From the IMG/VR virus record IMGVR_UViG_3300046791_000454, positions 17,497-81,496 of that record: 64,000 bases of DNA, one strand, 5' to 3'. Below are positions 1 to 64,000 of the stretch, piece by piece. The stretch comes from a virus. Positions within the stretch are counted from its first letter, which is position 1; the number at the start of each line of letters is the position of its first letter. A program made the translations under genes and the position numbers. Under the pieces are notes generated by a model. It saw only the letters and a program-made list of their open reading frames with translations. It made no database searches and was not told the DNA's origin.

Positions 1-459
1 GTCGGCTCACGCACGCGCTTCAAGCGGCCTGATGCGGGCACGAAGTGGTGGGCTGCGGCGCGCTCCGCTGGCTTGGAAGAGAAGCTGGCCCGCTTCCCCG
101 GCGTGGCCGTCTACGGCGAGTCGCACGGCTACACCGGCGGATTCCCGTACGGGCAGCCGCCAGGCAAGCCCGCGGTGCGCCTGTTCGACGCGCTTGACAG
201 CAAGACGCGGCGCTACTTCCACGACGCGGACTTTCAAGCGTTCGCCGAGGAGATCGGCGTCGATACGGCGCCGGTGCTCTATCGGGGTTCGTGGTCCGAG
301 GACCTGCGTTCGCACGCCGAAGGGCGGAGCACCCTGGATGCGAGCCACGTGCGCGAAGGGTTCGTGGTTCGCCCGGTCGTCGAGCGGCACGACCATCGCG
401 TCGGGCGTGTCATTCTCAAGATGGTGGGAGAAGGTTATTTGCTCCGCAAGGGCGCGTGA
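1..459 (+). CDS. ATP-dependent RNA ligase (Rnl2/DRB0094-like), 5' partial
   Basis: Frame open from base 1 (VGSRT...); nucleotidyltransferase motifs VYGE, LFD, PVLYRG, REGFVV, ILKMV..YL. Confidence 0.85.
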   Translation, partial: VGSRTRFKRPDAGTKWWAAARSAGLEEKLARFPGVAVYGESHGYTGGFPYGQPPGKPAVRLFDALDSKTRRYFHDADFQAFAEEIGVDTAPVLYRGSWSEDLRSHAEGRSTLDASHVREGFVVRPVVERHDHRVGRVILKMVGEGYLLRKGA

Positions 460-460
460 C

Positions 461-715
461 ATGAACGCAGACTCGGACCTAGGCCGCATCCTCGCCCTGG
501 CCCTCCAGCGGGCCGAGGAGCGCCTCGCCGCCGACCGCGACGTCGAGGTCGCCGCTCGGTTGCTTGAGGCCTACGCGGCTGTCCTGGCGGCGCAGCGGGC
601 AGAAGGCGAAGCGCCATCCGCCTACCGCCAGGAGCTCACGTACGCGTGCGAGCTCATCCAGGACCTTCGGGCGAGGCTTGCGGCGGCGGGGCCGTGCAAG
701 AGGGAGCCGACGTGA
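461..715 (+). CDS. hypothetical helical protein
   Basis: ATG 1 nt after ligase stop; GTGA overlap with next gene. Confidence 0.7.
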   Translation: MNADSDLGRILALALQRAEERLAADRDVEVAARLLEAYAAVLAAQRAEGEAPSAYRQELTYACELIQDLRARLAAAGPCKREPT

Positions 716-1140
716 CGCTCATCGTCCGCACCGCCCGCGTTTCGTTCGGAGGCCCCGACCGCTTCGACGTGACCCGCAAGTCGGGCGGCGAGGCTGGCGC
801 TCCGTTCGCCCCGTCGTGGAAGCTTCTCGGGCCTGCTCTCGAGGCGCGTAAGCATGCCGATCGAATGCGTCGGTTCGGCTGTCACTCGCTGGCGAACGCC
901 TACGAGCGAGGCTCGTGGGAGGAGTACGAACGCAAGTACCTCGACGAGATGCGGGCGAGCTACGCGGCGAACCGAGCGGCCTGGAGCGCGCTTCTCGCGC
1001 GCGAAACGATCGTGATCGTCTGCTACTGCGTCGACGCGGAGCACTGCCACCGGCGGCTCTTGCGGGCCGTCATCCTGCCAAAGCTCGGCGCGGTGGACGG
1101 CGGGGAAGTTTCCGAAACGGCAAAGGAGAGCATGCGATGA
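712..1140 (+). CDS. DUF488-family protein
   Basis: FAPSWKLL...WEEYERKYLDEM...VCYC....HCHR pattern typical of DUF488; GTG start overlaps upstream stop. Confidence 0.8.
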   Translation: MTLIVRTARVSFGGPDRFDVTRKSGGEAGAPFAPSWKLLGPALEARKHADRMRRFGCHSLANAYERGSWEEYERKYLDEMRASYAANRAAWSALLARETIVIVCYCVDAEHCHRRLLRAVILPKLGAVDGGEVSETAKESMR

Positions 1141-2777
1141 TGGCCACGACGATGATGGATCCGGCAGACGACGAACAATACCAGGCCTACGAGCGCGCGC
1201 TCGTCGACCACTTCTCGCTCGAGATGAACGACGACGCCCCGCTCTTCACGACCGACGTCGAAGACATCTTCGCGGTCTTCCTCGCCGCGCTGCCCGAGGG
1301 GCGCCGCCAGCACTACAACTGCCACGCCTGCCGCCGGTTCCTGAACCGGTACGGTGCACTCGTCCGCATCAACCACAAGGGCCAGAAGCGGACGCCGATC
1401 TGGAATCTTGAGGCGCCGTCGTTCTTCGCCCCCGCGGCTACGGCATGCGCCCACGCCGTCGCGCGCGCGAAGGTGACTGGCATCTTCCTCACGTCCGAAA
1501 CGACCTGGGGCCTCCGAGAGAACGCGACCCCGAAGCCGCCTGGCATCTGGCGGCACTTGCACGTCGTCCCGCCGCGTACGCTCGTCTTCGCCAAGACGCC
1601 GCTCCAGACGGCCGAGCAGCGCGCGGCCGAGCGTCGCGAGGAGCACCACATGCTCTGCCGTGGACTCGCCGAGTTCCCGCTCGAGCACGTTCGGGAGGCG
1701 CACACGCTGCTCACGAGCGGCAACCTCTACCGGTCGGAGAAGTGCATCGGCGTGGCCAAGTGGCTGCTCGACCTGCACACGGCGCGCGAGGCCGCGAAGG
1801 GCGAGGCGCGCGACAACGTGGTCTGGCTCGCGGTCGCGACGGCGCCGGCCGGCTTCTGCCACATCCGGACCGGCATGATCGGGACGCTGCTCGAAGACAT
1901 CCAGCTCGGGCTCGCGTTTGCCGACATCAAGGCGAAGTTCGACGCGAAGATGCACCCGCTCCAGTATCAGCGCCCGCAGGCGGCGCCGAGCGCGGGCCAG
2001 ATCGCCCAGGCGGAGAAGGTCGTTGCGGCTCTCGCCTCTGCCGGCTCGCTTGCGCGTCGCTTCGCGCGGCTCGAAGACCTCGAGACCATCTGGACGCCGA
2101 AGATGGTAGAGCCGTCAGCGCCGAAGGGTGGCGTCTTCGGGCACCTCAAGCCGAAGGGGGAGTTGCCGCGCGGCGGCAACGTCGAGCAGCCGGCGGTGAC
2201 GATGACGTGGGAGAAGTTCGCGCGGACCGTCCTGCCCGATGCCGAGACCATCGAGCTCCACGTGACGCCGACCCCGCGCCCGTACGCGGCCCTCGTGACT
2301 GCGGCGAATGCCGACGCCCCGCCGATCATCCAATGGGACCGCCTTGAGAAGCGGAACCCCGTGACATGGTACCTCTACGCCGGCGGCTCGACGCCTGGGG
2401 GGTGGGGCCTTGAGGTCGGATGGTGCCGCGTCACGGCAATCACCCTTCAGCCGTCGATGTGGAGTGGTGCGCCGCCGTCCACGCATCAAGGCGCTTCGCT
2501 CTTCATGATCCTCGAAGGCGCGAAGGATACGCGCAAGGCAAGCGTGGTTGTCGAACGCGGCGGAGGTTTCTTCCCGGAGCACCTGCGCAGCGAATATCAT
2601 CCGGTGCGCGCGACGATGGAGGCGTTCGCGCACGCAGCGGAGATCGCCGGCTGGAACGAGGCGACCGCGTGCGGCCTCAAGGTCGAGAAGGGCGCTCCCG
2701 GCGCGTGGAACTATGTCGTGCGCGTCACGTCGAAAGACGGGACTCGGCTCGCGTACAACCTCGACCGCTGGGACTGA
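1137..2777 (+). CDS. conserved phage protein (546 aa) with RQHYNCHACRRF Cys motif
   Basis: AGGAG SD, ATGA coupling, strong GC3 bias; function unknown. Confidence 0.85.
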   Translation: MMATTMMDPADDEQYQAYERALVDHFSLEMNDDAPLFTTDVEDIFAVFLAALPEGRRQHYNCHACRRFLNRYGALVRINHKGQKRTPIWNLEAPSFFAPAATACAHAVARAKVTGIFLTSETTWGLRENATPKPPGIWRHLHVVPPRTLVFAKTPLQTAEQRAAERREEHHMLCRGLAEFPLEHVREAHTLLTSGNLYRSEKCIGVAKWLLDLHTAREAAKGEARDNVVWLAVATAPAGFCHIRTGMIGTLLEDIQLGLAFADIKAKFDAKMHPLQYQRPQAAPSAGQIAQAEKVVAALASAGSLARRFARLEDLETIWTPKMVEPSAPKGGVFGHLKPKGELPRGGNVEQPAVTMTWEKFARTVLPDAETIELHVTPTPRPYAALVTAANADAPPIIQWDRLEKRNPVTWYLYAGGSTPGGWGLEVGWCRVTAITLQPSMWSGAPPSTHQGASLFMILEGAKDTRKASVVVERGGGFFPEHLRSEYHPVRATMEAFAHAAEIAGWNEATACGLKVEKGAPGAWNYVVRVTSKDGTRLAYNLDRWD

Positions 2778-2909
2778 AGACGAACTGACAAGAACGGCAG
2801 CAGTTGGGCCGGCCCACTACGGGCAGCGCGAGCCTCGGCGGAAGAGAGGCGACCTGTTGCCCCACGCCCGTGTTAGGCGCCGGGGGGAAGGGCCCCAGCG
2901 GCGCAGGAC

Positions 2910-3743
2910 TCAGACAGTGGCGAGACCGTCGCGCCGGCCTTCAGCGCCCCCGTTCGTCGGCTTGATGTTCTTGCCGCCCGCAACCTCGTTCAGCGTGCGG
3001 AGCAGGTCGAGCCGCAGGAACTGCAAGTGCAGGTTGCCGTTCCGGAAGCACTTGAATCGGAAGTAGCGCGTCTCTCCGCGGCCCTTGTCGCCGCTGGCCT
3101 TGATCGCGTCGGAAAGCTCGCCATGATAGCTCTTGGCCACCGTGCCGCGACCGTCGAGCATGCTGAACACGTTGTCGAGCGCCACAAACTCAGCCTCGCG
3201 CCCGTAGCGGACGTGGTAGCCGGGCGACCACGCGCGCTCGACGCGGTGCTCCAGCACGACCTTCGGCCCGATCTCGGTTCGGCTGTTGGTCTTGTACGTG
3301 TCGCGCCATGGGCGCAGGAAGCCGAAGACTTCACGCACGGCCTCGGCCATCATGACCGGCGCCGCCTCGAGGTAGAACTCCGCGAAGTCCGCCACGTTCT
3401 CGACCGTGAGCGGCGGCAGGTCTCCGCGCTCCAGCCGCTCGTCCAGTTCCTTCGCGCGCTTGACGGACAGCATGCGGCGAATTTCGAGGCGCTCGGCAAC
3501 CGCGCCCCACGCGTTACGGGCCATGCGCTCGACGGCCGCATCGGCGTCCCAGTCGCAACCGGTCCGGTGCCTGCTCGCCTCGACGGAGATGTGCCCTCGG
3601 CGCGAGCTGTCGCCGTAGAGCGCGCCGAGACGCTCCTCGACGGCGAGGACGATGGCGAACGCGCGGCGGACGTCGCGCTCTGCTTCCTGGAAGGCCGCCA
3701 CAAGCTCGTGGACGGCGGCGTGACGGGCGAGGTCGGTGCTCAC
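2910..3743 (-). CDS. DUF4942 domain protein
   Basis: YKTN..IGPKVVL, LDNVFSMLDG, YFRFKCFRNGNLHLQFLRLDLLRTLNEVAG; GTGA-coupled start. Confidence 0.8.
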   Translation of the reverse strand: MSTDLARHAAVHELVAAFQEAERDVRRAFAIVLAVEERLGALYGDSSRRGHISVEASRHRTGCDWDADAAVERMARNAWGAVAERLEIRRMLSVKRAKELDERLERGDLPPLTVENVADFAEFYLEAAPVMMAEAVREVFGFLRPWRDTYKTNSRTEIGPKVVLEHRVERAWSPGYHVRYGREAEFVALDNVFSMLDGRGTVAKSYHGELSDAIKASGDKGRGETRYFRFKCFRNGNLHLQFLRLDLLRTLNEVAGGKNIKPTNGGAEGRRDGLATV

Positions 3744-3949
3744 GAGTGCACCCGCTCCGCTTCCTCGGCCAACGCGGCCGCTTGGCGCAGAATCGACGCC
3801 ACCTCGCGCCACGCGTTGTATCGACGAGGCATGTCGCTATCCAAGTCCGCCTGGACCTCGACGGACGCGAGCGCGGTGTCAATGAGCAGTTGCGGGCCCA
3901 CCTCGGTCGCCAGGTTCAGGAACGCGGTCAGCTTCTCGTCGGGCAGCAT
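3740..3949 (-). CDS. hypothetical protein (69 aa)
   Basis: GGAGG SD before ATG; coupled to DUF4942 gene. Confidence 0.75.
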   Translation of the reverse strand: MLPDEKLTAFLNLATEVGPQLLIDTALASVEVQADLDSDMPRRYNAWREVASILRQAAALAEEAERVHS

Positions 3950-3967
3950 GGGGAACCTCCAACGCCC

Positions 3968-3997
3968 AAAGCCCCGGCCCCTTTCGGGGTGCGGGGC
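3968..3997 (-). terminator. hairpin GCCCCGCACCCC-GAAA-GGGGCCGGGGC plus UUU (weak terminator or boxB-like)
   Basis: Follows the first gene of the leftward operon. Confidence 0.55.
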
Positions 3998-4015
3998 CGA
4001 GCGATCCGGCTGCGT

Positions 4016-4546
4016 TCAGGCAATCGCCTTGCGGACCGTGGCGAGCGCCTTGGCACGGCCCTTCGCCCCGGCGTTCTTCGCGGACCACTCGGCCCAACCG
4101 AGGAGCGTCTCACCCTTCTGCGCCATGAAGGCGTTCGGGTGGGGCTGCGTGGCAAGCTTTGCGCGCGCCGTCTCGTCGGCAAGAAGCGCGGCGAGGTCGG
4201 CGAGCTTCGCGGACGCGCGGGCCATGGTGGCCACCTTGCGGCGCTTGGCGAGGTCGCGGTCCACGCGGGCGACGAGGGCGGCGTCGACCTTGCGGATGCA
4301 GTCGGAGCCGACGTGGAAGCGCTTGCCGTCCGCGCTCTCGACGTTGCAGAGGACGATGATGGCCATGCCGCAGTATTCGCAGGTGCCGCCGGGCTGCGTG
4401 ACGACGCAGAGGCCGCCGGGAAGGCGCTCCGTCACGACCATGCCGTACTCGCGGTCCTGCTGACCGAGGCCGATGTAGCGGAAGGGGGCCTTGCCGAGGC
4501 CGGCGAGTTCGAAGGGGTGGACTGCGGAGGGGGTCGTCGTGTTCAT
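4016..4546 (-). CDS. Zn-binding phage protein (CEYCG...HVGSDC)
   Basis: CxxC plus VGSDC motif, basic helical C-terminus, good codon bias. Confidence 0.8.
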   Translation of the reverse strand: MNTTTPSAVHPFELAGLGKAPFRYIGLGQQDREYGMVVTERLPGGLCVVTQPGGTCEYCGMAIIVLCNVESADGKRFHVGSDCIRKVDAALVARVDRDLAKRRKVATMARASAKLADLAALLADETARAKLATQPHPNAFMAQKGETLLGWAEWSAKNAGAKGRAKALATVRKAIA

Positions 4547-4557
4547 GCCTTCCCTCT

Positions 4558-4573
4558 AGCGAGGACCATGCCA
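4558..4573 (-). promoter_or_regulatory. putative sigma54 (-24/-12) promoter TGGCATGGTCCTCGCT
   Basis: GG-N10-GC spacing with TGGCA; -12 C lies 13 nt before ATG 4546. Confidence 0.55.
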
Positions 4574-4593
4574 CGATATGACGCACGTGGCAT
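4568..4593. promoter_or_regulatory. inverted repeat ATGCCACG-N10-CGTGGCAT (operator-like)
   Basis: Perfect 8-bp arms between divergent genes, overlapping the -24 element. Confidence 0.6.
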
Positions 4594-4625
4594 CGCGGCG
4601 CGCCCCATGCTACGGAGCGGAACCC

Positions 4626-4832
4626 ATGACCAAGAGCCGCCCGCCGCCCATTCCCGACCAGATTCGCACCGCACGCACCGCTGCGCACCTTTCCCAGGCT
4701 CAGCTTGCAGAAAGCACGGGCCTTCAGCAGTCGGCCATTGCCCGCTATGAGACCGGCGAACGCGATCCGAACCTGCGAACGCTCCGGATTCTGGCCGGAG
4801 CACTGAACACGGTGTGGCTCGTTTACCCGTAG
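4626..4832 (+). CDS. XRE/Cro-CI family HTH regulator
   Basis: IRTARTAAHLSQAQLAESTGLQQSAIARYETGERDPNLRTLRILAGAL is a canonical HTH_3. Confidence 0.92.
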   Translation: MTKSRPPPIPDQIRTARTAAHLSQAQLAESTGLQQSAIARYETGERDPNLRTLRILAGALNTVWLVYP

Positions 4833-4864
4833 ATTTCGCGCGCTACGCATCCAAGTCATAGCCC

Positions 4865-4961
4865 ATGACGCCGGTGTCATCGTGGCCCATGCGTCGGTAA
4901 ACATAGACTAATATGCGCTTTCTGAGGCACGCTGTATCAACTCCGATGCCGCCGGTGTCAT
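4865..4961. promoter_or_regulatory. two near-identical 16-bp palindromes ATGMCGCCGGTGTCAT (4865-4880, 4946-4961)
   Basis: 15/16 identical, 81 bp apart, in non-coding DNA. Confidence 0.65.
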
Positions 4962-5010
4962 ACTGAACGGTCCTCCACACGGCGGCGGCGGGGCCTCTAA
5001 TGCCGGTAAT

Positions 5011-5038
5011 CAGCCAATGTCTCCAGCGGCATTGGCTG
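5011..5038. promoter_or_regulatory. inverted repeat CAGCCAATG-N10-CATTGGCTG
   Basis: Perfect 9-bp arms overlapping the -24 element of the rightward promoter. Confidence 0.55.
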
Positions 5039-5052
5039 GCACACCCCGTGCA
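5037..5052 (+). promoter_or_regulatory. putative sigma54 promoter TGGCACACCCCGTGCA
   Basis: Close match to TGGCAC-N5-TTGCW; ATG 5066 is 15 nt after the -12 C and has no SD. Confidence 0.65.
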
Positions 5053-5065
5053 ATGCCTCTCTGAC

Positions 5066-5236
5066 ATGAAGACGCTGACGAAGCAGATGAGCCTGGTGGG
5101 GATGACGGTTCGCTCGACGACCTGCGACATCGCTGGCACCATCGAGTACGTGACCAAGGACGGCTGGGCCGGCATCCGGGACGCCTCGGGCCGCCTGGAC
5201 GAGGAGAAGCTCAGCCGACTGGAGCAGGTGACCTGA
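5066..5236 (+). CDS. small protein (56 aa), possibly SH3/KOW-like
   Basis: VGMTVRS...GTIEYV..DGWAGIR pattern; GC3 bias starts at this ATG. Confidence 0.7.
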   Translation: MKTLTKQMSLVGMTVRSTTCDIAGTIEYVTKDGWAGIRDASGRLDEEKLSRLEQVT

Positions 5237-5244
5237 GGGCCCCC

Positions 5245-5276
5245 GGCCCGGTTCCCGAAAAGGGGGCCGGGCCTTT
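5245..5276 (+). terminator. hairpin GGCCCGGTTCCC-GAAAA-GGGGGCCGGGCC plus UUU
   Basis: 12-bp stem right after the first gene of the rightward operon. Confidence 0.6.
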
Positions 5277-5293
5277 CGAGTCAGGAGACCAAG

Positions 5294-5485
5294 ATGACCT
5301 TACCGAAGCTCCACCACCTCTTCCGCCGCCCCGAGCAGTGCCTCCCGGCTAACAGCAATTCGGTGCCGGCGTTCTGCTCGGTCGAGTCGATCCCCGGCTG
5401 GCTCTACACCCAGGCGGCTGCCCGCGTCAGCGCGCGCCGCGCCCGCTTCTCGTCCGTGGCCTTCAACGCGAAGGTGTCATCGTGA
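5294..5485 (+). CDS. hypothetical protein
   Basis: AGGAG SD; coupled to next ORF. Confidence 0.7.
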   Translation: MTLPKLHHLFRRPEQCLPANSNSVPAFCSVESIPGWLYTQAAARVSARRARFSSVAFNAKVSS

Positions 5486-5628
5486 GCCGCGCGGCCCGCA
5501 TCGCCGTGGTCGTGCTGATTGAGGCCGAGCTTGCGGCGGCAGACGACATGCCGGAAGAAGACTACGCCGCGGCACGGGCGTTGCTAAAGGAATTGGAAGA
5601 GACGAGCGAGACGGAGGAAGAGCGGTGA
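5482..5628 (+). CDS. small acidic protein (48 aa), absent from ORF track
   Basis: GTGA overlaps at both ends; MSRAARIAVVVLIEAELAAADDMPEEDYAAARALLKELEETSETEEER. Confidence 0.7.
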   Translation: MSRAARIAVVVLIEAELAAADDMPEEDYAAARALLKELEETSETEEER

Positions 5629-5807
5629 ACCCCGACACAATGCTACGGATGACCGATGACGGCGACACGTTCGAGTGCACGTGGGCGAGCTTCGCGGAAG
5701 CGAACGCGGATACGCCGAGCGTGGTTGCCGAGGTTGCAGCGCTGGCAGTCGGTGAGCGCGTGACGCTGGCCGGAGGCGGACTTGTGGAAGTGGAGCGCGT
5801 GTCGTGA
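5625..5807 (+). CDS. hypothetical protein
   Basis: GTGA coupling, GGAGG SD. Confidence 0.7.
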   Translation: MNPDTMLRMTDDGDTFECTWASFAEANADTPSVVAEVAALAVGERVTLAGGGLVEVERVS

Positions 5808-6256
5808 GCTACTGGAACGGTTTTAAGAACGCGCGTGTGAAGACGCCGGTCGCGACCTGGACTCGCTGGGACGTCTCTTGGTCCCCCTGGGGCCGCAACC
5901 CCGTCCGAGGCACGAACTACGTCCAGCTTGAGACGCTAGACGCGGTTGTCATCGGCCTCTACGACGTGAACGCGGATGGCGTACGCGTCGGGCGTCGACC
6001 TCGGCAGGTCGAGGTCTACGCCAAGACCAAGCGGAGTCCGAAGTGGCTCGGCTATGACACCAGCGCGCGACTCGCGGCGCTTTTCTACAACGTGCTTGCG
6101 CGTGAGGCAGGCTCGGACGACTACGGGCGGGTCGTCCGCTGGGGCGTCGGCATTGCCCCGAAGCACTACGACGACAGCAAGGCCATTCTCGCCTTCATCG
6201 CCAAGTTGGACGCCGCCGAGCGAGCGGCCAAGGAGCAGACCCGTGAAGCCGCTTAG
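5804..6256 (+). CDS. hypothetical protein
   Basis: GTGA coupling, codon bias. Confidence 0.75.
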   Translation: MSYWNGFKNARVKTPVATWTRWDVSWSPWGRNPVRGTNYVQLETLDAVVIGLYDVNADGVRVGRRPRQVEVYAKTKRSPKWLGYDTSARLAALFYNVLAREAGSDDYGRVVRWGVGIAPKHYDDSKAILAFIAKLDAAERAAKEQTREAA

Positions 6257-6443
6257 CATCGAGTACACCTTCCACGGCGGCCCCAACGAGGACGTGCTCG
6301 TGGACCGCAAGCGGTGCCGCTCGGACGCCGCTGCCCGCCAGCACGCCGCGAAGCTGGCCGACCGCCTTGGCGGCTACATCTGCGTCAGTCGCAACGGGCG
6401 CCGCATCGTGAGCGTGAACGAGAACTGGAGCGAGCCGTCATGA
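6243..6443 (+). CDS. hypothetical protein
   Basis: GTG after AGGAG; coupled to next gene. Confidence 0.6.
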   Translation: MKPLSIEYTFHGGPNEDVLVDRKRCRSDAAARQHAAKLADRLGGYICVSRNGRRIVSVNENWSEPS

Positions 6444-6784
6444 CCAAGACCAACCGAATCCCCGCCCGCCTCGACGCGGACCGCGCCGCGACGCCGAGGG
6501 CGCGCCTCATCCAGCGCCAACAGGTCCGCGACGGAGACACCATCTCGGCGACGAACGCGACGCACTACGAGGCGGAGGACGGGAGCCGGGTAGCGCTGGC
6601 GGATGCTCTCGAGGCGGCCCGCTCAAGGCTCGCCTACGCCGACGACGCCTGGCCTGGGTCTCCGAGGGAGGTGCGCGCGGCACAGGCAGACGTGGACCGG
6701 CTGGAGGCCGAAGTGGAGGCGTTGCGCAAAGCGGCGCTGCCCGAGCCCCGCGACGGCGTGGACGACGAGCCCGGAGACGTCTGA
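6440..6784 (+). CDS. hypothetical protein with C-terminal coiled coil
   Basis: ATGA coupling. Confidence 0.7.
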   Translation: MTKTNRIPARLDADRAATPRARLIQRQQVRDGDTISATNATHYEAEDGSRVALADALEAARSRLAYADDAWPGSPREVRAAQADVDRLEAEVEALRKAALPEPRDGVDDEPGDV

Positions 6785-6794
6785 GCCAAGGCGC

Positions 6795-6834
6795 GAAAAG
6801 AGAAGAGCCCGTCTCCGGGCGTGGAGACGGGCTC
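6795..6834 (-). terminator. intrinsic terminator ending the minus-strand run (possibly bidirectional)
   Basis: Perfect 12-bp stem GAGCCCGTCTCC/GGAGACGGGCTC followed by TTCTCTTTTC on the minus strand, between convergent genes. Confidence 0.8.
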
Positions 6835-6856
6835 GAAGGTGAGACGGCGGGCGCGG

Positions 6857-7144
6857 CTAGAACGACGTTGCAGTCACCTGAAACGTGGCCTCGTCGACGG
6901 CAACAACGGTGCCCGACGCGACCCACTTGACGCGCCACGTTCCCGCCGCACTCGGTGTGAGGTCGTAGTGGTACGCACCGGTGCTGTCCTTGACCATGGC
7001 GCTGGACCCGTAGGCCCACGTCGAGACGATCCCGTTGGGCGCCTTGGCTTGGAGCTCGACCGTCGTCGGGTCCGCTACGCCAACCGAGTCCGCGAACGTG
7101 CACGAGGAGCGGACACGCGATCCGAGCTTGACGCTTAGGGACAT
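6857..7144 (-). CDS. small Ig-like beta-sandwich virion protein
   Basis: TGAYHYDLTPSAAGTWRVKWVASG pattern. Confidence 0.7.
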   Translation of the reverse strand: MSLSVKLGSRVRSSCTFADSVGVADPTTVELQAKAPNGIVSTWAYGSSAMVKDSTGAYHYDLTPSAAGTWRVKWVASGTVVAVDEATFQVTATSF

Positions 7145-7145
7145 A

Positions 7146-8303
7146 TCAACTCACGGCGGACAGGTGCGAGGTTGCGCGGCCGACTTGGGAGAGCGACGAG
7201 CGGGCGTTGCCGAGGGCGGAGAGGGAAGCGGCGGCGGAGCCGACGAGGGAGAACGAGAGCCGCGCGGTCGCGATGCGCGGCTCGAGCACGAGCAATCCGA
7301 CTGCCGAGCTGGCGACCGCGAAGGTCGTCCCGATGCACGGGAGCATATGCGCTGCGCGGAGCGATGTCGCGTTCCCGGTCAGCTGGACGCTTCCCGTTGC
7401 GGTCGCCACACGGAGCTCGCGGGCAAGCGCTACGGCTTGGCCCGTGAGCGCGAACGTCCCGGTGCTTGCCTGAAGTGTTGCCCCGGTCTGGAGCGTCAGC
7501 GCAGCCGGTTCGCCAGTGAGTGCGAAGCTTCCAGCGCTGGCCGTGAGCCGGTGGGCCGCATCGAGCGAGGCCGGTTCGCCAGTGAGCGTTAAGGAGCCCG
7601 GGGTGGCCGTCAGGAGCCGGCTCGCGACGAGCCCGGCCGCCTGGCCTGTCATGGCGAAGGAGCCGGTTGCAGCGGCCTCCTGAACGCGGAGCGCGGCGTC
7701 CTGACCCGTGAGCGCCAGGCTGCCCTGCGCAGCGCTCAGAAGGCGCGATGCCTTTGGAGCGGCAGCCACCCCTGTCAGGGCGAAGCTGGCCTGCGCGGCC
7801 GGCATGGTGACCGCGAACGTCGCGGTCGAGCCCGTGAGCGCGAAGCTGCCTTGCGAGGCAGGCAGCGCGACCTGGAGCGCCGCCGCAACGCCCGTAAGCG
7901 TGAAGCTCGCTTGCGTCGTCGTGAGCAGGCGCGACGCCACCAGCGAAGCGGCGTTGCCCGTCAGTACGAACGAGCCGACCGCGGCAGATAGAGTGACGGC
8001 GTGCGAGAGGCTGGCGTTCTGCGCAGTGAGGGAGAACGTTGTAGCCGCTAGTGCAAGCGCATGCGCAGCCGCGAGCGTCGCGGGTTCGCCGGTCAACGCG
8101 AAGGCGCCGAGCGTGGTCGCGAGTGAGTACGCGGAAGCCGTCGGCGGCAGTGCGCCCGAGAACGAGCGCCACGCCACGACGTCAGGCCCCGCAACGAGCG
8201 GGGGGAAGGCGAATAGGCTGGCCTCGCGCGCGTCGTTGTAGGCTGCGACGTCGGGCGCGACGACCAGCGACGGGCGCGCTACGACGTCGGCCGCGGTCGC
8301 CAT
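7146..8303 (-). CDS. repeat-rich fibre-like protein (xSxGSFALTGxxAxL repeats)
   Basis: About 12 imperfect repeats of ~17-23 aa, Ala/Thr/Leu-rich. Confidence 0.8.
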   Translation of the reverse strand: MATAADVVARPSLVVAPDVAAYNDAREASLFAFPPLVAGPDVVAWRSFSGALPPTASAYSLATTLGAFALTGEPATLAAAHALALAATTFSLTAQNASLSHAVTLSAAVGSFVLTGNAASLVASRLLTTTQASFTLTGVAAALQVALPASQGSFALTGSTATFAVTMPAAQASFALTGVAAAPKASRLLSAAQGSLALTGQDAALRVQEAAATGSFAMTGQAAGLVASRLLTATPGSLTLTGEPASLDAAHRLTASAGSFALTGEPAALTLQTGATLQASTGTFALTGQAVALARELRVATATGSVQLTGNATSLRAAHMLPCIGTTFAVASSAVGLLVLEPRIATARLSFSLVGSAAASLSALGNARSSLSQVGRATSHLSAVS

Positions 8304-8304
8304 C

Positions 8305-8808
8305 TTACGCCGGAACTAGCGTGTCCACACTCGCGCCGGCGATGTCAGGCGGACCCGTTCGGTGGACCGTCAGGAAGTGGGCCTCCGAGTAGGGTGACGT
8401 CGCGATGAACGTGCCGCTGATGTCGCTCGTCACCTGAGAGACGAGCTCACCGGTGCTCACGCGGTAGCAGCGGACCGTGCAGTTCGCGGCTGCGCTCCCG
8501 TACTGGTCGCGCGTGACGCCGGCGAACGAGAGCCGCCCATTGCAGCCTGAGTTTGGCCAGACGCGTTGATAGTACGCCGCAGCCTTCACGTCTGAGACGC
8601 CTCCGGTGTCGAGCGTATAGCCCTGACCGGGCCACCAGTCGGTGCTCCAATCGTCGACGCCTAGAAAGTCGCTGTTAGCGAAGATGAGCCCGATAATAGG
8701 CGCCGGCTGAAACTCGTCCGCGCGGTCCCATTCGTCGTCAACGGCGCGGGAGTCGGACGCGAGAAGAAGTGGGACGCCGGTCGCAACCGACGAGACGAAC
8801 CCGCTCAC
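8305..8808 (-). CDS. hypothetical protein with C-terminal Ig/CarboxypepD-like domain
   Basis: GVTRDQYGSAAANCTVRCY...TSDISGTF. Confidence 0.7.
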   Translation of the reverse strand: MSGFVSSVATGVPLLLASDSRAVDDEWDRADEFQPAPIIGLIFANSDFLGVDDWSTDWWPGQGYTLDTGGVSDVKAAAYYQRVWPNSGCNGRLSFAGVTRDQYGSAAANCTVRCYRVSTGELVSQVTSDISGTFIATSPYSEAHFLTVHRTGPPDIAGASVDTLVPA

Positions 8809-9068
8809 GGATCGCCCCGCTCGTGGCGCGCCAGATCGCCGAGCTCGCGGAGCCCGGCGCGCGGAACTACGTCGACGTCCCGAGATGGGACGACGATACC
8901 GGCGTCCGGAACCTGGCGCGTGATGGCGTCCTTTGCGTGATCAAGCATGCGCTTGGCCATCACCGCATCGCCGATGGTTCCGCCCACGGAGAGCATGCCG
9001 TTCGCGTGAAGGCGGACCGTGATCCAGGCCACGGCATCTTCGGGCTGCGGAGGAACTAGGCTACTCAT
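8805..9068 (-). CDS. hypothetical protein
   Basis: Coupled to both neighbours. Confidence 0.65.
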   Translation of the reverse strand: MSSLVPPQPEDAVAWITVRLHANGMLSVGGTIGDAVMAKRMLDHAKDAITRQVPDAGIVVPSRDVDVVPRAGLRELGDLARHERGDP

Positions 9069-9489
9069 CGATCGCGCAATTCAAATCGAGCGCGACGCTC
9101 GCGGTCACGTTGAACACGACCAGGCTCGCCGAAACGGGGACGACGAGACCGCGGGGGAACGTGAAGATCATGCCGACGCCGACCGTCGCCGCGCTGTTCC
9201 AGCGACGATGGTAGTTCGTGGGCGCAGTGGGGGACGTACCCCACGTGAGCGACGCGGTTGTCACGCACGCCGGGTCGCCTGAGTTGTCGCGCTGAAACGT
9301 CGACGTCGTACCTGGAGTGACCCCTTGCGCGGCAGGCCGACCGATCCCGAACGAGCTCGCCGTGCCAGTGACCTGCACGAGGGACAGTTCCAGGACGCGA
9401 GCGACGACGCCGGCCGTCGTTCGAAGTTCCCAGTTGGCATTGCTGATCGTGACGTTCGACGTGCGGAGTGCGATAGATGCGAGGCTCAT
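9061..9489 (-). CDS. beta-rich putative virion protein
   Basis: AAGGA SD; Thr/Ser/Gly-rich. Confidence 0.75.
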   Translation of the reverse strand: MSLASIALRTSNVTISNANWELRTTAGVVARVLELSLVQVTGTASSFGIGRPAAQGVTPGTTSTFQRDNSGDPACVTTASLTWGTSPTAPTNYHRRWNSAATVGVGMIFTFPRGLVVPVSASLVVFNVTASVALDLNCAIDE

Positions 9490-9498
9490 GGTGTTCCT

Positions 9499-9912
9499 TT
9501 AGGCCAGCTGGAGCACGCCGTTGGCGGCGTCGAAGTCGATGAGGATAGACTCTCCGTTGTTCAGCGTGAGATCGGAGCCGTAATCGTACCAGCCGATGAG
9601 CTCCTTGTTCGTCGCCGTATCGTTGTAGATCACGATGTACCGAAACGCGGCAACGGTGCCCGAGGCCGTGAGTGTGAGGTCTTGAAGCACCAGCTTGTAG
9701 GTGCCGCTCGTCTGCGACGAGCTCGTGGTCGTGATGGCGCGCGCGCTGAGATTCGTGTACGCAATCTCGGTCAGATTCGAGAGCTGCGTATTCGACGCAA
9801 CGGGCGCGTTCGCCGCAGCCGTGAGCGCCACCTTGAGCGCGTCGCTTCCGAGGTTGTGGACCTTCTCGGCGACGGCCTCGACGAAGCTGTTGAATTTATT
9901 AAACGATGCCAT
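9499..9912 (-). CDS. conserved phage structural protein (MASFNKFNSFVEA...LIGWYDYG)
   Basis: Recalled widespread ~135-aa fibre-associated family. Confidence 0.8.
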   Translation of the reverse strand: MASFNKFNSFVEAVAEKVHNLGSDALKVALTAAANAPVASNTQLSNLTEIAYTNLSARAITTTSSSQTSGTYKLVLQDLTLTASGTVAAFRYIVIYNDTATNKELIGWYDYGSDLTLNNGESILIDFDAANGVLQLA

Positions 9913-9978
9913 TGGGCGCTTCCTTACACGGCAAAACGGACCGCCTTTTGAGGCGCCGCCCTACAGGTTGATCTGGGC

Positions 9979-10010
9979 AAAAAAAGGCGCCGCTCAATGC
10001 GGCGGGCGCC
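9979..10010 (-). terminator. intrinsic terminator
   Basis: CGCCGC-ATTGA-GCGGCG then CC and T7 on the minus strand, immediately after stop 10011. Confidence 0.85.
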
Positions 10011-10289
10011 TCAGAGGGGCATCGTTGGCGTGCGCTCCAGGATGGCCATCAGCGCCTCCGCCTCATCGGGCCGCTCAGCCCAGGCGCGCTTGGCGATTCT
10101 GGAGACCAGCGCCGCCCGAGCGGGCAGCGGGTGATGCGTCGTCGCGGCGTAGGCGACCGAGACCTCGAGGGGCAGCGCGTCGACGTCCACCGCGTTCAGC
10201 GCGGCGGCGAGGTCGTCCAGGCGGCCGTCCCGCTGGAGCGCGTCGGTCAGCTCGAGAGCCTCCTGAACGAGCGCCAGAACGTCGGTCAA
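10011..10289 (-). CDS. hypothetical helical protein
   Basis: TTG start overlaps upstream stop. Confidence 0.6.
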   Translation of the reverse strand: MTDVLALVQEALELTDALQRDGRLDDLAAALNAVDVDALPLEVSVAYAATTHHPLPARAALVSRIAKRAWAERPDEAEALMAILERTPTMPL

Positions 10290-10849
10290 GGGGCGCCCCG
10301 ACGCATCTTGCCTGCGCGGTCGAGCCACTTGCGCACCTCGGCGAGGCGGACGCGCGACGCTTCGAGCGCCTCGGGGTCGTCGCACCCGGCGCCATGCCAC
10401 AACGCGAACGGCGCCTCGGGGCAGGTGACCATCGAGCCCCGCAGCCGGCGCAGCCCGGTGCGGAAGACTTCGGCCCTCGAGCCGACGAGCCGCTCCCGTT
10501 CCTCGGGGCTCTGCGCGTGCAGCTGAATCAATCCGATAGCCAGCCCGTTGTCGCACCGCCACGGCTCAAGCCTCTTGGCTGCGTCGAGGCACGCGAAGCT
10601 GTCCACGTCGAGCGAGTAGTCCGACTCGACGCGACTCAGCGCCAGTAGGACCAACGCACTGCCGGCGGTCGTGTAGCCTGGCAGTCGCGCTGCGTCGGGT
10701 TCGTGGGCGACGAACCAGGCCGTACGCGCGATGTCCTTGAGACGGGTCCGGCGTTCGTCGACCGACTCGACGGCGTTGCCCGGCTGCGGGCGCAGCGCGA
10801 GCTCGGGCGGGGCGGCCGCGAGCACGAGGGCGATGAGCGCTTCGAGCAT
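10286..10849 (-). CDS. secreted SLT-like lytic transglycosylase
   Basis: Hydrophobic N-terminus; catalytic-type LLALSRVES and DNGLAIGLIQ motifs. Confidence 0.6.
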   Translation of the reverse strand: MLEALIALVLAAAPPELALRPQPGNAVESVDERRTRLKDIARTAWFVAHEPDAARLPGYTTAGSALVLLALSRVESDYSLDVDSFACLDAAKRLEPWRCDNGLAIGLIQLHAQSPEERERLVGSRAEVFRTGLRRLRGSMVTCPEAPFALWHGAGCDDPEALEASRVRLAEVRKWLDRAGKMRRGAP

Positions 10850-10851
10850 CG

Positions 10852-12207
10852 TCACAGCGGCCTCTGGAACTGCACGGCGTACAGGCTGGAGCACTCTTCC
10901 GCACCCGTGTTCGACCCGCACAAGTACGCCGTCGCCGGCAGCGAGATGGCCGCCGCAGCCGCTGCCGACGCAACGCCGTTGCCCGCCGTCGCTCCCAGGA
11001 CCTCGAGGACCTGCTCGCGCGGCGTGTGCCGCGCCCGGATGCAGAGCGGCGTCTCACGGCTCCAGGTGAGCGCCGAGCTCACGGTGTTGTTGGCGCCGCC
11101 GAGTCGGAGCACGAGCTTCGAGTCGGCCTGCCTCAGGAAGAGGCGGTTGTTGGCGTCGAAGTAGAGCAGGTTGTGGTCCGAGCCCTGCTCGGCCGTCGCG
11201 TAGTGCGGAGCGAACACCTTCAACATGTCGAAATAGCCGCCGGGGGCGATGATCGACGGCGAGGAGAGGGAGAGGACGTCGGCTGCGCGCGAGGCGGCCG
11301 CGCCCGTCGTGGGGATGGCGCTGGTCGGGTACTTGCCATCTTCGATCTGCACCCACGCCGCGTCGACCTTGCCCTGCGCAGTGGCGAAGGCATCGCAGGG
11401 AATGACGCTCACGTTCGCACCAGTGGCCGTGTAATTCGCAACGTTGTCTCCGCGGTGCCACAGGCTCAGGTAGACGATGCCGCCCGTGTTCATGGTGCCC
11501 GTGCCGCCCGAGCATCCCGTGAATGTCGTGCTCGTCTTGCCCGTGTAGGCAACCGTCTGCACGCCCGCCCCAGTCGTGACGTTCAGCGTGCCCGAGGCCG
11601 GGAAGGCCGCCGTGTCCGCGACGCTGATGGTCGTTTGCGGCAGGTTCAGGCCGTCCGACGCGGCCGCGATGGTCGTCTGCACGTCGGTGTCGGCGATCCT
11701 CTGCCCGCTGTTCGAGTTGACCGAGCTCTGCGTCGCTGCACCCGACGTGATGACGCCGTTCGTGAGCCACGCCGACATACACCCAGGCTGCCCAATCGTG
11801 GCGCCGGTCCAAGCCGTGAAGACGAACCCCAGGTTCACGGCGTCGGCGTCCGCAACCCTTGTGGCCTCGGTGGCGCCACTCGGCCCCGCGACATGTGTGA
11901 CGGTAGCGTTTGAGGTTGTCCACGTGAACGCGTCGCTAAGCGGATTGCGGTTCGTCGCAGCACGCTCGACGGATAGACCCCAGACGGCGCCGTTCACGCT
12001 CCGAGCTCGAGCAGCGTTCGCGCCGAAGCCGGTGCGCAGCGTCTGGGCCGAGGTCTGCGACGTGCGGCCCGTCGTCGCGCAGGTGATGGCCACGCCGCTC
12101 GGCAAGTTGAACCCGTCGGCGCCAGGGTCGCCCGCGAAGAACGCGGACATGAGAACCCGGCGACGCCGCTGGGCGAAGAACCGCGCGGTTTCCTCGTCGA
12201 CGCGCAC
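10852..12207 (-). CDS. phage spike/fibre protein with LamG/ConA-like C-terminus
   Basis: GLSVERAATN...QIEDGKYPTSAIPTTGAAASRAAD motif of phage spike-fibre proteins. Confidence 0.75.
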   Translation of the reverse strand: MRVDEETARFFAQRRRRVLMSAFFAGDPGADGFNLPSGVAITCATTGRTSQTSAQTLRTGFGANAARARSVNGAVWGLSVERAATNRNPLSDAFTWTTSNATVTHVAGPSGATEATRVADADAVNLGFVFTAWTGATIGQPGCMSAWLTNGVITSGAATQSSVNSNSGQRIADTDVQTTIAAASDGLNLPQTTISVADTAAFPASGTLNVTTGAGVQTVAYTGKTSTTFTGCSGGTGTMNTGGIVYLSLWHRGDNVANYTATGANVSVIPCDAFATAQGKVDAAWVQIEDGKYPTSAIPTTGAAASRAADVLSLSSPSIIAPGGYFDMLKVFAPHYATAEQGSDHNLLYFDANNRLFLRQADSKLVLRLGGANNTVSSALTWSRETPLCIRARHTPREQVLEVLGATAGNGVASAAAAAAISLPATAYLCGSNTGAEECSSLYAVQFQRPL

Positions 12208-12503
12208 TAGCTCTGCTCACTCCACCCAACGCCCACGCAGGTGATAGCCCCCGAACCGGCCACGGTTCGATTCACCCGGAGCAGCTGCGTGTTGTTGGGA
12301 ACCTCGACCTGTTGGTCTGCGGTAAGCGAGCCGGTGCACGCATTGAAGTTCGTCTTGTCGATCGAAGATTCGATTACGACGGTCGCGCTCGCCGCGCCGA
12401 TGCCGATGAACTGGAACCACATGCCTACGTAGGTGCTGCAATCGACTGCCGCGCCGGTAGCGGCGCCGGCAGGCACTAGAAGCGTGATGGTGTCTTTTCT
12501 CAA
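12207..12503 (-). CDS. small jelly-roll-like virion protein
   Basis: GAGGAG SD before TTG; ATVVIESSIDKTNF motif. Confidence 0.7.
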   Translation of the reverse strand: MRKDTITLLVPAGAATGAAVDCSTYVGMWFQFIGIGAASATVVIESSIDKTNFNACTGSLTADQQVEVPNNTQLLRVNRTVAGSGAITCVGVGWSEQS

Positions 12504-12513
12504 TGTGGTCTCC

Positions 12514-13674
12514 TCAGGCCGCCGCAGGCGACGGGTCAGTGTCCGGTTCGAGACTGGTAAGCGCCGCCCGAATGGCGGCTCGCGTTTTGGGACCGACCAC
12601 CGCGTCCGGCGTGAGCCCATGACGCTTCTGGAACGCGACAACGGCGGCCGTGGTTGCAGGCCCAGGAAGCCCGTCCTCGGCAAGCGGCGGGCGTGCGCCG
12701 ATGATGTTGAGCGCTCGTTGGCACCCGAGCAGCGTCGAGAGGTCGACGTGTGTCCGCGCGTGTGGCAGCGCCGCACCTGAGCACCAGGCGAGGAGGTCGA
12801 CCGCAGAGCCAGCGAAGCGGTTGGCGTCGGCGTGGCCCGGGTAGCCGGAGACCGAGGCCGAGTCGGTCCACTGCCAGAAGGCCCAGCTGGGCCAATCGCT
12901 CGGCGTGAGCGGTGAGCCAGTAGTGTAATGGGCAAGCCACAAGTCGCAGCGTCGGGCCGCCTCCGCACGCTCCGCGCGAGGCAATAGGGACCAGAACCCT
13001 GGCGCCGTGTAGAGCAGCGGCCGGCGGGGCATCAAGAGCTCGCCGAGCTCCTCGACGGCCGTGAGCACGAGATCGCCGAACGCTCCGGCATCGAGGCCGC
13101 CGAGCGCCGACGTGGACGACTGCCATTCGACGTCGACCGCGAGGGGGAGGTCGACAGTGCCCGCGCGGTCAACGACCTCGACGAATCGCCGCATCTGCGC
13201 GCGAGGATCGGTCGTGCGTAGGAAGTGGTAGGCGCCGGTGAGGAGCGCCGCGTCCTTCGCACGCGCAATGTGCTCGCCGAAGGCGGAGTCCGTGAGCGTC
13301 ATCCCCTCACTCGCTTTGGCGATGACGAACGTGTTGCCCGCCGCGGCGATGCGTTCGAGGTCGGCACCGCGCTGGTAGCTCGAGAGATCGACGCCCTTGG
13401 CCTGAGGTCGAGCTGGGCTGTAGTCCGCGTCGAACGGAGCAACCGGCGGCAGGCTCGTCGCGACGTAGAGGTTCGTGCCGAGGATGTGGACGCCAGTCTG
13501 CCCGGTGCGGCCGATGGTGTCGTGCCAGGTCACGCGCGCGGTCACGTATAGCGGCCCGAACTGCCGGTGCTCCTCGTAGCCGACGTGACGCTTACTCTTG
13601 TCGTATTCGATCGACTCGGCCCACGCGGTCATCGCGGGCGTCACCTCGGAGTCGCGCATCGGGCGGTCGCTCAT
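12514..13674 (-). CDS. endolysin: GH25 muramidase plus C-terminal PG_binding_1 domain
   Basis: GVDLSSYQ, KASEG, GAYHF, AVDVE, LWLAHY, FWQW; DGLPGPATTAAVVAFQKRHGLTPDAVVGPKT. Confidence 0.92.
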   Translation of the reverse strand: MSDRPMRDSEVTPAMTAWAESIEYDKSKRHVGYEEHRQFGPLYVTARVTWHDTIGRTGQTGVHILGTNLYVATSLPPVAPFDADYSPARPQAKGVDLSSYQRGADLERIAAAGNTFVIAKASEGMTLTDSAFGEHIARAKDAALLTGAYHFLRTTDPRAQMRRFVEVVDRAGTVDLPLAVDVEWQSSTSALGGLDAGAFGDLVLTAVEELGELLMPRRPLLYTAPGFWSLLPRAERAEAARRCDLWLAHYTTGSPLTPSDWPSWAFWQWTDSASVSGYPGHADANRFAGSAVDLLAWCSGAALPHARTHVDLSTLLGCQRALNIIGARPPLAEDGLPGPATTAAVVAFQKRHGLTPDAVVGPKTRAAIRAALTSLEPDTDPSPAAA

Positions 13675-13937
13675 GCATCCTCAAACTTGCTTCGCCAGAT
13701 TAGGAGGTCGCGAATGGCCTGGGTGCGGTCGCCGTACAGAAGCTCGGACCGAACGCGGTCGCCCTCGCGGCGATGCTCCATGGGGCAGCGCGCGAGGCTC
13801 TCATCGACAAGGCCTAAGATGGCGTCGTCGGACATCTTCCTGACGGTGGAAGACGATCCCGGTCGCATCGTTGGAGTCTTGCGGCACGCGCACGGCTCCG
13901 CAATCGAGTATGGTGAGCCGCAGCGATTACAATACAC
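13671..13937 (-). CDS. small Zn-ribbon protein (YCNRCG)
   Basis: GTG start after GGGAG; ATGA coupling to the endolysin. Confidence 0.6.
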   Translation of the reverse strand: MYCNRCGSPYSIAEPCACRKTPTMRPGSSSTVRKMSDDAILGLVDESLARCPMEHRREGDRVRSELLYGDRTQAIRDLLIWRSKFEDA

Positions 13938-13957
13938 CGTTTGAGCTCCCCGCTGTG

Positions 13958-14614
13958 TCACGCAACGGGAAACGTCGCGTCGCCGTGGTCGGCCAGTGCA
14001 AGCGCGAAGTCGTCGTAGCTCATGGCGAAGTAGCCGTCCTTGCCCCACGAGGTGCCCCAGCTATTACAAAACCAGACGAGCCGTGCGCCCGCGTCGTAGC
14101 CGACGAGCTCCACCTCGTGGCCGCCGCGAACGGTGCCGCGATAGCGAACCACGCCGTGCGCATCGGGCTCGTCGCAACCTGTCAACCACGTGAGCCCCGA
14201 GATCCCAGGCCCGAGCATGAGCGCGCCGATGGCGTGCGACGGCGAGAAGGCGTGCTTGTACCCAGAGATCCAGCCACGCGTCTTCATGACCCGCATCACG
14301 GCGAGGCCGCTTGAGCCGGTGTCGAAAGGCGGGTAGACGCCGAGGATGTGGTCGTGGTGCGTCGCCTGGGCGTAGACGCTCACGGCGTCCGCCTCGGTCA
14401 TGTGCCTACCGAAGGGCGCCGTAGAGACGCAGCCAACGGCCGCATTGCCTGTGCAGGACCCAAGCTGACCCTGGTCGAAGGGAGCCACGTTGCGCTCCCA
14501 GCGAATCGTCCGGTGCTCCGCCTGCTCGGCGGGGAACGCGAGGGACCGGTCGTCGTGTGCAACGTGGCGGCCGAGGCGCGGGTCGTGAGGGAGGAAGCGC
14601 GACCGGAGAATCAC
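13958..14614 (-). CDS. papain-like (C1) cysteine peptidase
   Basis: DQGQLGSCTG (Q, C), GGHEV.LVGYD (H), NSWGTSWGKDGYF (N). Confidence 0.9.
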   Translation of the reverse strand: MILRSRFLPHDPRLGRHVAHDDRSLAFPAEQAEHRTIRWERNVAPFDQGQLGSCTGNAAVGCVSTAPFGRHMTEADAVSVYAQATHHDHILGVYPPFDTGSSGLAVMRVMKTRGWISGYKHAFSPSHAIGALMLGPGISGLTWLTGCDEPDAHGVVRYRGTVRGGHEVELVGYDAGARLVWFCNSWGTSWGKDGYFAMSYDDFALALADHGDATFPVA

Positions 14615-15291
14615 TTGCCGGCGTCCTTCGCGCGCTTCGCCGCGAGCCTGCGGTGCACGTCTGCCATGCTCGGGCGCCATGGCGCTGCCGTGCGCATGCC
14701 CCCGTCGCCGACGACCGTGCTGCCGAGCTTGCTGCTGTGCTCCGAGACGAGCTCGGCGATGATTGACTCCAACTCTGTGACGCCGACGCAAAGACCCGCG
14801 AGCTCTGGAGCCGCCAAGAGCCGCAAGCCCTCCTCGCAGACCGGCTCTGCCGCGTTGGCGATGTCCGCGGCCGTCTTGCGCTCGCCGGCAGTGCACGCAG
14901 CCCACGTGAGCCCAAGCCCGCCCCATACGGCGAGCAGGCCCGTTGCCCACGCGATGCGCGCCACATCGCTCGGCGGCGGGGCCCTCGGCGACTTCGGGGT
15001 CGGAGGCCCGTCGCCCGCGGGGGCGCTTGGCGGCGCCTTGGCGGCCTTCACGTTCTCATGCATGCCCGAGCCAGCCAGGCCTGCGACGAGGCCCGTCAGG
15101 GTCGACATGAGCGCCGCCTTCGGGCCCTCGCCCATGCCGAGGCCGTGAGCGACACCGATGGCGATGCCGCCCGCCGTCGAAAGGACCGGAAGCAGGCGAT
15201 CGGAGACCTTGCCCTTGAGGCTACGGCAGACGAGGTAGAGGGCCACGCAGGCCACAAGCAGAACGGAGGGATCTTTCAGAATATCGAGCAT
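14611..15291 (-). CDS. holin-like membrane protein with extended C-terminus
   Basis: Three N-terminal TM segments ending GLVAGLAGSGMHE; a later hydrophobic segment followed by Cys. Confidence 0.7.
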   Translation of the reverse strand: MLDILKDPSVLLVACVALYLVCRSLKGKVSDRLLPVLSTAGGIAIGVAHGLGMGEGPKAALMSTLTGLVAGLAGSGMHENVKAAKAPPSAPAGDGPPTPKSPRAPPPSDVARIAWATGLLAVWGGLGLTWAACTAGERKTAADIANAAEPVCEEGLRLLAAPELAGLCVGVTELESIIAELVSEHSSKLGSTVVGDGGMRTAAPWRPSMADVHRRLAAKRAKDAGK

Positions 15292-15298
15292 GGGGTCC

Positions 15299-16093
15299 TC
15301 AGTGGGGAGCAGCGGCCGGAGCCGCTGGAGCAGTGGGCAGCGGCTGAGCAGACACCCCGAGCCGGGCGGCAACGTAGCCAACGGCCAGCGTGACGACCGC
15401 GACGACGACGAGCCGCACGAGGTCGCGCCGCCAGGTCGACGCCGATTCCTTCGAGCCGTGGCTGAGCGTGAGCTCCGTCTTCTTGAGTTCGACGTCCGCA
15501 ATCGATGCGCGCGTTGCAACGTCGACAGTGAGCTTGCGGTTCTCGGCGGCCAGCACTTCGACGGCGTGCTCCGCCGACATGATCTCGCGCTGCTTCGTGT
15601 CAACCACGTCGTGCCGAATCAGTCCGACCTCGCGCTCGGTCTGCTTCTGCCGCTCGTCCAGTGTGGCCATGAGGACGGTCATATCGTTCCAAGACTTCCG
15701 AACGGCGTCGACGTCGGCGAGCGTGACGGAGCGCTCGCCATCCATCCGCCTCACGCGCGCGGCCACGTCCTGGAGCGCAATGCGCTGATCGCGAAACTCC
15801 TTCGCGATCTTGAGACTCAGCTCGGCGTGCTTCGAGTCCCAGAGCTCAAGTACGGCCTTGATGGCCGATAACTCGTTCGCGATGGTCAGTCCAAAGCTAC
15901 CAAGCTCGCCCTCGATTGCGCTCAGCTTGCGGCCGTTGTCGACACCACGCTGCAGGCCCTCGATGAGGCCGTGGCCGATGACGAGCAGCGCCTCGGCCGT
16001 CTTCTCGTCCGCGAAGTCCTCGGCCTTCCACGCGAGGACTGTTGCGCGGAGCGAGTCCGCCTCGTAGCCGTTGCCGTTATCGTTAGCGGACAT
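15299..16093 (-). CDS. coiled-coil protein with C-terminal TM helix (lysis-associated)
   Basis: Heptad-rich; LVVVAVVTLAVGYVA. Confidence 0.75.
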   Translation of the reverse strand: MSANDNGNGYEADSLRATVLAWKAEDFADEKTAEALLVIGHGLIEGLQRGVDNGRKLSAIEGELGSFGLTIANELSAIKAVLELWDSKHAELSLKIAKEFRDQRIALQDVAARVRRMDGERSVTLADVDAVRKSWNDMTVLMATLDERQKQTEREVGLIRHDVVDTKQREIMSAEHAVEVLAAENRKLTVDVATRASIADVELKKTELTLSHGSKESASTWRRDLVRLVVVAVVTLAVGYVAARLGVSAQPLPTAPAAPAAAPH

Positions 16094-16096
16094 GCG

Positions 16097-18412
16097 CTAC
16101 CCAGCTTTCCAGTCGTAGGTGGACGTGTCTCCAGACGTACCCTTCACAGAGAACGAGTTGGCGGCCTTCGCGGTGAGCACCGGTTGCGCGCCCTGCGTCC
16201 CGCCGAGCGTACGGAACGATAGCGCGACGGGATCGTCGGCGAGGAAGTATCCAGCGACGGCGACGGGGGTGGAGCCCGTGAGCGCGACTTGGCCGAAGTT
16301 CGCTCTACTCGCAGCGTCGATGCTCCACGGAGTCAGGCACGACGACAGGTCAACATCATCGCCACGACGGATGAGGCACGCTACGGCAGCCGTACCCACA
16401 CCGATATCGATCGCGCCAATCGTGCGCACGCGTCGCAGAGAAAGCGTCGCGACACCCGAGACGCCGACCAACACTTTCACCCCCGTGTGGCTTCCGACTT
16501 TTTCGCCCACGTACTCGTCTAGGCTCACCTTGCCGGCGGTCAGTACGGCGCTCCAGAAGTTGTCTGTTGTGGTCGCGGTATACGCCTGAGCGATCGACAA
16601 GCTCGAGTCGGCAGTGATGGCCCAAGGTCCCGCACCGTCGCGCGACTCGTACCCAACCACGTGGACGTTGGCGCCTGCGCCATTTACGTTGATGCCGTAC
16701 TGCGCGCAGCGGTCGGCGGTGAGTCCGTGGGCGATCAGGTGACCTCCCGCCTCGACCCCAAGGCCCGCGTTACCACAGTCGCTTACGGTGATGTCGGTGA
16801 GCTTCGCTCCAACACACGCAACGCCGTCCCATACGACGAAGGCCGCGCCGGTGCCGCCAGATCGGGAGCCATTGAATCGCTCAATGTCGATCCCGGCGCC
16901 GCCGTAGACGATGAGCCCGCTCGTAGTGGAATCAAGCGCGGAGCAGTCGACGACTGCGCCATTACGGCATGCTTCCGTGTCATCCACCGAACTAGGGCCC
17001 AACGAGATGCCGAGATAGCTTGCCGTCGCGTCAACATGGGCGACATGAAATTGACGCGACGCCGATACAAGAACCCCACCCCCCTGACCATTGCTTCCAA
17101 CGCGCCGGACGCGCGAACGAAAGATGCCCGACCTCACCTGGTTCTCTAGCGCAAGGCCGCCGAATGCGATGCCGTCTCCGTCTACCTCCATGTCATCGAA
17201 GATGTTGTCGCGTCCGGCGATGTCGAACGAGCATACAATAGAGGTGAAAAAGCCGGACTCATTCGTCACCCGCCACCCAGTGACGCGGCAACGTTGCGCG
17301 GCCGAAATTTCGAACGCCCGATCGCCAGTGCCAGTGATGACCGCACCATTGCCAAACAGTCGGATGTCATGCGGCGTTTGAACGGCCGTGACCGTTTTCC
17401 CTACGGCGAAGGTGAACTCAACAACATCGTCGAGGGTCAATGTGGCTCCTGTCTTGGACAGGATCCGAAAGGTTTGCCCTACGCTGGTCGCCCCAACTAC
17501 ACGAATCCAGTCACCGACTGAGAACACGTCATCGACACATACCAGCGTGCGCGTTCCCAATGCTGGCTGAGTTGCGATGGTAGTCGCCGGACCAAGCGCA
17601 ATGGCTATCGCGTAGAACACACATTGCGAAGCACCTGGACCTGGCGGCAGCGACGACACGATCCGAGTGCCAGGCCCCTGCGCTTCGATGGTCACGCCGC
17701 TAGCGTTGGACAGGTCGCAGACCGTATCCCACTGCCACGTGCCGGACAGCATGACGACCTTGCCCGCGTAACCGGCCGCGATTGCAGCGGCCTGCACACG
17801 AGGAGCGTTGTCCGTGCTCGAGAGCGGCGCGAGGTACGCGATCGTGACTGGCACGACGATGGCTGTGCCGCCTAGCGACAGGTCGAAGGCCTCGACGCCT
17901 GGTGGCGTGTCGACGATGCAGTTGACCGTTAGCGTCACACCCGCTGCCGGCCGCAGCGCGCTGCCAGACGTCACCCGGAGCGTGTCGCCCATGGTGCCGA
18001 GGCTGGTGTTCGTTGAGATGGTGGCGCCGCCAGGTTGAGACACGACAACGCCATGTGCGTAGAGCGCGGCGAAGGCCTTGGAGAGGCCCGCCTCTCCGCT
18101 TCCGAACCACGCCGCCTGGACGACGCGAGGGGCATTCGGCCCGAAGCGGACGGTGCCGATGCCGTCGAAGATTTGCCACGGGCCGGCGTCGATGTCGCCG
18201 TCGATGGTCGTCGTCGCGCCCGTCGACGTGGTGATGGTTGCGCCGCGCTGGAAGCGCAGGCGCGTACTCGCACTGCCGATGCTCGCCGAGCTGAGGAACA
18301 GGAATGGCCCGCCCTCGAGCATCAGCTCGCTCGTGGAGCGCAGCGCGTTGGTCACCCGTGCAACGTCGGAGTTGCCCGACGGTTGGAGCGTGCGCGGGAG
18401 CGGGATGGTCAT
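16097..18412 (-). CDS. tailspike / right-handed beta-helix (depolymerase-like)
   Basis: DNAPRVQAAA entry motif, PbH1-like repeats, fibre-type C-terminal beta domain. Confidence 0.85.
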   Translation of the reverse strand: MTIPLPRTLQPSGNSDVARVTNALRSTSELMLEGGPFLFLSSASIGSASTRLRFQRGATITTSTGATTTIDGDIDAGPWQIFDGIGTVRFGPNAPRVVQAAWFGSGEAGLSKAFAALYAHGVVVSQPGGATISTNTSLGTMGDTLRVTSGSALRPAAGVTLTVNCIVDTPPGVEAFDLSLGGTAIVVPVTIAYLAPLSSTDNAPRVQAAAIAAGYAGKVVMLSGTWQWDTVCDLSNASGVTIEAQGPGTRIVSSLPPGPGASQCVFYAIAIALGPATTIATQPALGTRTLVCVDDVFSVGDWIRVVGATSVGQTFRILSKTGATLTLDDVVEFTFAVGKTVTAVQTPHDIRLFGNGAVITGTGDRAFEISAAQRCRVTGWRVTNESGFFTSIVCSFDIAGRDNIFDDMEVDGDGIAFGGLALENQVRSGIFRSRVRRVGSNGQGGGVLVSASRQFHVAHVDATASYLGISLGPSSVDDTEACRNGAVVDCSALDSTTSGLIVYGGAGIDIERFNGSRSGGTGAAFVVWDGVACVGAKLTDITVSDCGNAGLGVEAGGHLIAHGLTADRCAQYGINVNGAGANVHVVGYESRDGAGPWAITADSSLSIAQAYTATTTDNFWSAVLTAGKVSLDEYVGEKVGSHTGVKVLVGVSGVATLSLRRVRTIGAIDIGVGTAAVACLIRRGDDVDLSSCLTPWSIDAASRANFGQVALTGSTPVAVAGYFLADDPVALSFRTLGGTQGAQPVLTAKAANSFSVKGTSGDTSTYDWKAG

Positions 18413-18413
18413 G

Positions 18414-19082
18414 TCACCACGTGGCGTATCGACGACGCATATAGTTCTCTAAGCGGACGCGGCCAGTGCCTGAGAGCGCCTGCCTCGTAAAGCCAACGTC
18501 GGCGATGTCGCCGTCCCAAGGATTTGACCCGAGCAGATAGGCCGCCGCCCCGATAGCAAACTGCGACAGTCCTTCGACTGTAGTACCTGATGCGATTTGC
18601 GATCCGTTGGCACGCAATGCAGACGACGCACCGTTGAAAACGCACACGAAGGACGTAAACGCAGCCGTCATGTCGAACGTTGCGGCGAATGTGCCGCCAT
18701 TCGTGAACATGGCTACTTGTGTTGCTGACGGGGCGTATACGATGGCTTCGCCTGACAAACCACCCAATGCAACCGGGACTCCGCCCTGGCTTGCTGCTTT
18801 GCAAACGAACCAGATGGTGAACGGTTGCGGAATGGCTGTGAAAGACGCCGATACGAGATGTTGGAGCGACGCGCCGACGAACCGGACAACGTGGCGCCCG
18901 TTGACAACGCTCGCCACCTGCGTCGGCCGGTTGCCCGCAGTCCCCTGCGTGACGTCGCGCCCCGCGCCGCCGATGTCCTGCCACGTGGACACCTTGCCGC
19001 TCGTGAGCGTCACGTTGTCCGCGCGCCACCAGCCGCCCGGGCTGCCGAGGTGTTTCGGGGTCCAAAGCGCCGGGTACGTCAC
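18414..19082 (-). CDS. LamG/ConA-like domain protein
   Basis: WWRAD..VSTWQD.GG.GRDVTQ.T..NRP..VNG; WDGDIAD; LENYMRRRY. Confidence 0.85.
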   Translation of the reverse strand: MTYPALWTPKHLGSPGGWWRADNVTLTSGKVSTWQDIGGAGRDVTQGTAGNRPTQVASVVNGRHVVRFVGASLQHLVSASFTAIPQPFTIWFVCKAASQGGVPVALGGLSGEAIVYAPSATQVAMFTNGGTFAATFDMTAAFTSFVCVFNGASSALRANGSQIASGTTVEGLSQFAIGAAAYLLGSNPWDGDIADVGFTRQALSGTGRVRLENYMRRRYATW

Positions 19083-20149
19083 GTCTTGCGAGCCGTTGCC
19101 AGGAACCAGTCGCCGCTCATTGAGTCGTACACGAAGCGCAGCGTCATCTTCGTAGAGTTGGCCACCGTGATGAGCGTGCCGCCCGAGGTTCCGCCGTTGA
19201 CGAACGCCATCGTGTGCGCCGCCGAGTTGATGACGTAGGCGACGAGCTCCGCCGTGTCGTAGACGCCGGTGAGGCCGAGCGTCTTCGTGCGGTCTCCCGT
19301 GAGCGCGCCATCGAAAACCCAGTCGACCGCAGTGCCGACGTTGATGGTCTCGTTCCCATCGGTGAGCGTGCCGCCCGCCTGCACGAAGCGGCCGGTGAGC
19401 TTGATGTTCTTGGTCGCGCTGCCCGCCGTGAGGTTGATGGCATCAGCCGACGTGATATCGATCGCGCCCGCCGTGTCAGCCGCAATCCGGTCCACTCCGT
19501 CCACTTGCAGAACGATGCGAGACACGGCGTTGACGATGAGAGCCGACTCGACGGAGTAGGACGTGTCAAGCGTCGCAACGTCATCCCCAGCCAGGGCGAG
19601 GAGATGCACCGTGTCATACTTGATCTTGAGTTCGCCGGTCCCCGTAAGGCCGATGTCGCCGCTGGCCAGCGACTGCGGCGTCGCGCCTCCAGCAACGATC
19701 TGGTAGAAGTCGGCGATCGGCTCCACAGAGAGGCCGTGGATGGTGGCGTTCAGGTCTACCGTCCAGTCGGCACCAAACTGGTTGGTCTCTCCCGAGCCCA
19801 CCTCGCGCTCGCCGTTCAAGCCGTGGAGGCTCAGCCACGTGTACTCGTCCGTGGGGAGCCCGTAGACGGTCAGCGTGAAGTTCCACTTGCCGAACGTCGT
19901 ACCCGCAGAGAACGAGGGCGGCGGCGTCCCGCTGAAGTCGTAGTAGTACCCGTTGGCGTCGCTTGACCAACCAGCGGGCAGCGCGAAGCTCGGCGGGAAC
20001 TTGCGAATGCGGTACCGCGGAGCCGGCACCATGGGCCAGCCGACAGTCGACGTCGCGCCGAGCTGGATGGTGTCCGAGGCTGCACACGTGATGCCGCCGC
20101 TAGCAGGCGTTCCGCCGTTCTTGGCGACGGTGAGAACTGCGGTCGTCAT
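19079..20149 (-). CDS. tail fibre-associated protein
   Basis: Position; Thr/Gly-rich beta composition. Confidence 0.75.
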   Translation of the reverse strand: MTTAVLTVAKNGGTPASGGITCAASDTIQLGATSTVGWPMVPAPRYRIRKFPPSFALPAGWSSDANGYYYDFSGTPPPSFSAGTTFGKWNFTLTVYGLPTDEYTWLSLHGLNGEREVGSGETNQFGADWTVDLNATIHGLSVEPIADFYQIVAGGATPQSLASGDIGLTGTGELKIKYDTVHLLALAGDDVATLDTSYSVESALIVNAVSRIVLQVDGVDRIAADTAGAIDITSADAINLTAGSATKNIKLTGRFVQAGGTLTDGNETINVGTAVDWVFDGALTGDRTKTLGLTGVYDTAELVAYVINSAAHTMAFVNGGTSGGTLITVANSTKMTLRFVYDSMSGDWFLATARKT

Positions 20150-20152
20150 CTG

Positions 20153-20995
20153 TCAGCCACCCGTTCCGTAGCGAAGCACAACCCAGTTGGTCCCATTGAA
20201 GTAGAGCTCGAGCCACGGGTCGCCAGTGCCGGTGTTATCCATCACGTGCAGCACGGCGCTGTTCCAGTTCAGGATCGTCGCAAGCTTCGCGTTGGCGAGT
20301 GGGCGCGAGATGCGGACCATGCACTTGATGCTGTTCGGCGGAACCGAAAACAGGAAGTTGGAATCGTTCGTCAACGCGCCCAGAATGACCACGACGTCGA
20401 AGGCGCCGCCCGCGACTGTCTGGCTTGCGTCGCTGAGCGTCGTAAGGCGATAGCCGATGCTTGCCGAGCCGCCGCTCAGGATGGTCTGCCCGCTGCGCGT
20501 CAGAATGCCGCTCGAGGTCTGTCCGCCGTAGGCCACCGTCGTGGCCGCGTTGTAGCTGACGACGGCGGTCGCACCGAAGGTCGTCGCGCCGTTGAGCTGG
20601 ACCGTTGTGCCGTTGGCTGCCGACAGGAGCGCGGTGCTCGTCAGGAGCAGCGCCGCGGTGCCTGAGAACGTCAGCGTCGCGTTGCCGTTCCAGGTGCCGA
20701 TGGCCCCGTTCAGCATGTCGAGTGTCGCGCCCGCCACGAAGTAGAGAAAGCCTCCGTTGGCCACGGTGAGCGTTCCGTTGATGGTGCCGCTCGTCAGGTT
20801 CGCGAAGGCGAACGCGCCCGTGACCGACATGCCTGAGCCGCCGAGGATGATTTGCGCTGCGGGAGCCCAGCTGCCCCCGTCGTCACCGTTGACCTGCTTG
20901 AACAGCGAGGTGTCGAACGAGGCCATCTCCGTGGAGAGCAGCGTGGACCCATTGGTCCAGGTGCCACCTGCGCGGATGCGTACGTTGTGAGCCAT
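20153..20995 (-). CDS. tail fibre protein (paralog A)
   Basis: N-terminal LFKQVNGDDGGSWAP shared with the neighbour. Confidence 0.8.
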   Translation of the reverse strand: MAHNVRIRAGGTWTNGSTLLSTEMASFDTSLFKQVNGDDGGSWAPAAQIILGGSGMSVTGAFAFANLTSGTINGTLTVANGGFLYFVAGATLDMLNGAIGTWNGNATLTFSGTAALLLTSTALLSAANGTTVQLNGATTFGATAVVSYNAATTVAYGGQTSSGILTRSGQTILSGGSASIGYRLTTLSDASQTVAGGAFDVVVILGALTNDSNFLFSVPPNSIKCMVRISRPLANAKLATILNWNSAVLHVMDNTGTGDPWLELYFNGTNWVVLRYGTGG

Positions 20996-20998
20996 TGT

Positions 20999-21871
20999 CT
21001 ATCCGCCGAACCCGTATCCAGTGCAGATCCAGTCCACCGCCACCGTGTCGAATTGGAGCTCCACCCAGGAGACGAGCGAGGAGAGCAGCGTCGGCGTGAT
21101 GTCCACGCCCGCGTTGTTCTTGATCTTGAAGGTGAACCCGGTGCCCGCCTCACGCGAGATGGTGCACTGGCACGGTGCGTTGTTCGCCGGCAGGTTGCAG
21201 GTGTAGGTGCGAGCGGCAACCATGTGAGGCGGCAAGAAGATGACGTCATAGACGCCCGGGTCGATGTTCTGGTTCGCGTCGCTGTACGTGTGGTCGCGAA
21301 GGCCAACGCTTGCCAGAGGCCCGTCGAGCACCGTCTGCCCCGTGCGGGTCTCAGTCCCGCTCGCCGTCTCGCCATTGTGGATAACACGAGAGCCCGCTAC
21401 GTAGGTCGTGGCGTTCGTCGCCGTGAACGCGCACGTCCCGTTGATGAGCACCGTCGACGTGCTGCTCGCCTGCAAGGAGCTTGTGCCCGTGAGCGCCAGC
21501 GTCGCGGTGTCCGTGAACGTCCACGAGGAGCCGCCGTCGATGATGCTTGCCGAGCCGTTCTGTGCTTCGAGGTGGCCGCCGCTGTTCACGGTGACGCTGT
21601 GCCCGTAGGTCAGGACCACGTTGCCGAAGACGGCGCCAAGGGTGACGTTCGAGAGGCTCAGCGGGCCGTCTACGCGGAGCCCGGCGCCGTTGATGATGAC
21701 GGCCGCGGCAGGCGCCCAGGTGCCGCCCTCGTCGCCGTTGACTGCCTTGTAGAGATTGGCGTCGAGGGTCTCGAGCTCCGTGTGAAACGTCGAGAGCGCC
21801 GGGTCGGTTGTGCCGCCGTCGACGGTGAGCGTTGCCCAGCCGCCGGGGCGAATCAGTGAGAAGTGCGCCAC
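20999..21871 (-). CDS. tail fibre protein (paralog B)
   Basis: LYKAVNGDEGGTWAP; GTG start aligned by similarity to paralog A. Confidence 0.8.
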   Translation of the reverse strand: MAHFSLIRPGGWATLTVDGGTTDPALSTFHTELETLDANLYKAVNGDEGGTWAPAAAVIINGAGLRVDGPLSLSNVTLGAVFGNVVLTYGHSVTVNSGGHLEAQNGSASIIDGGSSWTFTDTATLALTGTSSLQASSTSTVLINGTCAFTATNATTYVAGSRVIHNGETASGTETRTGQTVLDGPLASVGLRDHTYSDANQNIDPGVYDVIFLPPHMVAARTYTCNLPANNAPCQCTISREAGTGFTFKIKNNAGVDITPTLLSSLVSWVELQFDTVAVDWICTGYGFGG

Positions 21872-21872
21872 G

Positions 21873-23045
21873 TCAGTAGGTGATGTCGCCGAGCGTGTGT
21901 CCGCCAAGCGTCGACGTGCCGATGATGAAGGCGCCCGTGTGCCCCGGCGTGGATTCGACGACGATCTCCCATGTGCTCACCTCGCGGGCGATGCGCTTCA
22001 TGAGCGCGTGGACCTTGCGGCGGACGTCGAGCGAAGCGGCCGCTGCGGCCGTGAGAACAATCAGGCTGTGTCGCTTCGTGGAGCTCCAGTACGGATATGG
22101 CATGGTCGTCCCAATGCATCCGACGCCGTGTGCGTTCGCGAAGGTCGCCACGAGGGCATTCCCGGGCCATGTGCTCACTGGGATGCCTGTCGGAGTGAGG
22201 AACGTGTGCAGCTTTGAGAACGTGGCCGTCAACGTGGTTGCCGTGATCGCGTCGATGCGCACGTACTCGGTCGGCAGGATGAAGCCGAGGACGTCGCCCT
22301 CAGCGAGCGGCGTGGCGCCGAGCGCCTGCGTATAGTTGACCGTGTGTGCGCCAGTCGTCGTCACGGCCGTCGTAACCGTTGCGAACTTCAGGACGGTCGA
22401 CGAGTAGCCGTGCGTGACGGCGACGGTCTCCGTGATACCGCGCGTCTCCGGCTCGACTACGAGCGCGTCCGCATCCGTGAGCGCAACACCCTCGGCGAGG
22501 CTGTACCTGATGACGACGGGGAGCGCCGTCGTCGTTACAGGATCGATGAAGGTGACGCGCTTGCGCGTGACGTCGGTGCGCTGAAGGTTCATCGGCTGGC
22601 CGCCGATGGCCGGCGGAGAGAGCACGGCCTCACTGGTCGTCGTCGTGCGGTACGCGATGAAGTCCGGGCCGAGCAGGCTCGTGAGCGCGTTCTCAACGTT
22701 GTTCTTGTTGCACCCGAGCGGGAGCAGGTAGCGCGCCTCAAGCGTCGCTCGGCGCTGCGTAACCGTGTCGCCTGGCGACGGGACAACTTGAAACTCCGCC
22801 TCGCGTTTCTCGAGACAGTCGACGAGCCTGGACGGATACTGCTGGTTGACGGCGCGGTCGAGCTTGCGGCGCATGCGCGCCTCGCCCATGGCCTGCGCGT
22901 AGCAGAGGGCATCCATGCGGCTGCCTTCGGTCACGTTGAACTGGTCGCCGAGGCCGGCGATCTTCGACGTGTAGAGCAGCTCGGCGTCGCTCGGCTTCGA
23001 GGTCAGCCGGAGATGGCCACATTTAGCGAACACGGAAAAGCGCAT
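21873..23045 (-). CDS. baseplate wedge protein (Mu gp48/YmfQ-like)
   Basis: YPSRLVDCLEKREAEFQVVP..DTVTQRRATL; position after gpJ. Confidence 0.7.
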   Translation of the reverse strand: MRFSVFAKCGHLRLTSKPSDAELLYTSKIAGLGDQFNVTEGSRMDALCYAQAMGEARMRRKLDRAVNQQYPSRLVDCLEKREAEFQVVPSPGDTVTQRRATLEARYLLPLGCNKNNVENALTSLLGPDFIAYRTTTTSEAVLSPPAIGGQPMNLQRTDVTRKRVTFIDPVTTTALPVVIRYSLAEGVALTDADALVVEPETRGITETVAVTHGYSSTVLKFATVTTAVTTTGAHTVNYTQALGATPLAEGDVLGFILPTEYVRIDAITATTLTATFSKLHTFLTPTGIPVSTWPGNALVATFANAHGVGCIGTTMPYPYWSSTKRHSLIVLTAAAAASLDVRRKVHALMKRIAREVSTWEIVVESTPGHTGAFIIGTSTLGGHTLGDITY

Positions 23046-23548
23046 CAGAAGATGTAGAGCGCGAAGTTCGTATCCGTCGCCGTGCCCGCCGAGTTCCACG
23101 TGCGCACGCGAACGCCGTTCGTCGCGGCCGTTGTCGTGATGATGCGCGCCGAAGTGGACGCTGCCGTAGCGATTGAATTGGCCACGGGCAGCGGCACAGT
23201 CGGCGGCGACGACTGCGCTGGCCACGTAATCGTGGTGTCGCCGTTGCCGTTGTCGGTCACCGTGAACGTGCCAAAGTTCACGAGCGATCCGGCGGCACTG
23301 AGCTGCGTCAGCGCCGGCGCACCGGCCGTGAACTCCACGAACAGAACAGCTGCGTGGATGACCTTGGCGATTGCGCTCGCCTGCAAGGTCATCTGGTTGA
23401 GCGGAGCCGCGCTCGGCTCCGACGGGTTCGGGTTCGGGTCGTCGTCCTCGAGCTGGGCGCCGCCGAGGTCGTCGAGCGACGGGCGCCGAGGGCCGCCGTC
23501 TCCGGCGTCGAGGTCCCAGGAGAGCGTGTCGAGTGCGTCGGTAGCCAT
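23045..23548 (-). CDS. baseplate/fibre-associated protein (paralog C)
   Basis: RRPSLDDL, FTVTDNGNGDTTITWP. Confidence 0.75.
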   Translation of the reverse strand: MATDALDTLSWDLDAGDGGPRRPSLDDLGGAQLEDDDPNPNPSEPSAAPLNQMTLQASAIAKVIHAAVLFVEFTAGAPALTQLSAAGSLVNFGTFTVTDNGNGDTTITWPAQSSPPTVPLPVANSIATAASTSARIITTTAATNGVRVRTWNSAGTATDTNFALYIF

Positions 23549-23551
23549 GGG

Positions 23552-24124
23552 TCAGAGCGCGAATGCGAACGTGAATGGGACGCGGATGCCCGCCGGCGCG
23601 GTCGAGAACGTCAGCACGCGGACACCGATCGTTCCCGGGCCAACGTTGATCGCGCCCCCGTAGGTGATGCTCGCCGCGGTCGCGCCGTGGACGCCGAGCA
23701 TGGGCGGGATCGCGAGGCCCGCGCCAGACGGCAGTGCAGCACTGGGCCACGCGACCGCCACGTCGCCGGCAGCGTTCTCGACCACCGTGAAGGGCGCGTC
23801 AGAGCCGACGACGGGGGACGAACCGGGGACCCGTGGATTGAGGGCGTCGAGCCAGGCGCCGGGCGTCATAGCGCGCGCTACGTATGGCGTTGTGCCGTCG
23901 TACTCGACGTCAACGACGAGTGAGAAACAGACGCGGCCGAAGGCTGCCCACTGGCCCGCGACTTGGTTGGCCCAGTTGGCAGTGCAGAACTTGCCGGTGC
24001 CTGGGTTCGTGGGGTCGGTCGGGGGCGGATAGCGCGTATCATTCTGATAGTCGACGCCATTGATGAAGTCGGCGAGAACCGGGCGCCGCGGTGGCACTTC
24101 GTCCCAAGTGACGACGGTGCTCAT
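23552..24124 (-). CDS. baseplate/fibre-associated protein (paralog D)
   Basis: RRPVLADF, FTVVENAAGDVAVAWP. Confidence 0.75.
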   Translation of the reverse strand: MSTVVTWDEVPPRRPVLADFINGVDYQNDTRYPPPTDPTNPGTGKFCTANWANQVAGQWAAFGRVCFSLVVDVEYDGTTPYVARAMTPGAWLDALNPRVPGSSPVVGSDAPFTVVENAAGDVAVAWPSAALPSGAGLAIPPMLGVHGATAASITYGGAINVGPGTIGVRVLTFSTAPAGIRVPFTFAFAL

Positions 24125-25623
24125 TCCGGGTACGCCGCCACGTCGCCCACGGTCAAAAGATAGGACAGGACGCCGGGCGTTCCCGTCGGCGCATCATATG
24201 GCACAACCGGAAGCGCTAGCTGCGCGTCGAGCACCGATTGCGTGTTGAAGAGTCCTTCCACGATTCGGTTCGTGAGCGCGCTCGGCCATTGCGCCGGCGC
24301 CTCTGGCTGCCGCCTCTGCCGCAAGCCCGGGTCAGGCAGTGGAGAGACCTGCTCGCCAGGCCCGAGCTTCGCGAAGTGCGCGAGCGTCGGCTGTACGATG
24401 GTCGGCAGCGAGTCGCTCCAGGGCGAGGCAATCTGAAGGTTGACAGGCACGTAGCTCGTGTCGCTCACGGCGTTCGACGTGCTGCACGTGATGTCCCACG
24501 TCTTGTTTGCCACGATGACAGCCACGGCACCGATGCGCTTGCGCACGAAGGTCTTGCCCGCTGCGTTGTAGAAGCCGATGGTCTGCCCGACGACCGGGGT
24601 TGCCAGCGTGCTCGTCGTCGTGAGCCTGAAGAACGTCGCGGTCGGCGTGACGGCCGTGGTCACGTGTACGGGACTCGACGCGTCGTACGGCGGCCAGGTG
24701 GTGGTATCCATCCAGTCGGATGCTGTATCGTTCCAGTCGATCTTGTAGACGACGGCGACCGGCGACTCCGTGAGGTCCGCGGCGAAGATCCCGTCGTCGC
24801 CAGGCTCCTTCGCCGTTAGTGCGGCGAGGGCCGTGGCAATCTGCGCCGCGTTCGGCACGCGCGAGTCGCCAACGGCGTCGGTCCTCATGGTGAAGACGAA
24901 GCTCATTGAGCCCGGCCCGTTGATGGCCGGATACGTCCACGCCTTCTCGACGGCGAGGCCTGGAATGTTCTCGACCGTCTCCTGGTACTCGGCGTCGTTG
25001 CCGCTCGCCGGCGGGTTCGCGCGAATCTCGAGGAGCGCAGCAGCGTACTCGTCGTCGCTTTCCTCGGGGTGGCCGCCCGTTAGGCCGCTCCCGTCGCTCT
25101 CGGCGAAGACGACGGCCGTGGGGCCGATGCCTGGCCGCGGAGCCGTCCACTGGAGCACAGTGCCAGCGGCGAGGTTCGTCTGCGTGCCGGTGTCGATCGC
25201 TTCGATCGGCACCTCTTGGCCGTTCGTGTAGACAGCGGTGGCGCTGCACTTGAACCGGAGGCCGCTGTTCGGCTCCTTGGCCTCGTCGCCCTGCTGGATG
25301 AGGCCGCCACCGCCGGCAGCCGTCGCGATGACGAAGCCGCGGGAGCCAGTCGCTGCTGCGCGTGCTCGGCCCAGGGTCTCGCCCCAAAGGTCGAGCCGCT
25401 TGCCACGCGCGTCCGAGATATTCGTCGCGTCGGCGACCGTGCTGGCGTCGTTGTAGAGGACCTGCCCGGTGTCAGCGTGCACCGACGCGTCCAGGAACGG
25501 CTGCGTGCCGTCCGACACGTCTGCGGCCGGCTGGCGGACCTTGTAGGAGCGCGTGTACCGGTCGCGCTCCTGGTCGCGCGTGTAGACGACGAGCTGGCTG
25601 TTGATGTCCGAGATCGTGCCCAT
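24121..25623 (-). CDS. baseplate J / Mu gp47-like protein
   Basis: ARGKRLDLWG, IEAIDTGTQTNLAAGT, GGHPEESDDEY, PPASGNDAEY. Confidence 0.92.
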   Translation of the reverse strand: MGTISDINSQLVVYTRDQERDRYTRSYKVRQPAADVSDGTQPFLDASVHADTGQVLYNDASTVADATNISDARGKRLDLWGETLGRARAAATGSRGFVIATAAGGGGLIQQGDEAKEPNSGLRFKCSATAVYTNGQEVPIEAIDTGTQTNLAAGTVLQWTAPRPGIGPTAVVFAESDGSGLTGGHPEESDDEYAAALLEIRANPPASGNDAEYQETVENIPGLAVEKAWTYPAINGPGSMSFVFTMRTDAVGDSRVPNAAQIATALAALTAKEPGDDGIFAADLTESPVAVVYKIDWNDTASDWMDTTTWPPYDASSPVHVTTAVTPTATFFRLTTTSTLATPVVGQTIGFYNAAGKTFVRKRIGAVAVIVANKTWDITCSTSNAVSDTSYVPVNLQIASPWSDSLPTIVQPTLAHFAKLGPGEQVSPLPDPGLRQRRQPEAPAQWPSALTNRIVEGLFNTQSVLDAQLALPVVPYDAPTGTPGVLSYLLTVGDVAAYPE

Positions 25624-25626
25624 GGG

Positions 25627-26082
25627 TCAGGTGAGCGGGAGGCGCTTGGTCTGCTGCTGGCTCGAGAGCACGCGGAGGTTGCGGTACGGGATAGCCACCA
25701 AGAAGCCGCCGAGCGGGATGGTCTCGACGACGATGGTCCCGAGCTCGATGTCGCTCGCGTCGAGCAGCGCCTTCAGCGCCGTGCGGATGCGTGTCTCGAC
25801 GTTGTTCTGGAGCGTCGGGCCGCCGGCCTTGATGATGGCCTTGAGCGAGTTGCCGAGGGTGGGGTCGCCTGCGACCTTCCCGAGTTGGATGCCGAGAGCG
25901 AGGCTGACCGCCTGGTCGACGGGATGCGTCGCGCGGTACTCGCCGAACGAGTCCAGCGGGAAGTCCTTCGACTGAAGGTCGTAGAGCGGCACCGGGAACC
26001 GCTTGTCGACGGCTGGCCCGGTCGAGACGATGGGGTCGCTGCCGGCTGGGCCTGCGCCTGCGGGGTAGTCTCCGGCGCCCAT
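25627..26082 (-). CDS. baseplate wedge initiator (Mu gp46/gpW-like)
   Basis: DQAVSLAL..GDPTLGNSL..IRTALKALL; position before gpJ. Confidence 0.7.
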   Translation of the reverse strand: MGAGDYPAGAGPAGSDPIVSTGPAVDKRFPVPLYDLQSKDFPLDSFGEYRATHPVDQAVSLALGIQLGKVAGDPTLGNSLKAIIKAGGPTLQNNVETRIRTALKALLDASDIELGTIVVETIPLGGFLVAIPYRNLRVLSSQQQTKRLPLT

Positions 26083-26192
26083 CAGGCGGACTCACCAAAC
26101 AGCCACCCGACGAAGCGCTCCCACGCCGTCGGTTCATAAGGGAACGTCGGCCGTGGGCCGGGCTTGATCCAAGGAGCGAAGCCGGGGCGCAT
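26082..26192 (-). CDS. 36-aa micro-ORF, absent from ORF track
   Basis: TGATG overlaps at both ends fill the gap exactly; MRPGFAPWIKPGPRPTFPYEPTAWERFVGWLFGESA. Confidence 0.6.
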   Translation of the reverse strand: MRPGFAPWIKPGPRPTFPYEPTAWERFVGWLFGESA

Positions 26193-26533
26193 CAGTTAGG
26201 GATCAGGTCCAGAGGGCAGGGCGGGATCGCGAACGTCGGGAGCGACGGCAGCGTCGGGAGTGAGAAGCTCGGCAGCGCGAACCCGAACGTCGGCAGGGTC
26301 GGCAGTTTCAAGTCGATCCCGAGGTCCAGGCTGAACGAGAGCGTCGGCAGCGTCGGGAGGCTCGGCAGGCTGAACGACGGGAGCGCGAACGCGAACGTCG
26401 GCAGGGTCGGCAGCTGGAGGTTGATGCCCAGGTCCAGGCTGAACGAGATCGACGGTAGCGAGGGCAGCGCAGGCAGCGAGAACGATGGCAGCGCGAAGCC
26501 GAAGATGATGATCGGAAACGCGCACAGGCTCAT
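26192..26533 (-). CDS. Pro/Leu/Phe-rich protein built of ~3 copies of a 36-aa repeat
   Basis: FxFALPSFSLPxLPxLPxxSFSLDLGIxLxLPTLPT unit; 108-bp DNA period. Confidence 0.75.
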   Translation of the reverse strand: MSLCAFPIIIFGFALPSFSLPALPSLPSISFSLDLGINLQLPTLPTFAFALPSFSLPSLPTLPTLSFSLDLGIDLKLPTLPTFGFALPSFSLPTLPSLPTFAIPPCPLDLIPN

Positions 26534-26534
26534 C

Positions 26535-27314
26535 TCACGCAGCCTTGAACTTCGTGCTTGTGCCGAGGACGATGGGCGGCACGACGAGCGGCGTTGGAGA
26601 CAGCGCCAACCCGGCAGCCGTCAGAGCGGCGAGCCACACCGTGAAGGGTGTTCCGAGCACAACAGCGTCGGGAGGGACCGGTGGAGGCACAACCTCGAGC
26701 GGGCTCGGGATGCCAACGTTGAAGTTGCCGACGTGGTTGATCTTGCCGTTGAGCGTGATGCCGTTGTCGCCGATCTCGATGTAGGCGTCGCCCGCCTTGT
26801 TGCTCAAGATGATTGAGTTGTTGCCGCCGGCCTGCATCGAGATGACCATGCCGGAGCCGTGGACGATCTGGATGTTCTCCGTGCCAGGAGTCGACACCTT
26901 GACCGAGATGGCCATTGCCGTCTCGGCGTAGGGCACGTAGAGCGTCGTGTCTCCGTTCGTGCCGTCGAGGTTGAGAAACGTAACCTTGCTGTCGTCGCGG
27001 TTCGCGTAGAGCTGCACGCCACCCTTGTTGAGTGGCGGGAGTTGCGCGACCACGCGCGGGTCCGGACCAAGGGGCAATGCGTGCCCGCGAGAGCCCTCCC
27101 AGAAGGTGAGGGAGGGAGCGCCGGCCGTGGGCGTGCCGTTCTTGCTGTCCGGGTCGCGCGGCCGCCCAGCGAGCCCGCACGGGTAGTAGGCCGTCATCGG
27201 CGGCATCGTCGCGTTGTTGCCGAGTCCGATGTGCGTCACGGTCTGAAAGCCGTTCACGTACTCGGAGAACCCCACGACAGAGAGCTCAGCTTGAAGGTGC
27301 GGGTCTTCTGCCAC
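26535..27314 (-). CDS. baseplate central spike (Mu gp45/gpV-like)
   Basis: PCGLAGRP...DPR...LNKGGVQLY followed by a beta-helix region. Confidence 0.8.
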   Translation of the reverse strand: MAEDPHLQAELSVVGFSEYVNGFQTVTHIGLGNNATMPPMTAYYPCGLAGRPRDPDSKNGTPTAGAPSLTFWEGSRGHALPLGPDPRVVAQLPPLNKGGVQLYANRDDSKVTFLNLDGTNGDTTLYVPYAETAMAISVKVSTPGTENIQIVHGSGMVISMQAGGNNSIILSNKAGDAYIEIGDNGITLNGKINHVGNFNVGIPSPLEVVPPPVPPDAVVLGTPFTVWLAALTAAGLALSPTPLVVPPIVLGTSTKFKAA

Positions 27315-27315
27315 G

Positions 27316-28545
27316 TCAATCCTCGAGTCCGAAGATCAGGTAATCGGGTTTCAGCAGCTTGACCTCGGTCATCGTGCCGCCGCCCATGTCGCGGCGCCGC
27401 GTCACGGACTCGACCCACATGGGCCCTGCGATGCCCAGCTCGTCGTCTCGCACGTCAACGATGGTGTCGACGGACCAGACCATGCGGCCGCCCGCGAGCG
27501 CCGGGATCGTGTGTCCCGAAACCTTGTAGGTGAGCTCGAACTGATGTCTAGCGGCCTGCGCGCCCATCTTGCGAGCGAGGTACTCCGCCTGCTTGCTGCT
27601 CGTGACGTGCTTGTCGCGCTTCACCCAGACGTTGGTGAACCCGAGCTCGACCATCTCGGGGTCGACGTACTCGCCGCGAATGCCTACACGTGAGCCGACC
27701 GGAGCGCCGAGGTCCGCGAGCTCATCGGGCAGCGGGTCGCCCGAGCTCGTGGGAGCGCCGCCGCCGCGGCCAACGACAACGTACCGGGCCGAGCGCCCCA
27801 CGGTGTCGAACCGGAAGCGGTAGTCGATGACGTTGACGAGGTTCGGCGAGGCGCCGCGCTGCCGAGCGATGCGGCAAGCCGGCGCTTGGTTACGAGCCGG
27901 CGCGGAGAGGTAGTATTGACCGTTGACGCCGCAGTAGAGAAACAGTCCGGCGCGGTCGAGCTCACGCTTCAGGTAGTGATAGACCGTCTCGCCTGCCTTG
28001 CCCTGCACCTGCGGCTTCTGCGGCAGGGCCGTCGAGAGGATGTCGGCGAGGTCCGGCGGGATCTCGGTGACCTGCACCGGAACACCGGCGGCCTTCTTCC
28101 GGTTGTCGCCCACCTGGTTCTGGTCCGTCACGAGCACGAACGAGATGCCCAGGAACGTCAGGATGTCCTGAATGAGGCCCGAGTAGGTAGCGTTGCTGAA
28201 GGCCTTGTCAGCTTCTAGCTTGTTCTCGATGAGCGCCGACATGCCGTCGCGCCCGTGAATGGTGACCGTCGTGGCGCTCGCGTTGCCGTTCGCCTCGATG
28301 GCCGTCGTCATGCCGACGAACTGGACGATATTGCCGATGCGCAGTTCGAACGGGATGTTCGGTCCGTACGTCTGGAGGAAGTACTTGGCGACGTCGCCGC
28401 TGCCGAGCGTGATGCTAAACGTGCTCGGCTGCTCGAAGTAGCTCTGCCTGACTTCGTAGCTCTCGGCGATGAGGACGTCGCTGCCGTTCAGGCGAAGCGT
28501 CACCTGGTCGGACAGGCCGCCGATGTCGTCGGATGACGAGGCCAT
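27316..28545 (-). CDS. baseplate hub (Mu gp44/P-like)
   Basis: ESYEV..S..TFSITL; GRDGMSALIE; GETVYHYLKR; WSVDTIVDVRDDELGI. Confidence 0.85.
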   Translation of the reverse strand: MASSSDDIGGLSDQVTLRLNGSDVLIAESYEVRQSYFEQPSTFSITLGSGDVAKYFLQTYGPNIPFELRIGNIVQFVGMTTAIEANGNASATTVTIHGRDGMSALIENKLEADKAFSNATYSGLIQDILTFLGISFVLVTDQNQVGDNRKKAAGVPVQVTEIPPDLADILSTALPQKPQVQGKAGETVYHYLKRELDRAGLFLYCGVNGQYYLSAPARNQAPACRIARQRGASPNLVNVIDYRFRFDTVGRSARYVVVGRGGGAPTSSGDPLPDELADLGAPVGSRVGIRGEYVDPEMVELGFTNVWVKRDKHVTSSKQAEYLARKMGAQAARHQFELTYKVSGHTIPALAGGRMVWSVDTIVDVRDDELGIAGPMWVESVTRRRDMGGGTMTEVKLLKPDYLIFGLED

Positions 28546-28548
28546 GGG

Positions 28549-29433
28549 CTACGCTGCGAGCACGAGGAGCGTGCGGCCCTGCGGGATGTTGAGCGGGTCT
28601 TCGAGCGCGTTCAACTTGAGGAGCGCGGTCGTCTTGGCGCTGGAGTTGTAGAGCGCGCGCGACACGTCGGAGATCGACATGATCTTCGGCGTCGTGAACG
28701 GCATCAGCTTCGCGCTGTTGCGCTGCGAGTCAGCCTGGAGCTTCTGCGCGCTATCGCGGAGGAGCATGAACCGCTCGAGCAGGTCGGCGTTCGTGGCGAG
28801 GTTCAGGGCCGAGACGGTGGTGTCGAGGAACGACAAGAGGCCCATGAGCGCGTTCAGCTTGTTCATGAGCAGGTTGCCGTAGAGCTGCACCGTGTTGATG
28901 AGCCCAATCACGGAGTTGACCAGGGCTTGGAGCTGGTCAAAGATGTTGGGCGTCTTGACGCTGGCCAGGATGAAGAAGTCGTTCGCCGTGGCGCTCAGGC
29001 TCGACGTCGTGACGTTGACGATGCCCGTGATGAGGAAGTCGTTGGTCTGGTCTTCCTCGAAGGTGAACGATGCGCGCTCGCCGTTCAGCAGCTTCTCGAA
29101 GTCGGTCGTCTGCTCCCAGGTGCGCAGCTTCGCCGGGATGTCGCCGATCGTCGGGACGTGGAGTGTGGCCGTGTCGCCGGCCTCTCCTCGTGCGCGAATC
29201 TCGGAGAGGCTGTTCGGCCATAGGGTCGGCGGGTAGCCAGCGGCGCCCTGCACGAAGAACGCGTCTACCTGGAATGTGTAGTTTTTCCGGCCCAGGATCT
29301 CGGGGCTGCCGCCGGGCGTCTTCGGATATTCGTGCGTGTGAATGCGATGCTCGCCGCGCGTGACGCACTTGGAGATCGGAAACGCAATCCCGTCGAAGCT
29401 CATCTTGGTGAGCTGGTCGAATGCGGTGGCCAC
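28549..29433 (-). CDS. Mu gpN/gp43-like DNA circularization protein with LysM-like C-terminus
   Basis: SFDGIAF...HTHEYP...EILGRK...ATLHVPTIG; LLKLNALEDPLNIPQG. Confidence 0.85.
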   Translation of the reverse strand: MATAFDQLTKMSFDGIAFPISKCVTRGEHRIHTHEYPKTPGGSPEILGRKNYTFQVDAFFVQGAAGYPPTLWPNSLSEIRARGEAGDTATLHVPTIGDIPAKLRTWEQTTDFEKLLNGERASFTFEEDQTNDFLITGIVNVTTSSLSATANDFFILASVKTPNIFDQLQALVNSVIGLINTVQLYGNLLMNKLNALMGLLSFLDTTVSALNLATNADLLERFMLLRDSAQKLQADSQRNSAKLMPFTTPKIMSISDVSRALYNSSAKTTALLKLNALEDPLNIPQGRTLLVLAA

Positions 29434-29438
29434 GGGGG

Positions 29439-31709
29439 CTACTTGATGTCGCCGGAGTCGACGTTCTGCCCGGCGCTGCCACCGACAACCTTGACGGTGA
29501 GCGTGCCCTTCATCGCCTCGACGAGGCGCTCCTGAACGGCCTTGCTCTGCGCAAGCTGCTCCTTGAGCTCGTCCAGGTTGCCGGCGTCCGCTCTGGTGCC
29601 CGAGTCGGCGCTCGTGCCCAGTAGACCGAATGTGCTCTTGCTGAACATGTCGCTTGCGACGCCCACGAGGCTCGACGCGTTCTCCGCATCCATCACCTTC
29701 GTCTGGAGCTGCTGCTTCTCGTTCGTGGCCTGAAGGAGAGCCAACTGGTCTTCCTTCGTCATCGTGCCAGCCGCGACCGAGCCGCGCGCCTGCTTCAGCG
29801 CTTCGGTGTCCGCCTCGACGGACTTCATGTTGTCGGTGGTGCGCGTGAGCTCCTCGGACGCCGACGACAGGATGGCCGACCCGATTGCGACACCGCCGCC
29901 GATGCCAAGCATGGCCGCGCCGGCCTTGCTGCCGAGGCCCGCGGGGCCGCCACCAGGACCGCCCGTGCCCTGGACCATCTTCTGGAGGGCGCCGGCAATC
30001 ACCTGCCCGATTGCGGCCTTCGCGATGCTCGCCACGATGGCGCCGACGATGACCTTGCCCGGATTGTCGGCGGCCCACGCGACGGCCTTTGCCATCGACT
30101 CGGCGAACTGGAGCAGTGACGGCGCCGCTTTCTCGAGAACGGGCAGGACCCTCTCGGCGAGGGCTCCGGCGCTACGCTCGAGCGCGTTGTTGAAGAGCTG
30201 CGCGCGCGCGGTGCTCTCCTTCAAACGCTCGGCGTTGTCCTTCTCGACCTGAGCCTGAGAAAGGACGGCGCCGCCGAGCTCCTTGAACTCCTTATTGATG
30301 GCGTCGAGGCCCTTCTGCCCGCCGCCGGCCGAGACGAACGTCTGCCGCAGACCCTCGACACCCTTCAGGGCTTGCTGCGAGCCGAACAGCTGGGCCAGTT
30401 GGGCCTGGTTGCCGCCCGTCTTGAAGAGGGCGGCCTTGATGATCTGCATCGGGTCTTTGAGCGTCGTCTTGGTCTTAGGGTCGTCCCAGACGTTGATGCC
30501 CTCTTTCTCGAAGGCCTGAAGGCGCGCCTTCTTCCCGAACGTGGCCGCGATGGCCGACACGGCGGTCACAGCCTGCGCGGCGCTGCCGCTGCCGCCTGCC
30601 TTCGCGGACTCCTGAGCGAGGAAGCCGACCGTCTTCATGAGGTTCGCTCGGTCACCTCCGAACCGGCCTGCGACCGCAAGCAGCTTCGGAAGCTGAGCGG
30701 CGAGGTCGGCCATGTCGATGGCACCGAGCTTTCCCTGCGCGGACAGGGACCGCATGATGTCGTTGATGGCGAGCATCTTGCCGCGCTTGTCGGCGCCGAA
30801 GCTGTCGTCGAGCTTCAGGCTGAGGACGCCAGCGTCGGCGGCGAGTTTCTTGAAGTCGGCGCCCGTCGAGTTGGCGAGCATGCCGATGCCGCCAATCATC
30901 TCGCGCGCGCCTTGCAGGTCGCCGCTCTTGTTGACGAATTCCATCATGGCGTCGCCAACGTCTTTGGTGCTGTGCGCGGTGGCGTCGGCCGCCGTCTGCA
31001 TGTCCTTGAGGATGGCGGCGGGGTCTTGCTTCTGGCCTGGGATCCCGGCCTGGCCCTCCTGAAAGCCTTTGCGGCTCAGGAGCGAGGCCGTCTCTTGGGC
31101 ACCCATCGCCGCGCTCGCCTGCGCACCGATGTCGAGCTTGACGCCGGCCGCGCCGGCGAGCTCCATGCCGAGGCGGCCGGCGCCTCGCGCCATGCCGCCG
31201 AACGTGCCTACGGCGTTCCTGGCGCCGGCGGCGAGACCGCCACGGCCCTGCTGGCCGGCGAATGCAGCTGCCTTCTCCTCGGCCTTCATCTTGGCCGCGG
31301 CAACGCGCTGGATGTCGCGCTCCTCGGCGTCGTAGGCCTTCTGCGAAGCGCGGACCTTCGCGTCGAACGCCTTCATGTCGGCGCGCTCTCGCTGTTGGGC
31401 GGAGCGCTGCGCCGCGGTGGCCTCTTGCTGCGCCGCCTTCTCGAACGACGCCGCGATCTTCGCGTTCGCCTTCTCGGCGTTCGCGAGCGCCTTAGCGTAC
31501 TCCTTCTCCTGAGCCGCGCTCGACTTCGCAGCCGCCTTCTCCGCCGCGGTGGCCGCCTTCATGGCAGCGGCCTCCTGCGAGGTCCCCATGGCAGCGGCGT
31601 CGGCGGAGACTTTCGCGCGCGCCTTCGCGCTGATGCCTTCGATCTGACCGAAGACGGCGGCAAACGAGCCGTCGATGGCGGCACTTACGCCGATGCGGAT
31701 GTCGCCCAC
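29439..31709 (-). CDS. tape measure protein
   Basis: 756 aa, Ala/Gly/Lys-rich; QGKLGAIDMADLAAQLP TMP motif. Confidence 0.9.
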   Translation of the reverse strand: MGDIRIGVSAAIDGSFAAVFGQIEGISAKARAKVSADAAAMGTSQEAAAMKAATAAEKAAAKSSAAQEKEYAKALANAEKANAKIAASFEKAAQQEATAAQRSAQQRERADMKAFDAKVRASQKAYDAEERDIQRVAAAKMKAEEKAAAFAGQQGRGGLAAGARNAVGTFGGMARGAGRLGMELAGAAGVKLDIGAQASAAMGAQETASLLSRKGFQEGQAGIPGQKQDPAAILKDMQTAADATAHSTKDVGDAMMEFVNKSGDLQGAREMIGGIGMLANSTGADFKKLAADAGVLSLKLDDSFGADKRGKMLAINDIMRSLSAQGKLGAIDMADLAAQLPKLLAVAGRFGGDRANLMKTVGFLAQESAKAGGSGSAAQAVTAVSAIAATFGKKARLQAFEKEGINVWDDPKTKTTLKDPMQIIKAALFKTGGNQAQLAQLFGSQQALKGVEGLRQTFVSAGGGQKGLDAINKEFKELGGAVLSQAQVEKDNAERLKESTARAQLFNNALERSAGALAERVLPVLEKAAPSLLQFAESMAKAVAWAADNPGKVIVGAIVASIAKAAIGQVIAGALQKMVQGTGGPGGGPAGLGSKAGAAMLGIGGGVAIGSAILSSASEELTRTTDNMKSVEADTEALKQARGSVAAGTMTKEDQLALLQATNEKQQLQTKVMDAENASSLVGVASDMFSKSTFGLLGTSADSGTRADAGNLDELKEQLAQSKAVQERLVEAMKGTLTVKVVGGSAGQNVDSGDIK

Positions 31710-31710
31710 G

Positions 31711-32286
31711 CTACCCGCCTTCGATCATGGTGAGCGCACGTCCAAGGAGCCGGCGCACCTTGCGGGCCTGCTCGAACGGCATGGCGGACCACGCGTCGCC
31801 GGCCGCAATGAGCTCGCCGAGCGCGTGGAGCCGAGCATCGTCGACCTCCTCGCCGAGCGGGTCGGTCGCCGCCTTCAGGACCTCGTACTCCTCGCACAGC
31901 GTCCGCACGCCTGCGGGCGTGAGCGCCACGAACACGGCGTCGGCCTGCACGTCCCAAAAGGGCAGCGAGGCGTCGTCAGGCTGGCACAGCGCGCGCCCCA
32001 GCGCCTCGCGGCAGAAGGCATCGTGGAACGCCTCGATGCGGCGCTCCTCGTCGTCCGGGAAGGCCCGGGCGGCGCGCTTGCTGGCCTCGGTTCGGAAGTA
32101 TTGCAGGTCCGCCGAGCTCGTGAGCCTGAGGCCGACCTTGACCGTCTTGCCGAGCTTCGGGCGGTTGCCCCAGGTGTCCGCGAACGCGGTGCCGGGGAGC
32201 TCCACGACGCGAGGCGCCGCGCGCGTCTCGACCTTCTCCGTCGTGCCAGCGAGGGCCCGGAAGAGCTCGTTCTTGAAGGCGCCCAT
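31711..32286 (-). CDS. tail assembly chaperone-like protein 2
   Basis: Position; VGLRL...LGRALCQPDD..PFW resembles the upstream chaperone. Confidence 0.65.
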   Translation of the reverse strand: MGAFKNELFRALAGTTEKVETRAAPRVVELPGTAFADTWGNRPKLGKTVKVGLRLTSSADLQYFRTEASKRAARAFPDDEERRIEAFHDAFCREALGRALCQPDDASLPFWDVQADAVFVALTPAGVRTLCEEYEVLKAATDPLGEEVDDARLHALGELIAAGDAWSAMPFEQARKVRRLLGRALTMIEGG

Positions 32287-32289
32287 GCG

Positions 32290-32892
32290 TCAGCTATCAA
32301 GCTTGGGACTTGGGTCGGAGCTGCTCGGCTTCTCGGCGGAGTCCGATCCAGTAGGCGACTTGCGCTCGAGTAAGCTCACAAGCAGGTTGGCCGAAAAAAG
32401 AAACGAGCTCTCGAGCCTGGACCGCGGCCACAAGGCGAAAGGGAGGTCCTCGCCCTCGGCGGCGGACGCGATCTTGTAGATGTCGGCGATGTACTCCTCG
32501 GCGGAGCTCGACGACGGGCGCGGCGAGACCGACTCTTGGTGCCGCGCCTGCCACTCGGACAGGAGGAAGATGCGCTCACGGTCAAGGCCTGCCTGGATCT
32601 GCTCGGCGCTTTCGAAGTACGGATCCGGGTTCTTGGGATCGCTCTCCGAGTCCACGCACGCGTGGAGACAGACAGCAATGGCCTTGCCGAATTCGTAGAG
32701 CGGGTTGCCGTCCTTCGGGTCGGCTACCTTGTGAGAAATGGCAAAAGCCCGCGCCTCGTCCAGAACGATTGCATCGTCTGAACCGAGGAGCGGGCGCAAA
32801 GAGCACGTCGCTTGGGTCTCGCCGTCCAGCAGCGGGAAAGTGACTTGCTTTAGCGCTCGGGTGCCTTTCGCGATCTGGGAGAACTTGGCCAC
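32290..32892 (-). CDS. tail assembly chaperone with -1 slippery site
   Basis: Between tube and TMP; in-frame C CCT TTC at 32437-32443. Confidence 0.75.
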   Translation of the reverse strand: MAKFSQIAKGTRALKQVTFPLLDGETQATCSLRPLLGSDDAIVLDEARAFAISHKVADPKDGNPLYEFGKAIAVCLHACVDSESDPKNPDPYFESAEQIQAGLDRERIFLLSEWQARHQESVSPRPSSSSAEEYIADIYKIASAAEGEDLPFALWPRSRLESSFLFSANLLVSLLERKSPTGSDSAEKPSSSDPSPKLDS

Positions 32893-32911
32893 TTGGCCTC
32901 CAGGTTGGACT

Positions 32912-33289
32912 TCATCCGACGAGCTTCGGCTCCTCGGTGTTGATGAGCGTGAGCGCCATGGTCGTCTCGCCGGATTTCGACGTCGACTTGACCGACGCCT
33001 TCGTGGCCTGCACGCCGCACGAGAAGAGCTTGGTGCCAAACAGGAAGGAGACCGTTGCGGTCTTGCGGTTCATCACGTCGGAGGTCATGCCTGCCGCGTC
33101 GGTATCGTCGTTCGCGAACACGAAGTCGCCCGTGATCTGGACGGTCGCGACACCCTGCGCGATAGAGATGACCTTGCCGTCGCCGATCATCTGCGTCGCG
33201 TTGTTGTCGATGTCGACGTTGGAGTTCTGGGCGGCTTCGATGCGCTTCGAGTTGTAGTAGAACGACATGAAGGTCGTCGTGCTTGCCAT
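32912..33289 (-). CDS. tail tube protein
   Basis: 125 aa, beta-rich, directly after the sheath gene. Confidence 0.75.
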   Translation of the reverse strand: MASTTTFMSFYYNSKRIEAAQNSNVDIDNNATQMIGDGKVISIAQGVATVQITGDFVFANDDTDAAGMTSDVMNRKTATVSFLFGTKLFSCGVQATKASVKSTSKSGETTMALTLINTEEPKLVG

Positions 33290-33352
33290 GACTGTGCCTT
33301 TCGGAGCCGAGGGCTTCCGTCGTTCTTGAGCGAATCCGTGTCAGCGAGCGCG

Positions 33353-34858
33353 TTACGCGTTCAGAGCGGAGACCTGCACGCCGATCTGGTGCTGGATGGG
33401 AGTAGCGATGACCGCGACTGCCGTGAGGATGTGCGGAGTCGGCCCGCTGTCGTCGAAGGCGGAGACGGGCGGATTGAGCGCCGTCTCCGTGAGGATAGTT
33501 TGGTCCTCGAGTTGCGACAGGATGACCGCCACGCGGTCATTCCAGGACTTGGGCGTGGCAACGCCTGCGGGGCGCGGCTTCTCGCCGGCTGCCGTGTCGG
33601 GGTTGTCTGCGACCTTCGGGTTCGCGATGACGAAGCTGGTCGTCCACTCGAGGTTCAGCACGTCGCGCACGTAGTCGGGCACGACAGCTTGCGACACGTC
33701 GAGCGTGCGGTAGTCCGGCGTGGAGCCGTTGAGGCTGTGCGTCGTGACAGCGCGCACGACCGAGACCGTGCCGTCGCTATTCGTCACGAGCGGCGTCACG
33801 CCTTCGCCGAGCGCCGTCTCCTGAGTCGTGCTGGAAGCCCAGTCGCTCGGCGCCGCCTGCGGTGCGATGCCAGCGAGGACCGTGCCGTCATAGCCGCTGT
33901 CAGGGTCCGTCTGTTCCTTGAACGTGCGGAGCGCCGCCATGTAGGCGCTGATTTCGCTCGAGTGACTCTCAGAGTTGAGGAGCCAGCACGCCTGGAAGCG
34001 CTCGTTGTTGAGCGTGGTCGTCGCGATGGTCGCGAGGGACGCGAGCGCGATGTTCGTCGACACGACGGCGTGTTCCATCCGGCCCTCGGTCGATGCCGCC
34101 TTGTTGTTGAGCTGCGTCTTCCAGGCCGCCAGCGACGTCGCGTCGTTCTGCGCGATCGCGATGCGGTGGTAACGCCCCGGGAAGAGCGTCGCGAGCATCG
34201 TGGTCATGGTCTCGGAGACCGTGCCGTTGTGGAACAGAACGCCGCCGCCCGTGACCGACGCGCCGCCCGCGAGCGTGACCGTGAGGCCTGTCGGCGCCGC
34301 GGTGAGGTCCTTGAAGACGATGTATTCGTTGCCGCGGATGCCGACCTGCTTGACCGTGAGCGTGACGACGCTCGTGAGGTCAGCGGCCGTCACCGGCGCA
34401 GTGGTGTCGGCGTTGATCGACGCGGCGAGCGCGACACCAACCTGGTCGGTCGTGTCGCCGGCGCCCACCGCGGCCGTGTAGAGCTTGCCACCGACGCGAA
34501 CGCCGACAGTGCCGCCAACCGTCCAGGTGCCGCCGATTGTCACCGTGGCGACCGCGGCGACGCCGCCGCCGCTCGTGGGCGAAGCGATCTTGAGCTGGAC
34601 TCCCGGGACCCTGAGGGCAGCGTAGCCCATGCGCGCGAGCTCGCTGCCCGCTCCGGCGTACGTGTTGAGCGTCGTCTGGTCCGAGACGCTGAGCACGTCC
34701 GTGTCCGCCGTCATGGTGCCCGCCGAGCTCTTGAGACCGCAGAGCAGGCAGATGAGCGGGATCGACCCGATGCTGATGGGGCCGGCGCCGAATACGGTTT
34801 GGCCGAAGAAGCCGGGGCGCTTCGTGCTTGCCGAGAAGCCGGCGATGATGATGGGCAT
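33353..34858 (-). CDS. tail sheath protein (Mu gpL-like)
   Basis: GAGSELARM, LTVKQVGIRGN, QETALGEGVTPL, VVRAVTT, PDYRTLD. Confidence 0.92.
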   Translation of the reverse strand: MPIIIAGFSASTKRPGFFGQTVFGAGPISIGSIPLICLLCGLKSSAGTMTADTDVLSVSDQTTLNTYAGAGSELARMGYAALRVPGVQLKIASPTSGGGVAAVATVTIGGTWTVGGTVGVRVGGKLYTAAVGAGDTTDQVGVALAASINADTTAPVTAADLTSVVTLTVKQVGIRGNEYIVFKDLTAAPTGLTVTLAGGASVTGGGVLFHNGTVSETMTTMLATLFPGRYHRIAIAQNDATSLAAWKTQLNNKAASTEGRMEHAVVSTNIALASLATIATTTLNNERFQACWLLNSESHSSEISAYMAALRTFKEQTDPDSGYDGTVLAGIAPQAAPSDWASSTTQETALGEGVTPLVTNSDGTVSVVRAVTTHSLNGSTPDYRTLDVSQAVVPDYVRDVLNLEWTTSFVIANPKVADNPDTAAGEKPRPAGVATPKSWNDRVAVILSQLEDQTILTETALNPPVSAFDDSGPTPHILTAVAVIATPIQHQIGVQVSALNA

Positions 34859-34859
34859 G

Positions 34860-35420
34860 TCAGGTCCCCTTGGCCGGCGCGACCCGCGCGCTCGACGGAG
34901 GTGCCGCGGCCTGCGCGACTGCTTTCGGTTCGGGCTTGGGTTCCGCCTTCGCCGGCGGAGGCGCGTGGAGCGAGCCGTTCTCGGCTTCGTGGGCGAGGAA
35001 CGCGGGCTCCTCGCCGTAGGCGGCCTGCCACTTGGCAACGGCCTCTTTGCGGGCCGAGTCGAGGGCCTGCTCCAGCGGGAGCACTTCGAGCTTCTGCTCC
35101 CCGTAGCTCCCGCGACGAGCGGTGTGCGGATTGGCCGGAAAGAGGTGCCCGGCGCGAAGAGCCGCGCGGTGGTCGCGCGTATCGTCGATCTCGACCTGAG
35201 TGCCCGAGAACTCGAACCAGTTATCCTGGTCCGAGACCTCTTCGACGCCCTTGACCATCTGCGATGCGTTCACGCGCACGCAGAGCTTCGCGCCGACCCA
35301 GCGGCGGATGCGGCGGTCCGTATCCTCGCGAACGGCGCCGCATGGCATGCCGTTGTGGTCCAGGGCGAAGTAGGGATTGGCAAACACCACGAGTCGACGC
35401 GGCGGGCGAGGTGCGGGCAT
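34860..35420 (-). CDS. hypothetical protein (neck/tail region)
   Basis: Fills gap in the operon; codon bias. Confidence 0.7.
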   Translation of the reverse strand: MPAPRPPRRLVVFANPYFALDHNGMPCGAVREDTDRRIRRWVGAKLCVRVNASQMVKGVEEVSDQDNWFEFSGTQVEIDDTRDHRAALRAGHLFPANPHTARRGSYGEQKLEVLPLEQALDSARKEAVAKWQAAYGEEPAFLAHEAENGSLHAPPPAKAEPKPEPKAVAQAAAPPSSARVAPAKGT

Positions 35421-35440
35421 GTTGACCTGTGGGGTTGGAG

Positions 35441-36517
35441 CTACGGAGTAAACGACTCGATGACCGAGCCGTCGGAGCGCAGAAGCGAGGCCGTCAGAGA
35501 GGCGTCTGCGAGGTCGTCGGTGTCGCGAACGCGCTGCTCACGCACGACGTACGAGAACTCGACGGCCGGGTATGCGAGCGGCTTGCCGTTGTCGCGTTGA
35601 ATCTTGAGGTAGCGCCAGGCCGCTTGCTTGAGCGCCCAGACCTTCATGGCGCCGAGCGCAGGAAGGAGCAGCGTGCCACGACCGGCGAAGGCGCCTGTGC
35701 CAACGGTGATGGTGCCGGCAGTGCCGGTCTGCGCGTCGACTGCGACGCTCACGACGGCAGTGTAGCCGTTGGCCGAAGCGAACGTCTCCGCGCCCGTCAG
35801 GATGACGAAGACCTCGCTCTGCGCGAAGCCGAGGACGTCGAGGCCCGAGAGCGTGATGGTCGAGCCGAGCGTGAAACTGCCAGCCGTGCCGCCGAGTGCG
35901 ATGGTCACGCCGCGCGGAGGCGTGATGACGGCAGGGCCGATGCTGCCGTCGAGGCCAGCGCCGGCGTACGTGTGCTGCGACGTGAGCGTCGCCTTCGTGA
36001 GCAGGATGCTGCTCGGCAGCGCGGCGACGTTGAGCGCCTTCGAGTCTTGGTCCAGAGGATTCTGGTAGGCCGGGTGGCGCGTCTTCCAGATGGCGTCCGA
36101 GATGACCTTGGAGAGGCCGGAGATGATGGGCTTGTAGGGCCCGGAGCGCGCTTGCGGCTGCTCGGGCGGGACCCAGAGAAACGTCCAGGCGTCCTCTGCG
36201 ACGAGCCACTCGCCTGTGTAGTCGTAGGGGGCGACGTTGGGCTTGCGGTAGCCGTAGAGAGCGCCGCCCTTGGCGTCGTTGAAGAACCCGCCGCCCGCCT
36301 CTTCCGGGTTGTACGGGAAGACGAAGCGGATGGGGTCTTGGCCCGGAGCGCGCTTGCGCCACGCGTCGCCCATCTCGGCGTTCACGACTGCCTTGATGAA
36401 GGCGAGCATGACGTCGAGGCCCGGGTCGGAGACCGCGGAGAGCGACGCTACGTTGGGGTCAGGGCCGTCGGTCGGCGCCAGAACCGGCAGCTCGGTCGCG
36501 CCGTACGTGTCGGCCAT
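35441..36517 (-). CDS. putative tail terminator/neck protein with inserted beta domain
   Basis: Position; central Thr/Gly-rich segment. Confidence 0.65.
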   Translation of the reverse strand: MADTYGATELPVLAPTDGPDPNVASLSAVSDPGLDVMLAFIKAVVNAEMGDAWRKRAPGQDPIRFVFPYNPEEAGGGFFNDAKGGALYGYRKPNVAPYDYTGEWLVAEDAWTFLWVPPEQPQARSGPYKPIISGLSKVISDAIWKTRHPAYQNPLDQDSKALNVAALPSSILLTKATLTSQHTYAGAGLDGSIGPAVITPPRGVTIALGGTAGSFTLGSTITLSGLDVLGFAQSEVFVILTGAETFASANGYTAVVSVAVDAQTGTAGTITVGTGAFAGRGTLLLPALGAMKVWALKQAAWRYLKIQRDNGKPLAYPAVEFSYVVREQRVRDTDDLADASLTASLLRSDGSVIESFTP

Positions 36518-36520
36518 GGC

Positions 36521-36967
36521 TCAGCCCTTCAGGCGCGCTTGGATGTCTCCGACGACCTTGCCCTCAATCGTCGCCTTCGCGATCTCGGCTGCGTGCTCCG
36601 CCGCCGGCTGCATAAACGGCTGCGCCGAGGTCCCAGGGTGCTGAACACGCTGAGCGAAGCGGTGGCCGCCGTCGCGACCAATCCAGTGGAGCGCCCGCGC
36701 GTTCTTGACTTCGATCTCGTGCGGAGAGGTGGCCTCTTCCACGAAGCTCGCGTAGTCGGCCTTCGCGACCAGGGCGTCGCCCTCGTGGCCGATGCTGGCC
36801 GTGAGGTTGGCCGTCTGGTCCTTGTAGGTGTGGTTCGCCTTGGCGAAGGCCACGCCGGCGTCTAGGCCCGTCTGGATGGCGTCCGACACGCCCGTGTCGA
36901 GCATGCCGTCGGCGTCCGCCATGGCGGCCTGGAGCTCGGATAGGTCCCAGTCGACGGAGAAGGACAT
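36521..36967 (-). CDS. HK97 gp10-like neck/tail completion protein
   Basis: TANLTASI, ADYASFVEE, VQHPGTSAQPFMQPA. Confidence 0.85.
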   Translation of the reverse strand: MSFSVDWDLSELQAAMADADGMLDTGVSDAIQTGLDAGVAFAKANHTYKDQTANLTASIGHEGDALVAKADYASFVEEATSPHEIEVKNARALHWIGRDGGHRFAQRVQHPGTSAQPFMQPAAEHAAEIAKATIEGKVVGDIQARLKG

Positions 36968-37429
36968 CTAGAAGTCGCCTCCGATGTACCTTCCGTCGGA
37001 CGTGTCGAGGAAGGCCCGAGGACCGTTCGACACGACCACGCCGCCGACGTTGGCTGGCTTCGCGGTGGTATCAGGGAGCCGCTGCGTGGCTGCCTGCACG
37101 CGTAGCGCGAAGGTGTCCGCGCGCTTGCGCATCTCGGCGGCCTGCCCGCTGCGCACGAGCTCGGGGTGGCGCTCGAACGCGTAGGAGCGGAAAAACTCGA
37201 GAGCGAGGATTCGCACGAGGCGGTCCGTCGCTTCGATGACGCCGATGGCGTACTCGGGCAGGAGGTACGACGCCGTTTGCCCCTCGGCAGCGTCAATGTC
37301 GAGCAGCACCGCCGCCGAGGTCGCCGGGTCGAAGACGCCCGGACCCAGGTTGGTGTCGTCGTAGATTTCGCGAAGCACCGCGGGCGACAGGAAGGCCTCT
37401 ACGTCGGCAGAGGAGATCCAAACGCTCAT
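36968..37429 (-). CDS. head-tail adaptor (Mu gp36/DUF1320-like)
   Basis: IDAAEGQTASYL..Y; position after capsid. Confidence 0.75.
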   Translation of the reverse strand: MSVWISSADVEAFLSPAVLREIYDDTNLGPGVFDPATSAAVLLDIDAAEGQTASYLLPEYAIGVIEATDRLVRILALEFFRSYAFERHPELVRSGQAAEMRKRADTFALRVQAATQRLPDTTAKPANVGGVVVSNGPRAFLDTSDGRYIGGDF

Positions 37430-37438
37430 GGTGAGACC

Positions 37439-37612
37439 TCAGAGCGGTGCGAGGACTCCGCTGGCCACGAGGCGCGCAGCCTCGTCTTCGGGTACTTCGA
37501 TCGGGTCCCCAGTCGGCACGCTGAGTCCGCCGCCGATGATGACGGACCCGAACGTGACCTTGTAGGTTCCCAGCTTGGGGCTGGGGTCCTTCTTCGGCTC
37601 TTCCTTCGCCAT
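37439..37612 (-). CDS. small head accessory protein (57 aa)
   Basis: GDPIEVPEDEAARLVASG motif typical of post-capsid small proteins. Confidence 0.75.
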   Translation of the reverse strand: MAKEEPKKDPSPKLGTYKVTFGSVIIGGGLSVPTGDPIEVPEDEAARLVASGVLAPL

Positions 37613-37620
37613 CGCCTGAC

Positions 37621-38841
37621 TCACTGGTAGGCGGCGGCGATCAGGCCACCGACGAACTTGGAGGTCATGACCTCCGCGTCCTGGTGAACGATGACGACCT
37701 TGTTGCCGCCCATGGGGCCGCGGTCCTGCACGAAATATTCGCGCACCATGAAGCCGCCGCTTGCCACGCCGTCCGTGACCGTTGCGCCGTCCCAGCGGAA
37801 CGTGATGCTCGTGGCCACGTCGTCCTGGTTCATCGGCGGCATCTGGTCGGGCTGGCGAACCAGCACGACGTCGCCGCCCCAGGTGTAGACGAGGGTGCCA
37901 GCCGCGTTGATGTGGCGGAACTTGGCCACGTAGATCGGCGGCAGCTGGAGCAGGGCGCTCACCTCCGCCGGCTTCGGGATGGGCGCCGTGCTGTCCTTGT
38001 AGGCGTAGTAGCCCTTGACCGCAGGGTTGCGGACGAAGGCATTGTACGTGGGGTAGGCCATGATGATGCCGGTCGCCGTGCCCCACGACGCTTCGAGGCG
38101 AGCGTGCAGGTCTGCGATCGGATCGCTCGTGGCGCCGCCGTTCCACTTCGCGCCCGAGAGCACCGAAGCGTAGACGCTCGCATCCCAGTTGCCCTGCGTG
38201 CGGGCCAGGCTTGCGACGCGAATCTCGCGCTCGATGTTGAGCGCGTTCATCACGCGCTTTGCCGCCGCCTGACGAATGCGGAGCGGCGCGTCTGCGGCCG
38301 CTTCGATCTCCGTACCGACGAAGGCACCGACGGCGCGCTCGACGGTCGTGAAGCCCGTGTTCGCGAGACGGGGGGCGATCTCGTCCACGCCGCTTGCCGC
38401 GCTTGCGCCGACAGGCAGCGCGCGCTGGAAGGCGTCGTTCTTGTCGAACGTGTAGAACTTGCCGGCCGGCTTGGGCTGCCGCAGCGGAGGCGAGAACATA
38501 TCCGCCATCGGCATCTCGTTCCGGTACCCAGCCGCGTAGTTCGGAATGGGCGCCGACTGCTGGATGTCGGACACGCCGAGATCCATGGCGACGATTCCGG
38601 ACTCTTCGGCGAACGATTGCGCCATGGCATGAGCCCGGTCCGGGTCAGCGCCCTTCATGGCGGCAATCATGGTCGCCTGGCTGTAGCTCAGGGCGTAGTC
38701 CGCGAGCGGCTGACGGAAGTCGTCGACCGGATCCCACTTCGCGACCTGATTGCCGGACAGGTCGTAGACGTGGCCCGTGTCGATGTCGAGCTTGAGATCG
38801 CGGTTCGAGTTCTCGTCGCGATAGGAGATGACGTTGCTCAT
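37621..38841 (-). CDS. major capsid protein with 85-aa N-terminal extension
   Basis: GYRNE..ADMFSP...GKFYTFDK; REIRVA; KWNGGATSDPIADL; GAGGA SD. Confidence 0.88.
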   Translation of the reverse strand: MSNVISYRDENSNRDLKLDIDTGHVYDLSGNQVAKWDPVDDFRQPLADYALSYSQATMIAAMKGADPDRAHAMAQSFAEESGIVAMDLGVSDIQQSAPIPNYAAGYRNEMPMADMFSPPLRQPKPAGKFYTFDKNDAFQRALPVGASAASGVDEIAPRLANTGFTTVERAVGAFVGTEIEAAADAPLRIRQAAAKRVMNALNIEREIRVASLARTQGNWDASVYASVLSGAKWNGGATSDPIADLHARLEASWGTATGIIMAYPTYNAFVRNPAVKGYYAYKDSTAPIPKPAEVSALLQLPPIYVAKFRHINAAGTLVYTWGGDVVLVRQPDQMPPMNQDDVATSITFRWDGATVTDGVASGGFMVREYFVQDRGPMGGNKVVIVHQDAEVMTSKFVGGLIAAAYQ

Positions 38842-38848
38842 TGGTTCC

Positions 38849-39298
38849 TCAGGCGTTCTTCGCGATGGCGACGAGAACGAGAACAGGCTCGCTGTCCGCG
38901 CTGGTGGTGTTGAGGGCGTAGCCAATCTGCGCGAGCGCAGCGGTTTGGGCCTTGGCGAAGCCGACCTTGAGAGAGGTCGAACTGGCCATGACGGCCACGC
39001 CAGCAGTGATGGCGCCGTCCGCGAGCATCGGAGCGATGCCTGCCGTGCGCACGCGGCACGTCTGGCCGGCCTTTGCCGTCTCCATCGTGACGCCGACGAC
39101 GAGCTGCCCGTCACCCGTCACCGGGATGATCCCGGGGGTGTCGACGGTGCCCCACGTGGCGTTGTCCGCGCCGCCGAGCACGTTGGTCGTGTCGATCTTG
39201 ACTGCGACGTTCGCCGCGATGTCCGTCGACGCGGAGTAGTTCTTGAACGTGAAATCCGAATACGAGGGCGCACCGGCCCCCTGGAAGTTGATGGCCAT
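38849..39298 (-). CDS. capsid cement/decoration protein (DUF2190-like)
   Basis: VVGVT...G..GAITAG..V....G.A...IGYAL. Confidence 0.8.
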   Translation of the reverse strand: MAINFQGAGAPSYSDFTFKNYSASTDIAANVAVKIDTTNVLGGADNATWGTVDTPGIIPVTGDGQLVVGVTMETAKAGQTCRVRTAGIAPMLADGAITAGVAVMASSTSLKVGFAKAQTAALAQIGYALNTTSADSEPVLVLVAIAKNA

Positions 39299-39332
39299 GC
39301 TGCCCTCTTCGTGTGTTGGAGTGGTTGTGTGC

Positions 39333-41153
39333 TCAGCCGGCCTTCTTCAGGATCCGGTACGCTTCGCGCTGCGCTGCTTCGAGCGAGATGTGCTTCGTGC
39401 GCGCAATCTGCCGAGACAGGTCGCGGAACGAGAGCTGCACGGTGTCAGTCGAGCCGGACGCCGGCGGACGCTGGGCAGGCGCGCCAACGCTCAAGCCCGT
39501 CAGGTTCGAGAGCAGGTGGCGCTTGTCTGCCGAGACGCGCGGATAGAGCTTCTCGAACAGCTCAGGGTTCGCGCGGAGCGTGAGGCCCATGGCCTCGCGG
39601 TCCTCCGCGCAGAGCGCCTTCTTGTCCTTGTAGGTGTCGAAGGCCTCGGCCACGCGGTCCGTCTGGGCCAGCTGGACGCGCGCCGTCTCGGCATCGCGCA
39701 GCGACTTGACCTCGACCTCGAGTGCGCCCGCGCGCGACTCGGCGTCCTTGAGCTTCAGGGAGAGCTCGGCCTTCTCGGTCTTCTGGGTCTCGACCTGCGC
39801 CGTGAGCGCGACGAGTTTCTCTTCGTGGTCCTTCAACTGTGCAGTGAACTCGACCGACATGGCGGTATCTCCTTCAGGAATCGCCACGTCGGTGGCGGTC
39901 AACAAACCTTCGTCTTCCATCTCGGAGACGTCGGCGGCGGCGTCCGGATGCAAGATGGCCTCGTGCTGCGCGATGGCCGCATCGATCATCTCTTGGACTG
40001 CATTGAGCAGCTGCTCGACGGTGCAGCTCCCGCCCATGCCCATGAGCGAGGACAGGGCGTCGGTGTACCCGCCGAGGTCGACGCCCTGATGAGTGGCGTA
40101 CGCGTGCGGCGCGGTCTCGTAGAGGTCGCGCAGCCGACCCACTTGGTCCGAGCATTCGCGCATTGAGGCGAGCTCATTCATCTTGAGAGCGGCGCGGACC
40201 TTGGGCGCGAATGCGTCGAGGTTGCTGGCCACCATGGCTCCGGCGCGGCTCGAGAACACAACCGAGCTCCAGTCGCCTGCGTTGTCGGACACCGAGCCGA
40301 GGGACATCTGGCCGCTCGCGGCAAGCGGGGCCATGCCGGCGAGATAGGGTGAATTCGTCATGGCTCCAGACGACATTCGGGCGCCGATGATCTCACCAGT
40401 GACCCTATCCTTCGCTCGGAAGTTGATCGCGGGGCTGAAGTAGCGGTACTCGTTCGCGCGAATCTGATTGCGTGCCTTCGGATTCCACTCGACCAGGCCG
40501 TAGAGGTTCCCCGCCTCGATCTTCATGTCGCGAATCCAGCCCTGTGCCGGTGCGCCTTCGGGCCCGAGGTCGCCGGGCGGGAGCTCGCTTTGGTGTTCGT
40601 GGTCGATCGGGATGGGCTGGCCGTCGCGCTTGAAGTTCGAGACGATCTGCCCGAAGACGTCGCCGTTGAGCTCGAACGGGCCGGCTCGGTGACCGCGGAA
40701 CGTGCCGGGCTTGGCGAGCTGAATCCACTTCGCCGGCTCGGCCGCGGACATCTCGACCGTTGTGACGGGGGCGATGAGCTCGAACCCAGGGAACGAGTAC
40801 ACGTCGTCGTGCAGGTGCCGAATCTCGACCTTGTGCCCGTCCGGGTGCGTGACCGTCATCTCGAGCGGGCGGCGCCGGCGTGCAGCAACCGGAGCCGCTT
40901 GGCTCACGTCCGACACGCCAAGATCCATGTTGTATTGACTCTTGATGCCGAAGCGCTTGGCGGCGGCCGCAATGGCCTTCTTCGCCTTCGCGTAGTCGGA
41001 CGGCGAGACGTCGCCGGACTTCTTTGCCGCCTCCAAGCGCGCAGCCGCATTCCGAACGTGGCTTGCGTTCTCCAGGGGGTACTTGCGTTGCTCGGGCAGC
41101 GCGAACGTCCCCGCCGGCAACGCCTTGCGTGCCTTCGTGCTGATCTCGGCCAT
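39333..41153 (-). CDS. prohead protease/scaffold (Mu gpI-like) with N-terminal DUF6582-like domain
   Basis: WIQLAKPGTF, IPIDHEH, APAQGWI, VEW, EYRYFSP, AMTNSP; N-terminal LPAGTFALPEQRKYPLENASHVRNAAARL; C-terminal coiled coil. Confidence 0.9.
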   Translation of the reverse strand: MAEISTKARKALPAGTFALPEQRKYPLENASHVRNAAARLEAAKKSGDVSPSDYAKAKKAIAAAAKRFGIKSQYNMDLGVSDVSQAAPVAARRRRPLEMTVTHPDGHKVEIRHLHDDVYSFPGFELIAPVTTVEMSAAEPAKWIQLAKPGTFRGHRAGPFELNGDVFGQIVSNFKRDGQPIPIDHEHQSELPPGDLGPEGAPAQGWIRDMKIEAGNLYGLVEWNPKARNQIRANEYRYFSPAINFRAKDRVTGEIIGARMSSGAMTNSPYLAGMAPLAASGQMSLGSVSDNAGDWSSVVFSSRAGAMVASNLDAFAPKVRAALKMNELASMRECSDQVGRLRDLYETAPHAYATHQGVDLGGYTDALSSLMGMGGSCTVEQLLNAVQEMIDAAIAQHEAILHPDAAADVSEMEDEGLLTATDVAIPEGDTAMSVEFTAQLKDHEEKLVALTAQVETQKTEKAELSLKLKDAESRAGALEVEVKSLRDAETARVQLAQTDRVAEAFDTYKDKKALCAEDREAMGLTLRANPELFEKLYPRVSADKRHLLSNLTGLSVGAPAQRPPASGSTDTVQLSFRDLSRQIARTKHISLEAAQREAYRILKKAG

Positions 41154-41184
41154 GGCTGTCTCCGTCAGGTGTCCGCAGGAGACG

Positions 41185-42846
41185 TCACGACAGTGCGAGC
41201 TGGCCCTGTGCCGTGTATTCGAGCCAGGACCCGCAGAGCAGCAGGTCGTCGGTACCCAGGAAGCTGTCCGTGGGCTTCAGGCTGATCGACAGGCGCCCAT
41301 TGGTCGCAGTGAACGTGTTGCCGGGAATCGTCAGCGTCAGACGCGAGACGGTCTTGGCCGTTGCCGTGGGCGACGCGATTGCCGTGGTAAGGCCGCTGAA
41401 CGTCGGGCCCGCGGACTCGAGCGAACCTGCGAGCTGCTGCCAGATGGCCACCGTGAACGGAGCGGTGTCCGCAGCCGTGGCGCCCGACTTGCTGACGAGC
41501 AGCGCGAGCGTCATCGGCTGCGTGAAGTCGAGGTTCAGCGGGAGGTCCGTCTCGGAGAAGATCGCCGTCTGCGTGGCGAAGTTGTTCCAGCGAATCCCCA
41601 TCGCCTTCGAGTTGTTGAGCCGAACGCCGGGGGCCGAAGCGCCCGAGTTGTCGGCCCACGCAGCCATCGGCGTACCCGCTGCGAGCACCGACGCCTTGAA
41701 GTCGATCGGAATGATCGGCGTCGCGACCTTCTTGGTGTACTCGAACCAGAAGCCGTTACACATCGCGTCGTCGGTGCCGAGCGTGCCGTCCGTGGGCTTG
41801 ATGCTCACGGTCACGCGGTGCGGACCTGCCGTGAAGATGTTGGCCGCGATGCCGAGCGTGACCTTTCCGACCGTCTTCGCGGTCGCGGTGCCGACGAGCG
41901 CGCTCGTCGTGCCACCGAAGCTCGTAGTCGCGTCCTCCGCTGCGCCTGCAACCTGCTCGAACACGGCAACGTCGAACGTCGTGGCGTCACCGCCGGTCGC
42001 GCCGCTCTTGCTGGCGAGGACCACGAAGACCGAAGGCTTCGTGACATCCATGTCGGCGGGCAGCTCGAAGTAGCTGAAGATGGCCGTCTGGCCCGCCTGA
42101 TTGTTCCACCGAATCCCGACCGCTTTGGCGTTGTCGAGGGTAACGCCTGGAGCCGAGGCGCCTGCGTTGTTGACCCACGCCGCCATGGGCGTGCCGGCGG
42201 AGAGGATTGCTGCCTTGAGATCGATGACCACGCGCGGACACGCCGGGCGACGCGTGTACGAGAGGTAGGCGCTGTTGAGCATCAGGTCGTCGGTCACGAG
42301 CGTGCCGCTCGGCGTGAGCGAGACCGACAGACGCGCCGGCACCGTGGGAGGCAGGTAGATTTGCGCCTGGAGCTGCGTGACGGTCTGCGCCGTGAGAGAT
42401 GCCTGAGCGGTCGTGAGCGCGGTCGAGACGGAGCCGATGTTCGAAGGCGCGTCCTCGAGAGCGCCGACCGTTTGCGCATACGCGGCAACCGTGATCGATG
42501 CGACATCCGTGGCCGTCGCACCGCTCTTGGAGACCAGGAAGACGGCAGTGACCGGATACGTCGGATCGAGGTCGAGCGGCAGGTCGACGTACGTCCAAAT
42601 CGTCGTGAGCGTACCGCCCTTCCAGCGGACACCGACGGCCTTGGAGTTGTCGAGCGTGATGCCGGGCGTCGAACCTGCGTACGCAGCGAGGGGCGTGCCG
42701 GCCGCGAGGATGGCGCCCTTCGTGTCGATCACGGCCATGGGCGTCGTCGTCGCCTGAAGCGCGGCGGCCAGGCTGACCGCGTAGTCGCCAATGGCGTAGG
42801 CGTCGCCGCCGAGGTGCTCTCGCGTGGGGGTCGAATACGTGGGCAT
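41185..42846 (-). CDS. three-domain tandem-repeat virion protein (3 x ~170 aa)
   Basis: IDxKxxxLxAGTPxAA...PGxxLxNxKAxGxRW...SKSGAT...TDD occurs three times. Confidence 0.85.
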   Translation of the reverse strand: MPTYSTPTREHLGGDAYAIGDYAVSLAAALQATTTPMAVIDTKGAILAAGTPLAAYAGSTPGITLDNSKAVGVRWKGGTLTTIWTYVDLPLDLDPTYPVTAVFLVSKSGATATDVASITVAAYAQTVGALEDAPSNIGSVSTALTTAQASLTAQTVTQLQAQIYLPPTVPARLSVSLTPSGTLVTDDLMLNSAYLSYTRRPACPRVVIDLKAAILSAGTPMAAWVNNAGASAPGVTLDNAKAVGIRWNNQAGQTAIFSYFELPADMDVTKPSVFVVLASKSGATGGDATTFDVAVFEQVAGAAEDATTSFGGTTSALVGTATAKTVGKVTLGIAANIFTAGPHRVTVSIKPTDGTLGTDDAMCNGFWFEYTKKVATPIIPIDFKASVLAAGTPMAAWADNSGASAPGVRLNNSKAMGIRWNNFATQTAIFSETDLPLNLDFTQPMTLALLVSKSGATAADTAPFTVAIWQQLAGSLESAGPTFSGLTTAIASPTATAKTVSRLTLTIPGNTFTATNGRLSISLKPTDSFLGTDDLLLCGSWLEYTAQGQLALS

Positions 42847-42855
42847 AGTGAGTCC

Positions 42856-44277
42856 TCAGGTCGGCGGCTCGGCCGCCTGGTCGTGGGTATCGACGGGTTC
42901 GGTGCCGTCAGCCTCGGGGGCGACGACGGATTCGTTTGGGTCGGGAGGCGCGGCCGTTCTCCCCGGCATGAGCATCCGAGTGCGGTCGTCGTCGGGGTCC
43001 TCGGGGTCGGCCATCGGCAAACCCGTCAGCTCGGCGAGCCCCTTGATGCTGATGGGCATGTCAATTGACGTGCCCTGCGCGGCGAGCTCCATGATCCGCT
43101 TCGGGTCCGGCTTCTCGTCGGTAACGACGCGAATCGTGGGAGCGAGATGCACCTTGTCCGGCCAGTTGAGCCGGACGATGGCGCCGAAGAGGTCCTCTTG
43201 AAGGGTGTCGGCCAGGCACGCGCCGTCGTAGCGAGTGATGACCTGCGTGCCGTTCTCTCCGACCTGCGCCGTGGAGCGCGAGCCGAACTTGCCGGCTTCA
43301 GTCGTGAAGGTCTGACCGAGCAGCGACTTGCTAATCTGCGCGTCGATCCATTCGAGGAACTGCTGAGCGTCCAGCGAGCTCGCGGCCTTCAGGATATCGA
43401 TGCGCACCGTGTCGGGCAGCGTGGCCGCGTTCAGCGACCCAGCGCCTAGTGCTTTCACCGCGTCGTCCGCCGACGCAATGTCCTCGTCCGATGCAATGGC
43501 CTTGCCATCGCCTTCGGCGCGCCGGTTGAAGTACGCGACGACCCAGGGCCGGATCGTGCGCTCGAAGTCCTGTGCGCTCGCGCGGAGGATGATCCGCTTG
43601 ATGAGCAGGAGAAACGCGATGTACCGCCCCTCGCCGTCGCGGGTCGGATAGTCGCCGTTCAACTGCGGCGCGTGGATGACGAATTTGTTGGGGTAGTCTT
43701 TGACCCGAAGGCCGTAGAGTCCGGCCGAGGTGAGCGGACCACCGACCAGCGCGCCCTGGTCCCAAATATAGACGTCCCACGCGGACGAATTCGGGAAGCT
43801 CAGGCGCCGCGAGTGGAGGAATCGCAGCCCCCTGGCGCACCAGAGTTCGCTGCGGTCCCAATCAATCTCAAGGCCCGAGAGGCCGTAGATGATGCCCCAG
43901 CACAACGATGCGATGCGCTGCGACCGATAGGGAATGCGGTCCCACTGGTAGCGGCACTCGTCCGCAATGGTCTTGGCGAGCTCCTCGTCGGGGTCGTCTG
44001 GCTCGAGCTTCGCGGGGTCGAGCTCAACGCGGGCGCCAGCGACGGCGAGCACACGCTGCCGGGTGACACCGCGCGCGTGGCCGTCGTGCTCGAGCAGCTC
44101 ATTCAGCGCGTCGACGAACTGGTGCCGATAGCCGCTCGTGCAGAGCCGAAAGGCCGCCGAGAGGTAGGCACCAGTGAGGTTTTGGCCGATGACGATCGGC
44201 CATCGGTCGATCGTTGGCGGCGGCGCCAGCTGTGTACCAAGGGCCGCGGTGCGCGTCGGCTTTTCGTCCAACGCCAT
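42856..44277 (-). CDS. portal protein (Mu gp29/DUF935-like)
   Basis: LLEHDGHARG..QRVLAV; GIIYGLSGLEIDW; KFVIH; QISKSLLGQTFTT...GSRS. Confidence 0.92.
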   Translation of the reverse strand: MALDEKPTRTAALGTQLAPPPTIDRWPIVIGQNLTGAYLSAAFRLCTSGYRHQFVDALNELLEHDGHARGVTRQRVLAVAGARVELDPAKLEPDDPDEELAKTIADECRYQWDRIPYRSQRIASLCWGIIYGLSGLEIDWDRSELWCARGLRFLHSRRLSFPNSSAWDVYIWDQGALVGGPLTSAGLYGLRVKDYPNKFVIHAPQLNGDYPTRDGEGRYIAFLLLIKRIILRASAQDFERTIRPWVVAYFNRRAEGDGKAIASDEDIASADDAVKALGAGSLNAATLPDTVRIDILKAASSLDAQQFLEWIDAQISKSLLGQTFTTEAGKFGSRSTAQVGENGTQVITRYDGACLADTLQEDLFGAIVRLNWPDKVHLAPTIRVVTDEKPDPKRIMELAAQGTSIDMPISIKGLAELTGLPMADPEDPDDDRTRMLMPGRTAAPPDPNESVVAPEADGTEPVDTHDQAAEPPT

Positions 44278-44395
44278 CGTGCGGTGCTCCGTGGGTTAGG
44301 GTTGCTGCCCACCGGAACGCACGAAGGAGGGAAACGCGCGGCGGCTCTCGGCCCGGGCAGCGGGGCCGGCTACTCGTGGGGAGGTTCGAGGTGCT

Positions 44396-44429
44396 GAAAC
44401 GCGAAAGCCCACCGGGCGGGTGAGCTTTC
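44396..44429 (-). terminator. leader hairpin GAAAGCTCACC...GGTGGGCTTTC followed by GCGTTTC
   Basis: 11-bp stem in the ~250-bp intergenic region upstream of the portal gene. Confidence 0.55.
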
Positions 44430-44488
44430 TAGTGCGCTAGACGGCGGGGGCTCGTCTGGACGCGCGTTGGACAATAGCCGGACTGCGG

Positions 44489-44515
44489 CGGGCATCAACG
44501 CCCGCGTTCGGGCAT
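44489..44515 (-). promoter_or_regulatory. ATGCCCG direct repeats, 20-bp spacing (candidate late-activator sites)
   Basis: Immediately downstream of the HTH gene, upstream of the head operon. Confidence 0.4.
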
Positions 44516-44525
44516 TGCCAACGAT

Positions 44526-44858
44526 TCATGCTCTACGTTTTGCGGGCTTATCGATCGCGGTGCGGTCACTCGGCGGAAGCTCGGGAAGACGCCGGGAAGT
44601 TCTCAGGTGCTCCACGAGGGTTCGCAGGCGTTCGAGCTCTGTGACGTCCTGCGTCGACCGGTCATGCCGCTGGACCCAGGCCACCAGGGCCGCCTTGTGA
44701 ATGTACACGATGCCGCGGTGGTCCACGCGCGTCGGGAGTGGGTCGACCTCTCGGGCCGCATAGCGACGCGCCGTCTTCTCGTCGACGGCGAGCGCCGCAG
44801 CGATGCCTTTCCAGCCCTCGACGACCTCGAGGCCGGTGGCGGACGACTGTGCGGCCAT
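44526..44858 (-). CDS. MerR/excisionase-like HTH DNA-binding protein (candidate late regulator)
   Basis: EGWKGIAAALAVDEKTARRY....PLP...VYIHKAALVAW. Confidence 0.8.
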   Translation of the reverse strand: MAAQSSATGLEVVEGWKGIAAALAVDEKTARRYAAREVDPLPTRVDHRGIVYIHKAALVAWVQRHDRSTQDVTELERLRTLVEHLRTSRRLPELPPSDRTAIDKPAKRRA

Positions 44859-45619
44859 CACGCCCACCGTCCTCCGGGCGCCCTCACCCGCTCGACGTGG
44901 CCGATGGGAATGCGCTCGCGCGTGCCATTGACTCGCGCTTCCGAGCTCATGAACGGGTCCACGCCCACGGAGTCCGCGAATGCCGACAGAGCTCCCCGTG
45001 CCATCTGCGCCGCCTCGTCGCGCACAACATCCAGGCTCTTGCCCACTTGGTCTCGCTGCATGCAGCACGCGACCAGCCACCCGCCGGGCGTGTCCCACGG
45101 GCGGGCGTTGGTGGCCCGCTTGGGGCTCTCACCTGGCCGCCACGCGTCGAGGCGGCCGGTGCGGAGGAACACTGTGGCCGGCACCTCGAACGTCGCCGCC
45201 TTGCGGTCCCTGTCGCGCTCGTAGCCCTTGCGCACAGCCTCGGTCAGGAGGGCCACGCCAACGAGCTCACCGAGCGCCTTAACGACCTTGATGCCCATGC
45301 CCTTGCCGAACGCATGGTCGACCGTGTGCGGCCAGTCGTTCATGCCGAACATGGCGTCGAGCACCGTCTCGTGCTGCGAACCGATAGCGAGGAGCATGGT
45401 CCGCACCTCTCGCGCCCGAGAGACCGGGGACGTGGCATGCGGGCCGAGGCGGTGCCTCCGGTCAAGGGCCCGCTCGCGGTCGCTGCTCGACGACCAGCCG
45501 CCCAACGCTGCGTCTACGAGAACGCCGAAGCTCGACCGCATACCGAGCTCGCTCTCCGCGCTCAGGAAGTACTCCGTGAGCATTGCCCGAATCCCGGGTG
45601 CGACTTGAAACGTTGCCAT
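44858..45619 (-). CDS. hypothetical protein (possible late regulator)
   Basis: GGAG SD; coupled to the HTH gene; function inferred from position only. Confidence 0.7.
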   Translation of the reverse strand: MATFQVAPGIRAMLTEYFLSAESELGMRSSFGVLVDAALGGWSSSSDRERALDRRHRLGPHATSPVSRAREVRTMLLAIGSQHETVLDAMFGMNDWPHTVDHAFGKGMGIKVVKALGELVGVALLTEAVRKGYERDRDRKAATFEVPATVFLRTGRLDAWRPGESPKRATNARPWDTPGGWLVACCMQRDQVGKSLDVVRDEAAQMARGALSAFADSVGVDPFMSSEARVNGTRERIPIGHVERVRAPGGRWA

Positions 45620-45653
45620 GCTTTCCTCCGCACCGGCGCCTGTCCGGTGTGCC

Positions 45654-47222
45654 TCAGTCCGTCTGCGATCTGTACGTCTGCAACTTGGGCGGTGCTCCAG
45701 GGGCCCGATTGAGCTTCTTCGCCGCTCTAGCGATTGCGAGCACCGCCGCCATCAGAATGTCGCCGTGCGCCTGGCCCGCCTTGGGGAGCTGAATCTGAAT
45801 GACACCGCCGGGACCGGCCCGGCTCTTGGCGCCGCGAAACTGGTTCAAGAGGCGCGGGTCGTCGGGGAGCTCCAGAAGTCCCTCGGCCGCGAGCCGCCGC
45901 ACGATCGTGAACTCCTCAGCCTTGAACGCCGCCGTCGGCTGCACCTCGTCGTAGACCACCTCGTAGCTGTGGGCCTTGCGCCACTTCGCGAGCTCGTCGT
46001 GGGCCATGTCGACGTAGTGCATGTCGCCACGCATCGCCCGAGCGCGGAAGCTCCTGCACGTCGAGGCGAACTGCCCAATCACCGCGCTCGGCACCAGCGG
46101 CTTGCCGGGCAGCGGCACAAGCTCCTCGTAGTGGGCGAGCTGCACCTTGCCGCCCTCGACGCGCGCAAGGGCCAGCGCCGAGGAGTTCTTGCGAAAGCCG
46201 AGATCGACGCCCGCCGCGTGCTCCGCACCGTTCGGGGGTAAGAGCTGACGACCTCGAACCACGGCGATGTCGAGCGCGGTCTCCGGGAAGAATGCCGACG
46301 AGTTGATGTCGAGCGGGATGGCGTCGTATTCGCGCTCGGCCGTGTGCGGGTCCTTGGCGCGCTCGGCCTCGACGGTCGCCGCCATCTCGGGCGACGTGTT
46401 CATGCTGCACGTGTCGGAGTGGAACGAGAACTCGCGGCCCGGCTTGCCGAACGCGGCCTCGAAGTTGATGTAGAAGTAGCCCTCGCGCGACCAGGGCGAG
46501 CTCGGCATGTAGAGCTGCGCACCCGGCAGGAGCCGCGTCGTCGCCGCCTTCACCTGGTCGCCAAGGTTCGCCTGCTTGCCGTCGCCGTCGAAGAAGTCGG
46601 CCTCGTCGAGAACGCACCCGGAGAGCCACGTGGAACGCAGGTTCGTCCCGCCTGGCGACGCGGCGAGGAGGACGACCTTGACCAGGTAGCCGTCGGGGCG
46701 GCGCAGCGTGAACGACTCCGCGCCGGGCTCGTCGACCAGGAGCGTCCTCAGCAGGTCGCTCTCGGTCATGCTCCCGACCAAGTGGCTGAACGCGGCACCC
46801 GTCGTGTCGAGCCGAGCGGAGACGATGGGCGCGCGCACGAGCTCACCCTTGCGCACGCCGGACATGTCGCAGACGAGCGAGGACCAGAGCAGCCCGCCCA
46901 TGGCGGAGATCAAGCTCTTGCCGGCCCGGACGCCGGTGCGGAGGTAGACGACCCGCGGCTTGCGGGGCGGGAAGGCATCGACGCCGAAGTGGAACGTCAT
47001 CTCCTCGGGCGTCAGGAGCCCGCCGATGGGCTTGCCTTCCAGCGCGCGGATCAAGGCGAGCTGCGGGGCTGAGGGGGCGAAGGCGCCCATGTCGGTGCCC
47101 GTGATGAGGCGCTCTAGAGACAGGCTCGGGCCCAGCATGTCGGTGGCCTGCTTCGGCGACGGCGCCGTGATGATGCCGATCGCCTTGTCGAGGAACGCGT
47201 CCCGGGTCGCCGGAGATGTCAC
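45654..47222 (-). CDS. terL: terminase large subunit
   Basis: Walker A GVRAGKS, Walker B VLDEADF, SSPW, REYDA, nuclease GVDLG and HGD. Confidence 0.9.
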   Translation of the reverse strand: MTSPATRDAFLDKAIGIITAPSPKQATDMLGPSLSLERLITGTDMGAFAPSAPQLALIRALEGKPIGGLLTPEEMTFHFGVDAFPPRKPRVVYLRTGVRAGKSLISAMGGLLWSSLVCDMSGVRKGELVRAPIVSARLDTTGAAFSHLVGSMTESDLLRTLLVDEPGAESFTLRRPDGYLVKVVLLAASPGGTNLRSTWLSGCVLDEADFFDGDGKQANLGDQVKAATTRLLPGAQLYMPSSPWSREGYFYINFEAAFGKPGREFSFHSDTCSMNTSPEMAATVEAERAKDPHTAEREYDAIPLDINSSAFFPETALDIAVVRGRQLLPPNGAEHAAGVDLGFRKNSSALALARVEGGKVQLAHYEELVPLPGKPLVPSAVIGQFASTCRSFRARAMRGDMHYVDMAHDELAKWRKAHSYEVVYDEVQPTAAFKAEEFTIVRRLAAEGLLELPDDPRLLNQFRGAKSRAGPGGVIQIQLPKAGQAHGDILMAAVLAIARAAKKLNRAPGAPPKLQTYRSQTD

Positions 47223-47422
47223 TTCGCGCCAAGCCTCTCAGCCTCGATGCAGGCCGGCACGCGCGTCGCAATCGAAACAAGGTTGCCGTCCTCGTCGCGA
47301 TCTTCCCCCAAGTCCAGCGGCTCGTCGAACAGCGCGCATTGCCTGAAAAGCTCCTGCGCCCACGCGCACCGGCCGCAGGTGCGCTCCTCTGAGTCGACAA
47401 CAACCACAAGCGCGCGCTTCAT
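47219..47422 (-). CDS. small Cys4 protein (family copy 1)
   Basis: VVD..TCGRC...CALF...RVPACIEAE. Confidence 0.75.
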   Translation of the reverse strand: MKRALVVVVDSEERTCGRCAWAQELFRQCALFDEPLDLGEDRDEDGNLVSIATRVPACIEAERLGAK

Positions 47423-47452
47423 CGGTGGAACCCCTCCGTCATGCCGAGCACC

Positions 47453-47683
47453 TTACCGCCGTCGCCCAGCACGAACTCCTGACCCCGAGGCTGCGATGCA
47501 ATGGGCAAGGCGCAGCGGCTCCTCGTCCTCGTTCATGGCGAGCATCATCGCCACGCCCTCGGCCGTGCGAAAGAAGCAACAGCGGTCGTAGTTGTACCCA
47601 GTGATGAGACCGCTGCACTTCGCACCGCACCGGTCCGGGTGCTCGTCGTCGACCTCGATGGGGACCATGGCGAGGAGCTTCAC
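47453..47683 (-). CDS. small Cys4 protein (family copy 2)
   Basis: EVD..CGAKC...RCCFF...RLAHCIAA. Confidence 0.7.
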   Translation of the reverse strand: MKLLAMVPIEVDDEHPDRCGAKCSGLITGYNYDRCCFFRTAEGVAMMLAMNEDEEPLRLAHCIAASGSGVRAGRRR

Positions 47684-48570
47684 TTGCCCTTCCCTGCCGG
47701 CAGGCTCTTCGCCCCGGCGTACTCAAGTTTCAAAGCTTGAAGCCCCTCGGCCACGGCCGCCAGCGCATCGGGGTACGGCTCGAGCCGCTCCCGAACCACC
47801 GCAAGCATCCGGTCGACGAGCGGATTCTGCAACAGGTTAACTACAATGTTCGTGCTGCTGGTGACGACGCCGCTCGCTCGGTCGTGGTTCTTCTGCGACT
47901 CGACCGCCACGGCCAAAAACTTCGGCTTGTTGCCCAGCGCAGCGGCCGCGACGGCCGGGCCGAGGTCCTCCGGGATGTCCCCCTGAGCCGCGTCCTCGGC
48001 CTGGTCCCGCATGTGACGCCACCACGAAAGCGACTCCAGCCGCGCCTGCGACACGTCGCCCATGTCCGCCGCCGCCAGGTCCACCGCGCGCTTCATGTAC
48101 CCGCGAACGCAGTCCTCCGAAACGCCCCAAACCGCGGACAGCGCGGGCACGTCCGCCGACGACTTCCACTCGTGTCCGGAGACCAAACGCCTCGTAATGA
48201 ACCTCACACGTTGCTTGTCGTCTAGGATTCCAAAGGCTTCTTTTGCCCATGTGGCACAGGGGTCGCGCGCGCGCGGAAAGTCATTGTCCGCGGACAGAAG
48301 CTCGCCAACCTCTCCGGACACATCGTCCCCCCCAACCACCTCCGTCTGGCTGTCCGTGTCCGCGTCCGGAGAACTGTCCGGGATTCCCGGACGGTTGCTC
48401 TTGGCGACTGGCTTCCCCGTGATGCCGAGGTGTCGGCGGTGCTCCGCAAGGGCGCTCTTGCCCACCCCGAAGGCCTTGGCGGCGTCGCGGACGCTGTACC
48501 CTTGCCGGAGGGCCTCAGCGATGGCCTCGGCCTGCAGGTGGGCCGCCATGGCGCAGCAGGGCTTGGTCAC
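47680..48570 (-). CDS. terminase small subunit-like HTH protein
   Basis: CC..H..AIAEALRQGYSVRDAAKAFGVGKSALAEHRRHL; C-terminal NIVVNL; upstream of terL. Confidence 0.65.
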   Translation of the reverse strand: MTKPCCAMAAHLQAEAIAEALRQGYSVRDAAKAFGVGKSALAEHRRHLGITGKPVAKSNRPGIPDSSPDADTDSQTEVVGGDDVSGEVGELLSADNDFPRARDPCATWAKEAFGILDDKQRVRFITRRLVSGHEWKSSADVPALSAVWGVSEDCVRGYMKRAVDLAAADMGDVSQARLESLSWWRHMRDQAEDAAQGDIPEDLGPAVAAAALGNKPKFLAVAVESQKNHDRASGVVTSSTNIVVNLLQNPLVDRMLAVVRERLEPYPDALAAVAEGLQALKLEYAGAKSLPAGKGK

Positions 48571-48749
48571 TTGGCCTTCGCCTCCAAGATGTCCAGGAGC
48601 ACCGTGAAGCTCTCGAGGGACCGGGCCTTGTCGCACCCGGCCGCCGACAGAAGCAGGGCCGCCGCCTGCATTGTTGCGTACGCGCGGGTGACCGTGCAGC
48701 GGGTGACCACGACGTCGGACCCGCCGGAGATAAGCAGGCGGCCGATCAT
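48567..48749 (-). CDS. hypothetical protein
   Basis: ATGA/GTGA coupling. Confidence 0.6.
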   Translation of the reverse strand: MIGRLLISGGSDVVVTRCTVTRAYATMQAAALLLSAAGCDKARSLESFTVLLDILEAKAK

Positions 48750-49093
48750 GGCTCTCCGCCTCCCGCCAGCGCCTTCTCGACGTCCTCGGCGGTCACCCCG
48801 TACCTGCCGACGGTGGCGACGACGCCGACCTTCTCGGCCGAGGCACGCAGCACAGCCCAGCCCTCGGGCTTCATGTGGAGCATGAGCCCGCCATTCGTGC
48901 CGGGCGCGTGGTGAAGCTCGGCGCGGACGATCTCGCTCGACGCGTTGACGAAGGCGCACACCTGCTCTCGGGTGAAGGCGCCGGGGCGGAGCCAGACGTC
49001 GGCAACGCGGGCTCCGGGTTCGTGGATCACGAAGCAGCCCTCGAAGCGCTTGGCTCGGGCCTGGTGGCGGCGGGAGCGGGCTCGGAGGCTCAT
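48746..49093 (-). CDS. hypothetical protein
   Basis: ATGA coupling. Confidence 0.7.
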   Translation of the reverse strand: MSLRARSRRHQARAKRFEGCFVIHEPGARVADVWLRPGAFTREQVCAFVNASSEIVRAELHHAPGTNGGLMLHMKPEGWAVLRASAEKVGVVATVGRYGVTAEDVEKALAGGGEP

Positions 49094-49356
49094 GGCTTCT
49101 TCCGGTTCCTGACTGGCATCCGGGTGGCGACGAGCGTGAATCTCTCGCCCGAAAACAACGCCTGTCCGAACGCGCGGAGCTCCTCTGTCGTCAGCACAAA
49201 CACCATGTCGAGCTCAACTGGATATTGGCCTCGCATGCCGCCCCACGCGATCGGCCCATCCGTCTCGTAGCCTTGGATGTCCACCGGGAAGCTCACCCGC
49301 TTCGGGCGCTCCGGCGGCTTAGGCTTCTTGACGGTGGTCTTCTTGGGCTTGCTCAC
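49090..49356 (-). CDS. hypothetical basic protein
   Basis: GTGA coupling, GAGG SD. Confidence 0.65.
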   Translation of the reverse strand: MSKPKKTTVKKPKPPERPKRVSFPVDIQGYETDGPIAWGGMRGQYPVELDMVFVLTTEELRAFGQALFSGERFTLVATRMPVRNRKKP

Positions 49357-49670
49357 GCGGTCCTCGTGGTCACCGTCGGCACCGGCAGGCCGTGCAGCTC
49401 GGCGAACGTGGTGGCGTTTCGCTGCGTGAGCTTCGCCCACGCCTCCGACCCAGTTGCGTAGACCTCCGCGCGAAGCTTCTGCCACTTGCCGGCGTTGCGA
49501 GGCCAACCGAAGTCGCTCGGGCCGAAGCCCATGCTCTGCAAGACGCGGCGGTCGAAGCCATCCATTGCAGCCCACTCGCGAAGGCCTCGGCGGAGACAGC
49601 GCTCGGTGGCGGCCTTGCGTTGGCGGCGCGTGAGGCCGCGACGGCGTTTCTGGATGGTTTGGTGGTTCAA
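49353..49670 (-). CDS. hypothetical protein with Arg-rich N-terminus
   Basis: TTGA coupling; QKRRRGLTRRQRKAATE. Confidence 0.6.
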   Translation of the reverse strand: MNHQTIQKRRRGLTRRQRKAATERCLRRGLREWAAMDGFDRRVLQSMGFGPSDFGWPRNAGKWQKLRAEVYATGSEAWAKLTQRNATTFAELHGLPVPTVTTRTA

Positions 49671-49954
49671 TTGAGCACCGCGCCCTCTGGCACCTCGTCC
49701 TCGTCTCCGCTTGTTGGCTCCTCGCTCACCGCCACACTCGCTTGCAAGTCGAGCCTCCACCCACCGCGCCCGCCGCCCCAGCGAGCGTCAAGCTGCTGCC
49801 AGCCAGAGGCCCGCTCGAAGACCATTGTGACCTTCCGGCGTGGGTCTTGGCGGAACCAGCAGGCCAGCGTGACCAGCGGGCCGTCGGTCGACAAGATGGT
49901 GCCGAACATCTCGCCGCCGCTGTTCGAGTGCCTGATGCGAAAGGCGAGCGTCAC
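49667..49954 (-). CDS. hypothetical protein
   Basis: GTGA coupling. Confidence 0.6.
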   Translation of the reverse strand: MTLAFRIRHSNSGGEMFGTILSTDGPLVTLACWFRQDPRRKVTMVFERASGWQQLDARWGGGRGGWRLDLQASVAVSEEPTSGDEDEVPEGAVLN

Positions 49955-50256
49955 GACTGGAACCTCCCGGCCCACGCTCTCCGCCCGAAGGTGAGCGTGA
50001 CGACGGCGACGATGAGCCCACGCCACCACGGCGACGCCATCTCGAGGCCCCAGGCCAAGAAGAACCAGGCGCCGGTGGCGACCAGACCGGACAGGATGCT
50101 CACGCCGAGGACGTGCCCGGCGGTCACGGCGGACGGGACGCGCCCCATGGCCCACGTCGTGCCGTTGCAGAACGGGCACGGCCGCTCGCCGTACTTGTCG
50201 CGGCCCCGGCCCTTGCAGAGCTTGCAGGGTTCGTAGCCTTTCAGGACCACAGTCAT
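49951..50256 (-). CDS. DnaJ-type Zn-finger plus 2 TM membrane protein
   Basis: CKLCKGRG...CPFCNGT followed by two hydrophobic helices. Confidence 0.7.
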   Translation of the reverse strand: MTVVLKGYEPCKLCKGRGRDKYGERPCPFCNGTTWAMGRVPSAVTAGHVLGVSILSGLVATGAWFFLAWGLEMASPWWRGLIVAVVTLTFGRRAWAGRFQS

Positions 50257-50579
50257 GGCGTCGGCTTGGCCTTTCCCGTCCCGCCGCAATTGTGACAGTC
50301 GACCTCGCGCGTGAGCTTGAAGTCCGGCAAGAGCCCGGCTTCCACCTTCCGGGAGCCCGCACACGTCAGGCAGGCGCCTTCGGCCTTCAGCTTGCGATCC
50401 CGTCGCACCCGTTCAAGCTCGCCGCCCGCGATCTCGACTTCGTGCGCGGTCCGCAGGCCCGTCTCGTCGCGGCGGCGGACGACGACCTTCACGTGTGCCA
50501 CGTCGTCGAGCGGCAGGCCGTTGAGCGTCACGAGTGTGCCCTCCGCGGTGCCGTCGGTTCGGATGACGAGCTCGGCCAC
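50253..50579 (-). CDS. protein with DnaJ-type CxxCxGxG Zn-finger
   Basis: CLTCAGSR...CHNCGGTG. Confidence 0.75.
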   Translation of the reverse strand: MAELVIRTDGTAEGTLVTLNGLPLDDVAHVKVVVRRRDETGLRTAHEVEIAGGELERVRRDRKLKAEGACLTCAGSRKVEAGLLPDFKLTREVDCHNCGGTGKAKPTP

Positions 50580-50582
50580 CGG

Positions 50583-50906
50583 TCACTCCGCCGCCGCCGC
50601 CGACTTGACGAGTTCTTCGCCGTCGTCGTCGGGCATGTCATGGATCAGACCGCGCGATTCAAGCTCCGTAGCAAGTGCCTGCGCCACGTCGCAGGCCCGC
50701 TTCGCGAGTTCCTCCGGCGTGGCGAGACGGTGCTTCTGTTGGCCACTGGAGTCCTCGCCATCCGGCACTGCCGCGATGAGCGCGAAGTGCGTCACGATCT
50801 TCTCAGCCACGCCGGCGACGGGACCAAGGACGGTCGTCGGGCGCGCCGTGTAGGTAGTTTGGTACCGGTCCCGCGTGAACTTGACGTCGTTCTGTCCGTT
50901 CTTCAT
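50583..50906 (-). CDS. hypothetical protein
   Basis: GGAG SD, codon bias. Confidence 0.75.
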   Translation of the reverse strand: MKNGQNDVKFTRDRYQTTYTARPTTVLGPVAGVAEKIVTHFALIAAVPDGEDSSGQQKHRLATPEELAKRACDVAQALATELESRGLIHDMPDDDGEELVKSAAAAE

Positions 50907-50909
50907 GGC

Positions 50910-51512
50910 CTACTCCGCCGCGACGGCGACGCCGTTGGCGCTCTTCACTTTGCCGCCCTTCGCGGCATAGGTGGTGCTTCGCTTGTTTCCGGACTTGACC
51001 ACGAAGCCGTCGGCAATGAGCTTCCGCGCGGGCAGCGCCAGCTCCTTCGTCGACACGAGCATCGACTTGCCGATCTGCTCGATCCTCTGATTCGGGTTCG
51101 CTTTGATGTGCACGAGCAGCTCGTCGGTCAGGGCCGCCAGTTTCTCCGGGTCGCGCTTCTGCCCCTTGCTGCCAGCCGCCTTCACGGCCTTCGCCTTCGG
51201 CGCCTTGGTCGCTTTCGGGAGCCCGCTGCGGCCCGTCGCGCCAGCCTTCTTGCCTGCCGGCGTGAGCGCCTCCGAGACGGCCTTGGCAACCGCCTTGGCC
51301 TTGCGGGCCTTGCGGGGCTTGACGGTCCTGATGTGAATGTCGGGGGCGCCGAACGGTACAGGTGCGCTCGCAGCCCCGTTGCGCAGTTCGACCACTGCGA
51401 TTCCGGTGAGCATGCCGAGGAGCAGGGCGTCGACGTCGGCGCGGGGCAGGCGGGAGACCATGTTGGCGATGACCACGTGGGCCTGAGCGGGGAGAATGTT
51501 GGCAGTTGCCAT
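50910..51512 (-). CDS. Lys/Ala-rich (H1-like) plus winged-helix DNA-binding protein
   Basis: KAKAVAKA/KAPKAKAVK linker; KRDP..L..LLVHIKANPNQRIEQIGK...KELALP.RKL...GNKRSTTY. Confidence 0.8.
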   Translation of the reverse strand: MATANILPAQAHVVIANMVSRLPRADVDALLLGMLTGIAVVELRNGAASAPVPFGAPDIHIRTVKPRKARKAKAVAKAVSEALTPAGKKAGATGRSGLPKATKAPKAKAVKAAGSKGQKRDPEKLAALTDELLVHIKANPNQRIEQIGKSMLVSTKELALPARKLIADGFVVKSGNKRSTTYAAKGGKVKSANGVAVAAE

Positions 51513-51534
51513 GGGGATACCTTTCGGGCCGGCG

Positions 51535-52044
51535 CTACGGCGCAGCCACTTGCCCAGTCCTGACACGCGACGATCGCGCCGGTTGTGAGAACCCACTAAA
51601 CCGCGTGTCGTTTTTTGCGATTGCGATTCCCATCGCCTCGAGCGCCGCAAGGTGCCTGTGCACCACTCCCTTCGACGCGATACCCGCCAGGCGCCCAACC
51701 TCTCCGAGCTGAGGGGTCGTGCCGCGCATTGTGAGCGCGGACACATAGGCGTCCAGCACCCGCGCCTGAGCCTCCGAGAGCACCAGGACGGCCCGGCGCC
51801 CGTCTGGGAGGGTGACAGCCCGTGAAACAGCCCGTGAAACGTCCGCGCGGTGCCTTTTGGGTGTCGTGTCTGGCTTCGGGTGCGCCGCCTCGCCCTCCCG
51901 AACGGCCAACCGACGGCGCCAGTCGTGGCCACCGGGGTAGTACCTGAGCAGGTCGTCCAGCACCTCGTCGGCTTCCTCGCGGGTCTCGTAGCCGCGGTCG
52001 ACGTAGGCGCGTTTGCGGTCCTGGTCCCAGACGTAGAACTTCAT
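51535..52044 (-). CDS. protein with LexA-type DNA-binding HTH and no peptidase domain
   Basis: LSEAQARVLDAY....RGTTPQLGEVGRLAGIASKGVVHRHLAALEAMG. Confidence 0.75.
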   Translation of the reverse strand: MKFYVWDQDRKRAYVDRGYETREEADEVLDDLLRYYPGGHDWRRRLAVREGEAAHPKPDTTPKRHRADVSRAVSRAVTLPDGRRAVLVLSEAQARVLDAYVSALTMRGTTPQLGEVGRLAGIASKGVVHRHLAALEAMGIAIAKNDTRFSGFSQPARSSRVRTGQVAAP

Positions 52045-52289
52045 GGCTTGCCTCCGCTCGCTTCCTCGACGGTCCCGTAGAACTGGAACCCGTGGCGCTT
52101 CGCAATGTCCTCCACGGCTGGGCCGCAGTTGCGCCACATCCCGAGCTCCCGGTCTGTGATGTCCACCGACGGCGGGTCTTGGTTGTTGACGTTGCGGAGC
52201 GAGACCACGAAGCCGGCCCAGCCGATGGCGCGGACGGAGGTGACTTCGCCGATCCAGCCGTCTTGGCGCTCGAAGCGTTCGCCGATCAC
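52041..52289 (-). CDS. hypothetical protein
   Basis: GTGA/ATGA coupling. Confidence 0.65.
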   Translation of the reverse strand: MIGERFERQDGWIGEVTSVRAIGWAGFVVSLRNVNNQDPPSVDITDRELGMWRNCGPAVEDIAKRHGFQFYGTVEEASGGKP

Positions 52290-52447
52290 TTCGGGTTGCC
52301 CTTCGGTGGCGGGGCCTTCTCTTGCTCCGGCGGCGCGTACGCGGGCGTGGCCGAGCAGTAGTGAATGCTCCAGACCAGGGCCTTGCCGGGCGGCGGGACC
52401 GGGAAGGGGGCGCCGCAGGTGGGGCAGGTGCCGGGCTTCGAGCTCAT
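52286..52447 (-). CDS. small Zn-ribbon, Pro-rich protein (53 aa), absent from ORF track
   Basis: MSSKPGTCPTCGAPF...HYC; coupled at both ends. Confidence 0.6.
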   Translation of the reverse strand: MSSKPGTCPTCGAPFPVPPPGKALVWSIHYCSATPAYAPPEQEKAPPPKGNPK

Positions 52448-53097
52448 CGGCCCTTCCTCAGCGTCGAGAGGTTCGCCGTCCGACTCACGACGCGCAGCGA
52501 GGCCCGCGCATCGTGATACGCGCGGAACATGAGCGCGTCGGGCTCGTTCAGAAACCGCGTCGTCGTCCCGCCCGCGGCGTCGACCGATGCAGTCGAGCCG
52601 TACTCGGCGATAAACGCCGCAAGGATGGCGTCGAACGTCCAGGGCTCGGCGTGGTCAACGTGGCAGGTGTCCCACGTGACCACCTCTCCGGTGATGGGGC
52701 ACGTGAGCGACCCAGACAGCGCGAACGCCATCGACTTGAACGCGAGCACTGAGTCGACGACGGAGGTGCGGCACGCTTTCTTGAAGTCGTCGAGCGCGCT
52801 GCGCGGCGTGAGGCAGGACTTGTAGCTGAAGTCGATCCGCGACCCGTCGACGCGCACGATGCAGAAGCAGCGATTCCCGAAGTCGCTTCGCATGACCTCG
52901 AGATGGTCAACGCCCACGCCGATCTTCTCGGCCGCGGATTGGTGGTTGGCGAGGACCGCGCGCACGAAGGCCTCGTCCGCATCATCAAGCACGGCACCGG
53001 GCGCGTACTTCGCGAGCACGCCGGCAATCCGCTTGTCAGCCGCGCTCTTGGTGACGAAGGTCTCGGTCCCGAGCGTGAACGACTGTCGCTTGCTCAT
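52444..53097 (-). CDS. DCL/DUF3223 domain plus HNH-like C-terminus
   Basis: LANHQSAAEKIGVGV...RCFCIVRVDGSRIDFSYKSC; CPITG..CHVDH...ANL. Confidence 0.8.
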   Translation of the reverse strand: MSKRQSFTLGTETFVTKSAADKRIAGVLAKYAPGAVLDDADEAFVRAVLANHQSAAEKIGVGVDHLEVMRSDFGNRCFCIVRVDGSRIDFSYKSCLTPRSALDDFKKACRTSVVDSVLAFKSMAFALSGSLTCPITGEVVTWDTCHVDHAEPWTFDAILAAFIAEYGSTASVDAAGGTTTRFLNEPDALMFRAYHDARASLRVVSRTANLSTLRKGR

Positions 53098-53417
53098 GCC
53101 GCATCCTCTCCAGACAGCAGCCTGGCTGCCAAGTCTTCGACCGTGGTCCCCGCCGTTGCCGCCTCGTACGCATCCAGACACTGGCGGAGCGCGTCCGCGT
53201 CGCCGTGCTTCTGCCGCACGTACGCAGCAACCGCGAGCACGCCGTCGTCGAAGATGCGAAACCGGTTGAACCTCGTGGCGACGCCGATGGCGGTCCAGAC
53301 GTCCGCGAACCGCGCCGTCGCGAACGCGTACGACTTCATGCGCTCCTCGACGGCGAGGTAGGCAACGTTGACGACAACGGCGCCGAGGAAGGCGGCCTCG
53401 TTCTGCGTGCGGCTCAT
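53094..53417 (-). CDS. hypothetical protein
   Basis: ATGA coupling on both sides. Confidence 0.65.
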   Translation of the reverse strand: MSRTQNEAAFLGAVVVNVAYLAVEERMKSYAFATARFADVWTAIGVATRFNRFRIFDDGVLAVAAYVRQKHGDADALRQCLDAYEAATAGTTVEDLAARLLSGEDAA

Positions 53418-54814
53418 ACTCGCTCCTGGTCGGAGAACAGAACATAGGAAGAGTGGAACCACATGTCCGCTGCCACCCCGGAGCGTCCACTGCGCTGCTT
53501 GCGGATGTGCACACGCACGGGCTCAGGGATCTCGGGGTGCCTTGGGGCGTTTGGGGTTTCGGCCTCACGCTCAATATCCCACCAATTGTGGGCATCCATG
53601 AGCATCGCCTGGCTCTCCCGAATCTCGCCGCTCTTGTTCAGCTGCGCCAGCGCGACGAGCGAGACCTTGAACTCCACAGCGATCTCGACAAGCGCCTTCG
53701 ATACCGCCGCGAGCTGTTGCTCGCGATTGGCACTGCGGTCCACAAGGTCGCGCCCATCCATGAGCTGGATGTAATCGACAAGGATCACGCGCAGCGGTGC
53801 GCCCCTGCGATCAAGTTCAGCCGCACAACGCCGCGCCTTTGCTCGGAGAGCGGAAGTAGTCAGCCGCTTGGTGTCGTCGATCATCATGGGTAGCCGAGAA
53901 AGCCAGTTGGTGGCACCGAACAGGCGATCGGCCTCATCCCTGGAAACGGTGCCCTGTAGCAACGCCTCGCCGCTCACAAGTGCCTGTGCGCATGCGAGAC
54001 GTAGACCGATGTCGTCGCGCGCCATCTCAAGTGAGAACACCGCGACCCCGCAATGAGGCTGACCGTCGAACGGGTCGCTTGCGGCAGCGTTCATCGCCAG
54101 ACTCATGCCGAACGCCGTCTTCCCGCGGCCAGTAATGCCTGATACGAGCGTAAGCTGCCCGCGGTGAAGTCCGCCCGTGTACTTGTCGAGATTTGCGAAA
54201 CCGGTAGTGACCCCGGAGATCCGCACCGGAAGCCCCCGCTCTTTGCGGTCAACCTTCTCGGCGACCGGGCCCATGGCATCCTGAATCGACCTGCCGACGA
54301 ATACCGCGTCAGAACGAACGGACCTGTCGGCGAGCGCCGCGAGACGGGACGGGGCTCGACGAATCCAAGACACGTCGTCCTCGAGGACGCCGTAGCCCTC
54401 AGCGGCAATGGTTTGGCACTCTGCAATAATCTGTCGTCGAATTCCTAAGTGGGCAACAACCTTCGCGTGAAACTCGACGTTGCCCGCGAAGGGCGTGGCG
54501 TTCGCGACCTCCTTCAGGTAAGCGGCGTCTGCGCCGTGCGCGCCAAGCTTCCGCTGCGCATGTAGGTACATCGCGACGGCGGCGTCGTCGGGCTCGACGT
54601 GCTCGTCGTCAATGGCGAGAATCGCCTCGAACATGAGCCGGTGAGCCGATGCGAAGAAGTCCTCGACGCGGAGGATGTCACGCACGAGTGCCACGTGGCC
54701 ACCGCACATCAGGTCGGACAATACTACCCTCTCGGCCTCAAGGTTGTGCGGCGTTGGGGTGCCGGGCGGTGGCGACGGGGCGGCGTACAGCCTAACTTCG
54801 GGACTGCGCTTCAT
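53414..54814 (-). CDS. dnaB: replicative DNA helicase (phage DnaB)
   Basis: PHNLEAER.VL; TGFANLD.YTGG; G.TGRGKT; FSLEM; VDYIQL; LAQLN; KQRSG. Confidence 0.95.
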   Translation of the reverse strand: MKRSPEVRLYAAPSPPPGTPTPHNLEAERVVLSDLMCGGHVALVRDILRVEDFFASAHRLMFEAILAIDDEHVEPDDAAVAMYLHAQRKLGAHGADAAYLKEVANATPFAGNVEFHAKVVAHLGIRRQIIAECQTIAAEGYGVLEDDVSWIRRAPSRLAALADRSVRSDAVFVGRSIQDAMGPVAEKVDRKERGLPVRISGVTTGFANLDKYTGGLHRGQLTLVSGITGRGKTAFGMSLAMNAAASDPFDGQPHCGVAVFSLEMARDDIGLRLACAQALVSGEALLQGTVSRDEADRLFGATNWLSRLPMMIDDTKRLTTSALRAKARRCAAELDRRGAPLRVILVDYIQLMDGRDLVDRSANREQQLAAVSKALVEIAVEFKVSLVALAQLNKSGEIRESQAMLMDAHNWWDIEREAETPNAPRHPEIPEPVRVHIRKQRSGRSGVAADMWFHSSYVLFSDQERV

Positions 54815-54817
54815 TAT

Positions 54818-55714
54818 CTACTCCTGGCCAAGAAGCCCAAACTTCTTGAGCGGGTCGAGGTAATCGTGCGGCGTGGGGTCAAGTGATAGCTGTGCGGCCG
54901 CTTCGGCGATCTCTGGCCTGACTGGAGGCAATGGCGGCGGCCCACCCTCGGGGATTGGAAGCGCCCGCGGTAGCTCCGGGTGAAAGCGGCGGGCGTTGCG
55001 AAGCCACGTGCGAAAGGCGGCGTCCCAGTCCGCGTGCATGGTGCCCTTTGCCAATGCCTTGTCCCGGAACTCGTCGGCCTCGGCATCGACGACGTGCTCC
55101 GGAAACGCTACGGCGTCGCTGTTCCTCGCCCAGGCGAAGTGGTCCGGCTTCGGCACCCAGTCCGGCGGGAACGCCACAACCGGCAATGGCGCTGGCTTCG
55201 GCTGCTTCGTCCGTCGTGGGGGTTTGGGGGATCCTTCTTCTCTCTTCTCCTCTGATCTACTCTCCTCTCCTCTGGGCACCGTTGCACGACCGTTGCCTTC
55301 GCGTTGCACGACCGTTGCCTCACCGTTGCATTCGTCTGCAACGATCGTTGCATCGCGTTGCACGACCGTTGCGCGGTACCGACGGGATCGCTCAGTCGAC
55401 GCTTTTCCGGCCTCGACGGCGTTCCACCTGGACCAGCTTGGGATGACGAGACGACGGGCCCCCGACTCCCCTTCGAGCCGGAGCGGTGCGTCATCGCCAT
55501 CCGTGAGCGCGTTGAGCGCGACCACGATCTCCTTCCGATTTCCTCCGAGCAGGTCGTGTAGACCGTCGACGTCGCTCATCCCGAGGGGCAATCGGAGCTC
55601 CCCGCGACCTCTCCGCGCCTTCAGGGAGAGCTCCATCAGGATGAACCGCGTCGCCCTCGGCAGGCCCCTCTTGGCCCCCGAGCAGAGCTCCTCGTGAAAC
55701 TTGACCCACGTCAT
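54818..55714 (-). CDS. phage replication initiator (lambda O-like layout, DnaT-like C-terminal domain)
   Basis: WVKF N-terminus, STERSRRYR, repeat linker, EEKREE, FRD......DWDAAFRTW; adjacent to dnaB. Confidence 0.8.
   Translation of the reverse strand: MTWVKFHEELCSGAKRGLPRATRFILMELSLKARRGRGELRLPLGMSDVDGLHDLLGGNRKEIVVALNALTDGDDAPLRLEGESGARRLVIPSWSRWNAVEAGKASTERSRRYRATVVQRDATIVADECNGEATVVQREGNGRATVPRGEESRSEEKREEGSPKPPRRTKQPKPAPLPVVAFPPDWVPKPDHFAWARNSDAVAFPEHVVDAEADEFRDKALAKGTMHADWDAAFRTWLRNARRFHPELPRALPIPEGGPPPLPPVRPEIAEAAAQLSLDPTPHDYLDPLKKFGLLGQE
55235..55372. repeat. iteron cluster (GTTGCACGACCGTTGC x3, further CGTTGC cores) plus polypurine tract; putative origin
   Basis: Copies at 55281, 55303 and 55357 inside the initiator gene, next to a TCTCTTCTCCTC tract. 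Confidence 0.75.
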
Positions 55715-56364
55715 GCCGACCATCCTCCTCGCCTCTGGAACACGTCCAGCGCCTCGGCAAAGCACCGCTCCGCGTCCTGCCACACCTCGGAGCCCGTGAA
55801 CCTGAGCGGGCTCCAGCCCGCAGCCGTCAGGGCCCTGTCTCGCCGCTTGTCGCGCGCCGCCGCCACCTTCGTCTCGTGGAAGTCGTGGCCGTCGATCTCG
55901 ACGGCAACACCAACCACGCCACCATCGGCCACCAGCGCGAAGTCGAGCCGGTAGTCTCCCGCTGGCGCCTGGAGCGCGAACAGCGCCGCTCCGTCCAACA
56001 CCTCGCACGCGACCAACAAGCCGCACGCCTTGTGAAACCGTCGCCGGGTGCCGGCATCGAACAAGTCGGATTGCGGGTGTCCGATGGCTGCGAGCAGGAA
56101 GAGGCGCTCAACTGGTGACTCGCACCGGCGCAGCACCTCGGACACGCCAGACTGAACACGCGCAGCCCACTTGCCCGCGCCGGCAGCGAGCTTACATTCG
56201 GTCTCAGGTGACAGCTCAGGTGGAGCGGAGACCGGAGCGACGAGGGTCCCGCGCCCACCAACTGCCAGCCTGGTACGCGAACGCTCGGCGACGATACGCA
56301 GCGCCGCGTCTTCGCGGGCAGTGTCGCCGCTGCTGAGTTCAGATTCCAACGCCAGGTCCTTCAT
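55711..56364 (-). CDS. DUF559 / Vsr-like endonuclease
   Basis: ESPVE; YRLDFA; VEIDGHDFH; RDKRRDR.L...GW..LRFTGSEV. Confidence 0.88.
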   Translation of the reverse strand: MKDLALESELSSGDTAREDAALRIVAERSRTRLAVGGRGTLVAPVSAPPELSPETECKLAAGAGKWAARVQSGVSEVLRRCESPVERLFLLAAIGHPQSDLFDAGTRRRFHKACGLLVACEVLDGAALFALQAPAGDYRLDFALVADGGVVGVAVEIDGHDFHETKVAAARDKRRDRALTAAGWSPLRFTGSEVWQDAERCFAEALDVFQRRGGWSA

Positions 56365-56723
56365 GCACTCACCTTTACCAGCGGCTTCATCCGCTCCACC
56401 ACCGACAACCTCACTCGCTCCCTCGCCGTCCTCTCCCGGTGAGACATGATGCCAACGCGCACGGTCGCGTGGTCCCGGTCGAACGCCACCGCGATGGCGT
56501 CGAACGAGTACCGCGCTACCTTGATTGCCTTGAGTTCATGCCAGACCTCTTGACGCACGCCTGACGCACCGTTGCGGTGCGACCGCCCCAGCACCTCGCT
56601 CAGCATCGCCCCCCGCCTCGCGCACACCTCCTCGGCGAGCTCGAGCCACGTCCTGCCATCAGGCAACCGCCGCACCGCGAGGTTGCACTCCACGTCGTCC
56701 GCCGTGAGCTTCATCATGCCCAT
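56361..56723 (-). CDS. stand-alone DnaA C-terminal (domain IV-like) HTH protein
   Basis: EVLGRS...VRQEVW.....YSFDAIAVAFDRDHATV. Confidence 0.75.
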   Translation of the reverse strand: MGMMKLTADDVECNLAVRRLPDGRTWLELAEEVCARRGAMLSEVLGRSHRNGASGVRQEVWHELKAIKVARYSFDAIAVAFDRDHATVRVGIMSHRERTARERVRLSVVERMKPLVKVSA

Positions 56724-56884
56724 CACCCGATGTGGAACGACTTGCCCGAGAACGACAGCGCGAGAGCGAGCACCCCGCAGAAGAAGAGAATCTTCCCGGC
56801 CTCCGAGGCCTTCGGGTTGGCAGCCATCACCCAAACGAGCAGGCCGACGATGGCGAGAACAAGGGGAGCAACTGCGATAATCAT
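56723..56884 (-). CDS. small 2-TM membrane protein (53 aa)
   Basis: AAGGA SD; two hydrophobic helices. Confidence 0.7.
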   Translation of the reverse strand: MIIAVAPLVLAIVGLLVWVMAANPKASEAGKILFFCGVLALALSFSGKSFHIG

Positions 56885-57213
56885 TGGCGTTTCCTTCCGT
56901 TGGTGGTTGTGCGCTTGCTGTCTGTCGGGAGCTCCCGGTCCAGAAGCGACCGAACGACGTCGGCTCGAGACAGCCCCGGCTCGTAGAGGCTCCACGTGTC
57001 CCGGAGCATGTCGAGCCGCCGCAGCATCCTCGGCGTGACGAGGATGGCGACCTGTTGCGACTGCCTCTCGTCGGGCGGCGTCGTCATTCGCGCGCTTCGA
57101 CTTGTGGCACTCCACGTCGACGGGCCGCTAGCGAAGATTGCGCGACAACGGCGCCGGTTGTGGCCAGTCTTGCCGCAGCGGCCGCAGTGCTGGGGTTGGA
57201 GGTAGAAGGTCAC
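56881..57213 (-). CDS. CCHC Zn-knuckle plus ribbon-helix-helix-like protein
   Basis: CGRCGKTGHNRRRC; VAILVTPRMLRRLD....SRADVVRSLL. Confidence 0.6.
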   Translation of the reverse strand: MTFYLQPQHCGRCGKTGHNRRRCRAIFASGPSTWSATSRSARMTTPPDERQSQQVAILVTPRMLRRLDMLRDTWSLYEPGLSRADVVRSLLDRELPTDSKRTTTNGRKRQ

Positions 57214-58517
57214 AGCGCCTCCCCCCGTCGCCTGACCCGCGGGCTCGGCATGGCGGCCCTGAGATATGCGGCCCTCGCGTTGCTGTCCTCCAGCGCGAGC
57301 TCGGCACGCACCCATCCAGCGAAGTCAGGCGGCGGAATCCACGCCCCCGGATCGTCACCATCCAGATCGACGCCGACCGACTTGTCGTCTTCGACGCACG
57401 CCAGCACCGCCGCCCGCCACCCCTTCGGGTCCAAGTCGGGCGGGCACGCCGCGATCGCGTTGTCGACGGCCACGCGGCGGAGGTGCACCTCGAAGCCGGG
57501 CGCGGCGAGGAAGGCGAAGGCCTCGGCGGTGCGGCGAAGGCGCTCGCGCACGCCCTGCCATGTCTCGACGACGAGCTCGATCGACACGGGCACCACCGGA
57601 CGAAGCGCGGCCTCGACGAGACCCTTGGCGGCCGCGTCGACGTACATCCGGACGCGGCCCGACGACGTGAGCATGACGACGGGTGGCGCCACGCCTAGCT
57701 CGCGGAGCGTGCACCCGTAGTCGGTGAGCGTCAGGGGCCGTGGTACGGGGAAAGGCAGGCCGCTGAACGACGCCGGCGCGCTCAGGAAGTCGATGACCCG
57801 CTGGTCGGGCGGCTTCCAGTCGCCACCGTCGTCGCCGTCGACCGCTGCGTACGGGTTCGGCTCCGCCGAAGGCTGACGAACTGCGTAGTTTCGGGGGTAC
57901 CGCTCCTTGTCCCTCTCGATGGCAGCCGCGTCGTCCGGCACCGCCTCCCCCTCACCCACGAACTCCCACGGCTCGGGCAGCGTGCCGTCGACAAGCGTGA
58001 CCGAACAGGCGTGGCGCGGGCCTTCGTAGAGGTCGGCATCGTAGTGAGTGACGCGCGCGACGTGGAACGCCTCGGGCCCACCCCATCGCCATCGCTGCCC
58101 CACCGCCGCCTTCGGGCGAGCCTTTTCCTCGGCGGCGCGGACAAGGATCCAGACCTCGGGGTATGCCGTCCCGTCGGAGCGTAGCGGGAATCCCCCGGAC
58201 TGACCGCAATCCGCCCAGCCGCTGCCAATGCGGACGACGCGCTTCGGCCCACGCTCGTAACCGCACACGTCTGGCCGCACGTCCCACACGTCGCCGACCT
58301 GCACCCGTCTCGGCCCCGCGGCCTTCGGGGAGACCACCGGAACCACGCAGCCGTCGGGGCGAATGGCCACGAAGTCTCCGGCGTCGACCGCAGTCCCTGC
58401 CTTCGCGAACGTGATGACGCCACTCTTCCACGCCGTGTGGACCTGCTCAGAGCACGTCGGACAAGCGGCCCCATCTGCCGCACCCACGAACTCGTGACCG
58501 CACTTGTTCATGCTCAT
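57210..58517 (-). CDS. mosaic hypothetical protein
   Basis: AGGAG SD; N-terminal C..CPTC; repeated VGDVW/VGQRW mini-domains. Confidence 0.7.
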   Translation of the reverse strand: MSMNKCGHEFVGAADGAACPTCSEQVHTAWKSGVITFAKAGTAVDAGDFVAIRPDGCVVPVVSPKAAGPRRVQVGDVWDVRPDVCGYERGPKRVVRIGSGWADCGQSGGFPLRSDGTAYPEVWILVRAAEEKARPKAAVGQRWRWGGPEAFHVARVTHYDADLYEGPRHACSVTLVDGTLPEPWEFVGEGEAVPDDAAAIERDKERYPRNYAVRQPSAEPNPYAAVDGDDGGDWKPPDQRVIDFLSAPASFSGLPFPVPRPLTLTDYGCTLRELGVAPPVVMLTSSGRVRMYVDAAAKGLVEAALRPVVPVSIELVVETWQGVRERLRRTAEAFAFLAAPGFEVHLRRVAVDNAIAACPPDLDPKGWRAAVLACVEDDKSVGVDLDGDDPGAWIPPPDFAGWVRAELALEDSNARAAYLRAAMPSPRVRRRGEAL

Positions 58518-59017
58518 CGTCTCACTCCTTCTCCGTGTCGCGTTTCGCCACAGCCGCACACCCCGTTGTCGCATCCCGCCACACCGGGCCGGCCCGAACC
58601 GTCGACATTTCGAAGCGGCCCACCGATTGCAGAGTGCTGCTCGTGCGTTACGCCGCTTGCGCGCAGCTCAATCCTCAACCCGTACCGCTCTGCCTTAGGC
58701 GCACCCTTCGGCGGCTTCTCCTGGTCGTATCGCCACGTGACCCGCGGATCGGCGTCGTCGACCCCAAGCACGTCAGCTACGGAATCGCGGCACGCTTTGA
58801 AGGCCCCGCGGAGGTTGTCGTCGTCGAGTGGCCGCGGGGCAATCCGGACGAGCAGCACGTCAACGCGCTCGGGCCACGGCTGATTGGCACGGATGCGGAC
58901 AGCCATGCCCACTACGGCCCGGTGCTCCTTCGCCCGCTTGGCGCGCTTGCTCCAGTGCTCCCGGAGGTTGGCCACGGACTCGAGGCGGAGGGGCAGGGAG
59001 ACGATGATCGGGGTCAT
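58514..59017 (-). CDS. RusA-like endodeoxyribonuclease
   Basis: SVANLREHW; LDDDNL..AFKACRD.VA..LGVDD. Confidence 0.8.
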   Translation of the reverse strand: MTPIIVSLPLRLESVANLREHWSKRAKRAKEHRAVVGMAVRIRANQPWPERVDVLLVRIAPRPLDDDNLRGAFKACRDSVADVLGVDDADPRVTWRYDQEKPPKGAPKAERYGLRIELRASGVTHEQHSAIGGPLRNVDGSGRPGVAGCDNGVCGCGETRHGEGVRR

Positions 59018-59584
59018 GCGGCACCCCAGACGCGCGAAGCCGTCGCTGCGAGCTCAACAAGCCAGTGAGCAAGCGCCGGCGGGGTGAGACGTCGCTTGAT
59101 CTTCGTAGCCGACGGTAGACGCGGCCCCCGTGGGCCGGACGTCACCCGATGAGTCGGCCTGCCACCGCGACGGATGCCCGAAACGATCGCGGCGTGGTCC
59201 ACGGCCACGAAGTAGAGCCAGGTCGGCTTCGCGCAGCAGTGGCCCCACGCGACCTGATTAATGGCCACGGTGACCCCCCCCCCAAGCGTCGGGCAACTGG
59301 CCTGGCCGAGGCATGCCACACGCTGCGAACAGCGTGGACTCCGACGGGTGCTCAAGAACGCCGCCGAACGCGCGGACGCTCGCCACTGCCGCGGGCCCGC
59401 ACGATGGATCTTGGTGTCGACAGAGGAACCGCAACCGTCCCCACGGCCCACACGGCGGATGCGCGACGACGGGCCAGGGTCCGGGGTAGAGCTTCGCGTC
59501 GCGCGTCTCGTCCCAGCAGTCGGCGACGAGCGCGGGGTAAGGGCCCTTCGGGTCGACATAGAGGGCCACGACGTCGGACCTCAT
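59014..59584 (-). pseudogene. C5-cytosine methyltransferase-like gene frameshifted at a G10 tract (59274-59283)
   Basis: 5' frame has VAHPPC and VLEHP; 3' frame has Q..WGH..AKPTWLY and RLTPPALA.WL; deleting one G joins them. Confidence 0.75.
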
Positions 59585-60522
59585 GCGCCACCGGCGGCGA
59601 AGAGGTCGACCTGGCGGCCGGCAGCTTCAGGTTCCGCCGCGGCGAGGTTCCGCCGAGCGATCCGAAAGTAGCTGTCCTTGAGCTCAATGCCGACGAACTT
59701 GCGTCCGTTCTCGACGGCGCCCACGCCCTCGGACCCGACGCCCGCGAAGGGCGAGAACACGACCTCGCCCGGGTTGCTCCAGAGGCAGACGCAGCGCTTG
59801 ATGATGTCCAAACTCAGGGGGCAGAGGTGCTTTTCGTCTTTGTCCTCGCGAGCGAGCTCCACGTTGAGCACGTCCGTAAGGTCGCAGTTCATCCAGACGG
59901 GCGAGGCCCACTCTTGCCACTGGGACAGCGGGAAGCTGTCGTGCGTGTGCGTGACCGGGATGGGCTTGTCGCTCTCCTCCGTCGCGTCATCGTCCGCCCA
60001 CTTACGGAACGTGATGACGTACTCGGCCATGCCCTGCCGGGAGAACGAGGAGTCCCGCCGAAGCTGCTTGTAGAGGAGGCCATGCGCCTTCGTCTTTTGC
60101 ATCTCCGTTACGGGCGACCGCCACACGGTCACGCGCGAGTGGAACGTGAAGCCCGCGTCCTGGTGAACGCGGATGATGTCGCCGGGCAGGTCGCGTAAGC
60201 CCGCCGCGCCGTCGCGGCCCTTGTAGTTCACGAGGTCCTTGCAGTGGACGCAAACGACTCGGCCGGGCCGCATGACGCGGTAGAGCTCCGTGACGAGGTA
60301 GGCGTATTGCGAGAGGAACTCGGAGTCGTTGGCGCAATTGCCGAGGTCGCGCGCCGAGTCAGAATAGCAGTATAAATTTCCAAACGGGGGACTATAAAGT
60401 CCTAAGTCGAAAGAGTTACTCGGAAGACGGCGGATGAAGTCCACGCAATCCGCGTTGTAGAGAGACCACCCGTTGCCGTGCGCCTCGTCCAATACCAACA
60501 CCTCGTCCGCCTTCTTCTTCAC
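59581..60522 (-). CDS. DNA methyltransferase, N4-C/N6-A, beta class
   Basis: NADC; motif IV SPPF; H.CPL; motif I FSPFAGVGS; GIELK. Confidence 0.92.
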   Translation of the reverse strand: MKKKADEVLVLDEAHGNGWSLYNADCVDFIRRLPSNSFDLGLYSPPFGNLYCYSDSARDLGNCANDSEFLSQYAYLVTELYRVMRPGRVVCVHCKDLVNYKGRDGAAGLRDLPGDIIRVHQDAGFTFHSRVTVWRSPVTEMQKTKAHGLLYKQLRRDSSFSRQGMAEYVITFRKWADDDATEESDKPIPVTHTHDSFPLSQWQEWASPVWMNCDLTDVLNVELAREDKDEKHLCPLSLDIIKRCVCLWSNPGEVVFSPFAGVGSEGVGAVENGRKFVGIELKDSYFRIARRNLAAAEPEAAGRQVDLFAAGGA

Positions 60523-61904
60523 GAGACCTCCTTCAACCACTCAGGGAACTTCGCCTTGACCGTTGGGCAGTAGGCGACCGCCGAGCGGTCCTCCTTTGCC
60601 TGCGCCCGCCTCATCGCCTCGAACATCGAGACTTTCATCGCGTCGTGGTCCGCCGCCTTCCGCAACAAGATTGACCAGATCTCAATCTCCGTCTGTGCCA
60701 TGACGACGTGCACCTCGACGCGTCGGCGCTGGCCAAAGCGATGCACGCGTCTCGTGGCTTGGTAGTACTGCTCAAAGCTAAACGTCGGGCCGATGAACGC
60801 GACGCGCGCGCAGTTCTGAAAGTTCATCCCAAAACCCGCGAGGCGGGGCTTGGTCAGTAGAATGCGGACGTCGCCAGCGGCGAATCCAAGCAGCGCCGCC
60901 TCCTTCGTCTCCAGCTTGTCGGAGCCGCGCACATCAGTCGCTTCCGGCAACGCCTCACGAAGCGCATCCGCCTCGTAGTCCGTCTCGCACCAAAGCAACC
61001 ACTGCTCGTCGGGCTCGGCGCGCACGAGCTCGGCGACCTTAGCGGCACGCGTCCGGACGGTGAGCCGCTTTTCCTTGTGCACGCTCGTGGCAGACAGGTC
61101 GGGCGCCCGGAAGAGCATCTCGCCGCGCCCAGCCGTCACGTCCACCTCGAGCGCGTGCTTCGTCAGCTTCAAGTCGGGCAGGGTGTAGCCGTCGTCGGAG
61201 TAGGCCATGCCGAGGTCGCTCGGCTTGCCAACGCATCGCGCCCACGAGGAGACCCAGTCCCAGAACGGGACGACGGCGTGACCCTTCAATCGGTACGTGC
61301 CAAAAGTCGACGTGTCGTTGATGAACCAGCGCGCGATCATCTCGTGCGACGTGAGGATCCCAAGGAACTCGGCGTGGTTGCCGAGCTCGAGATGGTCGTT
61401 CGGCGCCGGCGTGGCCGTGCAGGCGAGGCGATACGGCGTCGCAGCGAAGCGCTCCAAGAGCTTCGTCTTCGTCGCTCCCGTATAAGCCTTCACGATGGAG
61501 CTCTCGTCAAGTACGACACCCGCGAAGGCGCCCGGGTCGAAGTGGTCGAGCATCTCGTAGTTCGTGATGGTCACTGCCCCGGTGGCGCCCCCTTGACCCC
61601 GCGCGTAGGCGACATCGATCCCGAACTTCTTCCCTTCGCGCACCGTCTGCCCCGATACCGCGAGCGGGGCGAGGATGAGTACGCGGCCGCCGGTGTGCTC
61701 CGCGACGCAGCGGGACCATTCCAACTGTTGAATCGTCTTTCCTAAACCGCAGTCCTCGAACAATGCGGCACGGCCACGCCGCAGGGCCCATGCCACCACG
61801 TCCTTCTGGAACGGGAATAGCTTGTCGTTCAGCGGTGGCGTCTTCGCCAGGCCGACGTCTGGAACCACAATGCGCTTCTGCGCAATGAACTCCTCGTACT
61901 TCAC
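60519..61904 (-). CDS. SNF2/SF2-like helicase
   Basis: DCGLGKT; DESS; TATP; GFGMNFQ; QATRRVHRFGQ. Confidence 0.92.
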   Translation of the reverse strand: MKYEEFIAQKRIVVPDVGLAKTPPLNDKLFPFQKDVVAWALRRGRAALFEDCGLGKTIQQLEWSRCVAEHTGGRVLILAPLAVSGQTVREGKKFGIDVAYARGQGGATGAVTITNYEMLDHFDPGAFAGVVLDESSIVKAYTGATKTKLLERFAATPYRLACTATPAPNDHLELGNHAEFLGILTSHEMIARWFINDTSTFGTYRLKGHAVVPFWDWVSSWARCVGKPSDLGMAYSDDGYTLPDLKLTKHALEVDVTAGRGEMLFRAPDLSATSVHKEKRLTVRTRAAKVAELVRAEPDEQWLLWCETDYEADALREALPEATDVRGSDKLETKEAALLGFAAGDVRILLTKPRLAGFGMNFQNCARVAFIGPTFSFEQYYQATRRVHRFGQRRRVEVHVVMAQTEIEIWSILLRKAADHDAMKVSMFEAMRRAQAKEDRSAVAYCPTVKAKFPEWLKEVS

Positions 61905-62263
61905 CCTTGCACCTCGTCCCCTTCCGAACCTTCGTCAACCGCCTGGTCCCCCGGCACATAGACCCCCTCCCGCGTCAGGGCGTCGACGAGCCGCCGATGC
62001 GGCTCCGCGTTGTCATGGTCGGGCACCTCGCCCCCGTGATGCTCTCCCTTCGCTGCGGCCTCGGCGGCGAGGCACTCCGGGAGGCGCTTCGCCCTATTCG
62101 GGTGCTGTAGCGGCGTGTCGGCCCGACCGATGATGCTGATGTTCTTCCCGAACGCGGTGCAGCGGCCGGTCCCGCAGTGCGTGTGTCTATTGGCGCGGAA
62201 TAGCGGGCACGGGCCGCAGTGCTCGTCTAGAGCGTCGACTTCGACAAGCAGCAGGCGCTTCAT
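61901..62263 (-). CDS. small Cys4 protein (family copy 3) with acidic tail
   Basis: VEVD..HCGPC...RCTAF...RLPECLAAE. Confidence 0.75.
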   Translation of the reverse strand: MKRLLLVEVDALDEHCGPCPLFRANRHTHCGTGRCTAFGKNISIIGRADTPLQHPNRAKRLPECLAAEAAAKGEHHGGEVPDHDNAEPHRRLVDALTREGVYVPGDQAVDEGSEGDEVQG

Positions 62264-62787
62264 GCACCCTCCTTCGGCCACCCGGCCGTCAACTGGTCAT
62301 GCCGGGCAAGAAGCGCCTCACTGGCATCCAGGGCCGCCGCATGCTCCTCGGCGGTGACGTCTCGGATCAGGTCGTCTTGCGCTTCGAGCAATCCGTCGTA
62401 GAACGCGTCGAGCCTCGCGGCGTGATCTTGGGCAACCACCTTGGCAATCTCGGCTGCCCGGTCGAGCGCAAGCTGCGCTTCGGCGAGTGAGTGCATGAGG
62501 CCGATACGGGTACGGGGCAGAGGGGCACGCGCTGCTACATGGCCCCCGAGCAGCTCCCGCAGCGCCTCGGGGTGCCGGCGAAGGATGGCGGCGACTCCGA
62601 CGCGAACACTCTGCGCCTCGTCCTCGGCGCCTTCGCGGGACCATGAATCGGTATCCGCAATCCCGCCCTCGCCGTTGAGGGCGCCGACGACGAGACGGAA
62701 CCATGGGCCGCCGCGTGCCTGCTGGGAGAAGTCGGAGTCCAGCTCGACCGTGACGAGATCGGCGAGCAGAGCGGCAATGGGCGTCAT
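62260..62787 (-). CDS. hypothetical protein
   Basis: ATGA coupling. Confidence 0.7.
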   Translation of the reverse strand: MTPIAALLADLVTVELDSDFSQQARGGPWFRLVVGALNGEGGIADTDSWSREGAEDEAQSVRVGVAAILRRHPEALRELLGGHVAARAPLPRTRIGLMHSLAEAQLALDRAAEIAKVVAQDHAARLDAFYDGLLEAQDDLIRDVTAEEHAAALDASEALLARHDQLTAGWPKEGA

Positions 62788-63050
62788 CGCGCCCCCCTGG
62801 CCTTCGCCACGCGGACCCGCTCGCGCATCTCCCGCCGGCTCGGGCGCTTACAAGGCTCCGCGCAAGAGAAGCGATGCCCGTCGTAGTAGACGCGCACGAC
62901 GAGGTTCGCGAAGCGGCGGCGAAGCAGGCACCTGTGACACCACGTCGTTGCGCGTGGCGACGTCCTGAGGCGGACCAGCGAGCCATCGTCGAGCCTGGCC
63001 ACGTAGTCGTGGGCCGGCTGAGCGGGCGCGGAGAAGACGTGAGCGTTCAC
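62784..63050 (-). CDS. Cys-containing hypothetical protein
   Basis: WCHRC...FSCAEPC; coupled. Confidence 0.7.
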   Translation of the reverse strand: MNAHVFSAPAQPAHDYVARLDDGSLVRLRTSPRATTWCHRCLLRRRFANLVVRVYYDGHRFSCAEPCKRPSRREMRERVRVAKARGAR

Positions 63051-63466
63051 GCGGCCCCCTTCCGGCTCAGCGCAAGCACGACGAGCGCGGCGGCAAACGC
63101 AGCATGAATGTCTTTGTCTTGCGCGGAGGCGCTGCGTAGCCGTGCTGCCTCTGCGCGGGCGGCGTCGCGTTCAGTTCGCATCTCGTCGAGCTCCTGTTCG
63201 GCGGCGGAATCCTTATCATCGTCTTGCTTTTTCAGCCTCTCGACCTCGGCGCGCGCGGCGTCGCGCTCCCGTTCGATGTTGTGCAGTGCAATCCGGGCCG
63301 TACGATCTGCGATATCGGCGTGGACGAATTGGTCGTGCAGCTCCACCACCGCCCGCACCGCCGAATGGTCTGGCAACGGATCGGGCGTCTCGCCGCGGCA
63401 GAGGGCCTCGATGGCGGCGAGGGCGGTTTCGGCCGCTTCGAGGTTCAGATCGGCACACGATTTCAC
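63047..63466 (-). CDS. coiled-coil hypothetical protein
   Basis: ERDAARAE occurs twice; coupled. Confidence 0.7.
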   Translation of the reverse strand: MKSCADLNLEAAETALAAIEALCRGETPDPLPDHSAVRAVVELHDQFVHADIADRTARIALHNIERERDAARAEVERLKKQDDDKDSAAEQELDEMRTERDAARAEAARLRSASAQDKDIHAAFAAALVVLALSRKGAA

Positions 63467-63753
63467 TTCGCACCTCGCTGCCGGTCCACTTCGTTCTGCG
63501 CGCGTTCGCCCTCGAGCATCGCGCGGAGCGTGGCGTTTTCGGCACGCAACTCCCGCCAGAGACGGGACCGCGCGGGGCCGCTTTCTTCGCGGGCCGTGGC
63601 GATCTCGGCCCGCAGGCGTTCGAGTTCGTCCAGGAGCGCGGGCATGGCCGCGAGCAGAGCGTTACGAGGGCCGTTGTCGATCGTAATCGATGTCGCCTTC
63701 GGATCCGGCATGACCATCGCAAGGATGGTGCGGATGTGCTCGATGTCGGTCAC
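63463..63753 (-). CDS. Ead/Ea22-like small protein
   Basis: MPALLDELERLRAE motif; GTGA coupling. Confidence 0.6.
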   Translation of the reverse strand: MTDIEHIRTILAMVMPDPKATSITIDNGPRNALLAAMPALLDELERLRAEIATAREESGPARSRLWRELRAENATLRAMLEGERAQNEVDRQRGAK

Positions 63754-63929
63754 GTCCACCTCCACAAGACCTTCACGTGACACCACCCGACGCGCAGCCC
63801 GCCGGTACGCTGCGACCACAGGAGCCCTCCCGTGCGGGTGTCGTGATACTGGAGCACGACGGGGCCGATCCAGAGATTCCAGCCGGAGGCGAGTCCTAGG
63901 CTGGGCGGGATGCGCTGCAAGCGGATCAC
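63750..63929 (-). CDS. Trp-rich small protein (59 aa), absent from ORF track
   Basis: GTGA overlaps at both ends. Confidence 0.55.
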   Translation of the reverse strand: MIRLQRIPPSLGLASGWNLWIGPVVLQYHDTRTGGLLWSQRTGGLRVGWCHVKVLWRWT

Positions 63930-64000
63930 TTTTCACCTCGCGCCACGCTCGCCCACGGGAGGTCGGTGGCGTCGGCGGGCGCGTGTCGATCGCAGTACAG
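63926..64000 (-). CDS. 3' end of a gene truncated by the window edge
   Basis: Open frame LYCDRHAPADATDLPWASVARGEK*. Confidence 0.5.
   Translation of the reverse strand: MYCDRHAPADATDLPWASVARGEK

Follow-up and report, generated by a model that had tools for sequence, protein, structure and literature searches.

Candidate sigma-54-type promoters directly before start codons at a divergent, XRE-containing locus of an uncultured soil phage

Introduction

Phage early promoters are usually taken to be of the sigma-70 type or to be read by a phage polymerase. Sigma-54 cannot open DNA without an ATP-driven activator, and its promoters, of which glnAp2 (with NtrC) and nifH (with NifA) are known examples with upstream activator sites, are expected to start transcription about 11-13 nt after the C of the -12 box. 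The hallmark of this class is a GG and a GC doublet exactly 10 nt apart within TGGCAC-N5-TTGCW, with a rigid distance between the boxes; in Myxococcus xanthus, rpoN is described as vital. Lambda-type Cro/CI switches have a small helix-turn-helix (HTH) gene between diverging early promoters and several copies of a dyad operator, while the early promoters of the Streptomyces phage phiC31 form a non-standard class with conserved inverted-repeat operators. Known leaderless genes have been described with -10-type promoters.

One account quotes the sigma-54 consensus as yTGGCACGrnnnTTGCw, gives M. xanthus PkatB/PexR as an example of a sigma-54 promoter, with three 5-n6-5 dyads at PkatB, and describes activator sites as lying >50 bp upstream (PMC12754779). 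The same text defines a leaderless mRNA by ≤5 nt between start site and start codon, and suggests such an mRNA for a sigma-A promoter in myxobacteria (PMC12754779). Among phages, the use of sigma-54-type promoters has been attributed to Pseudomonas phage YuA (PMC10914365, citing Ceyssens et al., 2008). The YuA record (NC_010116) has fragments annotated as '-24/-12 consensus sequence', with promoter-trap activity mentioned in the record notes; all three are situated among the head and tail genes, and their best GG-N10-GC matches are 8/12, 6/12 and none. In a literature search of the articles themselves, YuA was the only phage precedent, a weak one at the sequence level, and the combination of a sigma-54-type promoter with leaderless mRNA in phages was not found described.

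The locus analysed here lies in a 64-kb window (the whole stretch of DNA under study) of an 81,496-bp record, 81% complete, from an uncultured soil phage with a contractile tail and a Mu-type portal, the latter being the sole statement of the Atlas on this phage. Within 520 bp it combines diverging candidate promoters, a 68-aa regulator and four putative operators (dyads O1 to O4). Like PkatB as described in PMC12754779, its right candidate promoter has three 5-N6-5 dyads; with bacterial sigma-54 promoters in general, the elements share the consensus and the exact GG-N10-GC spacing. Unlike bacterial sigma-54 promoters, the two putative promoters belong to a phage and stand directly before start codons, with no predicted leader; no activator gene lies near them, the neighbour of the dyads being a 68-aa HTH gene rather than an AAA+ one. 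The dyad closest to the promoter has its centre at -38.5, but the activator sites described in that source are >50 bp upstream; the window dyads beyond that distance (O3 at -109.5 and O2 at -190.5) are of the same family as those at -38.5 and adjoin the XRE gene. As for YuA, an ordinary leader follows its promoters, whereas the group of phages considered here shows 10-12/12 matches before early-type genes, with the ATG 13-15 nt away.

The small HTH gene between diverging promoters and the several copies of one putative dyad operator recall a lambda switch, but the promoters differ from the -35/-10 type, a single HTH gene is present with no integrase or transposase match, and the dyads lie upstream of the -24 box, whereas lambda operators lie across the -10 and -35 boxes. 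As in leaderless genes, the promoter core keeps a constant short distance to the ATG, and no Shine-Dalgarno sequence is present in the right arm, although here the predicted promoter is of the sigma-54 type. With phiC31 the locus shares the concept of a non-standard class of early promoters that extends across the phage and has dyad operators in several copies. The phiC31 early promoters were considered as similar to sigma-54 promoters and as members of the same class, and rejected on their sequence (16 matches of at least 9/12, none with the geometry, and no intergenic TGGCA-N7-TGC).

Results

Both GG-N10-GC elements of the preliminary description, 13 and 15 nt before an ATG, were found where they had been placed, with the exact spacing of sigma-54 promoters. 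The left element (TGGCATGGTCCTCGCT, minus strand, 4558-4573, with GG at 4572-4571 and GC at 4560-4559) matches 10 of the 12 consensus positions. The C of its -12 box (4559) stands 13 nt before the ATG (4546) of the first leftward gene, listed as an ORF of 176 aa (4016-4546, minus strand), for which an in-frame TAG 12 nt upstream of the ATG rules out a longer ORF; the N-termini of relatives, aligned across the protein family, agree with this start. Directly 5' of the ATG lies the purine-rich AGAGGGAAGG, which resembles a ribosome-binding site and would be excluded from a transcript starting at C+12, and this counts against the leaderless sigma-54 reading. The 176-aa protein has 112 relatives at E≤1e-3, in a family that is widespread in phages and unnamed. 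Its conserved H10, C56, C59 and C83 are probably a zinc site, and its AF2 model (mean pLDDT 89.1) has no fold match in the PDB, where the protein has no solved relative either.

On the plus strand, the right element (TGGCACACCCCGTGCA, 5037-5052) also matches 10 of 12 positions, and the C of its -12 box (5051) precedes the ATG at 5066 by 15 nt, with no Shine-Dalgarno sequence in between. There is an alternative in-frame ATG at 5000, but GC3 drops upstream of 5066 (0.68 for 5000-5065 against 0.95 for 5066-5233), which makes 5066 the likely start of the first rightward gene (5066-5236, plus strand, GC3 0.95). Searches with domain-family and PHROG profiles gave no family match for its 56-aa product.

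The two arms continue alike, each first gene being followed by a GC-rich hairpin, a short U run, a Shine-Dalgarno sequence and the next gene. To the left, the hairpin and UUU (3971-3998, minus strand), whose folding energy is unexceptional against shuffles (z -0.78), precede GGAGG and the ATG at 3949 of a 69-aa ORF (3740-3949, minus strand, GC3 0.86), beyond which lies a DUF4942 protein gene (2910-3812, minus strand, E 1.2e-33, GC3 0.86). To the right, a 12-bp hairpin and UUUCG (5245-5273, plus strand, -30.4 kcal/mol, z -1.98) precede AGGAG and the ATG at 5294 of the first of three small genes of no known family (5294-5485, 5625-5807 and 5804-6256, plus strand). A third candidate element, CGGCACGGGCGTTGCT at 5570-5585, was set aside at 9.7 bits, which is inside the noise. 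An Rfam search of 3900-5700 gave nothing near the threshold of any family, no tRNA was found in the window, and no WhiB gene was found.

Between the elements lies, as had been described, an XRE-family HTH gene (4626-4832, plus strand), with GGAG 8 nt upstream of its ATG. The 68-aa product, of Cro-like size, is the HTH domain alone (HTH_3, PF01381, residues 13-61, E 2.1e-14) and matches phage regulator PHROGs down to 8.1e-11. The inverted repeats overlapping each -24 box were likewise borne out: ATGCCACG-N10-CGTGGCAT at 4568-4593 has 8-bp arms (4568-4575 and 4586-4593), the left of which holds the left -24 box with an overlap of 6 nt, and CAGCCAATG-N10-CATTGGCTG at 5011-5038 has 9-bp arms (5011-5019 and 5030-5038) and overlaps the right -24 box by 2 nt, the arms being 100% complementary in both.

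The 16-bp palindromes are also present, but there are four rather than two. With centres given relative to an assumed transcription start at C+12, these are O1 (ATGACGCACGTGGCAT, 4578-4593), separated by 4 nt from the left -24 box, with its centre at -38.5; O2 (ATGACGCCGGTGTCAT, 4865-4880) and O3 (ATGCCGCCGGTGTCAT, 4946-4961), centred 190.5 and 109.5 nt upstream of the right start; and O4 (5017-5032, the core of the repeat at 5011-5038), separated by 4 nt from the right -24 box, its centre again at -38.5. O1 and O4 thus have identical positions relative to their promoters, a position for which we know of no established role at sigma-54 promoters. The pattern ATGNC-N6-GNCAT, derived after the sites had been seen, has four matches in the 64-kb window, all within the 455 bp of 4578-5032 (0.54 expected; none of 100 shuffles reaches four). 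Because the middle palindromes share the dyad family of the promoter-proximal ones, all four are probably sites of one protein, the XRE protein, and the earlier division into operators and enhancer-like sites is weakened. Nor could a lysis-lysogeny switch be established: besides the single 68-aa HTH gene, the 81%-complete record has no match to a tyrosine integrase (PF00589) or an rve transposase (PF00665), which, although absence is no proof at this completeness, sets the locus apart from a lambda-type immunity switch, where repressor and antirepressor genes diverge from shared operators and integration functions are present.

How often such elements would be expected by chance was assessed over the whole record. 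By consensus count, 13 sites in its 81,496 bp match at least 10 of 12 positions, and neither element is unique by this score; similar matches do occur in coding DNA, and 11 of the 13 lie away from gene starts, but the left and right elements are the only two whose C is followed at 13-15 nt by the ATG of a high-GC3 ORF. Scoring with a matrix derived from 60 sites in a different phage, against a null of 20 Markov genomes, separates the two: the right element (19.5 bits) is the best site of the record and exceeds all 20 null genomes (maximum 18.9), whereas the left (13.2 bits, rank 5) has a null-like score, null genomes giving 2.15 sites of at least 12 bits. There is no enrichment across the record (15 sites of at least 8 bits against 14.35 in the null).

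Comparison with relatives is more telling, although blastn of 3500-6500 against named phages found no close relative, nor did single-protein scans of viral contigs. Profile-based scans of viral contigs located the 176-aa homologue in 128 non-redundant loci, of which 10 have the element (at least 9/12) within 150 nt upstream, and seven (L035, L047, L139, L147, L157, L190 and L193; GC 0.62-0.67) have the -12 C 13-15 nt before an in-frame ATG, as in the window. These orthologous elements match 10-12 of the 12 positions, with the perfect consensus TGGCACGGTCCTTGCT in L047 where the window has TGGCATGGTCCTCGCT. Across an alignment of nine upstream regions, only TGGC, GC and the ATG are invariant, and no gap is needed between the boxes. 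Conservation is nevertheless patchy: the geometry recurs in seven contigs, but the element is absent from most of the 128 loci, among them those whose proteins are most similar to the 176-aa protein (L001-L005, 42-52% identity), and the whole contigs of five other relatives show no excess over control. In lower-GC relatives, a GGAGG- or GAGGTG-type sequence comes after the same element, with the ribosome-binding site starting ~12 nt after the C and the ATG 25-28 nt after it, a layout that fits a transcription start ~12 nt after the C.

The most extensive use of the element is seen in a 198-kb phage (G001), with 84 matches to TGGCACNNNNNTTGC at ≤1 mismatch against 21 for a reversed control. It has 60 core sites, and at 35 of them the C is followed by an ATG at a distance of 12-17 nt (14-15 nt in 29 cases; ~8% expected). 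TGGCA stands in the exact register at 28 of its 64 TGCA-N12/13-ATG sites and at 0-1 in each of six registers displaced by 1-3 nt, which gives the rigid box spacing of sigma-54 promoters, also seen in the gapless nine-region alignment. The sites avoid 65-106 kb, and G001 encodes three sigma-70-family genes of its own, both of which fit early promoters read by a host factor. A further phage (G008) has 20 matches against 3 for the control, and six perfect TTGC-type sites, while two others (G009 and G010) show no excess with the TTGC pattern. A strict IMG/VR scan returned 71 stretches, in which single matches may, by a rough estimate, be chance and only multi-match contigs were counted; one set of the examined loci was picked by a CATG-containing pattern, so their geometry is partly by construction. 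From these comparisons, the near-leaderless sigma-54-type layout seems common to a wider group of GC-rich soil phages.

No gene for what would activate such promoters was found alongside them. The absence of an activator from the window holds and can be widened, no AAA+ activator or sigma-54 gene being found in the whole 81.5-kb record. Sigma-54 (PF04552) has no match in G000, G001 and G002, and no PF00158 activator gene was found in these or in G008-G012. The sole PF00158 match above the cut-off, in G010, proved to be a ComM/YifB-type ATPase. That ATPase, from a different member of the phage class, also gives the one weak hint of a myxobacterial host: among its best 120 relatives, 11 carry an organism name, and six of the 11 are Myxococcota (five Polyangiaceae, one Myxococcales; ~44% identity). 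The myxobacterial setting proposed earlier gains that much, but myxophage Mx8 is without the layout, its single weak match between genes reading GGCA at -12, with the start 19 nt further on. Other searches were rejected as host pointers: tblastn matches of the sheath to Ralstonia, Vibrio and Klebsiella phages (all ≤31% identity), of the 176-aa protein to Aeromonas jumbo phages alone (E ~1e-3), and relatives of the GH25 lysin with one organism name, Actinomycetota, at 31% identity. A search for sequencing runs that contain the stretch gave a single soil DNA metagenome, perhaps the source of the record, and no RNA run.

Discussion

While the right element alone stands out by score, the comparison with relatives makes both convincing as candidates, because the same geometry recurs in seven contigs and the 198-kb G001 has 60 of the elements, 35 of them at a comparable distance from an ATG, with rigid box spacing; it supports real, oriented, bipartite elements of the -24/-12 type at a constant distance from start codons. 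The best explanation of the whole, which we regard as reasonably probable on the strength of sequence comparison, is that both are working promoters of the sigma-54 class, with predicted control by the XRE protein.

A first alternative, which we consider unlikely, is that the element is a real promoter read by something other than host sigma-54 holoenzyme, such as a factor that the phage specifies or carries in its virion, or else an unusual polymerase. N4 virion polymerase, for instance, uses hairpin promoters with a 5-7 bp stem and a 3-nt loop, kept through pairing. These are one model, as many sites read GCACG-N3-CGTGC. In most sites of the class the sequence is GCAC-N5-GTGC, closer to a dyad than the textbook consensus is, and this form could reflect a further or different binding factor; in G001, five complementary pairs are found in 26 of 77 sites and four in 21 of 77. 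The phages searched for each lack an activator and a sigma-54 gene, dozens of sites per phage would heavily burden a minor, activator-dependent sigma factor, and the purine-rich stretches between element and ATG in several phages would suit a start nearer the element. However, the bases that never vary, like the rigid GG-N10-GC spacing, correspond exactly to sigma-54 promoters, G008 has its six perfect TTGC-type sites, and the left site of the window (3 of 5 pairs), L047, L157 and L190 are non-dyads. Nor is a stem kept through pairing in G001, where no covariation was detected (47 of the 6/12 pairs against 41.4 expected, and 36 of the 7/11 pairs against 35.2). The sites also lie in early-type regions, which are necessarily read before phage proteins exist, and G000 has no sigma-70-family gene.

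Distinctly improbable, in our view, is a second alternative, in which the element is mainly a protein-binding site (operator or activator box) at a constant distance from the start codon, its likeness to sigma-54 promoters arising from TGGCA/TGCCA half-sites, and the true promoter is an unrecognised one of the sigma-70 type. Both -24 boxes of the window are inside or touching perfect inverted repeats, TGGCA-containing dyads abound in the intergenic modules of G001, and the diverging gene of L047 has TGGTAGAAT 6 nt upstream of its ATG, which implies that sigma-70-type leaderless promoters exist in this phage group. Against it, orientation is constant (TGG always distal, ATG always 13-15 nt after the C) and the element is kept in relatives without the inverted repeats of the window; no conserved TANNNT-type hexamer lies between element and ATG in G001, and a search for sigma-70-type matches in 4300-5700 found none. 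That both window matches are due to chance, the element being used by other phages only, is very improbable: the 13 equally good matches (most off gene starts), the lack of enrichment in the record and the null-like left score speak for it, but both sites precede, by 13-15 nt, the opening ATGs of the only diverging block pair here, the right one scores above every null genome, seven orthologous loci match the left one in position, and each has a copy of one and the same dyad at a distance of 4 nt.

The analysis directly establishes the sequences with their geometry, how they are conserved, and that they occur in excess in related phages; beyond this, the sigma-54 reading suggests the following mechanism. 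Host RNA polymerase with sigma-54, assuming that the host has rpoN, would bind TGGCA-N7-(T/C)GC and be opened by an ATP-driven host activator. Transcription would begin 12-14 nt after the -12 C, which leaves 0-3 nt to the ATG at 4546 or 5066, so that the mRNA of the first gene in each outward block would be translated with no leader or almost none. The 68-aa XRE protein, binding as a dimer to the four ATGNC-N6-GNCAT dyads, could hinder holoenzyme or activator contact from O1 and O4, which lie in mirror image 4 nt upstream of the -24 boxes, while O3 and O2 might add cooperativity by looping.

A bolder reading, of which we are doubtful, is that the phage group as a whole encodes no enhancer-binding protein but runs its early transcription through host sigma-54 holoenzyme with leaderless mRNAs, and that an XRE protein at -38.5 shuts mirror-image promoters. 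This would call for either (i) an activator that is always active or induced by infection and needs no specific upstream site, or (ii) a novel, non-AAA+ way of opening sigma-54 complexes. If it were true, the window would hold the first sigma-54-based phage switch, with a Cro-sized XRE protein at two mirror-image promoters.

Since sigma-54 needs an activator, a phage that relies on it would tie its first transcription to a host signalling protein. Should the sigma-54 reading be true, it would mean that (i) these phages respond to the physiological state of the host from the very beginning of infection, (ii) sigma-54 promoters can feed leaderless translation and (iii) compact, tightly off and precisely starting promoters are to be had for GC-rich bacteria. 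The window, with two putative promoters, a 68-aa regulator and four putative operators, would offer a small test bed of 520 bp.

Two elements at a point of divergence

Among the products of the source record (81,496 bp, linear, ~67% G+C and 81% complete according to CheckV) are a portal of the Mu type, a head protease, a tail sheath and baseplate components; sequence comparison with named phages found no close relative. Two outward-facing gene blocks diverge at 4546-5066. The leftward block (- strand) opens with a gene for a 176-aa protein (4016-4546), followed by a 69-aa ORF and a DUF4942 gene, and the rightward block (+ strand) with a 56-aa gene (5066-5236), followed by further small genes of no family. 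A single XRE/HTH_3 gene (68 aa, 4626-4832, HTH_3 E 2.1e-14) lies between them. For the 176-aa gene, the start at 4546 is set by a stop codon in frame, 12 nt upstream, and by the agreeing N-termini of 45 relatives; for the 56-aa gene 5066 is favoured over an in-frame ATG at 5000 because third-position G+C is 0.95 after 5066 vs 0.68 before it. A search with the 176-aa protein gave 112 relatives, members of a family that is widespread in phages and has no name; H10, C56, C59, C83 and the motif GLGxAP do not vary in its alignment. The AF2 model of the 176-aa protein is confident, with a beta domain and a helical bundle, and has no PDB match. Downstream of each block's first gene is a hairpin with a U run. 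These mirror-image GC-rich hairpins (3971-3998, -; 5245-5273, +), with GAAA/GAAAA loops, a short U run and a strong ribosome-binding site after each, may be attenuators or processing sites.

The preliminary description read this region as a divergent switch apparently built on two sigma-54 promoters, and all the features on which it relied are present: the XRE gene, perfect inverted repeats with 10-nt spacers (4568-4593 and 5011-5038), and two GG-N10-GC elements. In the left element, TGGCATGGTCCTCGCT (4573 to 4558, - strand), the -12 C precedes the ATG at 4546 by 13 nt; in the right element, TGGCACACCCCGTGCA (5037 to 5052, + strand), it precedes the ATG at 5066 by 15 nt. No sigma-70-type -35/-10 match was found in 4300-5700.

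Could such elements be fortuitous? Scores alone give a mixed answer, and the outcome that the preliminary description named as refuting, equally good matches being common in coding DNA, is partly borne out. Thirteen sites in the record share at least 10 of 12 consensus positions, most of them away from gene starts, and a position matrix trained on 60 sites from another phage gives 15 sites of at least 8 bits vs 14.35 in Markov-null genomes. The left element (13.2 bits) ranks only fifth in the record, whereas the right one (19.5 bits) is its top site and exceeds the maximum of all 20 null genomes. With the same matrix, TGGCATGCCCCGGGCA (15850-15865 of the record, +, 1,647 bases ahead of where the window begins) ranks second at 15.6 bits; its -12 box reads GGCA and no start codon lies at the usual distance. 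CGGCACGGGCGTTGCT (5570-5585, +), in the gap before a GTG at 5625, matches 11/12 consensus positions but scores 9.7 bits, and part of it falls within a terminator-like hairpin of the opposite strand (5581-5564).

Recurrence in related phages

On sequence grounds, it is comparison with relatives that settles that the elements are more than chance. We fetched 163 loci encoding the 176-aa protein, 128 of which are non-redundant with a placeable gene. A sigma-54-type element lies within 150 nt upstream in 10 of the 128, and in seven of those ten (all 62-67% G+C) the -12 C is 13-15 nt before an in-frame ATG, as in the window. At one locus (L047), the element TGGCACGGTCCTTGCT is the window's left element with both consensus departures 'corrected'. 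When nine upstream regions are aligned, TGGC, GC and ATG alone are invariant, the footprint that would be expected of a promoter whose boxes and start-codon distance are under selection. The element is absent from the five loci closest by protein sequence (L001-L005) and is not in excess in complete contigs of five other relatives; it is the trait of a subgroup, the subgroup presumably being host-defined.

Two loci show other arrangements. In L047 (2640-2700), TGGTAGAAT stands 6 nt ahead of the ATG of the gene that diverges from the sigma-54-type promoter. It resembles the extended -10 promoter of a leaderless mRNA, and leaderless genes of the group may thus be served by promoters of both types. 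In L190 (1094-1131), two elements stand back to back, 22 bp apart and each 14 nt before an ATG, much tighter than the window's diverging pair.

A wider class is seen in G001, a complete 198-kb phage (the L035 contig), with 84 matches to TGGCACNNNNNTTGC (at most one mismatch) vs 21 for a reversed control. Its 60 core sites have the consensus gTGGCACG-N4-GTGCA(A/T), and an ATG follows 12-17 nt after the C in 35 of them (29 at 14 or 15; ~8% expected). The two boxes are coupled at a single spacing: TGGCA is in register at 28 of 64 TGCA-N12/13-ATG sites vs 0-1 per shifted register. Sites are often paired, the two diverging at a distance of 245-355 bp, and avoid 65-106 kb; the phage has three sigma-70-family genes, a pattern that would fit a host factor acting at early promoters and phage sigma factors at later ones. 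Between diverging pairs recur two families of 250-350-bp intergenic modules (L114-L123; for example 15257-15503, 46664-46937 and 106258-106575, and 23529-23840, 49748-50064, 117611-117966 and 170647-170924), rich in dyads (such as GTGGC-N5-GCCAC and GCCGGCAGAATTTACCGGC); these modules may represent arrays of enhancers or operators, or else genes for small RNAs.

Elsewhere, a 62-kb phage (G008) has 20 matches vs 3 in the control, six with a textbook TTGC, and several other contigs hold multiple strict sites, with a geometry that is partly by construction as loci were picked with a CATG-containing pattern. With the TTGC pattern, two more contigs (G009 and G010) do not exceed the control. In five lower-GC relatives (L173, L180, L212, L174 and L185; GC 0.49-0.56), TGGCA-N7-TTGCT is followed first by GAGGTGA or GGAGG and then, 25-28 nt after the -12 C, by an ATG; this promoter class would here take a form with a short leader. 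Because a ribosome-binding sequence and ATG follow at this distance, transcription is likely to start ~12 nt after the C, as with sigma-54.

What reads the elements

Sigma-54 promoters are textbook, and the conserved bases and rigid GG-N10-GC spacing are theirs. Many class sites are extended dyads (GCAC-N5-GTGC), which prompted a test of a hairpin-promoter reading: covariation was looked for among class sites and none was found. In PMC12754779, the sigma-54 consensus is given as yTGGCACGrnnnTTGCw, the factor is described as vital in Myxococcus xanthus, and activator sites as dyads >50 bp upstream. The layout is absent from myxophage Mx8.

That the window holds no activator, as first noted, is borne out and extends to the whole record: no PF00158 gene was found in G000 (the record itself), G001, G002 or the contigs G008-G012, and no sigma-54 gene in G000-G002, so that the host would have to supply the polymerase, the sigma factor and the activator alike. 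The sole match above cut-off in the activator search is a ComM/YifB-type ATPase. G010, a 124.6-kb phage of the class, encodes a 548-aa AAA+ ATPase of this type with an extra C-terminal region (L284, 628-2274); among its best 120 relatives, 6 of the 11 named are Myxococcota (~44% identity, mostly Polyangiaceae), a weak hint of a myxobacterial host for G010, not for the window's phage.

Four dyads and a possible switch

The two 16-bp palindromes reported initially do exist, but are members of a set of four copies of one dyad, ATGNC-N6-GNCAT (O1-O4, at 4578, 4865, 4946 and 5017), its sole matches in 64 kb (0.54 expected); three of the four match ATGACGCCGGTGTCAT with at most three mismatches. The two half-sites of a dyad are 11 bp apart from centre to centre, a spacing that fits an HTH dimer. 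O1 and O4 are placed in mirror image, each exactly 4 nt from a -24 box and centred at -38.5 if the start is taken 12 nt after the -12 C; the same assumption puts O3 at -109.5 and O2 at -190.5 relative to the right start. Alternatively, O2 and O3 could be true activator sites, as their positions permit, but they are identical in kind to O1 and O4, which argues for one protein at all four dyads.

In the proposed mechanism, (i) sigma-54 holoenzyme would rest on each element as a closed complex, (ii) a host activator would open it, (iii) RNA would start 0-3 nt ahead of the start codon, so that each block's first gene would be translated without a leader, (iv) the hairpins would attenuate or end part of the transcripts ahead of the next genes, which have ordinary ribosome-binding sites, and (v) XRE dimers would bind O1-O4, hindering holoenzyme or the activator's approach from -38.5, with O2 and O3 assisting by cooperative looping. 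A leaderless transcript does not account for the purine-rich AGAGGGAAGG that precedes the ATG in the left arm; this stretch may have a role in transcripts that read through from elsewhere, or the start may lie further upstream.

Known systems and what is new

A likeness to phiC31 failed a sequence test. The Pseudomonas phage YuA (NC_010116) is a precedent, with three fragments annotated '-24/-12 consensus' for which promoter-trap activity is reported. These match weakly (at most 8/12, or not at all) and lie among late genes, with leaders, whereas the window's elements stand at early-type blocks. Our literature search found no description of such start-codon-spaced sigma-54-type phage elements.

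In conclusion, the sequence-level case for sigma-54-type promoters is strong, and what appears to be new is (i) the fixed distance of 13-15 nt from element to start codon, (ii) the use at early-type diverging blocks, (iii) in the window, the presence of an XRE gene together with dyads set in mirror image at -38.5 and (iv) the recurrence of these putative promoters in a whole group of GC-rich phages, uncultured and lacking an activator gene of their own.
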